DNA of 64,000 nt, from the NCBI RefSeq assembly GCF_001194135.2, contig NC_068981.1, positions 132,555,043-132,619,042 on the forward strand, given 5' to 3'. Position 1 is the first letter of the stretch. The number at the start of each line of letters is the position of its first letter. A program made the position numbers and the translations under genes. Source of the stretch: Octopus bimaculoides (taxonomy: Eukaryota). The notes below the pieces were generated by a model, which was given only the letters and a program-made list of their open reading frames with translations, did no database searches and was not told the DNA's origin. This document shows positions 1 to 64,000 of the stretch, piece by piece.

Positions 1-785
1 ATATATATATATATCCCTGTTTTCACTTCTTGTTGCTTACGAAATCTCCACTAGAAATTGCGAAGAATTTTAGTTTGACAAAAGGTATCAGCAAGGAATT
101 GGAGGAATTTTTGGGAAGAAAATATTCTTTCAGAATCTAAATTATATGAACTCAATCAGCCAACCAGCACGACAAGCCAACGTGGCAGCCTCTCTGTAGT
201 TGCTTGCTTTGCTTGAAATAGCACCCGCGTTTCTGTAAATCATACCACAGTCTTTTTAAAAACGACACATTTGATAATGTATTCCTTGATGTACAAGTGT
301 CAGAGCGCTCGAGGGAGATTGAGCGAGAGAGAGAGAGAGAGGACTGTTATGTCATATAATTCGACTAGATTAAGGCTCTAAGTAACATCAATATTATTAC
401 GCTTACCAAATTTGGGTGTTTCCTTTCAGCAAACTTGTTGATGTTTTTGTGACTGAACGGATCTTTGATCAAAAGCTTTCTAACCGTGACCATCATGTCT
501 TTTAAAGACGATAGGTTGTGTGACTCGAGTTGAAATTTGGCTGTTATTTCTAGCGTATCGAACGACTATGTAGAGGCAGTTACGAAGTTAGTTATAAACT
601 GGAAGAAGCGAAAGTGATAGACACTTTGGTACATCGTCTCAATTTATATTGAACAAGTAAACGTAACATGAATCTATTGTCAATACGTTGGTAAATTTGA
701 TAACGAAGAAAAACTTTTGCATAGTTTCGTATGTCGATTTTATTTATCATTACGTTTTGGTGAATTAAATCATTGTCAGTAAATA

Positions 786-926
786 GTTGTTGTCGGTGTT
801 GTTGTTTGGCTCCAGGTCAGTCCTGGCTGAATAGACATAACGTTTTCGTTTCATTCTTGATCAAGGTGTGATTTTAGAGAAATTCAATTGGTGTTTCTAG
901 CATTTAGCGACCACGTAGCGGCTCCC
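786..926 (-). mobile_element. Unclassified interspersed repeat with (AAC)n tail (representative copy)
   Basis: Recurring blocks 'tttggctgttatttctagc...gaccac.tagaggctccc' and 'caggtcagccctgatcaagcagacc'. Related copies at ~190-400, 450-580, 20000-20080, 26270-26560, 42190-42410 and 55960-56100. Boundaries approximate. Confidence 0.45.
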
Positions 927-1418
927 TAACCTGCACTTCATCAGTAGCTAAAAATAAAATATCTGTATCAAAGTTCTTTACGTGAAACTATACTACAAAA
1001 CAAACTGGCATTTATTTAGACCTTATCCGACAGCGCCATACAGCTTACTTCTAATTAAATTGGTATCTTCTTTCTTGGAATTTTTTTGTACGCCTTCGTT
1101 ATGGTAATTGCTGTTTTCTTTTCCCCCCACCTCATCCATTCTTTCTTTATCTCTTAATTTAATTTTTTTCTTTTTTTTTTCTTACCCCCAAAGTCTTAGT
1201 CGAGTTTGTGTACCATGCGTAATAATGTTTTCATCATCTTCCTCGTGTATTGAGTGATGTACGCATAAAATTTCCGAATTAATTAAAATTTGTCTCGTAT
1301 TTACAGAAAGAAAACAAAAGCTTCAAGGAAAACTATTAGCGACTAACAGTGAATGAATTTCAGCGAAAATTAATTTCTGAGGTTTGGGCGGTGAAGTTGA
1401 CAGCTTTGGACACGTTTC

Positions 1419-1532
1419 AGATCTTTTCCCTTTGAACGGCAGATCGAGAAATTCTACCAGTGTCCGAAGTTTGAAAGTGTTAAGTTACAAAAAATTAATT
1501 TCTCGATCTGCCTTTCAAAGGGTAAAAAATCC
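1419..1532. mobile_element. 114-bp Merlin-like MITE
   Basis: ~35-bp TIRs at 1419-1453 and 1497-1532 (3 mismatches, 1 indel), termini AGATC...ATCC. Perfect 8-bp TSD CACGTTTC at 1411-1418 and 1533-1540. Internal 1451-1481 matches 52349-52379 at 28/31. Confidence 0.75.
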
Positions 1533-1606
1533 CACGTTTCAATATTTGGACCTCATTAGCATACTGTTGTCTTTTCCAAATCTATCTTATTCTCATTGAA
1601 ATCCAC

Positions 1607-1626
1607 TGTATGTATGTATGTATGTA

Positions 1627-1670
<44 letters not shown>

Positions 1671-1692
1671 CATGCATGCATGTATGTATATA
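1607..1692. repeat. 86-bp uninterrupted alternating purine-pyrimidine tract, (TATG)n(TG)n(CG)4(CATG)n
   Basis: Read directly from the sequence. Confidence 0.9.
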
Positions 1693-2296
1693 GTGGGGGT
1701 CTCTATATACGAATGTAATCTGTTCTAGAACTCTGTTCCTTAACCAAATTGTTTTCATTTGTTCATTATATGAGTAAGGCATGAAATAATTGTTTTATTA
1801 GTCCATCTATTAATTGCAAATACATATATGTGTGTGTACTCTTTGTCTTGCTTCGTGGCTATCTATAGTTATGTTTTTAACAAAAAATATGAAAAACATC
1901 ATCTACATAAAATATGAAAATTTGCAAGCTACATGAAGTGCATGCATAGATTGTAACAAAACATTTGTACACTCTCTCTCAACCTATGCATGTATCTAGT
2001 TTGTTGCTCAAATTCCAGTTCATTGGCTGAATATTATTTTCTTCAGAAAAACTACTTGCCATACAATATTTTTATTTAGCATACTGTTCATATATGCTTT
2101 CCTTGCAATTATATGTATGTAGTCTACTTGTAATTGTTTAAATTTCAGCTTGCTAAGAGAATGTGCTCCCAGTAGCTTATTGTACTCATGCATAATCTCA
2201 ATCACATGGCCACACCTGCACCTCTTGATATAACTGTGAAAATACATATTCTAAAACTAATACTGAATTTCTTAAAAAATATTAGAAATGCTCTGA

Positions 2297-2707
2297 GTCT
2301 TTTTGATATCAACTTGTCTGTGACCATTCCTGGTTCTAAGACACAAACTTTGTTTTAAAGTGATCTAAATTAAAACCTTCCATCAAAATTTCATGTTAAT
2401 CTATGTTCCCAGCATCAGCTTAATATCCTTTCTACTAAAGGCACAAGGCCTGAAATTTAGTGGGAGGGGAGTAGTTGATTACAGCACCCCGAAAGGGTGA
2501 AAGGCAAAGTCGACCTCAGTGGAATCTGAACTCGCCAACAGGCGAAATATTGCTAAGCATTTTGTCCAGTGCGCTGATGATTCTGCCAGCTCACCGCCCC
2601 CGGCATCAGGTTAATGATGGCAGAACTATGTTACTAAATTCTTCATTACTTTCATAATTAATTGAAACAAAGGCAGTGCACTTCAACAAAAGTATGGTAA
2701 CAAAAGG
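2297..2707. mobile_element. TTAA (piggyBac-type) MITE family pB-B, interrupted by a SINE-B
   Basis: Homologous to 7025-7710. Ends ggtaacaaaagg|TTAA (2708-2711). Left end decayed. Confidence 0.6.
2425..2598 (-). mobile_element. SINE-B copy nested in pB-B
   Basis: Reverse complement of the gagctggcagaa...ttcagattcc...gaggtcgactttgcctttc head/body seen at 44948. Confidence 0.75.
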
Positions 2708-3343
2708 TTAAATCTATTTGTAATTTCTTTTTATTGTTATGAAATACAAAGTAAGCTTTTTTGTTTTTTAACTTAATAGATATTTTATATAACTGTCTAC
2801 AAAAAGCATACACCATATAAAGTGGGCAGTTGGCAGGGTCATTAAAGCATCAAATAGATTTTGTGATAACTGTTCGGGCCTTTACCATTTTGAGTTCAAA
2901 TTCTGCTGAGGTTAACTTTGCCTTTCAGTGTTGTAGGTTTGATAAAAAACAGTACTTGTCCTGTACTGAGTTCTACTCTATTCTTGTCATTCCTTTTCTC
3001 TGTCTGTTTGTCTTGTCTTGTTCTTGTTCTGGAAGAAACCAGCTGTGGTCAAACCTGAAGAGGGATGTGCTCTGCTAAGTCTAAAGCTATATCCAAGACA
3101 TGCATATATCTTGTTAGTGTCTCTACAACATTATCAAGCAGTTGAGGGCCTGAGGTAATACTAGCATATAATACATATAATAGGTCGTAACAATTAGCAG
3201 ATAATAAAGGCAAAAGCACAAGAGTCATGTATAGAAAACTGAGGTATCTAAAGTGCAATGCCCTTACTTTAATCTGTCTTCCTATGCATAGCTAAGTGCA
3301 GGCATGGCTGTATGGTTAAGAAGCTCACTTTTGCAGTCATGTA

Positions 3344-4552
3344 TTAGGTTGTTTCACCTGAAATGTCGTATTTGAAAGGTAACAATAAAATATTGCAGAA
3401 GTGTTAGAGAACTGATTTGTTTAATCAAAGTATGATCCATGTTCATTTATGATGTTTACCCATATATTCCATCTTAAAAAAAGAAATTCATCTTTTGCTG
3501 TGACAAACTGTCCAAACGCTTCAATTACCTCTTCTCTATTTAAGAATGTTTTATTGCTTATGAAAAGCTCAAAATGCTTAAATAAGTGACGACCAGTTAG
3601 AGAGATATCAGGGGAATAGGGAAGATGTTGCAAAATCTCATAATTCAGGCTTTGCAACTTTTGGACCATAGCTTGAGGAGTGTGAGGACGTGCATTGTTG
3701 TGGAGCAAAATTGGGCCATCTCTATTCACTAGTCTGGGTTGCTTCTTTTTCAAATTTTCATGCATACAATCAATTTCCTGGCAATATGATGTTGCTGTTA
3801 CCATTTTTCCTTGTTGCAAAAATGAATAAAGAATAACTCCCTTTGCAGACCACCATACAGTGACCACTAACTTTTTAGGATACAGTGGTAGGTTTGGGTA
3901 GTGTTTAGGTAACTCTCCTGCATCTAATCACTGTCCTGTTCTCCTGCTTTTGTCAAAGTGTATCCATTTCTCATCACAAGTAATGATTTGATGCAAACAT
4001 GGTCTTTTTGCAGTTGAGAAAGCAATAAGGCGCACACTTCGAGACATCTGTCTTTCTGAATCTTGTTCAGTTGATGTGGAACAAACCTATTTCTTTTCTT
4101 GACATTTCCATTTTTTTACAGGTGTCCAAAAACAGTTGTGTGAGATGTTTGGAGTTTTGATGAAAGTTTTTGAACCTTTGTTCTCAGATTTTGTTCAACC
4201 AAAGCATTTAATCTATCATGCCGAATAACTGATTTTGGCCTGCCCGTTGGTTTATTTTCAAGGCTATCATCGCCTGAATGAGAGCTTAGGAACAATCTCT
4301 GAGCAGTTCTGATGTCAACAAAACCATTACCAAAGGCCCGCTTGATATTCCTTAGAGCTTCTTTGGCAGAGTGACCCGGTTTGTACTCATACGAGAAAAT
4401 CACTCAACATAGTTTGGTTGTTATCACTTTCTTAAGGTCTGTGGGTACGAATTTTGTATACAAAAAGAAAAAGAGTCAAGATTAAATGAGTTTTTTGAAT
4501 GACTGAAATAACAAGTAATTAAAAATGCAACATTTCTTGTGAAACAACCTAA
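3344..4552 (-). mobile_element. Full-length (1209-bp) decayed mariner transposon, Hsmar1/cecropia-like
   Basis: 30-bp TIRs ttaggttgtttcac(ct/aa)gaaatgt(c/t)g(t/c)attt with 4 mismatches, resembling the Hsmar1 TIR. TA TSD at 3342-3343 and 4553-4554. Confidence 0.92.
3421..4403 (-). pseudogene. Mariner transposase pseudogene (frameshifted)
   Basis: ORF 4116-4403 resembles the Hsmar1 N-terminal HTH (GDDSLENKPTGRP). ORF 3421-3867 has MVTVWWS, HNNARPH (canonical HDNARPH), YSPDISLTG (canonical YSPDLSPTD) and GSYFD. Two catalytic Asp positions are mutated. Confidence 0.92.
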
Positions 4553-4776
4553 TAGTTTCATGTTTAGTCCCACTGTGTGGTACTTTGAGCAAGTGCTTTC
4601 TACTATAACCTTAGGCTGACCAATAACTAGTAAGTGAATTTGGTAGAATGGAAACAGTGTGGAAGTCAATTGTATGTGTGTTTATGTGTATGCATGCATA
4701 TATTTACATATAGATAACGGACACTGAAAGTGATTGTGCTTTACCAGTAAGCTACCAGGTATAAACCATTTTATTA

Positions 4777-4838
4777 TCTCTCTCTCTCTTTCTCTCACTC
4801 TCTTTCTCTCACTCTCTCTTTCTCTCACTCTCTCTCTC

Positions 4839-4903
<65 letters not shown>
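4777..4903. repeat. Compound microsatellite (TC)n/(TA)n/(TG)n
   Basis: Read directly from the sequence. Confidence 0.9.
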
Positions 4904-4906
<3 letters not shown>

Positions 4907-5038
4907 AATTCAATAATACGATGAATTCTTTTACAATAATTTATCAAGTAGCTAGCGTGAAAAAAACCTCATAAGGGGAAAAAAATCCATCATTTATTCC
5001 TGAAATATATATTTATATTTATATAAGGGCATTACTAT

Positions 5039-5335
5039 NNNNNNNNNNNNNNNNNNNNNNNNNNNNNNNNNNNNNNNNNNNNNNNNNNNNNNNNNNNNNN
5101 NNNNNNNNNNNNNNNNNNNNNNNNNNNNNNNNNNNNNNNNNNNNNNNNNNNNNNNNNNNNNNNNNNNNNNNNNNNNNNNNNNNNNNNNNNNNNNNNNNNN
5201 NNNNNNNNNNNNNNNNNNNNNNNNNNNNNNNNNNNNNNNNNNNNNNNNNNNNNNNNNNNNNNNNNNNNNNNNNNNNNNNNNNNNNNNNNNNNNNNNNNNN
5301 NNNNNNNNNNNNNNNNNNNNNNNNNNNNNNNNNNN
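5039..5335. other. Assembly gap
   Basis: N run. Confidence 1.
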
Positions 5336-5371
<36 letters not shown>

Positions 5372-6396
5372 CTAGCTTAAAAGCCACCCTATTCTTCTGA
5401 ATAGTCCTTTTCTCCCAAAATATTAAGGTTTTTAAAAACTTTCTGCATAATGCTTGTGGCTTTGTATGTGTTTATCCCCTCATTCACTGCTTCTTGGTTT
5501 ATTTACGTCCACATAACCAAGCAGTTCAACAATAGAAATTGGTAGAATAAGTGCCAGAACTTTAAAAACCCAAAAGTAATTACTAGAGTTGAATAAGAAA
5601 ACAACATTGGATATAGAATAAGTATCTTAAAATAGTATAAATGATTTTATTGCTTGCTGGGTCACCTTAAACTGATCTAAGTGCATTTAATTATTAATTA
5701 AATGCAATTGTTTATATGCAATTGTATTTTAGTCTAGTGACTGTCTGCATTTTACAAACAGGTTTAATTATGATCTAATGTAATATGCAGGCTGATTATT
5801 ACTTTGCCACCTTTAAATTAACACTAATAAATCCTATAACAAATGTATCAGATGTAAATTTTTGATTTCCAATTGGATCAACAAAAGACTATAGCCGTTC
5901 AGTATTTGCAACTTAAGTGACTGATTGAATGTGAAAGCGTGTCTTGGAGTAATTGAGTGAAATGTTGCCATGTATTTAGAGTACTAGCATCAACACAGTC
6001 ACAGATTCTGGGCTATGGCTGTAGTTGAATAGCCCCAGTATGTGACTGGTATTACATTTTATCAAACTTGGAAGAATAAAATGTAACGTTAACCTAGACA
6101 AGATTTTAACTTAGAACATAAAGAACTATAACCATATACTGCTCTACCAATTATTCTGATCCATCACTCTGTAATTATATTATACTAGAACAAAGTCTTG
6201 TGAGAGAATTTGGTAAATGGAAACTGGTTTCTATGGCTGGAAGCTCTTCCTAATGCCAACCACTTTACATAGTGTACAGTATGCTTTTTGTGTTGCAACC
6301 ACACCAGTGCTTTTCATATGGTACCGGCACCCACACCAATACTTTTTATATGGTACCTTGGTTTTAGGAACTCAGTTCTGTTGTGGTGTGTAGGTA

Positions 6397-6459
<63 letters not shown>

Positions 6460-6471
<12 letters not shown>

Positions 6472-6745
6472 GTAATATGTATGTGGGTGTATGTTTGTAT
6501 GTATTCATGTCTAGACATCACATGGTGATTGTAAGAGAACATCGTTGTCATAGAAGCATGGTTGTTTGTTTCTAGTCTTCAGTGAAAAACATGTCTGGCT
6601 ATGGGGAAATATTACCTTGCGTGGAAGCAGGTGAGGGTTGGCAACAGGAAGGGCATCCTGCTGTAGAAAGTCTGCCTCAGCAAATTCTGTCTGACCCATA
6701 TGAGCATGAAAAACTTAAATGTTAAATGATGACGATGGTGAAGAA
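6460..6745 (+). mobile_element. SINE-A2 3' half with RTE-type tail
   Basis: gggttggcaacaggaagggcatcc...cccatatgagcatgaaaaac...ttaaatgatgacgatg. Confidence 0.7.
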
Positions 6746-7164
6746 AGATAGAAATTGGTCTGTGGTTGGGAAGTGGGATGATGGAGAGGCTGCAAATAGG
6801 GGTATCAGTACATAGCCTTAATGAATTTGGAACTTGCTGTTCTGTTAGCTCGATTCCTATACAAGGCATGCATTTAAACAAAAATGAGGGAAGAGGAATA
6901 ACCCATGGTTTGAATACAGGCAACAAAGATGAATAAAAGTATATCAAATACTATTCAAAATATAAGTTTTGATTTATTGAAGCTACCTTCCTGTCTCCAG
7001 ACAATCAGATGGTCTTTTTCTTAACACTATTGATACCAAATTGCCTGAGACCATTCTTGGTTCTATGATTCAAATCCCAGTGTTGAAGTAATCTGAACTG
7101 AAACCTTTCATCAAAATTTCTTGTTAATTTATGTTGCAAACACCAGCTAATGATCAAAATTTGT

Positions 7165-7181
7165 CATCATCATTGTCATCG

Positions 7182-7221
<40 letters not shown>

Positions 7222-7648
7222 CACTTAAATCTTTAGTGTTCAGATTAATCTGTTAAATGTAATACTTTTTTCACTCAAATTGTTTTGAATTAATCATACA
7301 TTATCTTACAGCTTTGAGGTTTCGATGGTGTGATAGTTTATTCTTAGAATGTCAATGTAGGTTAGGTGTGAGAGGCTGGATATGGCCAGTTTGAATGTAA
7401 ATCATGTAGGATATTTGGGCCGGATATGGCTGGCTTAAACACCAAAGGGTTAATGCCTATTTTCCATGCTGGAATTGGATGGATGATTTGACAGGAGCTC
7501 GTAAGGTTGGGAGCTGCACCAATCACCATTGTCTGTTTTGGCATGGTTTCTATGGCTAAATGCTCTTCCTAATGCCACCACTTTACAGAATGTACTGGGT
7601 GCTTTTTATGTGGCAGCAGCACCAGTGCTTTTTACATTGCACCAGTCA
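7165..7648 (-). mobile_element. RTE LINE 3' fragment (split by pB-A)
   Basis: (CAT)n tail, then ttttccatgctgg...tttctatggct...cttcctaatgcc after 7453. Confidence 0.7.
7229..7449. mobile_element. TTAA (piggyBac-type) MITE family pB-A
   Basis: TTAA TSD at 7225-7228 and 7450-7453. Ends ctttag.../...caaaggg. Homologous to 25614, 25657, 20412 and 28200. Confidence 0.75.
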
Positions 7649-7760
7649 TTCTTTCAAAAAACAATTGAAATAAAGGCAGTGTATATCATCTGAAATATAG
7701 TAACAAGAGGTTGAACAGCATCTCAATTCATGTAAGTTCCAGACAATACTTGATGCTTGA

Positions 7761-8128
7761 AAGGCGGTGAGCTGACACAATCGTTAGCATGCCGGGTGAA
7801 ATGCTTAGCGGTATTTCGTCTGCCGCTATGTTCTGAGTTCAAATTCTGCTGAGGTCGATTTTACCTTTCGTCCTTTTGGGGTTGATTAAATAAGTACCAG
7901 TTACTCACTAGAGTCGATGTAATCAACTTAATCACTTTGTCTGTCCTTGTTTGTCTGCCGCTATGTTCTGCGTTCAAATTCTGCTGAGGTCGACTTTGCC
8001 TTTCGTCCTTTTGGGGTTGATTAAATAAGTACCAGTTACGCACTAGAGTTGATGTAATCGACTTAATCCCTTTGTCTGTCCTTGTTTGTCCCCTCTATAT
8101 TTAGCTCCCTGTGGGCAATAAAGGAATA
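7761..8128 (+). mobile_element. SINE-B with ~134-bp internal tandem duplication
   Basis: Perfect 16-bp TSD aatacttgatgcttga at 7745-7760 and 8129-8144. B-box-like gagttcaaattc. Body 7819-7952 is repeated from 7953. Confidence 0.88.
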
Positions 8129-8686
8129 AATACTTGATGCTTGAGATTGTCTCCCTTTCTCATTCAGAATTGATCACTGTTGCTGAATGGTATCTGTTTT
8201 CTCAAGAAGGAAAGATAGTTTTAATAAATCAATAATTTATCTTGTGTGGTAATTAGTTATTATGCTTTTATAGATCGTTTTGCTGGACTAGCTGTCATTG
8301 CTGTTAATTCCATTTCTCCAGTCACTGATATGGAAGACAATTTCAATGGTTTATAAGGAGACAGGAAGTAGGAAGTTGTAACATTAATCACTTCCTTCAT
8401 AAGGGTGTTATTGATGTAAGAAAAGTGACACCAGTTAGGTCTGGAACTTTTGAGAAATGCACTGTTATTTCATAGTATTCACCTCTTTCTATATACATAT
8501 GCAAATACTAGCCACAAAACTTCTTTACCTTGTTCTTTGTTTTATGAGTTTCTTTATGTAAGAATCAATAATAATAGAAAGTCTGTTGAAGTGAGACAGC
8601 TGTCTTACTTTAAAAGTCTTTTTTATAATTATTGCTAATGGAAGGAGGGAAAAAGAGAGATTGGGTACTGAATTATGTATAAAAGT

Positions 8687-9172
8687 GGATATGGCTGCAT
8701 GGTTAAGAAGTTTGCTTCTCAACCACATAGTTTCAAGTTCAGTTCCATTATGTGGAAGCCTTGGGCAAGTGTCTACTATTATAACCCTGAGCTGGCTAAA
8801 ACCTGTTGAGTAGATTTTGTAGATATAAACTGAAAGAAACCTGTTATATACATATGTGTGTTTAAGTTAAGTGTATATATATATTTATGTTAGAGTTTTG
8901 TGTCTTTGTGTCTCCTTGTCTTGAAATCACACTGTAGTTGTAAGTGAATGTCACTGTCTTACAAGCATTATCATTCTTTTTCAAATATTTTCTGTTAATG
9001 TTTAGCTATAGGGAAATATTACTTTGCTGGGAAACAATTGAGAGTTGAAAAAAGGGCATCCATAGAAAATCTACCTCAGTTAGCTCTATCCAACCCTTTC
9101 AAGCATGAAAATGTGGATATTTAAAACAGTGATGACGATGATGATTATAACAATGATGATGATGATGATGAT
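8687..9172 (+). mobile_element. SINE-A2: tRNA head + CORE-like + microsatellite + RTE-type tail
   Basis: Same head as 22401 (ccttgggcaagtgtc). Tail aagggcatcc...gcatgaaaatgtggatatttaaaac(gat)n. Similar copies at 10015-10415 and 41320-41800. Confidence 0.75.
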
Positions 9173-9424
9173 AACTTTCCATTATAGTGAATTTACTGTG
9201 TGTTAGAGAATACACTGCAATAGCAGCATATAATGTCATCTTACCTATATCTGCTGTTGTTAAGAACATTTGAGTTGTTGGTATTGTTTAGCCCTAAGTC
9301 AGCTATTATCAAATAGACTGATGACATTTGGTAAGACATTAATAAAATGACAAAGTAACCAACATCATCATCACCATCATCATCAGCCTTAAACCAATGA
9401 GAGGATGATGTATAGACAATTTTC

Positions 9425-9900
9425 ACCATCATCACCACCATCATTTAACATCCATTTGCCATGCTTGCATAAGTTGGATGGTTTGACAGGAGCTGGGGAG
9501 CTGTCCAGACTCCAATTGTCTGTTGTGGAATGGTTTCTATGGCTGGATGTCTTTCTTAATGCCAACCACTTTATAGAGTGTGCTGGGTGCTTTTTGATGT
9601 GTCACATGCATGGGTGCATTTATGCAGCACTGGTACAAGTGCATTTTATGTGGCACTGGCACCTGTAAAGGACAAGCCTGTATGCATGGATGACAGCGAT
9701 TTTACTTAGCTTAACGTGTCTTCTTAAGTACAGCAAATTGCCACAACTCCTGATCCCTTGTCATTTCCTCAGCGAGGCCCAGTGATTGAAAATCCTTTCT
9801 CACCATTTTGTCCCATGTCTTCCTGGGTCTTTTTTTTTCCATAGGTTCTCTCCACAATTAGTGCTCGGCACTTCTTTATGCAGCTGTCCTCATCCAATAT
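9425..9900 (-). mobile_element. RTE LINE 3' end including ORF C-terminus
   Basis: Minus strand reads RPRKTWDKMVRKDFQSLGLAEEMTRDQELWQFAVLKKTR*, followed by the 3'UTR and (GAT)n-type tail. Confidence 0.82.
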
Positions 9901-10419
9901 GGGAGAGAAATGATCAGCTGGATAAAGAGTTAGGTTATTAATTTACAGGTTGTAAAGTCAAATCTGTAAGTCCTTTGTTATGTTTCAGACCCTGTTTTAA
10001 GGCACATCCACACATACATGGCTATGTGGATGAGAAGTTTGTTTTTCAACCACATAGTTTTGGGTTCAGTCCCACTGTGAGGCACTTGGGTGACTGCTTT
10101 CCACTAAAGTTCTGGGTTGACCAAAGCTTTGTGAGTGGATTTGATTAAAGAAGCCCATTGTAGTTGTATGTATATGTGTGTACGTCAGTGTGATTGTGTG
10201 TATCTTCTTGCTTTGACATTGCATAATTGTTGAAGTGAGTGTTACTATCATACAAGTAACGTTATACATTGCCAATATTTTGTGAAAACCATGTCTTTGA
10301 TAGGAAACATGAGGGTTGGTGACAGGAAGGGCATCCAGCTGTAGAAAATCTGCCTCAATAAATTCCATCTGACACATGCAAAAATGGAAAATGGGCATTA
10401 TGACAATGATGATATAATA

Positions 10420-11155
10420 CCTAAATGCATGAATTTTTAGTTGAATGAATTAACCCTCGTACCTAATTTTTTTAAAGCCTGGTACTTATTCTATCAGTGG
10501 AGTCGCAATGGCCCAGTGGTTAGGGCAGCGGACTTGTGGTCATAGGATCACGGTTTCGATTCCCAGACCGAGCATTGTGAGTGTTTATTGAGCGAAAACA
10601 CCTAAAGCTCCATGAGGCTCTGGCAGGAGATGGTGGCGAACCCTGCTGTACTCTTTCACCACAACTTTCTCTCACTCTTTCTTCCTGTTTCTGTTGTACC
10701 TGTAATTCAAAGGGTCAGCCTTGTCCCACTCTGTCTCACGCTGAATATCCCCGAAAACTACGTTAAGGGTACATGTGTGTGTGGAGTGCTCAGCCACTTG
10801 CACGTTAATTTCACGAGCAGGCTGTTCCGTTGATCGGATCAACTGGAACCCTCGACTTCGTAAGTGACGGAGTGCCAACAACTTATTCTATCAGTGTCTT
10901 TTGCTTAACTGCTAAGTTATGAGGATGTACACACACCAACACTGGTTGTCAAGCGATGGTGAGGAAAAAACACCGACAGAGAGAGAGAGAGAGAGAGCGA
11001 GGCTTGTTTCAATTTCTGTCTACCAAATCCACTCACAAAGCTTTGGTCGGTATGAAGCTACATTAGAAGACACTTGCCGAAAGTGCCATTCAGTTAGGTT
11101 GAGCTTGGAACCATGTGTTTGGGAAGTAAGCTTCTTGCCACACAGCCACACCTAC
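10420..11155 (-). mobile_element. SINE-A split by a SINE-C insertion
   Basis: aagcctggtacttattctatc...ctgctaagtta...ctaccaaatccactcacaaagc...ccacacagccac. Confidence 0.75.
10499..10880 (+). mobile_element. SINE-C, tRNA-derived, AAC tail
   Basis: A box tggcccagtgg, B box ggtttcgattcc. 15-bp TSD acttattctatcagt at 10484-10498 and 10881-10895. Second copy at 26986-27372. Confidence 0.9.
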
Positions 11156-12197
11156 ACCTATATACCTGGAATATGGTTGTTACTTAACTTTATTTCTCTG
11201 GTTTCCCATGTAAAAAAAAGGGGTTTTTGAACATGGAAGCCAAATGAATAAATAAATGAATAGAAAATAAAATAAAAACCAAAAAAAATTGTCACCCTAG
11301 AGTTTACAAGAGAAGAATGTGGAAGATGTAAAACACCTGGTTGTTATATGATCATACTACTTCACGCACCTCTGTTACAAATTTAGCTTGATATAACTGA
11401 TGGTGAAACTGAACCTATACATTGTTAGTTGAATGTAGATATGATGTGCTTGTTTGTCGGTAATTTTGGAACCAATGCAAATTGGTTGTTGTTTTGTTAC
11501 AGTTTTTTTTTGTTTTTGCATTCTGAAAAAGAATATCTGTTATAGGTTGTTAAATACAAAGTTATAAATGATGGAATTTATTTAGAATTGAACTGAGATG
11601 TATGACTCACTGCAAACCAGATGCTTAATAATAAGTAATTTCTTGTTGGTATTCAAGGCCATTAGATTTGCAGAGAAATGGAATGGAAGTGATATTGTTT
11701 GATGTTGATGTTTTTGTCAGGTGAGTTACTTGTGCTATGAGGTGAAATGAAATTCACACTGGCAGTGAAATGGTTACAGCTAGGGACCTATAAATTGGCA
11801 GTTGGAGTTATCAGACTTTGAATGATATGTTTTGTCTTTTACTTGTTTCAGTCATTAGACTGTGGCCATGCTAGGGCACTGCCTTGAAGGGTTTTAGTCA
11901 AACAAAGTGACCCCAGAACTTTTCTTATTCTATTGGTCTCTATGCCAGACAGCTAAGTTATGAGGGACATAACAAAGCTGACATTGGTTGTCAAGTGGTG
12001 GGAGAGGGACAAACACAGACATAAACTCATAAATCATCATCATCATCAATATTATTTTAACATACACTTTTCTGCGTTTGCATGGGTTTGATGAAGTTTG
12101 TTGCGGTGGAATTTCTATGTCCAGGTGCCCTTCCTGCCACCAACTCTCACCTGTTTCTAAGGTGATATTTCCCTATATTTCGGGTACACACACACAC

Positions 12198-12510
12198 TGG
12201 CACTCTGTTGGAAATGATGATGAGGATTCAAGTTGATCTGATCAATGGAACAACCTGCTCATGAAATTGATGTGCAAGTGTCCGAGCTCTCCTCAGACAT
12301 CACTACCAATAACATACATCTCTGGGAGATTCAGCATAACACAGAATGTGACAAGGCTGACACCTTTGAATTACAGATACAGCTCATTTTTGCCGGCTGA
12401 GGAGACTGAAGCAATGTGAAATAAAGTGCCTTGCTCAAGGCCACAAACACTGCCAGGAATTGAATTCACAACCTTACGATCATGAGCCGAATATCCTATC
12501 CACTAAGTCA
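12198..12510 (-). mobile_element. Old tRNA-derived SINE (SINE-D head, SINE-C-like 3' half)
   Basis: Reverse complement of tgaaggtgcatgacttagtgg...ttgagcaaggcactttatttcacattgc. 3' half resembles 10700-10880. Confidence 0.65.
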
Positions 12511-13202
12511 TGCACCTTCAACTTCATCTCTTCCCCCCACACAGTTGGTTTTCACATAGTTTCTGTCTACCAAAGTTACAATTTATTCACAAGGCTGACA
12601 GTTGCCCAAGGTGCTGCCCAAGGGACTGAACCGGAAACCACATGGTTGTAAAACAAGCTTCTGAAAGCACACTGCCATGCCTGTCCCTTTCATTCAATTA
12701 TTTGTCTCCCTCTCCCTCTTGCCATAGAATTTTCAATTGAATCAAATAAATGCCCTCCACATGATAATTGTAAAGGAAAAGAGAATTCATGAAAGATATT
12801 TCACCAAGAAGGTATACAGAACTAGACAACTCCTATGTAATTATACTTCCAATTGAGTAACAGCCCCTTTAGATATTTAATGACCCCTTTGCTTCTGTAG
12901 CATTGTCACCAAGTTTTTGTATGTTTCTTTCTCCATTCATCCCTTTCTTTCTCATTCATTTACTGTTTTGTTTGATTTTCTTCTTGGTTTAGTGGAATGT
13001 GCATATGTGTATACATGAAGGAATATGTGCATGTATATGTATGAAAGAGTAAAAAGAGTAGCAGATACTGAAAGCAGAGTTACTTATTTACTGGAAGTTG
13101 AAAACTTTTCTGAGTTTCTTAGAGATGATCTTCAGAAAATAATGTAATGATAATTAAAACTAGGAAAAGAACACAGAATCCATATATAATCCACGTACAT
13201 AC

Positions 13203-13254
<52 letters not shown>

Positions 13255-13255
13255 T

Positions 13256-13362
13256 ACATACATATAAGAGGGATGACCACTAAGTGGACATCCATTATGC
13301 TAGAAGTAGACCACCTATGGTCTGACCACTAAGAAGAGTGGTCATCCCTCTTATATGTATGT
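13256..13362. repeat. 107-bp element with perfect 26-bp inverted ends
   Basis: acatacatataagagggatgaccact at 13256-13281 and its exact reverse complement at 13337-13362. gaccactaag occurs twice inside. Confidence 0.85.
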
Positions 13363-13778
13363 TATATAATTTTTCTGAATCTTCAGAGTTTTTCAATGTG
13401 CTAGGCCACTGGTTTTAAATTGATATTAATTAAATTAATACTCAATTTTTCACCCTTATTATTTAAATTTATATATATATTTATAACGTGAGAGAGTTAG
13501 GGGTTGGGGGTTCAACTTAGTATCTATCCAGTATACTGCTGGGAGGGTACCCAATTATTGCTACACTAGTGCTATACTAGGTGCAATCAATGGGAGCGGG
13601 TAAAAGTGGAGGTTTTACCCAAAATTTGTGTAACAATTAGAAAATGGAGGATAATATGCTGAACCCAACTACTTGCAGATGGTGTATCCCGTTGAATTCA
13701 TTAATTTAATTCATAGCAAAAGTGACAAAAAAAGGAAGAAAAGAAAAAGAAAGAAAGAACCAAAGCACAGGTATCTAT

Positions 13779-14189
13779 NNNNNNNNNNNNNNNNNNNNNN
13801 NNNNNNNNNNNNNNNNNNNNNNNNNNNNNNNNNNNNNNNNNNNNNNNNNNNNNNNNNNNNNNNNNNNNNNNNNNNNNNNNNNNNNNNNNNNNNNNNNNNN
13901 NNNNNNNNNNNNNNNNNNNNNNNNNNNNNNNNNNNNNNNNNNNNNNNNNNNNNNNNNNNNNNNNNNNNNNNNNNNNNNNNNNNNNNNNNNNNNNNNNNNN
14001 NNNNNNNNNNNNNNNNNNNNNNNNNNNNNNNNNNNNNNNNNNNNNNNNNNNNNNNNNNNNNNNNNNNNNNNNNNNNNNNNNNNNNNNNNNNNNNNNNNNN
14101 NNNNNNNNNNNNNNNNNNNNNNNNNNNNNNNNNNNNNNNNNNNNNNNNNNNNNNNNNNNNNNNNNNNNNNNNNNNNNNNNNNNNNNNNN
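13779..14189. other. Assembly gap
   Basis: N run. Confidence 1.
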
Positions 14190-14482
14190 TATATATATAT
14201 ATATATATATATATGCTTTTAGTGCGAATGGTCTTTTTATATGACGCCGAGTTTACAATCCTGTAAATAATAATAATGGTATTTTTATATAAGCTTAAAG
14301 CTTATGGTGATCACCGCGCAATGACTAAGGGAAATAGTCTAATAAAGGGGCTTATAAACCCTTGACAGAAAAAAGAAGGCTTTCCTATCCACGTGGGAGA
14401 TGAACCTAGATCCCTTTGTTAACACGACTATGCATGCATCCATGCATCCATGCATACATACATACATACCTACATACATACA

Positions 14483-14598
14483 TGTCTGATCCATGCATGC
14501 ATAGGAAAGTGGACCTTAAAACTGTAGCAGCAACATTGATGATGATGATGCTACTACAGTTTTAAGGTCCACTTTCCCATGCATGCATGGATCAGACA
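14483..14598. repeat. Near-perfect 50-bp inverted repeat (hairpin), 16-nt loop
   Basis: 14483-14532 pairs with 14549-14598, with 2 mismatches (14503/14578, 14528/14553). The right arm is the end of an RTE-type tail copy. Confidence 0.92.
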
Positions 14599-14753
14599 GA
14601 ATTCATTGAAGCAGATTTTCTGTCTCAGTGCCCATCCTGTCACCAACTAATATTTATTTTGACATCCACTTTTCTATGGAGGCAGATTTTTCTGTGGCTG
14701 AGTGCTTTTACTGTTACCAAATCTAGAAAAGGATCACTAGAATATATAGAATT

Positions 14754-14995
14754 GTGAAAGTCTTCTTTAGATGTTACATTAGGACCATTCTAAAAGTTTC
14801 TTGGTATGACCACATTACAAATGAAGATATCATGAAAAAGTGTTCTATAGGTTACCATAATTGTAAGAAGCAGGTCAAATTCATCAAGATCTGGATGAGG
14901 ACTGCGCAGGAGTTAGCAGACCTTCATCTATCTTCAGAACAGGCTCATGAGAGGGCTTGTGACAGTACTGGATGGAGATCTCTGATTGGTTGATG
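14754..14995 (+). pseudogene. Decayed RTE ORF C-terminal fragment
   Basis: RCYIRTILKVSWYDHITNEDIM resembles the RTE RCLRRILRISWxDxVTNEEV motif. ACDSTGWRSLI resembles the terminal AxDRxxWRxLV motif. Confidence 0.65.
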
Positions 14996-15360
14996 CTCCA
15001 TGGGGAGTGGGAGGAACCAAGATAAGTTGTACATTTTCACATGAATTAAATATAAAAATTTTCAACCTAAAACCATGACATTATAATCACCAGCAACCCC
15101 ACTTGTATGAGTTGAACTATGTATCTGTTGCTTAGCAGGTAAATGAATTATTGGTTACACTATAAAATACCTACTACTATTGTCTTCAAATTAAGTTTTG
15201 TAAGTCTGTTTACTGGAATTTAATCTCCATAAAGTAGTTTTTCATTATGACTTCACAGAGCAAGATAAATTATACAAGCATATACATATGTATTATGTTA
15301 CATACGTTCATGTCCAACATAGTAAGGTTGCCCCCACTGCTAGGTTTATGATGAGAAATA

Positions 15361-16240
15361 CATTAATCCCTCAATTATCGCAGGTGTTACGTTCCAAAAC
15401 TCCCTGCAATAGGTGAAAATCTGTGAAGTAGAAACAGGACTAGACTATATTTTAAAAAATTATTTATATAATTTGTATATATTTATTTTATTATTTTTAT
15501 ATATTTAAACTTTTATAAACTCTCCCCCACACTCTTAGGAGTACCCGTGTCTTCTCTTTTCCCATGGGTAAGGAACATAGTGATGGGCAGTTGCTGGTGC
15601 TGTCTTTTCTTCTGTGTAAGGAGGTTTTTATAAATTTCCATGGCTCTGTCAGTTGCATTTCTGAACTGCAATGCATGGATCATCTGGGAGTCCCAATCTT
15701 CCGCCATTCTCTGAAGTTCTTTTGGCAGCCTACGTCTGTATACCTTCTCCCTTCCTTAAGGATGTCGAGGAGTTTCGCCTTCTTTGCTATAGTAAGCATC
15801 TTCCTCTGGTGCTTGGATTCACTGCCAGAAGCCTTAGAAGGTGCAGAATGTTGGGGTGACATTGTAGGGCTTGAAATAAATTCACAATTTTATACACAAA
15901 TGCAAAACAACACCATTCACTCGCTTCCCGAATTTCGTTTTCCATACAGTATGTGTGACTCTTTGTTTACTCATCTATGGTACACTACATATTTTCCTTT
16001 GATATGTTTTAATTAATGTGTTATACAGTGCAATACTGTATTGCATTTTTATTAATTCATTTATTAATTTTTAAGCATGAAATTTTTTTATTTTATCACA
16101 GAAATAATTAAAATCTAAAAATATGTAAATACCTATTGGCACAGAAACCTGTGCAATATAAATTTACATATATTAGCCAGAAAAATCTGCAATGTACTGA
16201 GGGCACGATAGGTGAACTGCGATATGGCAAGTGATTACTG
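15361..16240 (-). mobile_element. Tigger/pogo-type internal-deletion derivative, 880 bp
   Basis: TA TSD at 15359-15360 and 16241-16242. Ends cattaatccctc.../...gtgattactg. Minus strand encodes the N-terminal CENP-B/psq-like KHQRKMLTIAKKAKLLDILKEGR fused near 15725 to the C-terminal ELQRMAEDWDSQM...KKRQHQQLPITMFL. Confidence 0.85.
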
Positions 16241-16789
16241 TAACATCATTAGCCAAATTATGAATGAACTGACTGTTAAGGTTATTAATGTAAAATGATA
16301 TTTGAGATAGAAAGGAACAGCAGGCCCACTGTTTGGTCACAAAGCATGCCCCAAAACATAACATATACTGTTTTATTTCTCTCCTATGCATGCGTGTACA
16401 CACATACATACTCGCACGCACGCACTCCAGACTAATTGCTCAGTAGTATTTCATCTGTCTTTATGTTCTGAGTTCAAATTCTGCCGAGGTTGACTTTGCC
16501 TTTCATCCTTTCAGATTCAATAAAATGAGTATCAGTTGAGTACTGGGGTTGATGTAATCGACTTACACTCTTCCTCCGAAATTGTGTGTTTCAGTTTGCT
16601 ATCACTACTGCTTGACAACAGGTGTTGGTTTGTTTATATCTCCATAACATAGTGATTCAGTTGAAGGGACTGGTAGGATAAGTACCAGAGTGAAAAAATT
16701 AAGTACTGGGATGATTTGCATGACTAAACCCATCAAGGTGGTGCCCCTACACAGCTGTTGTTCAGTGACTGAAACAGATAAAAGATATA

Positions 16790-17113
16790 TATATCCATGC
16801 TGGTGGCATGTAAAAAGCACCATCTGAACATGGCCGATGCCAGTGCCCCTTGACTGGCTCCCGTGCCGGTGGCATGTAAAAAGCACCGTCTGAACATGAT
16901 TGATACCAGGCCCATCTGACTGGCTCCTGTGCTGGTGGCATGTAAAAAGCACCCACTACACTCTCGGAGTGGTTGGCGTTAGGAAGGGCATCCAGCTGTA
17001 GAAACATTGCCAGATCAGATTGGAGCCTGGTGCAGCCGCTGGCTTTCCAGACCTCAATCAAATCGTCCAACCCATGCTGGCATGGAAAACGGACATTAAA
17101 TGACGATGATGAT
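16790..17113 (+). mobile_element. RTE 3'UTR fragment with ~65-bp tandem units
   Basis: ggtggcatgtaaaaagcacc occurs three times, then gttaggaagggcatccagctg...ggacattaaatgacgatgatg. Confidence 0.85.
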
Positions 17114-17127
17114 GTATGTATCTGTGT

Positions 17128-17410
17128 GAAGGTGCATGGTTAGGGTATTGCACTGATGATTGCGAGATCGTGGGTTTGATTTCCAGACTGGGCATTGCGT
17201 CATGTTCATGAACAAAGCACTTCATTTCACATTGCTCTGCGATTGTTTCATCATCTGACATGTGGCACCCATTGCACCTGTACAAGTAATGTTGATTTGA
17301 TGGAGCAAGTGAGCTTATGTCTATACAAGCATTTGATCACTATAAACAAATTATCTGTGTGGCTGTTTGGTAAGAAATTGTCAAACCCTCATATGTCGTC
17401 TAACGACAGG
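17128..17410 (+). mobile_element. tRNA-derived SINE (SINE-D head, different body)
   Basis: gtgaaggtgcatgg...gggtttgatttccagactgggc...aaagcacttcatttcacattgc. Confidence 0.6.
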
Positions 17411-17433
17411 AGAGCCCATCATATATATATATC

Positions 17434-17629
17434 ATCATCATCATCATCGTTTAACGTCCGCTTTCCATGCTAGCATGGGTTGGACGATTTGACTGAGGAC
17501 TGGTGAAACCGGATGGCAACACCAGGCTCCAATCTAATTTGGCAGAGTTTCTACAGCTGGATGCCCTTCCTAACGCCAACCACTCAGAGAGTGTAGTGGG
17601 TGCTTTTACGTGTCACCCGCACGAAAACG
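17434..17629 (-). mobile_element. Young RTE LINE 3' end running into a gap
   Basis: Near-identical reverse complement of 31755-31948. CpGs retained. Confidence 0.9.
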
Positions 17630-18055
17630 NNNNNNNNNNNNNNNNNNNNNNNNNNNNNNNNNNNNNNNNNNNNNNNNNNNNNNNNNNNNNNNNNNNNNNN
17701 NNNNNNNNNNNNNNNNNNNNNNNNNNNNNNNNNNNNNNNNNNNNNNNNNNNNNNNNNNNNNNNNNNNNNNNNNNNNNNNNNNNNNNNNNNNNNNNNNNNN
17801 NNNNNNNNNNNNNNNNNNNNNNNNNNNNNNNNNNNNNNNNNNNNNNNNNNNNNNNNNNNNNNNNNNNNNNNNNNNNNNNNNNNNNNNNNNNNNNNNNNNN
17901 NNNNNNNNNNNNNNNNNNNNNNNNNNNNNNNNNNNNNNNNNNNNNNNNNNNNNNNNNNNNNNNNNNNNNNNNNNNNNNNNNNNNNNNNNNNNNNNNNNNN
18001 NNNNNNNNNNNNNNNNNNNNNNNNNNNNNNNNNNNNNNNNNNNNNNNNNNNNNNN
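17630..18055. other. Assembly gap
   Basis: N run. Confidence 1.
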
Positions 18056-19583
18056 GTGTATGGAAAGTGTTAAAGCTACCAAGTTCAATATCTGTGAAAA
18101 TGCACATTGAAATAAGTATGTCACAATACAGCTACTCAAAATGGGTTTACTGTGTTACATAGCTGTATATTTATGCCTTCCATGAATAGTTTTAGTAGTA
18201 GCACAGTTAACTATTATAATTAAAAAATCATATAAATCAATCAATTCTATTAGCTTCTAACATGTTTTAAGGTTTTCGCTTGATTTTCAATTTTAACAGA
18301 CATACACATAAAAGTTAGCAGAATTAAAATGAGAAGAAAAACAAAGAAAATCTTGTAGGTATGTTATATAAATTTTGTAGGTATGTTATATAAATTTTGG
18401 GAAGTAGGGACGTAGAAAGTCTGGGCAAATATCAAGATTCTTTCGTGGTTTTTAACTTTGTTCCTTTCCACCTGTCAAATCTATTTTGAATTATGTGTGC
18501 GTGAAACATTAATTCCTATACAAACCGTACTATACACTATACAAAGAAAATAAAATGACAAACAAATGCCGAACTAGTGTGTGTGTGTGAGTGCATGTGA
18601 GTGTGGTTGAACGAGTGAGTGAATGTGTGTACTTCAGCCTGGCACGACGACAGCTGTCTGTGATGTCAGTGTGATTTGTGTAATAACTTGTAAGTTAATT
18701 GCGAACAATTCTTTCTATGGTTGCTCCATTGCCTGAGGCTCTCACATCATCTATTGAAAAATATACAACAACCAACAATGGCAGAAAAAAGACTTATTCA
18801 ATGTCTTAGTTGTTTCTTAACAACAGTTGTGAGGGTGGAAAAAAGTTGTTGTTGTTGTTAGTGTTGTTTGTGTTGGTAGTGGCAGTAATAAAGACACTTT
18901 TGATTAATCCTTTCTTTTGTTTGATTTTTGTTAATATATTTCCTGTTTATTATTTGTTGGAATGGTGCATGTAATTGCTTTAAGGTTTCAATAAACTGAT
19001 TCTAATTTTGTATCTTGGGAGGGTCATTATGCCACTAAACATACACATTGGTTTTTTTCACTTCTTTCAGTGTTATTAGTCAATTCGTTAACATTTAACC
19101 AATTAAGTAATTGACTAATTCATCAATCAATCAATCAGCTAGGTTTATCAGAGACTGTCCTCATCATTTGCAATCTCATCAACAACATGCCCTCTCTATG
19201 CCAGGCCTGCAAAACTGTCCTTTGCTTTCTGTTCACATTTACTACACTAGTTGAATAGCAGAAATGGTTGAACACAGGACTTTATTCTCTACATATTATT
19301 TTTATCTTGTTTCTCTTGTAAAGGATGAAATCCAACTGAGATTGACTTTGTCTGCCCACCGTTCCCCAAGATTTGATAGAATAAATGTCAGCCATAAGTG
19401 AATAAGTGAAGTTAACCACATCTTACCCCAACAAATTTTTGTCATTCTGTCACTTTTAAAAATTGATGATGGGAGATGAATGTGACAGACTTAGAAGAGA
19501 CAGAAAAAATATGATTAATTGTAATGATGTTATTTCTTTGAAGACTATGGTGGCCATTTGTAGTTAGGAGTTATGGTTTTGAC

Positions 19584-19827
19584 CAGTAATTCTCAACCAT
19601 TTTTGGTCTATGAACCTCTTTGATTCCCATTTTACTTTAATGGCCCCCACATAGATGTTTAAAAAAATTTTATTATATTTTTTTAATCAGATATTAGAAA
19701 TTGCATAAAAGATTGTTAAAATATTGTGTCTATTGTAGAAGTATAACCAATTTATTGCGCATAAACTTTAGCAATAAAATCTTAATTGGGCCACAAGTAT
19801 TATGTGGATCCCATTTGAGAACTAATG
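19584..19827. mobile_element. hAT-Charlie-type MITE
   Basis: Ends cagtaattctcaa / ttgagaactaatg (CAGTGGTTCTCAA-type). Decayed 8-bp TSD gttttgac / gccttgac. Confidence 0.7.
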
Positions 19828-20411
19828 GCCTTGACAAATTACAAGGAAAAAAAAAACCCACCCATATTTTATTTCCAGCTGAATTCGATGTTGTTATTAA
19901 GTGAAAACTGCAATGCCTCATTCCTGAAATAATTTCTTGCTTGTGAAAGAAATTAGTTTTTGTGTTGTTTTGACTAGACACAAAAGCTATAAATGATTCT
20001 GTTGTTGTTGCTTAGCCCCCAAGTCACTCCTGATCAAGCATTCTTAAGATCAGAGGTTTTCAATCCATGACCTTCTTTGTTTTTTGTGCATCAAATAAAC
20101 AACTTGTGTGCACCCATTTTATGCTGTCATTCAATAATTTACTTTTCGTTACAAAAAAAAAATGTCATTTACTTTAGTGCATTGAGCTAACATTACTGAA
20201 AGAATTCAACCCTAAACTTGACTGCCTCTATTGTCTCGTTTTTTTTTCTTTTTGGTTCCAATAATGTGTCACGTATAATGAATTTTTGTCATCAGACTTG
20301 CTTTTGCATTGTGTTTAAAGACCAAAAGCAGGAGCCTTCAAGAAAAGCTTTTGTTGACCTTATTCCTAGTTGAAATAAATCAATACATATAACTTCTGTC
20401 TTTTTAAGTTA

Positions 20412-20953
20412 AGTCTCTCAATCCTGTCAAATGTAATGCTTCATCATTATTATTTAACTTCTGTTTTCCATGCTGGCACGAGTTAGATGGTTTGAACAAA
20501 GCTGGTAAGCTGACCCAGCTGCAGTCATCTGTTTTTGTTTAGTTTCTACAGCTGGATGGCCTTCCTAACACCAACCATTTTACAGAGTGTACTGGGTGTC
20601 CTTTATGCGCCACTGGCACAGGTGCATTTTATGTGTCGCTAGCACAAACGCTTTTTATGTATCAGCACACTACCCTCAACTGTGATTTCACTTGCCTTGA
20701 CATGTCTTTTCAAGCACAGCAAATCACCAGACATCTCTGTCACTTGTCATTGCCTCTATGAGGCTCAACAGCTGAAGATCACATTCCACCATCTCATCTC
20801 ATGTTTTCCTGGGTCTTATTTCTTCATATTGTTTTGAATCAATCATGCATTATCTCATAGCTTTGAAATTTCGATGATGTGATTGTTAATTCTTAGAATG
20901 TCATTGTAGTTAGGTGTGAGATGTTGGATCTGGCTAGTTTAAGTGCTAAAGAG
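20412..20953. mobile_element. pB-A MITE interrupted by an RTE 3' fragment (20442-20820, minus)
   Basis: ctgtcaaatgtaatgctt on the left continues as catattgttttgaatcaatcatgc...gctaaagag|TTAA. The insert encodes the RTE C-terminus (RPRKT...). Confidence 0.7.
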
Positions 20954-21294
20954 TTAAACAAAATTGTCAAATTAGTAATTTTTCTTTTCATTTATAATAA
21001 TGGTTTCAAATTTTGGCACAAGGCCAGTAATTTCAGAAGAGTAGGTAAGTTGATTACATCGACCCCAATGCCCAACTAGTACTTAGTTTACTGACCCCAA
21101 AAAGATGAAAGGTAAAGCTGGCCTTGGAAGAATTTGAACTCAGCATGTAAAAACATATGAAATGCCATTAAGCATTTTGCAGAGCATGCTAATGATTCTG
21201 TCAGCTCATCACCCTCTCTTTATTTATAATAATAATATATGCTGTATTTCAGGAGGGTCGTTATGCTAATAATAAACACATGCACTGATCCTAA

Positions 21295-21468
21295 AAGCAC
21301 CCACTACACTCTGAGTAGTTGGTGTTAGGAAGGGCATCCAGCTGTAGAAACTCTGCCAAATCAGATTGGAGCCTGGTGTTGCAATCCGGTTTCACCAGTC
21401 CTCAGTCAAATCGTCCAACCCATGCTAGCATGGAAAGCGGACGTTAAACAATGATGATGATGATGATG
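21295..21468 (+). mobile_element. RTE 3'UTR fragment
   Basis: aaaagcacccactacactc...ggaaagcggacgttaaac(gat)n. Confidence 0.88.
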
Positions 21469-21603
21469 AATTGGTTAACTGTTTAACCAAAAGGATGAAA
21501 GGCAACGTCAACCTTGGTGAAATTTGAACTCACAACGTAAAGGCGGACAAAATGCTGCTAAGCATTTTCCTGGCATGCTGATGATTCTTCCAGCTCACTG
21601 CCT

Positions 21604-22160
21604 TAATAATAATAATAATAATAATAATGATAATAATAATAATAATAGTAATTAATTCTTTTATTGGCCACAAGGGCTAATATAAAGATACATTAAAGGA
21701 CAAGACAACATAAAAGACAACACAAGACAAGACAAAGGGTTTTCACATTTGTGTAAACATTAAATAACAAAAAAAGAGATAACAAGTAAAACTCCCAGTA
21801 GGGGGTAGCACTTTAAAGTTTACTCGTGGAAAAACCCACAAAAGCCACGGGTACCTGATCAACAGGGCAAGAGCCCTACTCCTTTTATTCTTTTTACAGG
21901 TGTATTCTCAGAATTGGTCCATTCACACTGGCCATTTTTCCAACATCCACCCACCTTTCAATAAATTTGCTAGAAGACAACACTTCCCTCTCCACTCTCA
22001 CTTTCCTTTTCAAGTGAAACTTGGAAAGGTTGATGAGGGTTTGGCCAAAGAGGAAAGTGTCTGACTTTAGCCCTTTGAAACAAGTCCACTACACTACTTC
22101 ATTTGCTACAGCCACCTGACAAATGAAAATTGCCTGCCCCTCCTGGTTAAAGGAGGCTGG
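21604..22160 (-). mobile_element. Tx1/L1-clade LINE 3' end
   Basis: 21894-22160 minus translates PASFNQEGQAIFICQVAVANEVV*WTCFKGLKSDTFLFGQTLINLSKFHLKRKVRVEREVLSSSKFIERW...IHL*, a Tx1-like ORF2 C-terminus pattern. The 3'UTR ends tagcccttgtggccaataaaagaatt(att)n. Confidence 0.72.
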
Positions 22161-22400
22161 AGGGGGCAAATTTTGGCACAAGGCCACCAATTTTTGGGGA
22201 AGGGGATGGCAGGTTGATTGCCTTGATCCTAGTACTCAACTTCTACTTATTTTTATCGATTCCAAAAGGATAAAAAAAAGGTCAAAGTCAACCTCAGCGG
22301 AATTTGAACTCAGAACCTGAAGATGGATGAAATGCTGCTAAGCATTTCGCCCAGGGTGTTAACGACTCTGCCAGCTCACCAATAATAATTTTATATTAAT

Positions 22401-22860
22401 AGGCGCAGGAGTGGCTGTGTGGTAAGTAGCTTGCTTACCAACCACATGGTTCCGGGTTCAGTCCCACTGCATGGCACCTTGGGCAACTTGGGCAAGTGTC
22501 TTCTACTATAGCCTCGGGCTGACCAAAGCCTTGTGAGTGGATTTGGTAGACGGAAACTGAAAGAAGCCCGTCNNNNNNNNNNNNNNNNNNNNNNNNNNNN
22601 NNNNNNNNNNNNNNNNNNNNTATATATATATATATATATATGTATCTGTGTTTGTGTGTCTGTGTTTGTCCCCCTAGCATTGCTTGACAACCGATACTGG
22701 TGTGTTTACGTCCTTGTAACTTATCAGTTCGGCAAAAAGAGACCGATAGAATAAGTACTAGGCTTACAAAGAATAAGTCCTGGGTCGATTTGCTCGACTA
22801 AAGGCGGTGTTCCAGCATGGCCGTAGTCAAATGACTGAAACAAGTAAAAGAGAGTAAAAG
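22401..22860 (+). mobile_element. SINE-A, near full length (tRNA head, CORE-like, internal (TA)n, ...gactgaaacaagtaaaag tail)
   Basis: A box tggctgtgtgg, B box ggttcagtccc. CORE-like ccttgggcaagtg (similar to the MIR core). Other copies at ~33455-33850(-), 54221-54483(-), 57380-57490(+), 59862-60265(-) and 63850-64000(+). Confidence 0.85.
22573..22620. other. Assembly gap (inside a SINE microsatellite)
   Basis: N run. Confidence 1.
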
Positions 22861-23766
22861 ATTAAGAGTAATAATTTCTTTATTAATATTACTGATATAT
22901 AACATTTCTAGACAATATTTAATTCAGTAATCTGGAAGGTGACAAACTCAGGCCCCTTCTTTGACTGTATATCTCAGCTTTTGCAAACTTTATTTGGTTA
23001 TTTTTACTGATGCCTGTATGGCTGCCTTCTTGTGTGTCACAAAGCATTTGCAGTGGGTTTGTTTCAGAAGAGGACTAGTGAGCCTGTTCTATAAATATCT
23101 ATGTTAAGCTATAGTGAATATTTGCATTGACATACACATATGCACACGTACATGCATGCGCGCGCACACACACAGCCCTTTACAAGCTATGATTTATTTG
23201 ATGTTTACACAAAATATTTCTCATATTTATATTTTCAACTCATAATGATATTACATCTCATTCTTTTGTTGTCAATGATTTTTATCTTTTTTATATACAT
23301 ATTTTTTACTTGTTTGTTAATACACATTCCATATTTTCTTTGCTTTTTATTTTGAAGCCCCATCTCCCTACTCCACACCACTTCACCCCTACTTCCACCT
23401 CTCAGTTATCTGCCACCCAGAAATATAATGGTCTATCTACATACATCAATTTCATACAACGTGTGTGTGTATATATATATATATGCAGACATTATATTTT
23501 ACTTCTGTTTCACTAATATTTGATACAAAGCTTCTATCACTATAATTGGTATTATACTTACTTTGAAACGTATACAAACCTAAGACGTTTCACCTCAGCT
23601 ATCTTAGATAGGTTTCAGCTACTTAATTTATACGCCACTGACAAAACTCTTGTTATCTCATCAAGTAGCATTTTAGGGAACAAGAGTGCATACAATACGA
23701 AATCTTGTTTGTAATGTTTCAAAATGTTTCATCTTTTCTACTACAACATGTTTTGAACAGAGTCAC

Positions 23767-37534: not shown

Positions 37535-37664
37535 GATGCTCCCCCACTACTTCTGCTCATAATCAGAAATGCACATATCGTCAGCCACCAAGGGACATAG
37601 ATGTTCCCCCACTACTTCTGCTCATGATCAGAGATGCACATATCGTCAACCACCAAAGGACATA
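37535..37664. repeat. 65-bp tandem duplication
   Basis: gatgctcccccactacttctgctc...gggacata at 37535 and 37600. Confidence 0.88.
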
Positions 37665-37887
37665 TAACCCTTTCTACTATAAGCACAAGGGCTGAAATTT
37701 TGGTGGGGAGAGGTTAAGCCAATTACACCATCCCAGTACTCAACTGGTATTTAATTTATCAATCCTGAAAGGATGAAAGGCGAAGTTGACCTCAGTGGAA
37801 TTTAAACTCAGAACGTAAAGACAGAAGAAATGCTGTAAAGCATTTTGCCTGGCATGCTAATAATTCTGCCAGCTTGCTTCCTTCAGT

Positions 37888-38165
37888 ATAATAATAACAA
37901 TAATGATAATAATAATAATAATAATTATAATAATAATGATAATAATAATAGTAATGATGATGTTAATAATGATAATAATAATATTAATGATGTTAATAAT
38001 GATTAGAATAATATTAATGATGTTGATAATGATAATGATAATAATAATGATGTTAATAATGATAATAATAATAATAATGATGTTAATGATAATAATAATG
38101 TTAATAATGATAATAGTAATAATAATAACAATGAGAATAACAACAACAACAACAACAATAATAAT
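37888..38165. repeat. (AAT/GAT/AAC)n compound trinucleotide tract with higher-order atgatgttaataatgataata units
   Basis: Read directly from the sequence. Confidence 0.9.
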
Positions 38166-38297
38166 GATTTCAAATTTTGGTATAAAGTCAGCAATTTTTG
38201 AGGGGAAGTTGAATACATTGACCCCTGTACTTGACTGATACTTATTTTATTGACCCTGAAAGGCAAAGTTGACCTCAGTGGAATTTGAACTTAAAAC

Positions 38298-38328
<31 letters not shown>

Positions 38329-38330
<2 letters not shown>

Positions 38331-38847
38331 GACAAGACGTAGAGTGCGATGTGATAATAATAGATATTTTATTGGTTGAACAATATTTTGACAGCAAGCC
38401 TGTCTTTGTTGAGTTCAAAATAGAAAGTGATAAAAATTCAAATCTAAAGTATGAATGAGAGCAACCAGTGTCCACACATTGATGGAATGATATCATCGGT
38501 CTTTAAGTTTCAATTTTATAACAGGCGAAAAGAAAAAGACAGAAAAAAAGAGGAAAGGAAAAAGAATATTTAATCAAACAGTTTTGTGTAAATTTGATTA
38601 AATATGCTTTTTTTTCTTTCCTCTTTTTTTTTCTGTCTTTTTATTTTTGCCTGTTATAAAATTGAAACTTAAAGACTGATGATGTTATCCCATCAACGCA
38701 TGGATGCTGGTTGCTCATGTTCATACTTTAAATTTGAATTTCTATAATTTTGAATTTTTATCATTTTCTATTTTGAACTTGCTGTCTAAATATCATTCAA
38801 CCAATAAAATACCTTTTGCTATCGCATCACGCTCTTTGTCATGTCTG
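38329..38847. mobile_element. 519-bp fold-back element (~250-bp arms, 14-nt loop)
   Basis: 38329-38578 is the reverse complement of 38593-38847, with scattered transitions and small indels. No clear TSD. Confidence 0.8.
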
Positions 38848-41011
38848 TTTACCTTTGTGAAGAGTTACGCCATTCCTTTTAAAATATAAAATAATAATAA
38901 TAATGATTTCTGATTTTGGTGCAAGGCCAGTGATTTTTGAGGGGAGGGGTTTAGTCAATACCATCAACTCTAGTACTTGACTGGTATTTTATTCTATTGA
39001 CCCCGAAAAGATGAAAGATATAGAGTTGACCTGTGTGGGATTTGAACACAGCACATTTTTTACAATTTTGTCACTCCATCACCCTGCAGTGGTACTTTTT
39101 TTTTATCAATCCCAAAAGAATGAAAGGCAAAATTGACTGCAGTGAGATTTGAACTCATGGCACAGAGAGTCAGAACTAATATGATATAATGTGCTGTCCA
39201 ACACCCTTTGGTTCTGCTAATTCATTGCCTTAACAAGATTGTTAGTCCAGTGACCCACTATGCAGGCTGGCATGGAGTTCTCTAGGTGCTGAGCTGCAAG
39301 CCTACACACACATGCTCTAGTTAATACATCCTCTTGTTACCATTCTGTATTCCTTTAGGATGTTTACACTTTATAATTATCGTAAAATGACCATGTTAGA
39401 AATTTTGGTCTCTGTGTTGGCCACCAAATTCAAATCTAAATCCAGAGATTGTTGAGCAAGTCACCTTGCTTCCAGGCCACATGCATTTATAGAATAAACA
39501 TTTAGTATATAGCTTTGTCGGGTGGAGAGAAAGTGAGAGAGGTTATGTAGTTGGATTTTGAAAAGCAGGTAATCTGGTTTTCTTGACAAGAAGGCTTTCT
39601 CAAAATCATCATCATCATTGTTTTAAAATCCACTTTTCCATGTTTACATGGGTCAGACAGAATTTGTTGAGGCTAGTTTTCTACATCTGGATACCCTTCC
39701 TGTCATCAACCATCACCAGTTTCCATATAAGGTAGTATTTCCCCATTGCCAAACATAGATTTCATGGTAGACTGGAAACAAACAACTTATATGACAGTGA
39801 TGTTTATTTACAACTGCTCTATTTCAGAAAATTCTTGTATCAAATATGAAACCTTGTCTCAAGGTCACATGCATTTCTGATAATACTTTCAGCAAAAATC
39901 TATTTGAGTTGTTAGGGAGATTATTATATCAAAGCTTACCCTTTTATATGCATTTTTCTGCATGTTTTTGCCATGTATTCCATCAAACTACTGCTGTTTT
40001 TATTTATGACAGTGTAATTAACGAGGAGTTATTTGTGTGGGATGCTGTTGTCTTCCAAGTTTCTTTTGATCTTTCTGTGCAGTTGCTGTGTTAGTGTATT
40101 TCCCTGTTGTTGATTTAGTTGTTTATACAGTGGTAGCGGTAGTGGTAATTGTTGTTGTTGTTTTCACAGATTTTCTTGTTGGTTGTGTTTCTGTGGTTGT
40201 AGGTTTAGTCTTTGTTTATGTTGTAGTCAAGATGATACCAGAAAAAGTGTGTAGCTTATGTTACCTTTATGTATGTATTCAGTTCGGTAGTATGTTTGAA
40301 TCTTCCTTGCAAGTTATCATAACATTCTAGCGAAAATAATAAATAAATAAATAAAAATAAATAAAACAAAACAAAATAAAAGACTCCTCTTCCACATCCT
40401 TCAAAGCCTCACTATTGATACATCTCCTATAATTGAACATGTCTATGAATTTCAGAAACTTCAAAGAATACAACATTACTTTTAAAGAATACAAACAGTA
40501 TTATTATAGGAAACCATGATTGGAGAGTAAATCTATATTTAAAACTTTGGATATATTTAAAACTTTAGCTTCCTGCAACATTAGAATTCTGTCTTGTTTT
40601 ATGTTCTTTGAAAAATATATTTGTCCAAAACATGAGATGTGCACTGTCTTAGTACAGATGTACCTGAAAAGCAAATTTTCAGAAAATCTTGTTTACTGTT
40701 GGCAAATACTGTTTTTTTTTTGGGGGGGGGGGTAGTAAGGGTTAGACAGGGAGATAATGGAAGCAGGATCTTTACAGCCAGATAGATGCTTTTCCTGTCA
40801 CCAACCATTACTTGTTTTTCAAGTAAGGAAATTTTTATTTTAGAAGAATGAGAAAGTGCAGAGCTAGCGGACGGTTTGTTGATAGGAAATGTCAAAATCT
40901 GTCACTGGTTCCAGCACAGTAACAAATGGTGATACCTGCATCTGTAGCATAGCTCACTGTAAATTGTAAACATTCACTCATAAGCATTCACGCACACTCC
41001 ATTCAGTTTCT

Positions 41012-41251
41012 TATTTCTTTATTGCCCACAAGGGGCTACACACAGAGGGGACAAACAAGGACAGACAAACAGATTAAGTCGATTATATCGACCCCAGTGC
41101 ATAACTGGTACTTATTTAATCAACCCCGAAAGGATGAAAAGCAAAGTCGACCTCAGCGGAATTTGAACTCAGAACATAGCGGCAGATGAAATATCGCTAA
41201 GCATTTCACCCAGCGTGCTAACGTTTCTGCCAGCTCGCCGCCTTTCAGTTT
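41012..41251 (-). mobile_element. SINE-B, full length
   Basis: Perfect 17-bp TSD cactccattcagtttct at 40995-41011 and 41252-41268. Confidence 0.9.
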
Positions 41252-44200
41252 CACTCCATTCAGTTTCTGCCTACCAAAGGCTTAGATGTAAAGTGAATTC
41301 ATTTCACTTTACATGTTGTGGCTGTGCAGTTAGGAAGTTTGCTTCCCATCCACTTTGTTCAAGGTTCAGTTCCACTATGCAACACCTTGGACAAGTGTTT
41401 TCTATTATTGTCCCTGTCTGACCAAAGCCTTATATATGGACTTCATAGATAGAAGCCAAAAGAAGGCCATTATGTGTGCATGTCTCTCTTGCTCTCGCTC
41501 TCCCTCTCTCTCTATATATATATGTATATATGTGTGTGTGTGTGTTGGTGTTTCCCTGTCTTGACATAGTGTATTTGTTGTAAACAAGTGTCACTGTCAT
41601 GCAAAGTGTCCTTCATTTCCAAACATCTGTGAAAATATGTCCAGTCATGGGGAAATATCACCTTACTTGGAAACAAATAAGGTTTGGTGACAGGAAGAGT
41701 ATCTACCTGGCTGTATGAAATTTGCCTCAACAAATTCCATTCGGTCAGTGTGAACACAGAAAAGTAGATGTTAAATGATGATAACAATGATGATGATGGC
41801 AACAGAATATGCAAAGAAGAGCGAAAAACTGGGTGGTGCAATACTTAAACAGCTGGAAATTGACAGACTGTCTAATGAAAAAAGATGAATGAGAGAACTG
41901 TGGGCTTTGGTCAAAGAACATATGTTCTAGAGTGCAGCTTTTTTTTCTTTCTCTTGGCTAAAAGAGGGTTTGAATTCAATGCTGCAGTCAACTGAAACAC
42001 TCTCCATAGTGTTACCATTCTTTGCAATTGTGATTTGTATCTGTCTGCTGCTAATTGCTCACTTGCAAGTTGTTAGAAAATGCAGGGTGTGTAATGGAGT
42101 CAGACAAAGTAATCAAGATTAAGACGACGACACCACCACCACCACCACCGCCACCACCACCACCACCACCACTACCACTACCACCACCAGATAGTGATAA
42201 AGCCCAGTCAACCCTGCTTAAGCAGGAGACAGATGTTCAAACATAAATATTTAATAGGCGTTTCAAGCCTTGTCCAGCCTATGTCTTTCTGAAGAACATG
42301 CAGAGCAAAAGTAATGTTATCACTTGTTACAGTTCCTATTTTAAGGATGGTTTGGGAGTTTATCCAAAGAAGATTAATTAAGCTGCTACTCTAAACAGGT
42401 TGAGTGACTAAAATAGAATCTCCCATGCTGCTTTCTCTCTACACATATGTAACTATATAACTTATTTCATTGTTAGACAACTATGTTGTAGTGGGTGGCT
42501 TTTATCTTTTTTTTTTGTTTTTGTTAATGGCTCAGTCAAAGGAGGAAGGACAGTTCACATGGTTCCTTTCAGAGCCTTAATCACTGGCGGGTAAAAGTTA
42601 TCCTTACATTAGAGACGTGACATGATTGCTTGCAAGAAAATGGACTCTGCTAAAGGCTGCCAAGGACCAGGTAGTGGTGGTAGTGTTGAATCAGGTAAAC
42701 AGATCTGACTACTCAGAATTTAAGTGCTTTGTTTCAGGACACACCAGCATCACAGTAACACTGATGGTAACTGGATACGAACTGAGAAATCTCCAGTTCA
42801 AAAAGTTGAATGCATTTCAACACTCAGCTAATTTTGGTGAATGTCCTTCCGTTTTTCCATAATTGAAATAGTTGTACAAGAACTGTCACTATTTCAACTA
42901 CTCCAGTTTCTGCAGTAATGATGGGAAGAACTAATAGCAGCAACAGAATGCAGCTATTCATAGCTGTTTATTTTATGTGCTTGATGGTGGTGGCTGTCTG
43001 GCTGGATGAAAGCAACAAGAAGGATTGTAATGGTGGTGTTAGCGATGGTGGTTGTAGTAATAACTCGCTGTAGTGACTGTGGTGCTTATAATGGTGGTAG
43101 CAGTCCTAGTGGTTGTATTATGAACATATTAGTGATAACGGTAGTGAAGTGGAGGAAAACATGGGGACGGTAGTAGAGGGCAGGGATAAGTGGGGTGGTT
43201 TTGGTGTTTCGTGCCAATTGATGATATTAATGTTGGTGATGGTGATGGAGTGTCAAATTAATTAACCGAAAAATAATCTCGTCCAGTCTTTTTGTAATCT
43301 CGTGGGAACTGAAAACTATTGTGATATTTTCTTTGAAAGTTTCGAGGAATCTACTTCCCGCCATTATAGAGACATTATTGGGACATCCTGTACCTGTTTT
43401 TGTTTCCTCTTTTTTTTTTTTTAGTTTTTATACATATTTTTTTCTGCTCAGAAATCATGTGAAACCTAACTGCAATTGGCAGTCAGTAAACACCCATCCG
43501 TGCTGATTCACTTGGATGAGCATATTCACAGGAGTTTTAGGAAGGAATGCACACCATTCTCATAGAGAATTTATTGCCCTGAATAGACTCTGTGTGAACA
43601 AGAATAATTCATCAGTAGATGACCACCCCCTATTGAATTTTTTTCCTGTAGTCTTGCGCATACTCCTGACTGTTTAATATGTTCATGCCCAACCCTGCAA
43701 ATTCATTTCTGATTAATTTGTCTTTGGAGGAAATGCAGTATCTTTGATTTTTGCAGGCTTTTCCAGAATGGTAGAATCGATTCTTGTGTGGGTTAACATC
43801 TATATAGAAAATAAGGGACGAGGAAATTCTTGCAGATTGTAAGGCCTGTGAAGGACCAAGTGATGAAACATGTAGTTATTTTGGGAGAAAGATGGGTACA
43901 TTGCTTCCTAGTTCAAGGGAGCAAAAGTCTTCATAGTAAGTACAGGGGCCATGTAGGAGAGATGCCAATAAGGTACATTGCCTAAGCTGGAGGCTGTAAC
44001 ACGGTAGTTAGAATGTAGAGATTTTGTTTTTCATTCTTTTAAGATCAATAAAAATAGGTATAAATCATGTATGAGGGTTGATTTCATCGATATTCCTTAC
44101 AAATATGTTCTTGCTTCAATGTGATACATCAGTATTTAGTGAGAGTTGTCAGATGGTTTAGTAACTGAAGGAAGTAAAAAAAATTGTGAAACAAGGCAGT

Positions 44201-44452
44201 TCCAGTGGGAGCTGTTTTCAGAGAAGAAGCAGAAGTGTTTAATACAGGTTCAGGTAGTGTATGATAACATATTGAAATATTGTGAAGGAGAAATGGAGAT
44301 CTAAGTAGGAGGAGTTTGGAAATTCAGAGAAATACGAGCTGTTGTAAGTGCTATTAAAAGAAGACAAAGCTCAATGACTTTCATACAGTAATAGTGTTTG
44401 TGAATGGAGTATTGCCAATAAGACAGAAAGGGCTTATTTTGGATACTGCATA

Positions 44453-44486
<34 letters not shown>

Positions 44487-44947
44487 GTGCACTGTTATAA
44501 ATGTATAACCTTTCACCACACAGAAAAAAATGGGGCGAAGAACTTTTCTTTTTTTTTTGGCAATGTACTCATAGATTATATCAGGAAATCACTGTGGGCA
44601 ATGTTTTGTGAAATATTTGCTTGAAATAATTCCACTTGTTTCTTCAGGAGCTTAAAATGTGATTGATGTCAAATTGATTCATCAAACAGAAAAAACATTT
44701 TAGTTTATTACTATTACTGCTTACAGTTTTTAGTTACAACTCTTTATGTTCTGTGTTCACATCTCACAGGGGCTTGACTTTGTCAATCATCTTCTCCAGT
44801 TCAATAAAATGGTTGCCATTCAGGGCCTGAAATCAATTTGATTGATTGTGCTCTCCCTCCAAACGTGTGGTTTTGTATCAAAGAAATTGTAACAGAAACT
44901 AGGGACTTACGTTAGTTTATTGAGGCAGTCAATACTACTCACTTGCA

Positions 44948-45351
44948 AAGGCAGCGAGCTGGCAGAAACGTTAGCTCGCCGGGTGAAATGCTTAGCGGTA
45001 TTTCGTCTGCCGTTACGTTCTGAGTTCAAATTCCGCCAAGGTCGACTTTGCCTTTCATCCTTTCAGGGTCGATAAATTAAGTACCAGTTACGCACTGGGG
45101 TCGATGTAATCGACTTAATCCGTTCGTCTGTTCTTGTTTGTTCCCTCTATGTTTAGCCCCTTGTGGGCAATAACGAAATAGGTATTTCGTCTGTCTTTAC
45201 ATTCTGAGTTCAAATTCCGCCGAGGTCGACTTTGTCTTTCATCCTTTTGGGGTCGATAAATTAAGTACCTGTTGCATACTGGAGTCGATCTAATCGATTT
45301 CCCCACTCCCCCAAAATTTCGGGCCTTGTGCCTAGAGTAGAAAAGAATATT
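44948..45351 (+). mobile_element. Two adjacent SINE-B copies with different 3' tails
   Basis: 44948-45180 ends tagccccttgtgggcaataacgaaata. 45181-45351 is 5'-truncated and ends aaatttcgggccttgtgcctagagtagaaaagaat. Other SINE-B copies at ~2830, 16455, 21015, 21485, 22165, 35590, 37330, 37665, 38170, 38905, 39100, 49360, 52653 and 63222. Confidence 0.88.
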
Positions 45352-45683
45352 ACTCACAAGGTTGTATTCAGTGACAGATGTATCTTTTAACAATGGGAAA
45401 TCAGAATGTTTAGTGATCTGGTTACATTGAAAATGTAAAACATGTAAGCAGATGCATGTGCTGGAATAAAAGTGAAATTGTCTCACACAGTGCACATTAG
45501 CTTTAGTGGGTGGCATTTTATAATTATAATCACATTTGCCTGTACAGGAGGGCTTAATCCTGTTATGTAATATTTTCATAGTTACTAATTGTTACTGTCT
45601 TAAATATGTTAAATAATTTCAAATGATTCTCTTTTTTCACAGAATATATGTATGAAACGATGCCTGAGATATTGGCTTTTTAA

Positions 45684-45932
45684 CACATAAAGCGCGACGG
45701 GCCACGATTGTGGTCGTTAGGCACAGGTTGACAGGCCACGATTATGGCCCAGATAGATGCATTTAATTTATGGCCATTTGTTGGAGTCTAATGTCGCTCA
45801 AACACTCTGATACCCCACTGAATGCAAGAGGACTAATAGTTCAACTAATGACTTTGTGCATGATAGTTTCATTTTCATAAAATGTGCTCAGCAGTCCATG
45901 CTATGTAAGTGCAAATCATAGCGCTTTATGGG
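45684..45932. mobile_element. piggyBac-type MITE (third family)
   Basis: TTAA|cacataaagcgc ... gcgctttatggg|tcaa (11/12 TIR match). Two internal ggccacgatt(g/a)tgg(t/c)c palindromes. Confidence 0.55.
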
Positions 45933-45995
45933 TCAAATAACGTTTTATTTCCATTAATTTTCCAAGTAGATCACAGCAGCTCCAGGATAAAATAA

Positions 45996-46166
45996 GGCAA
46001 GACTTCCTTTTGTTCCCCCACCAAAAACCCCCTTTTTAAATTTTTTATTTTTTTCTACACAAACCCCCGTTTTTGGCGACAGAGAATACGAATCTGCAAA
46101 AAAATTTGCAAAAATCGGCATTTTGAAATTACCTCCTTCTAATTTTTAAACTTTTTTCAGAATTTT
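45996..46166. mobile_element. Left end of an unclassified element (second copy at 57513)
   Basis: aagacttccttttgt.cccc...cacaaacccc...tacgaatctg...ggcattttgaaattac is shared with 57513-57660. Runs into a gap. Confidence 0.7.
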
Positions 46167-46973
46167 NNNNNNNNNNNNNNNNNNNNNNNNNNNNNNNNNN
46201 NNNNNNNNNNNNNNNNNNNNNNNNNNNNNNNNNNNNNNNNNNNNNNNNNNNNNNNNNNNNNNNNNNNNNNNNNNNNNNNNNNNNNNNNNNNNNNNNNNNN
46301 NNNNNNNNNNNNNNNNNNNNNNNNNNNNNNNNNNNNNNNNNNNNNNNNNNNNNNNNNNNNNNNNNNNNNNNNNNNNNNNNNNNNNNNNNNNNNNNNNNNN
46401 NNNNNNNNNNNNNNNNNNNNNNNNNNNNNNNNNNNNNNNNNNNNNNNNNNNNNNNNNNNNNNNNNNNNNNNNNNNNNNNNNNNNNNNNNNNNNNNNNNNN
46501 NNNNNNNNNNNNNNNNNNNNNNNNNNNNNNNNNNNNNNNNNNNNNNNNNNNNNNNNNNNNNNNNNNNNNNNNNNNNNNNNNNNNNNNNNNNNNNNNNNNN
46601 NNNNNNNNNNNNNNNNNNNNNNNNNNNNNNNNNNNNNNNNNNNNNNNNNNNNNNNNNNNNNNNNNNNNNNNNNNNNNNNNNNNNNNNNNNNNNNNNNNNN
46701 NNNNNNNNNNNNNNNNNNNNNNNNNNNNNNNNNNNNNNNNNNNNNNNNNNNNNNNNNNNNNNNNNNNNNNNNNNNNNNNNNNNNNNNNNNNNNNNNNNNN
46801 NNNNNNNNNNNNNNNNNNNNNNNNNNNNNNNNNNNNNNNNNNNNNNNNNNNNNNNNNNNNNNNNNNNNNNNNNNNNNNNNNNNNNNNNNNNNNNNNNNNN
46901 NNNNNNNNNNNNNNNNNNNNNNNNNNNNNNNNNNNNNNNNNNNNNNNNNNNNNNNNNNNNNNNNNNNNNNNNN
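46167..46973. other. Assembly gap
   Basis: N run. Confidence 1.
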
Positions 46974-47013
46974 ATATATACATAAATGTCTGTCTTCTAC
47001 GTAATATACAAGA

Positions 47014-47150
47014 ACGATCTTCACTACAGTGTTAGGGTTACAGTTTTAGTGTCAGGGTTAGTGTTTAGGGTTAGGGTTACGGTTAGGGATGGAATTCCCT
47101 AACGCAAACCGTAAAACCCAAAACCTAACCCTAACTCTAAACCCTTCAAA
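47014..47150. repeat. Telomere-type fold-back core related to 48099-48291 (TIRs incomplete)
   Basis: acgatcttcacta, then GGGTTA-like units, GGAATTCC at 47091-47098, then TAACCC-like units. Confidence 0.75.
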
Positions 47151-47209
47151 ATAAATCGCGCTCTCTGTATGTCTTTCGCTGTTAGACATCGTTTCCCTGT
47201 TTCTCTGCA

Positions 47210-47363
47210 ACACTTTTTACGGAAAAGGCCGATCTTTGGTAAAGCTCACCGAAGACACTTTTTACGGAAAAGGCCGATCTTTGGTAAAGATCGCCGAAAA
47301 CACTTTTTGCGGAAAAGGCTGATCTTTAGTAAAGATCGCCGAAGACACTTTTTACGGAAAAGG
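47210..47363. repeat. 45-bp tandem repeat, ~3.4 units, each with an internal hairpin
   Basis: Unit acactttttacggaaaaggccgatctttggtaaagatcgccgaag starts at 47210, 47255, 47300 and 47345. Consensus stem cgatcttt/aaagatcg (perfect in unit 2). Confidence 0.92.
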
Positions 47364-48098
47364 TCAATATTTAGGTAATCGTACCGAAAGATCGCCAGAG
47401 TATGTAAGAGTCAAAGCTCATTGGCCGCGACGGCAGCCTGGCTTAATTAAATTGAGCAGCATGAACTTTTCTGTTGTCTTAGCTTACGTCTTTTCTCCAA
47501 CTTCTGCTCCCCACCCCGAAAATTTTGTTGTTATGAATGCGCTTGGCGTTGATTACACCCGTTATCCTTGTTGCATTTACAGTGATAAGCTACTTAGGTA
47601 TCCCTGCAGATTTACAGCCACACGAATCCTCTAGAAACAAGGTATTATCGAGCTGAGATATTTAATTGGTTAGGGCACCGGACAGAGTTGGTACTTACAC
47701 TGAATTCGGCAGAGGTTCCATTCTCAGTGAAACTGCGTCACTTCACGTAGTGTCGAAATTATATTATCACACTATTAAATCCACATATGGGTGCTTTTTT
47801 TTAAATATATACTAAAAGGCATCTTCTACCCCAAGAAAGGGAAAAAATGATCGGATCTTTTTTTAATATTTCTTAAGTAAATTAAAAATTGTTAAATGTA
47901 AATCTATTTAAAATATCAATATCTTCCACTTGTTCCAGATGTTTATTCATTGTGTAATTTGGGTGTTTACGTTTTGTCGGCAATGTGGCGCTTTCTTCGT
48001 TATTAACCTGTACTGTTTTACATATGGAAACAAATTAATGAAAGAAAACATAAGAACTTCAGGTCATTGTTATGTGTGTGTATATAATAACTTGATAG

Positions 48099-48291
48099 GG
48101 TAATTTTTCAGATTAACACCCGCACGATCTTCACTAGGTTGTGTTATGGTTAGGGTTTTAGAGCTAAGGTTAGTGTTTAGGGTTAGGGTTACGGTCGGAA
48201 TTCCCTAACCCTAACCCTAAAACCCTAACCCTGACCCTAAAACTCTAACCCCCTAGTGAAGATCGTGCGGGTGTTAATCTGAAAAATTACC
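48099..48291. mobile_element. 193-bp Merlin-like MITE with telomere-type hairpin core
   Basis: Perfect 40-bp TIR ggtaatttttcagattaacacccgcacgatcttcactagg (48099-48138 / 48252-48291). 8-bp TSD cttgatag / cttgctag (7/8). GGAATTCC at 48197-48204. Confidence 0.85.
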
Positions 48292-50081
48292 CTTGCTAGA
48301 TTTAGAGACTGCTGCAACGTCAGTAACTGGATCTGCAAATCTCAGACAGGTCTGAATTCCTACAGAGGACGACACAGTAAGACGTAAAACCAAGAACACT
48401 GTGCAGCTGTATTCTTCTTAATCCTTATTTGTCGAAGCGACGAGAGAGTCCAACAACATGAACAACAACAACATGCATGCATGTATCAGTTAATCAACTG
48501 ATCAACCAATCAATTGGTCATAAAATGCGGACGAGTTTGCCTCTCCAGAGCTGACTTTACAAATCATCCATGTAAACACGATAAAAAGCCTTAGGATGAA
48601 TTCATCCAGTTTCCAGCAGTTAATCCTTTATGAAAATTATGTGGTAGAGAATTGCCCAGCCGATCTGGAGTAACAAACCTTAAAAGTACTCAAGGTACTG
48701 TACAGATTGAGCACCTGATCTCAACACATAAATATGAGCGTCGCACCTGCAGCAAAAAGTCTAAGTTGCCTGCTGGCTTTAAAAGCCATTGTAAGTCCCA
48801 GGTTCATTAAGAAAGAAAGAAGAGAATAATAAATCCAGAAACATAATAACTTGTTAGTGAAGGTCATGCTCGCCTAACATGTTTACAGCAATCATCATAA
48901 AAATACATTAAAAAAATCTGTTGTTTTTTTTTTACTCAAGAAAAAGTGAAACAAAAGGAATAAATGAGAAAGAGAGAGAGAGAGAGAAAAAAGAGAGAGA
49001 GAGAGAAAGAGAGGGAGAGAGAGAGAGATTCAGTTTGTTTCATGTTTATTTCATTCATTTCGTTACATTTTCAAATGCAGATTTATCTCTCCCAGTTTGT
49101 AAACATTAAATATTTACATTGTAATCATAAGAACAATGCTGGGTGGTAACGAAAAAGTACTTTAAACACTTGTATTCAAGACATTTTTGTTTTATCTTGC
49201 AGTCACTGAAGTGTAACAGATATTGCAGCTCCAATGTAGCATATGCTGCGACAAATACCATATAATTTATGATAGGTAGCACTGCCATATCAGATCTCTG
49301 CAATAAGATCCGAACATAGATATTGGGAGTGAAATGTTTGGCAGAAGAAGAGTTAGTCGATGTTAATCGATTACACCGACTCCAGTTATTTAGCTAGTAC
49401 TTTATTTTATTGATCCCAGGAAGACGAGAGGCACGGTTCATCTCGGTAGAGTTTGAATTCTGAACAAATACTGTGAAGAATGATTCTATCAATCTATTGT
49501 CTTTACACACACACACACCTACAAGAGGTGTGTTTGTTAGATAAATTATCAATTAAAATGTGTACATTCTTTCAGTGTATGAGGACAAAACACGAACTGA
49601 AGGTGGAAATATTGACATTATTCGGCAATGAAAGGCAGGCATGTTATATAGGATTCTAAACAATCTCTTTATTTATTTATCCCGTCGTTGCTTGGTAATG
49701 TTCACACTAGAATGTCTTGGCGAACTTTCAAAATAGCACACCCACCTAAGTTGCATTGTCTTCGTTTTGACGGGATTCTCCCCCCCCCCTACCCAAATGA
49801 TGCTTCCATGAAAATGATGCTTCCCATTAAAAAAATTTTCTTACTTCCCTTCCAGACCAATTGTGTCCAATTTTTTTTTTGCTCTATGAACTTAAAAACA
49901 ATACGTGACGCCTTTCCGGAAAGTTTTGTCATTTTTAACCAAATCAAAAGATAAGATTTGTACGTGATAGCTGTGATAAAATGAAAGTAAACATTAGAAG
50001 ACGAAGTTTTAAAACAAAAGAAATGCGTGAAAGATAATACATATACACACAGAGAGAAATAATAAAGGTAGATTGATGGTG

Positions 50082-50338
50082 NNNNNNNNNNNNNNNNNNN
50101 NNNNNNNNNNNNNNNNNNNNNNNNNNNNNNNNNNNNNNNNNNNNNNNNNNNNNNNNNNNNNNNNNNNNNNNNNNNNNNNNNNNNNNNNNNNNNNNNNNNN
50201 NNNNNNNNNNNNNNNNNNNNNNNNNNNNNNNNNNNNNNNNNNNNNNNNNNNNNNNNNNNNNNNNNNNNNNNNNNNNNNNNNNNNNNNNNNNNNNNNNNNN
50301 NNNNNNNNNNNNNNNNNNNNNNNNNNNNNNNNNNNNNN
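50082..50338. other. Assembly gap
   Basis: N run. Confidence 1.
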
Positions 50339-50632
50339 TTAACTACATACACTCGCATTTATAGCGAAGATTTTGAAAATTTCTTCGGATTCCTGTTTTC
50401 CACAACGAAGATTACGATTTTACCAAAAATATAAATAAATAAAATCAGCTTTTCAGATTTAAAATTTTCGCTTTAGACATCATCCCGCCTCTAATTTTTT
50501 AAAATACTTTTTTAAAGTTTTGCAATTCCAGCTATTTAATATCACAAATTAAAAATGGAGAAATTCAAATTTTCCACTAAGTTTCTTATGATAAACCTTA
50601 TGATAAAATGTGCTAAATAGGAAAGTATATTC

Positions 50633-50830
50633 AACTAGAAAAGCACTCGGAGAGCGCAGACCTCCGCCAAGCAGATCATTTCCACCCATATACACACATG
50701 CTGAAAATCACCCAATTTCCCAAACCAACGCCAGCAAAAACAACCTTCTTCCATACTTATCTCGACCATCGTCATCATCAACACTGTCTCTTCTTTCACC
50801 ACAATCACCGTCAAAACTACGATCACCACA
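50633..50830 (+). mobile_element. 5' end of a Helentron-like non-autonomous element (DINE/HINE type)
   Basis: aactagaaaagcactcggagagcgcagACCTCCGCCAAg. The 11-mer at 50660-50670 is the exact reverse complement of 52635-52645. Right boundary uncertain. Confidence 0.55.
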
Positions 50831-51125
50831 ATCAGTTTCTTTTTAGAGTTGAAAATCCATTATCCAATACTCATGGGACTGAGATTGTTGCAGATTTTTG
50901 ATTTTTCTAATTTCGGAGTGCTTTCTTGAAAAAAAAAAAAAATTGAATCTACAAAACGGAACAGTTTGAGGATAGAAACCAGGTCTAAACACAATAGCTT
51001 ATAGACATACTCTGAATGTAGTTCTATATAAATCTTTAATAATTTTTTTATACTTAAGACCATCAGAAATGTTAAGATATCAACCTCTACCCACGTTGTC
51101 ATACTTTGATTAACAGGTTACAACA

Positions 51126-51690
51126 TAGATTAGATTACTTAGATAAGTTTCGACCGTAGTTGACTCAGGCCATGTCTAATTTAATAGCACCACTTGGTAG
51201 AGATACACAGTCAGCTCTGGGGAACCGTAGCCCATTCAAGAAGAGGGTTATTGTTTTCAGAGACATATTTGGGTGTGGGTGCTTTATCTGGTATTTGTTG
51301 GGGGGTAATCATCTAAGGATCGTTTGAATGCCGTGAAGTCACTTTCCTCCTTTATGTGTGTCTGGCACGATGTTGAAGAGAGCAGGGCCAATTGAGGTGA
51401 ANNNNNNNNNNAAGTCACTTTCCTCCTTTATGTGTGTCTGGCACGATGTTGAAGAGAGCAGGGCCAATTGAGGTGAAATAGTTCTGTCATAGTGTTGTGA
51501 TACGACACGAACATTTCTGTAGTGGACGGATGGCACGGGGGCCAAGCCTCGGACGAATTTTAAAGATGGGCAATGTTGATGGAATATTTTCCACATAATA
51601 CAGATGATATAGAGCTCACAGTGGCGGTGGAGAGAGCAAAGCCTGAGCTTTTTGAGTCGATCCCACTAGTCAAGGCTTGTCATGTCATCC
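51126..51690 (-). mobile_element. CR1/L2-group LINE 3' fragment
   Basis: Minus strand reads DMTSLD*WDRLKKLRLCSLHRHCELYIICIMWKI...FTSIGPALFNIVP...HIKEESDFTAFKRSLDD (frameshift) QIPDKAPTPKY...NNPLLEW. Short tandem tail ttatctaagtaatctaatcta. Confidence 0.78.
51402..51411. other. 10-N gap with duplicated flanks (contig overlap)
   Basis: 51337-51401 is repeated at 51412-51476. Confidence 0.9.
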
Positions 51691-51849
51691 TCCGCAGACT
51701 TCCGCCAAGCAGCTCTTTTTAAGATAGATTCGCGAGTAAAATTACTAATAGAGAAACGAAAATAAACTTTGGAAACAGCAACGCTACTATAGGTTACGTG
51801 GAGACGATGAACGCGTTTTCAAGGGAAATAATCAAAGAATGTAACATTG

Positions 51850-52419
51850 GGATCTATTTTAAAACGGGGGCCACATTTTTCATTAATGTTTTACGTAGTG
51901 TTTTTGGTACGGAAAGACTTTCAAACTTCGTATACTTATCTATTTTGTGTTATAGAACAGAAAAATATTTTTGTATTCGAATTTATTTCATGTAAAAAAT
52001 TGTCTTATTTCGATAATTTCAACCAATCACTGACAAGTATTCAGTTGTTTATATTTACTCTTTTGGCTGATTAAGCGATGTAAAGCGTATTTAATCTCCA
52101 TACCTTCGTTTTATTTGCTTTTTTCATTTTAAATTTGCTTTAACCCTAACCCTAACCCTAGGGTTAGGGTTAGGGTTAATTGTTTCAGAATCGTTTGTTT
52201 ATGTAGTCGGCACTTAATGTATATCGGCTGAATGGACGTCAGTGATTGGTTGAAATTACAGAAATACGACAACTTTCACATGGAATAACTTATGGATTTC
52301 TTTTTTTTTTTTAAGAAGACTAAGAGAAAAAGATGTTTTATATGACACATTCTACCAGTGTTCCAAGTTTCAAAGTGTTTCGTTAATGAAAAATGTGGCC
52401 CCCGTTTTAAAAAATATCC
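51850..52419. mobile_element. 570-bp Merlin-like MITE with central telomeric palindrome
   Basis: 37-bp TIR ggatctattttaaaacgggggccacatttttcattaa (2 mismatches). Perfect 8-bp TSD taacattg at 51842-51849 and 52420-52427. Subterminal inverted repeats (aaccaatcactgac / gtcagtgattggtt). Confidence 0.88.
52140..52179. repeat. Perfect 40-bp palindrome t(taaccc)3ta(gggtta)3a
   Basis: Read directly from the sequence. Centre at 52159/52160. Confidence 0.97.
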
Positions 52420-52904
52420 TAACATTGTAATACTTCATGTAAAGTAAATCTAACAAATGAAAAATCCTTTAAGAATCCATAAAAATTGCCAGATCACTAC
52501 CAAAATTTTATCATCTGTTCCTTGTGTCAATACCCACTTTTCCTGCACGTTTGATCAAATACCGTTCACAACTTTTTGAGTTATTTTGCATACAGACGGA
52601 CAAACCAACGACGATGAAAAAATAACCTCCTTCTTTGGCGGAGGTAATAATCCTTTCTACTAGAGGTACAAAACCTGAAATTTTGGGGGAGGGGATAGCC
52701 GCTTACATCGACCTCAGTGCTTGACTGGTACTTGTTTCATCAGCTCCGAAAAAATAAAGGGAAAGTCGACCTTGGCCGAACGGTATATTCAGTAATGGAA
52801 GCATGTTGTACAACTTGGCGTATTCTTTTTAAGAAAGGTAAAATCGTAATTAATTTGGTTTACTGAAAAGAAAGAAAAAAATAAATAAAAGAAACAAAGC
52901 CCTG

Positions 52905-54050
52905 ACATGATTATGTCGTTAAGAATCTCGCTTAGCGATCATGTGGTTTCAGGTTCAATCCTACTTCGTGGCACTTTGAGAAAATGTCTTCTACAATATC
53001 TCTGGGCTGGTCAACGCCTTTTGAGTGAATATGGTAAACGGAAACTGTAGAATGCTACATGCACGCGCGCATATGTGTGTGTTTGTCCCCCCCCCCGTTT
53101 GTCAACCGATGTTGGCTTATTTACATCCCCGTAATCTAGCGTTTCGGCAAAAGAAAACGATAGAATAAATACTGGATCTTTTTGGTTTGACGGGCAACAC
53201 TTGTTTTCTTAACGAAACACTTTCAAACTTGGGATACTGGTAGAATGTGTCATATAAAACATCTTTTTCTCTTAGCCTTCTTAACAAAAATTAGTTCTTA
53301 ATAAGTTATTTCATGTTAAAGTTGTCGTATTTCTGTAATTTCAATCAATCACTGACGTCTATTCAGCTGAATATAGTTAGTGCTCTTTTTATAAACAATA
53401 ATTTTTACCGGTGTCAAGAGTGTTATTCCCTGTTTAATTATATCATTATTTCCTAGTAAGGGTTTAGGGTGTTAGGGTTCGGGTTTTAGAGTTGGGGTTA
53501 GGGTTAGGGTTATGAGTGAGGTTATGGCAAAAATAATCATAACCCTAACCGTAAACCTAAAACTAACCCTAACTCTAAAACCCGAACCATAACCCTAAAA
53601 CCCTAAAGCTAAAACCAGTACAAACGCACGAACGATGTCATAAATAAGAGTAACACGGGTAGTTGTTGTTGACAAACAATGGCACTAATTTTATTCAAGG
53701 GAAAAGATCCCATGACACCGTTGTTTACATTCCACGCCATTAATTGTTTTCACCTCAATAGACATCAGTGATTGGTTGAAATTACCGAAATACGACAACT
53801 TTTTCCATGAAATAACTTCGAATACAAAAATTTTTCTCGGTTCTATAATACAAAATATACAAGTATACGAAGTTTGAAAGTGTTTCGGTACCAAAAACAC
53901 TACAGAAAACATTAATGAAAAATGTTGCCCGTCAAACCAAAAAGATCCTAAGTACTAGACTTAAGAAATAAAGCACTAAGTTCGATTAAAGTTTAATTAC
54001 TAGACCTTTCAAGGCCACCGCAGTCCAAGGACTGAAAACAAAAATGACAA
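52905..54050 (+). mobile_element. Diverged SINE-A split by a Merlin-like MITE
   Basis: Head at 52905. ...gatagaataaatact | insert | taagtactagactt... matches the consensus gatagaataagtactaggctt of 22745. Confidence 0.7.
53174..53948. mobile_element. 775-bp Merlin-like MITE with telomere-type fold-back core
   Basis: Perfect 26-bp TIR ggatctttttggtttgacgggcaaca. 8-bp TSD taaatact / taagtact (7/8). Subterminal arms homologous to 51850-52419 in the opposite orientation. Core 53458-53616. Confidence 0.88.
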
Positions 54051-54061
54051 AAGTAAAATCA

Positions 54062-54578
54062 AAATTAGGGTTTACTGAAAAACAACTGTCAATGTGTTTT
54101 TTAATTAAATTTAGATTTACTGAAGAATAAAATTGTCGATGTGTTTCTTGAATGTAATTTAGGTTTACTGGAAAAAAAAATTGTTAACGTTGTTTTTAAA
54201 TTCAATTTAGGCTTACTCTTTTACTTGTTTCAGTCATTTGACTGCGGCCATGCTGGAGCACCGCCTTTAGTCGAGAAAATGGACCCCAGGACTTATTCTT
54301 TGTAAGCCTAGTACTTATTCTATCGGTCTCTTTTTGCCGAACCGCTAAGTTACGGGGACGTAAACACACCAGCATCGGTTGTCAAGCGATGGTGGGGGTA
54401 CAAACACAGACACACATATATATATATACATATATACGACAGGCTTCTTTCAGTTTCCGTCTACCAAATCCACTCACAAGGCTAATGATAAAAAAATAAA
54501 ACAACTATCAATGTGTTTTTGAATTTAATTTAGGCTTATTGAAAAAATAATTGTCAACGTATTCTTAAATATAATTTG
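54062..54578. repeat. Degenerate 45-48-bp minisatellite interrupted by SINE-A (54221-54483)
   Basis: Anchor (t/c)ttactg-like at 54071, 54116, 54164, 54212 and 54535. Confidence 0.7.
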
Positions 54579-56134
54579 TATGAACCGCCCTTTCAAAGTA
54601 TTTTACTAACCGAAGCAACTGAAGGTGGGAGAACTGCTTAAATATATATTATACGTGAGGAGAAAGGTTGTTCAACGAACACTCGCTGCCATAAAAGGCC
54701 TCTCACATGGCTGAGACTGAGGAGAAAAACAAACTGTTAAAACACCCAGGGCATGGGTTGTAGTGTTTTTTGTTTTACGTTATTATTTTCCAAGCTATTT
54801 TTACCTTCGTTTCGTGAGTGTCCCACCCCACCACACACACATATATAAGTGTTATACTTTCTTACAGAGGGTACTTAAAATATGACTAATTCTTAAGTGT
54901 TCACCCTATAAATAATAATATATATTATTTATGTTTGTATTCTTTTAACGTGGAAGTGAATTTAAAAGATAACGAAAGGGTTCCGTTATACTTGTATCAT
55001 TTTCTCCTCTACCATACTTCTTTCTGTACCCAAGCGTAGTAATGTCAGAATTTATGTAATATCAATTAACTTCTATGTTAATATTGCATATTATAATATT
55101 ACAGTGCTACGATAAAACAAGTGGAAGTTTTGCTGTAGATAATAACGTCACTGATTTCCTTGAACTCAGAACAGAAAACATCTTTAAATATGGTTTCTAA
55201 TTTTAGCACGAAGTGTCATGTTTCTATAGGTGAAAAATGGTTGATTGAATGAATGGTGAACGGAAATAAAATCATCGAGGAAAGGGAATAGACGGCGTAT
55301 TTCATTACAATGTTGTATGTAAATAATAGAAATAATTAAATAATAGAAATAATTGAAGTCGCTTATTAATTGACAGACAATACACGACGCGTGCAGAATG
55401 AAAAGTTATGTAATCGCATTAAATGTAAAAGGAAAATAATTACATTTTATGTAATATATAAAATGAAAAAAACAAAACCCATTAATTCTGTTTTTATTGG
55501 AGTTCAATGCCTTTTTAGGCGTACTGGGCAGTTTGTCCCGAGGGCTCTGCGGGTTTAGGAGACTAAAGCTAAATCGAGTATACGATGGTATTCTTATAGG
55601 CTGATTATGTGGGCTCCTCAGTACATTACTTTGTATGGGGAATGGGCCATAATACTGTAAGATGGCTCTGAGTCTGTAACATTTTTCTTCTTCCAGGTTA
55701 GATTAACTACTCAGTTCCCCAATAAGCGACTGGTTTGTATATTATCAGCCCCCGCATGAAAAGCTAAATCAACTCCAGTACTACTTTAACTGAGAACGAA
55801 GAAGTCAAAATATTTATTTTTGCATTCCTATTATCTACTACATACATCACCCATCCTAGATGCATGAAAGTCCTGTTATCTCTATTTTGTCACATTTATG
55901 ATATGTAAATAAAAAACGTGCGACATTACAAGCCCAGTTTACCGGACACGTCAGCCTTTGTGCGTTCGTTCGGTTTGGCAAAAATAGCAGCTAAATCTTC
56001 TTCTTTTTGCGCTTTATCATCTGACTCTGATTATAGATTTGTTTACACAAGGCTGATCTGCAGCTAAATATGTTAAGCCGTTGTTGTTGTTTAGTCGCAG
56101 TTCAAACCTAATGGAACAGGTAGACCACTTTTTT

Positions 56135-57091
56135 GGGGATCCACGCAACAAAATAGTAAATTGAGGATCCACAATAATATTATAAGAACCCTTGAAAAGA
56201 TTTAGCTTTAGATGTATGTATTGCAAGAAACAGCTGGGTTTCTTTCTCAGACATTTTACGTAGTTCAACCTACACAAGTGAATGTGTGAAAAACAAAATA
56301 GGAATTTTGAAAGACGTTTGTATTAAACTAGTTTTTAAACATCAAATGACTATGAGGTCCACTAGAATAAAATAGTTAACAGAAGGGGTCCATGCACGCA
56401 AAATAGTAAATTTGGGATTCGCAATGGTATTATAAGAGGACCTGGAATGATTTTGCTTTAGATGTATGTATTGGTATGTATGTATTGCAAGAACCAGTTA
56501 GGTTTCTTTCTCGAACGTTCATCCTACACAGGTTAATGTGTGAAAAACAAAATATGAATTTTCGAAGAAGTTTCTATAAAACAAGTCTTTAAACATCGAA
56601 TGGCTATGGAGGCCCACGAGAATAAAATAGTTAACAGAAGGGGTCCATGCTTTGAAAAACAGTAAATTTGGGATCCGCAATGGTATTTATAAGAGGACCT
56701 GGAATGATTTTACTTTAGATGTATGTATTGGTATGTATTGCAAGAAACAGCTGGGTTTCTTTCTCTAACATTTTACATAGTTCATCCAAGTTGATGTGTG
56801 AAAAACAAAATAGGAATTTTGAATGAAGTATCTATAAAACTAATTTTTAAACATCAAATGGCTATGGGTGTCCACCAGAATAAGATAGTAATCAAAGGGG
56901 GTCCCTACACGCAAAATTGTAAATTTGGGAATCTACGGTAGTATTTTAAGGGTCGCCACATTAACTCAATTTTTTAATGGGAAGATAATCTAATTTTTTA
57001 ATGGCAATTTTTTAATGGGGGTGAAATAACCAAAAAGTACCTTAACTGGTAATCAAAGGGTCCACAGATAAAACATTGTTGAGAACTCCTG
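56135..57091. repeat. ~255-bp tandem array (about 3.2 units) ending in a hAT-Charlie-type terminus
   Basis: Unit anchors gggg(a)tcc at 56135, 56385, 56640 and 56898. Terminus ggggtccacagataaaacattgttgagaactcctg ends at 57091. Confidence 0.8.
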
Positions 57092-57512
57092 AGATAGATG
57101 ATTAGAGGCATTCATTCTGACTAGTGACACCACACCCCAATGTACTTCTTCCCGTACCAGACCGTATAAAATTCTTATTAACCTTAGTGATGTGTTTTTG
57201 CTTTGTACTAATGTTACTTGTATGTCGTAATTCCCGTACAACACTTAATACAGGAGTAAATGATGAACTAAATTACAATTACACTTTTAAATATCATACA
57301 CTCAACCTAAATAAAGTTTACATTTACAGTATTTCATGTAATTAAATTGAAGATTCGATAAGAAAGCGATATATATTTACATGGCTGGGTGGTTAAAAAG
57401 CCTGCATTCGGAATCACTTGGTTTTGAGTTTTGTTCTCTTGGGTCAGGGTCTTTTGCTATAACCCCAGGCTGACCAATGCTGTGTTAGTAGATTAGTCTG
57501 TAATTCGGGGTG

Positions 57513-57866
57513 GGAGAAGACTTCCTTTTGTACCCCCCCCCCAAAAAAAAACTCCCCCCTTTTTTTTTATTTAATTTTTTTTTTCACAAACCCCCATTTT
57601 CAGCTATGGAGAGTACGAATCTGAGAAAAATTGGCATTTTGAAATTACCCCACCTCTAAATTCTTCATTTTATGTGGAAAAATACGGAGATTATGATTCA
57701 GAAAAAATTTCCAAAAATTTTTCTAGTTAGAGTTAGGGCTAAGGTTAGGGTTTTAGGGTTATGGTTAGGGTTAGGGTTACAGAAAAAAGTGAAAAATGAA
57801 GTAAGAGGAGCAAGCAATTTCAAAATTCTGCCAACGAATCCAGGTGGTGAGAGGTTCACAAGATCC
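57513..57866. mobile_element. Unclassified element with a one-sided TTAGGG-type tract (57727-57779)
   Basis: Left part homologous to 45996-46166. Right boundary uncertain. Confidence 0.6.
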
Positions 57867-57967
57867 GATTTTTTTCCTCATAACTTTTAAGAAAATGGAT
57901 ATCTTTTAATGAAATATTATATAAATACATTTCAAACGGCATAGATGGAAGTGATATACAGATATTG

Positions 57968-58150
57968 TATATTGAGAATAATAAGGTAGTCAAAATGCTG
58001 GATGATTATATATATTTTTATTTACATTTTTAGTGCTTTCTTCCGTTATCGGATTTATAAAAAAATCCGATAATGGAAGGAAGCGCTAAAAATATAAATA
58101 AAAGTATATATAATCATCCAGTTTCTGACTATCTTATTATTCTTAGTATA
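57968..58150. repeat. ~88-bp-arm hairpin, 6-nt loop
   Basis: 57968-58056 pairs with 58063-58150. About 10 transition mismatches and 1 bulge. Confidence 0.9.
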
Positions 58151-58281
58151 TGTATGTATATATCAGAGCTGTGGAGTCAGAGTCGGAGTTGGAAGCAATT
58201 AAGGGGTAGCTGGAGTTGGAGTTTTGTAAAACTATACTGACTCAGACTCATGATATCTTTATTCTTTAATATAAACTAGTT

Positions 58282-58314
<33 letters not shown>

Positions 58315-58338
58315 GTTTAACGTCCGCTTTCCATGCTA

Positions 58339-58348
58339 NNNNNNNNNN
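58339..58348. other. 10-N gap truncating an RTE tail (58282-58338, minus)
   Basis: N run. Confidence 0.95.
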
Positions 58349-59378
58349 TATATATATTTCAATTCAATATAGTTCAGTTTACAGTAAACAATAGATGAAG
58401 ACAGGTGAGGGAAAAACAAGCAGGTGTATTAGTTTGATGATCAAGAAGAATAGAAAAGTCTTCGATGTTTTGGGTGTATGTTCTTCAACAGAGAGGGTTG
58501 AGAGGGAAAAAAATGGAGAGAGAAAAACATGTGTTGGGATTAATGGTTCAACACGATATGTTGTGTGTGTGTGTGTGTGTGTGTAAAGTGCTATTGATAA
58601 AGGATTATAAAGCTAGATCAAATACTTGGCAAGCTCTCTGTTATTACAAATACACTAGACTAACAAAATGTTTTCAGATTGGTATAGAACTCCAGGAAAT
58701 CCTATGATAAGATCCAAAGTTGAAGTCCATCACCAGTTGATTTTTGTGAATCCATAGTTTTACTCCCCAGTTAAACTGGTCTTTTTCACAGAGTGACATA
58801 CAAGAAAAGGTATAATTAATTGGCTTTGAATACTTCCTTATTTGTGCATCTAGATGTACCAATAAAGAAATACACAAAACTCATATATATTTGTGTGTGT
58901 GTGTGCGTGTGCGTGTGTATACATATATATTATGTATGTGTGTATGTATATGTAGGTGTGTATATGTATGTATGCAACAACTATTTCGTTAAGCGTGTCT
59001 CAGTATCAGTCATTTGCATTAAAAAAAAAATAATTAAGAAATCCCAGATGAGTGCACAACAAAATAATAATAGCAAGTAGGCAGCATTTCTAAACAAGCC
59101 ATTATCAAAATATTGCATGAAAACCTTTTCAGGTTTGAAAAAAAATATAAAGTCCTGTAAAGTAGCTGTTAATTGAGCTGCACACTGTTTAGCGGGAAAG
59201 GTTAACAGGAAATACAAACTGTCGAAAAAGCATGAAAAGTTTTTGAATATATTTTTTTAATTGTTTATTCCTGTGAATTGTTCTGAAAACTTTTGATGAA
59301 GGAACACTCTGAGTGACCCCTAATCTAAAAGTGGAAAAAAAATCATGTCACCCATTTACTTGGTTTATTAAAGTTACA

Positions 59379-59696
59379 GTGAAGGCGCATGGCTCAGTGG
59401 TTAGAGCATCGAGCTTATGATCGTGAGGTTGTGAGTTCGATTCCCAGACCGGGCTGTTTGTTGTGTTCTTGAGCAAGACACTTTATTTCACATTGCTCCA
59501 GTTCACTCAGCTGTAGAAATGAGTTGCGACATCTCTGGTGCCAAGCTGTATCTGCCTTTCCCTTTCCCTTGGATAACATCAGTGGTGTGTAGAGGGGAGG
59601 CTGGTATGTATGGGTGACTGCTGGCCTTTCATAAACAACCTTGCCCAGACTTGTGCCTCAGAGGGTAACTTTCTAGGTGCAATCCCATGGTCATTC
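59379..59696 (+). mobile_element. SINE-D, tRNA-derived
   Basis: A box tggctcagtgg, B box gagttcgattcc, then cttgagcaagacactttatttcacattgctccagttcactcagctgt. Decayed minus copy at ~61770-61925. Confidence 0.85.
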
Positions 59697-60147
59697 TAAC
59701 ATAAAGCATAAATGACTTGAAGTGTTATGTTGATGTAAGATATGTTATTTTGTTAATCTTTAGCAGTGAATGTTACATAGTTGTTACATGATAGTTGTGT
59801 ATGTATGTTCATTCATGTCTGCTGTGTATGCATTTGTATAAGTACATGTATTCTTTTATCCTTTTACTTATTTCAGTCATTTGACTGTGGCCATACTGGG
59901 TTTTAGTAAAGAAATTGACCCCGTGACTTATTCTTTGTAAACCTAGTACTTATTTGATGAGTTTATTTTGGTGAACTGCTAAGCTACAGGGAGATAAACA
60001 CACCAGCATTGGTTGTCAAGCGATGACAGGGATGGGGGTTGTTGGACACACACACACACACACACACACACATGATGGGTTTCTTTCAGTTTCTGTCTAC
60101 CAAATCCATTCACAAGGCTTTAGTCAGCCTGAGGCTATAGTAGAAGA

Positions 60148-60157
60148 NNNNNNNNNN
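60148..60157. other. 10-N gap with duplicated flanks (contig overlap)
   Basis: tttagtcagcctgaggctatagtagaaga occurs on both sides. Confidence 0.9.
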
Positions 60158-62421
60158 TTTAGTCAGCCTGAGGCTATAGTAGAAGATTCTTGCCCAAGGT
60201 GCCACACAGTGGGACTGAACCTGGAACCATGTGGTTAGGAAGCAAGCTTCTTATCACACGACCATGTTATATCTAATCACACAAAACTGAACTAAATTGA
60301 TGTGTGTGTAATGACATTACAACATTTTAGTTTTATTTTTTATTTTATTTTATTTCTTTCAAAAGTTTTAAAGAGAAAAACATCCCTACAATTTATACAC
60401 CTTCAAATTTGTCTTTATTCCTCCTCTCAATCCAGTAGTGGCCAGATTGCTAAACCAATTTACTGTCACAACATGGAGTATAAGACTGCTTTGCCTCTCA
60501 TGGTGTTCACAAAACCTTTATTGATTTACCAGTGATATCAGCTATTTCCATCTCCACCAGTTCCAACATATATGTATCTAACAGCAGTGTGAACTTGCAC
60601 TAGTTATCTTCCTTGACCATCATCACATCACTGAATGGTTGGGTAACAACCTCCAAGATATAGCTCTTAGTGGAAGTATCAGCAACAGTTACATCCTATA
60701 TCAAAAAGATTCTTGAGAAATGCATAAAATAGGCCATACCATTTGGACATTTGCCATCACTGAGGTTCAGTGTGATGAGTTCCAATATCACCATTATGTC
60801 TATAGACACTAAAGGTTGTCGAGTATCTCTCAGGACACTGAAATGATACAAGAATGCATTACACTCTAGGGATTGATTACACCATAACATTTTACTCTTG
60901 CTTGAGTATATGCCAACTCAGAAAGTACCATTGTCAAGCTTGGTACTGATAGGAAATACTGGAAAGCAAATGCGCCAGACTTTACTATGCAGTAGTCAAT
61001 TGAGTGAGATTTCGTTGATTTTGTGTGTCTTCAAACATGTACTCTGTATGTTTCTCAATTAAGTTTTCATTCCAGTTGTGTTGCTTTGTCTTTGACACTA
61101 ATTTGATTTTGAATCCCAAACTGATTATCCATTCCTCCAAAATAAGCTGTGTATGGTCTATGAATGAGGAAGATCCATTAGGATTGGAAAGGATTCTCAT
61201 AGCTAATGTTGCTGTAGTATGTAGTCATAAAATATATGATGATAGTTCAAGTCAGATAATATCCTGGGAAGGCTTCTCAATACTATTTTCAGAGTGGCTA
61301 ATAACCAACTGATGTCATTGAAACTGACATTAGATATGTCTGCTGGAATCCTCCTTATAAGCTGATCTGTAGCAGTGAGGTGATTGTTTTACCTCTACAG
61401 TTGGGCAGAGAAAGTACGTCAATTTTGGCATTGTGCAGTTTGTTAATCAACATGGTGCCAGTTGGTTCTGTGTCCAGTTGTTTCAATTGAAAACAGCAGA
61501 TGGAATGTTTGCTGGTGTGCAACTTGTTTGGTCAAAATGGAATTAAACAATTATTGATGTATGAAGCAGCTTTGAATAAAACATATCTGTTACTTAGTAT
61601 GTTTTCGTGTCCTGCTACTAAAGCACAGCATATCTCCTACATGCAAGTTGGAATATGAATTGATAGCATGTATCATGCTTTCACAAATTGCTTTAGGGCC
61701 GACATAGACATCTTTGTGGTCCTCCTACCTTTTACTCAGCAAAACATTAACAATAGGACTTCTGGATGAACTCAGCTGGTACTCATTTTCAGCTGAGTAG
61801 TCATGAGCAACATGAGATAATACACCTTGCTCAAGGACACACCATGCTCTTCGGTCTGGGTATTGAACCAATGACCTTTCCTTATGGTTACCAGCCCAAC
61901 GCATTGCCCATTAAGCCACACATCATTACATGATTTATTATTAAGGTGGGAGGAAAAAAATAGAAAAATTTGGTTTGTGTTCCTAAGAACCTAGCTACAC
62001 TTAATGAAGAGTATTACAAAGGAATTTCCTAATGTTATTGCTCAGAATGTGTCCAAAGAGCCAGTCTTGTCTGGAGTAACAATATTAATAAAATAATAAG
62101 AAATAACTCCTATTACAGTTACTAACATGAAGTTCACTCGCCTCATTGCTTGTTTATTAATTAGTAAAAAGGAATGTAAACGGCATAACATTCTGCTGCT
62201 TTAATTAGGTTCATTTTCTAAGTTCTGTTTTCCATTAAGTGTAAAGCATCGAAGAAACTATAAATTACTTTCTTTCCTCTAGGTATATTCTCCAGATTTT
62301 GGTTTTGTTTCTGTTATGTACAAAGAGGAGAAGCATAGCTGTATGGGTAACAAGTTTGCTTTGCAGCCAGGTAATCTTGGTTCTGATTCCAATGCATCGT
62401 TTGGCATTGTCTTCTATTAGG

Positions 62422-62468
<47 letters not shown>

Positions 62469-62471
62469 TCC

Positions 62472-62953
62472 TCATCATCATTTAATGTTCATTGTCCATG
62501 CTGGCATGGGTTGGATAGTTTGACCGGGGCTGGCAAGCTGAAGGTTGCACCAGACTCCAGTCTGATTTGGCATGCTTTCTATGGCTGGATGCCTTATGTG
62601 TGTGTGTGAAGGCGTGTGGCTTTGTGGTTAGGCTGTTACGCTCATGGTTGCTAGATTGTGGGTTTGATTTTGTCCAGCATGCTAACAATTGTCAGTTCAC
62701 TGCCTCATGCTACAATTTGGGTGGCCAAACATATACATCTATCCTTGTTTACCTTTTGTGCCAGTGACACATAAACAGCACCCATTACACTCTTGGAGTG
62801 GTTGGCATTAGGAAGGGCATCCAGTTGTAGACACTACGTTAAATCAGACTGGGGTCTGGTGCAGCCCTCCTGCTTACCAGTTCCAGTCAAACTGTCTAAC
62901 CCATGCCAGTATGAAAAGCAGACACTAAATGATGATGATGATGATGATGATGA
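62472..62953. mobile_element. Two RTE 3'UTR fragments in inverted orientation (62472-62600 minus, 62770-62953 plus)
   Basis: Both contain the gcatccag...cagact...ccatgc...aaatgatg tail. Confidence 0.78.
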
Positions 62954-63221
62954 CAACACATGGGACGAATAAGGCCTGAAATAACACTGCACACCTTACA
63001 GTGCATTGAATCATAATATGGTACTGGGCTTATTGTAGGATAATGAGAGAATGGCAAAAGCTTAATAGTGAAAGGTGTTTTGCAGCTTTGGCAGCATGGT
63101 TACATGTTCATTTCTGTGGTAAGAAGTTGTATGTTTAAATTAATTTAAAATTCCTAAACTAAAAGTAATTTTTTTTCAATAATTATTTTCTTACAATATT
63201 CTTACAATATCATCATAATTT

Positions 63222-63432
63222 AAGGCGGCAAGCTAGCAGAGATGTTAGCATGCCAGGCAAAATACTTAGTGGTATTTCATCTGCTGTTACGCTCTGAGTT
63301 CAAATCCCGCTGAGGTCGACTTTGCCTTTCATTCTTTTGGGGTCGATAAATTAAGTACCAGTTACATACTGGGGTCAATCTATTTGACTGGCCCCCTCCA
63401 CCAAAGTTTTGGGCCTTGTGCCTAGAGTAGAA
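63222..63432 (+). mobile_element. SINE-B (gggccttgtgcctagagtaga tail variant)
   Basis: aaggcggcaagctagcaga...gagttcaaatccc...gaggtcgactttgcc. Confidence 0.85.
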
Positions 63433-63822
63433 TTTATGATCCACTTTTAGAAGTCAGAAACAAAACTTAGTCGTGTACGATAAGCTTATCAAACAGTTTA
63501 CATCTCAAAGAAGAATAGAACTTAAATATAAGTATTTTAAGTAAATAAAATTATATGATTTCTTATTTTTCAGCATGTGTGCATAAGAAAATTATGGCTT
63601 ATATTAGAATGCTTACAATTTATAGGGTATTATTAATTAGGTTTACTTTAGTGCTATATATCTGTATCCCAACTGAATTAAGTTTACATTATTTACATTT
63701 TGGATCCCACATTTTGAATTGAAATACACAATTTCTATGCCTAATTTCAATAATATTAATGGTAGTCATAGTATGGTCAGTGTGGCAACACACCTGATGA
63801 CAACAATTACCATACACCACTG

Positions 63823-63858
<36 letters not shown>

Positions 63859-64000
63859 CTGTGTTTGTTTTCTACCACTGCTTGACAACTGGTATTGGTG
63901 TGTTTACAACCCTGTAACTTAGCAGTTCAGCAAAAGAGACTAATAGAATAAATACCAGGCTTTTAAAAAAACAATACTGGGGTTCATTCATTTGACCAAA

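What the first reader, a model, noticed from the sequence alone, without database searches (positions are those of the whole stretch)
48099..53948. Family of GG-ended, 8-bp-TSD (Merlin-like) MITEs carrying telomere-repeat fold-back cores
Seen: three elements within 6 kb (48099-48291, 51850-52419, 53174-53948) have GG...CC TIRs of 26-40 bp, 8-bp TSDs (7/8, 8/8, 7/8) and a core made of TTAGGG/CCCTAA-type repeats arranged as an inverted repeat. A fourth core without complete TIRs lies at 47014, and a core-less 114-bp relative at 1419. Established: GG termini with 8-9-bp TSDs characterise the Merlin/IS1016 superfamily, and TTAGGG is the telomere repeat in the molluscs that have been studied. Inference: this is a non-autonomous transposon group that disperses interstitial telomeric sites, possibly recruiting telomere-binding proteins or forming G4/cruciform structures that aid transposition or protect the element. 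No transposase is present in the window, and I cannot tell whether the family is already catalogued.
Basis: partly seen in the sequence, partly recalled or inferred. Interest (0 to 1): 0.82.

Follow-up and report, generated by a model that had tools for sequence, protein, structure and literature searches.

The report
Octopus jumping elements carrying telomere-repeat palindromes
Several families of small non-coding transposons in an octopus genome carry telomere-type repeats as an inverted pair at their centre, and have scattered well over a thousand short telomere-like sites through the chromosomes; this is a real and unusual variant of an ordinary kind of mobile DNA.

Summary
The genome is Octopus bimaculoides or a very close relative.

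- **Elements in the window.** 48099-48291 (F1), 51850-52419 (F2) and 53174-53948 (F3) have GG...CC inverted ends and 8-bp target duplications. Each has a central inverted pair of TTAGGG/CCCTAA arrays. The decayed copy at 47014 and the coreless 114-bp relative at 1419 are also real.
- **Genome-wide families.**
  - F2 copies are 98.6% identical to each other, and 27 of 29 have perfect 8-bp duplications.
  - F1 and F3 are older.
  - Unoccupied paralogous sites show that F1 and F2 are insertions.
  - The cores belong to the families: 781 sites carry the F2 centre and 600 carry the F1-type centre, against about 8 loci with long perfect TTAGGG arrays.
- **Core types.** There are at least three unrelated types, and one has the opposite polarity.
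- **Core evolution.** The core changes 2-4 times faster than the arms, and coreless relatives also transposed. It looks like cargo rather than a required part.
- **Merlin assignment.** This is plausible but unproven. The genome holds at least 150 Merlin transposase fragments. One Merlin element shows GG ends and an 8-bp duplication. No transposase-bearing element with these ends was found.
- **Function.** The proposed functional roles were not tested.

The parts
48099..48291 (.). F1 element, 193 bp, palindromic over its whole length. Inverted ends 48099-48138 and 48252-48291. Telomere-type core 48139-48251, G-strand array first, then centre GGAATTCC, then C-strand array.
   Evidence: At least 40 full-length genomic copies at 78-88% identity. 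ssDNA fold -73 kcal/mol, z = -16.6.
48091..48098 (.). Left target duplication of F1 (CTTGATAG). The right copy is 48292-48299 (CTTGCTAG), 7/8.
   Evidence: Family-wide 8-bp duplications.
47014..47145 (.). Decayed F1 copy. It keeps only the inner 14 nt of the left end, followed by a G array, ATGGAATTCC, then a C array. The outer ends are missing.
   Evidence: 80% identity to F1 positions 26-154.
47210..47378 (+). 45-bp tandem repeat, 3.7 copies. Its unit contains TTTTTACGGAAA and the head-to-head pair GGCCGATCTTTGG / AAAGATCGCC. These resemble the end motifs of the F4-type elements.
   Evidence: TRF. Compared by eye with L061 and L077 11190-11605. The relation is inferred.
51850..52419 (+). F2 element, 570 bp. 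Ends 51850-51886 and 52383-52419. Arm A 51887-52139. Perfect 40-bp palindromic core 52140-52179, C-strand first and then G-strand. Arm B 52180-52382.
   Evidence: At least 40 copies at 97-99% identity. Mean pairwise identity 98.6%.
51842..51849 (.). Left target duplication of F2 (TAACATTG). The right copy is 52420-52427, 8/8.
   Evidence: 27 of 29 other copies are perfect.
53174..53948 (-). F3 element, 775 bp. It shares arms A and B with F2 but lies in the opposite orientation. Ends 53174-53202 and 53920-53948. Core 53463-53607, G-strand array first and then C-strand array. Its internal sequence and centre differ from those of F2.
   Evidence: At least 40 full-length copies at 79-94% identity.
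53166..53173 (.). Left target duplication of F3 (TAAATACT). The right copy is 53949-53956 (TAAGTACT), 7/8.
   Evidence: 5 of 8 other copies are perfect.
1419..1532 (.). Coreless 114-bp relative of F2/F3. Ends (A)GATCTTTTCCCTTTGAACGGCAGATCG / GGATTTTTTACCCTTTGAAAGGCAGATCG. Target duplication CACGTTTC at 1411-1418 and 1533-1540, 8/8.
57719..57782 (+). G-strand-only telomere-type array of 9 units, including TTTTAGGG as in F1 cores. About 100 bp away, at 57880-57925, is a motif that resembles the subterminal repeat of Merlin family M1.
   Evidence: Not followed further.

Best explanation
[quoted passage not shown] They are short, non-coding, cut-and-paste DNA transposons. A transposase encoded elsewhere moves them.

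How they move. The enzyme recognises the GG-ended inverted ends, cuts the element out, and inserts it at a staggered 8-bp cut, which becomes the duplication. This much is shown by the anatomy, by the family-wide duplications and by the unoccupied paralogous sites. The enzyme is most likely of the Merlin (IS1595-like DDE) superfamily. That step is inferred.

What the core is. The central telomere-repeat palindrome is a heritable part of each family's master copy. It is most likely passive cargo, not a working part.

How the core arose (inferred). These elements fold back on themselves, so they are prone to break at the centre. Telomerase, or copying from telomeric DNA, extended the broken ends, and rejoining left two arrays facing each other. 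Alternatively, a broken transposon end was capped by a new telomere and then turned into a palindrome by fusion of sister chromatids. That would account for F1 and F4, which are palindromic from end to end.

Consequence. Once formed, the core is copied with every transposition. The families have seeded well over a thousand short interstitial telomere-type sites.
For: MITE nature.
- Inverted ends, GG...CC termini and 8-bp duplications occur in 27/29 F2 copies, about 18/22 F1 copies (8/8 or 7/8) and 5/8 F3 copies.
- Removing the element and one duplication copy gives sequence that matches uninterrupted paralogous repeats. This holds for two F2 copies and one F1 copy.
- The elements carry no coding remnant, and the window has no Merlin ORF.
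- Target sites show a weak palindromic preference, A|NAANNTTN|T.

Merlin.
- The published definition is 5'-GG ends with 8- or 9-bp duplications (PMC8101967).
- There are at least 150 PF12762 matches in this genome, several with open frames.
- Merlin families M1 and M4 have GGCA... ends.
- The M1 copy at L086 1794-4011 has duplication GTCAATGT/ATCAATGT, an unoccupied paralogous site 680 bp away, and an ORF that hits PF12762.
- Recently active Merlin families are reported in O. vulgaris (PMC13282606).

Core as an inherited family feature.
- All full-length hits of F1, F2 and F3 span the core.
- F1 copies share the same variant units and the same asymmetric centre.
- 600 and 781 genomic sites carry the two centres, against 0 in the reversed-pattern controls.

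Core as cargo.
- The non-consensus fraction in F2 is 3.05% in the core against 0.65-1.4% in the arms. In F1 it is 16% in the core against 3-5% in the ends.
- Coreless relatives have perfect duplications: window 1419, and L077 11190-11605 in O. sinensis.
- One coreless and two half-core F2 variants exist.

Origin by repeated events.
- F2 and F3 share their arms at about 88-90% identity, but not their internal sequence or core.
- There are three unrelated centres.
- The core always lies at the centre of the fold-back.
- One F3 copy has its centre flipped, which shows that the two arrays recombine with each other.
Against: - No autonomous element with F1, F2 or F3 ends was found. None of the 22 Merlin loci I could read has them.
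- The F2 end followed by non-arm sequence occurs once in the genome, as a truncated solo end with no ORF.
- The F1 inner end is never followed by anything but the G array.
- These searches were narrow.
- MULE transposases are present (at least 105 matches). hAT and Mutator are reported as recently active in O. vulgaris (PMC13282606). The enzyme is therefore not settled.
- The break-and-heal origin predicts G-strand first and then C-strand. F2 has the reverse order, which the model does not explain.
- Three independent gains of one kind of core in one genome could also mean that the core is selected for.
- TTAGGG as this animal's telomere repeat rests on the literature (PMC13218726). The assembly has no telomeric arrays at its scaffold ends.
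Confidence: 0.6

Rival explanations
1. The elements are moved by a transposase of another superfamily that also makes duplications of about 8 bp (MULE/Mutator, hAT, P or an undescribed one). The GG ends would then be a coincidence.
For: - No Merlin partner was found.
- MULE domains are present, with at least 105 matches.
- Mutator, hAT and many unclassified TIR families are listed as recently active in O. vulgaris (PMC13282606).
- The ends of F1, F2 and F3 share nothing with Merlin M1 and M4 beyond the GG.
Against: - From general knowledge, hAT ends usually start YARNG and P ends CATG, and MULE duplications are usually 9-10 bp.
- Here the duplication is 8 bp in 27 of 29 F2 copies, and none was scored as 9 bp.
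- GG ends with 8-bp duplications are exactly what the Merlin element M1 shows in this genome.
Confidence: 0.25
2. The telomeric palindrome is a working part of the element. It might bind telomere-repeat-binding proteins, form a cruciform or G4 that brings the ends together, or shield the element from silencing. It would then have been gained repeatedly because it raises transposition success.
For: - At least three unrelated cores occur in families that each reached hundreds to thousands of copies.
- The core sits exactly at the fold-back centre.
- The exact F1 inner end was never found without the array next to it.
Against: - The core is the least conserved part of F1 and F2.
- Unit number drifts, and the palindrome centre is a mutation hot spot.
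- Coreless relatives and coreless or half-core variants have normal duplications or exist in the genome.
- The standard F2 core has only three GGG runs per strand.
- Both polarities occur, so no strand-specific feature is conserved.
Confidence: 0.15
3. The cores were not made by telomerase at a break. They were copied as filler from existing telomeric or interstitial arrays by template switching during gap repair, then doubled by fold-back synthesis. Either polarity can arise this way.
For: - F2 has the polarity that end-healing cannot give.
- Variant units are mirrored in the two arms of F1 and F3, as inverted duplication of one array would produce.
- F1 and the F4 copy in L061 share one asymmetric centre although their ends differ. 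This suggests that core modules pass between elements.
Against: There is no direct evidence for the template. The mirrored variants could also come from gene conversion between arms. Only one F4 copy with a core was read.
Confidence: 0.3
4. The palindromic telomere sequences are assembly or sequencing artefacts, such as chimeric joins.
For: The assembly is gapped and has unmerged overlaps.
Against: - Hundreds of dispersed copies have individual target duplications and private mutations.
- Unoccupied paralogous sites exist.
- Related sequences occur in a separate O. sinensis assembly.
Confidence: 0.01

Closest known systems
Non-autonomous elements (MITEs) of the Merlin superfamily (Feschotte 2004; definition as quoted in PMC8101967)
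   Same: 5'-GG ends, inverted ends of 26-40 bp within the 24-462 bp range given for Merlin, 8-bp target duplications, no coding capacity, and many Merlin transposase genes in the same genome.
   Different: No autonomous partner with matching ends was found. I found no report of a Merlin MITE with a central telomere-repeat palindrome.
MITEs that carry hitch-hiking simple or tandem repeats: (GTCY)n MITEs of Lepidoptera, Xstir of Xenopus, and MITE-like elements linked to the oyster HindIII satellite and bivalve BIV160 (listed in PMC6947457)
   Same: A short DNA transposon holds a repeat array inside it and spreads it with each insertion. The array varies in unit number between copies. Some copies expand into tandem arrays; compare the ~965-bp unit with two F1 copies on contig 30.
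   Different: In those cases the repeat is specific to the family and lies in one direction. Here it is the telomere hexamer, arranged as two arrays facing each other at the exact centre.
Fold-back elements (Drosophila FB type) and hairpin-forming MITEs
   Same: F1 and F4 are palindromic from end to end, and F2 and F3 have long imperfect inverted arms. All fold strongly as single strands.
   Different: From general knowledge, FB elements have very long ends built of their own tandem repeats and make 9-bp duplications.
Short interstitial telomeric sequences inserted by telomerase during double-strand-break repair in vertebrates (general knowledge)
   Same: A few TTAGGG units at internal sites. 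This is my proposed source of the cores.
   Different: Those are single, one-directional insertions at unique sites. Here the arrays are paired, inverted, sit inside a transposon, and are multiplied by transposition.
Telomere-associated retroelements that carry or target telomere repeats (Penelope-like Athena/Coprina, TRAS/SART, MoTeR; PMC7367193 for MoTeR)
   Same: Mobile elements that physically contain host telomere repeats.
   Different: Those are retroelements with repeats at one end in one direction, and they sit at or near chromosome ends. These are DNA transposons with the repeats in the middle, dispersed along chromosome arms.

Membership tests
Merlin superfamily (non-autonomous member) | Inverted ends that begin with 5'-GG | tested here: met
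   - F1 starts GGTAAT, F2 and F3 start GGATCT, F4 starts GGCGAT.
- This holds in nearly all genomic copies.
Merlin superfamily (non-autonomous member) | Target site duplication of 8 or 9 bp | tested here: met
   - Perfect 8-bp duplications: 27/29 F2, 9-10/22 F1 with 8 more at 7/8, and 5/8 F3.
- Unoccupied paralogous sites contain one copy of the 8 bp.
Merlin superfamily (non-autonomous member) | Ends shared with an autonomous element that encodes a DDE_Tnp_IS1595 (PF12762) transposase | tested here: inconclusive
   - None of the Merlin loci read (L055-L075, L086, and L077 of O. sinensis) has F1, F2 or F3 ends as its own ends.
- Pattern searches found no partner.
- Coverage was small: 22 of at least 150 loci, mostly with 1.5-kb flanks and many gaps.
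Merlin superfamily (non-autonomous member) | Merlin transposase genes present in the same genome, with the same end and duplication type | tested here: met
   - At least 150 PF12762 matches.
- M1 at L086 1794-4011 has ends GGCATAAC.../...GTTATGTC, duplication GTCAATGT/ATCAATGT and an unoccupied paralogous site. Its ORF hits PF12762 at 1.5e-17.
- M4 ends start GGCACTGTC.
Merlin superfamily (non-autonomous member) | Mobilisation by a Merlin transposase | not testable with these tools
   This needs a transposition assay.
MITE (structural class) | Short, non-coding, inverted ends, target duplications, high copy number, homogeneous families | tested here: met
   - Length 114-775 bp, with no ORF or transposase remnant.
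- Families have hundreds to thousands of candidate copies.
- F2 mean pairwise identity is 98.6%.
hAT superfamily (non-autonomous member) | 8-bp duplication with target consensus nTnnnnAn and ends starting YARNG (general knowledge) | tested here: not met
   - The duplication is 8 bp, but the ends start GG.
- Target positions 2-3 are A-rich and 6-7 T-rich, the opposite of nTnnnnAn.
MULE/Mutator superfamily (non-autonomous member) | Duplications usually 9-10 bp, with ends shared with an element that encodes a MULE transposase | tested here: inconclusive
   - The duplication is 8 bp, and none was scored as 9 bp.
- MULE domains exist in the genome.
- Their element ends were not examined.

The most novel reading that the evidence does not exclude
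New mobile elements are repeatedly born at telomere-type junctions. A transposon end, or a fold-back element broken at its centre, is extended by telomerase. It is then fused head to head, as in a sister-chromatid telomere fusion. The fusion junction, now flanked by two inverted transposon ends, becomes a transposable unit. On this reading the octopus MITEs are mobilised fossils of chromosome healing and fusion events. Their cores may still act as internal binding sites for telomere proteins or as fragile sites.
Probability: 0.2. Interest if true: 0.75.

Novelty: new variant of a known kind. Interest (0 to 1): 0.5.

Why it matters
- **Source of internal telomere-type sites.** Counting only the two exact centre motifs, these elements account for at least about 1,400 internal telomere-type sites. 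The same assembly has about 8 loci with long perfect arrays. Transposition, not chromosome fusion, would then be the main source of interstitial telomeric sequence in this octopus. That affects how telomere-probe signals and apparent fusion relics are read in cephalopod karyotype work.
- **Testable interplay with telomerase.** Several unrelated families gained the same kind of core. This makes a link between DNA transposons, palindrome breakage and telomerase directly testable.
- **An active system.** F2 copies are 98-99% identical with perfect duplications. This points to a DNA transposon system that was active very recently, and may still be active, in an animal where such tools are lacking.
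- **Annotation.** The cores can mislead repeat annotation and the telomere-motif scans used in scaffolding.

Tried and rejected
1. **F1/F2/F3 ends in Merlin loci.** I looked for them in 20 Merlin loci by short-word BLAST and fuzzy motif search. The only hits were nearby nested F1-type or telomere cores, not shared ends.
3. **"Not-this-base" patterns.**
   - F2 end not followed by either arm: one hit, a truncated solo end with no ORF.
   - F2 arm A not followed by the core: 7 hits, including one coreless and two half-core variants, none near a Merlin match.
   - F1 inner end not followed by G: no hits.
4. **Intact 313-aa Merlin ORF of L056, next to an F1-type element.** It is single-copy, and its relatives are at most 78% identical. 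It is not the partner of a young family.
5. **Larger flanks of Merlin loci.** I did not try to get that sequence by another route. Exact-protein look-up omits this genome.
6. **Coding remnants inside the elements.** None were found.
7. **A common origin for F1 and F3 cores.** I first thought they shared one. Eight more F3 copies showed a different centre and a different order of units, so I dropped the idea. The shared centre of F1 and F4 rests on a single F4 copy.
8. **Telomere arrays as part of Merlin M1.** I first thought so.
   - In L061 the core belongs to a separate F4 element inserted into M1.
   - In L071, L072 and L086, M1 is inserted 13 bp from an F1-derived half element, and an unoccupied site is on hand.
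9. **Confirming TTAGGG at chromosome ends from the assembly.** No arrays lie at scaffold ends.
10. **Literature.** I made eight searches in total. None turned up a description of telomere-core MITEs. Repbase and Dfam could not be consulted.

Full report
**The observation**

I read 46800-54200 and scanned it for inverted repeats.

- F1 (48099-48291) has 40-bp inverted ends that start GGTAAT. Its target duplications are CTTGATAG/CTTGCTAG. The core runs G-strand array, GGAATTCC, C-strand array.
- F2 (51850-52419) has 37-bp ends that start GGATCT. Its duplications are a perfect TAACATTG pair. At its centre is a perfect 40-bp palindrome, TTAACCCTAACCCTAACCCTAGGGTTAGGGTTAGGGTTAA.
- F3 (53174-53948) has 29-bp ends that start GGATCT. 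Its duplications are TAAATACT/TAAGTACT. Its core is about 145 bp.
- The copy at 47014 is an F1 member that has lost its outer ends.
- The 114-bp element at 1419-1532 is a coreless relative of F2 and F3. It has a perfect CACGTTTC duplication, and its first G is mutated to A.

The two gaps named by the scan's program lie between elements. The 10-N gap has the same exact 66 bases on both sides, so it is an unmerged overlap.

**The organism**

The window is part of a 2.34-Gb assembly whose first 30 contigs are the large ones. A Merlin ORF from it is 94-95% identical to proteins named Octopus bimaculoides. TTAGGG is the only experimentally determined telomere motif in cephalopods (PMC13218726). The assembly could not confirm it, because perfect (TTAGGG)10 occurs at only about 8 loci and none is at a scaffold end.

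**These are real transposon families**

| Family | Full-length copies scored | Identity to window copy | First-look candidates | 8-bp duplications in other copies |
|---|---|---|---|---|
| F1 | at least 40 | 78-88% | 1328 | 9-10 of 22 perfect, 8 more at 7/8 |
| F2 | at least 40 | 97-99% | 1482 | 27 of 29 perfect |
| F3 | at least 40 | 79-94% | 3566 | 5 of 8 perfect |

- F2 copies are on average 98.6% identical to each other.
- I removed the element and one duplication copy from each locus and compared the result with everything I held. Two F2 copies and one F1 copy then matched uninterrupted paralogous repeats, each with a single copy of the 8 bp. They are therefore insertions.
- Target sites show a weak palindromic preference, A|NAANNTTN|T.

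**Anatomy**

- F1 is one palindrome from end to end. As a single strand it folds at -73 kcal/mol, z = -16.6.
- F2 and F3 are one group in opposite orientations. They share arm A (first 190 bp or so) and arm B (last 225 bp or so) at about 88-90% identity. Their internal sequences and cores are unrelated.
- F2 also folds strongly, z = -17.
- A fourth family, F4, has ends that start GGCGATCTTTCC. I met it inside a Merlin copy (L061). A coreless form with a perfect CATTTTTT duplication occurs in O. sinensis (L077 11190-11605).
- The ends of F2, F3, F4 and the 114-bp element all contain a GATCTTT-type motif, so they may form one wider group. F1's ends are different.

**The cores**

The cores belong to the families, not to single copies.

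- F1 copies share the same irregular units (GTGTTAGGG, TTAGGG, TTTTAGGG, TCAGGG ...), mirrored in both arms.
- F1 copies also share one asymmetric centre, seen as GGGACGGAATTCCC or GGGAATTCCGTCCC depending on the strand read.
- The one F4 core I read has the same centre.
- F3 copies share another centre, GGTTATGAGTGAGGTTATGGCAAAAATAATCATAACC. In one copy that centre is flipped relative to the arms, which shows that the two arrays recombine.
- F2 has perfect canonical units in the reverse order, C-strand first and then G-strand, with 2 to 4 units a side.
- In the genome, the F1-type centre occurs 600 times with at most one mismatch. The F2 centre occurs 781 times exactly. Reversed-pattern controls gave 0.

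So there are at least three separate origins of a telomere-repeat palindrome in GG-ended, 8-bp-duplication elements of one genome.

**Is the core needed?**

The evidence leans against it.

- In F2 the core has 3.05% non-consensus positions, against 0.65-1.4% in the arms and 1.1-1.3% in the ends. Changes cluster at the palindrome centre, and 5 of 30 copies have gained a unit.
- In F1 the ends have 3-5% and the core 16%, with many unit gains and losses.
- Coreless relatives transposed normally. Coreless and half-core F2 variants exist.
- The usual F2 core has three GGG runs per strand, below what an intramolecular G4 needs.

**Which transposase?**

- The window has none.
- Merlin is defined by 5'-GG ends and 8- or 9-bp duplications (PMC8101967).
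- The genome has at least 150 matches to the Merlin transposase domain.
- I defined two Merlin families. M1 has ends that start GGCATAACTACAGAG and long subterminal repeats. M4 has ends that start GGCACTGTCATGG.
- At L086 an M1 copy of 2218 bp has duplications GTCAATGT/ATCAATGT. An unoccupied copy of the same site lies 680 bp away, and the ORF hits PF12762.
- Merlin elements in this genome therefore behave exactly as the MITEs do.
- None of the Merlin loci I could read has F1, F2 or F3 ends. Three pattern searches for an autonomous partner failed.
- MULE transposases are also present.

Merlin is the best candidate. I put it at about 0.6.

**Origin of the cores (inference)**

- The cores always sit at the fold-back centre, which is where palindromes break.
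- Two broken ends, each extended by telomerase and then rejoined, give G-strand first and then C-strand. That is the order in F1, F3 and F4.
- F1 and F4 are palindromic throughout. This also fits a transposon end capped by a new telomere and then doubled by sister fusion.
- Neither route gives the F2 order, which stays unexplained. Template switching with fold-back synthesis could give either order.
- The mirrored variant units need either inverted duplication of one array or conversion between arms.

**Comparison with what is known**

- MITEs that carry hitch-hiking microsatellites or satellites are known, in molluscs too (PMC6947457). Fold-back elements, telomerase-made interstitial repeats and telomere-bearing retroelements are also known.
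- My eight literature searches turned up no report of DNA-transposon MITEs with a central telomere-repeat palindrome.
- A detailed 2026 repeat annotation of O. vulgaris does not mention telomeres.
- Dfam and Repbase could not be checked.

**Verdict**

I rate it a new variant of a known kind, with interest 0.5.

Noticed in passing
L086 (contig 15, 26980600-26986300) 1090-1340 and 4012-4252; also L071 1-38 and L072 275-433: An F1-derived half element recurs 13 bp from the insertion site of Merlin M1. It consists of CACGATTTTCACTAG, a G-strand array of about 190 nt, and the outer part of the right end. The sequence beyond it is conserved too, and in L086 the whole unit repeats with a period of about 2.9 kb. 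Either a composite unit has been copied to several chromosomes, or M1 prefers this site.
   Followed up: partly
L009 (contig 30, about 5.01 Mb) 536-2020: A tandem unit of about 965 bp holds two F1 copies. Six of the 40 best F1 hits lie on contig 30 between 4.6 and 6.1 Mb, although that contig is 0.4% of the genome. Five of 23 F1 loci have another telomere core within 1.5 kb, against 0 of 29 F2 loci. This suggests a MITE-derived satellite-like array.
   Followed up: partly
L079 (contig 25, 18279066-18279898): One F3 copy has the 37-bp centre of its core inverted relative to the arms. This implies flip-flop recombination between the two telomeric arrays.
   Followed up: no
window 47210-47378: A 45-bp tandem repeat (3.7 copies) sits next to the decayed F1 copy. 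Its unit looks like two F4-type element tips placed head to head, plus the TTTTACGGAAA motif found next to F4 cores.
   Followed up: partly
window 51336-51477: The 10-N gap at 51402-51411 is flanked by the same exact 66 bases on both sides. This is an unmerged assembly overlap, not missing sequence.
   Followed up: yes
L056 (contig 3, about 32.245 Mb) 1435-2376, minus strand: An intact 313-aa Merlin-type ORF appears to be single-copy. Its nearest relatives are at most 78% identical, and only within the coding part. It could be a domesticated transposase gene or a lone old element. A short F1-type element lies 425 bp downstream.
   Followed up: partly
whole assembly: Perfect (TTAGGG)10 occurs at only about 8 loci, all internal to scaffolds (for example contig 1 at 176.76 Mb and contig 12 at 52.06 Mb). 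The assembly seems to lack its telomeres, or some scaffolds join at chromosome ends.
   Followed up: no
window 3421-3927, minus strand: Fragment of a mariner-type transposase (Pfam Transposase_1, E = 6e-19).
   Followed up: yes
window 30608-31078, plus strand: An open frame with a PHD-type zinc finger runs into an assembly gap. It may be the tail of a retroelement protein.
   Followed up: partly
window 45090-45351, 63221-63432 and elsewhere; L008, L029, L050: A short dispersed repeat (…CTAGGCACAAGGCCCGAAATTTTGGG…GGTACTTAATTTATCGACCCC…) is very common. It served twice as an insertion target of F2. It looks like a SINE.
   Followed up: no
L077 (O. sinensis CM016877.1, 48827994-48848863) 11934-12045 and 11190-11605: A fragment of the F2/F3 arm and a complete coreless F4-like element lie within 1.2 kb of a Merlin ORF in another octopus species. 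These end types are therefore shared between species.
   Followed up: partly
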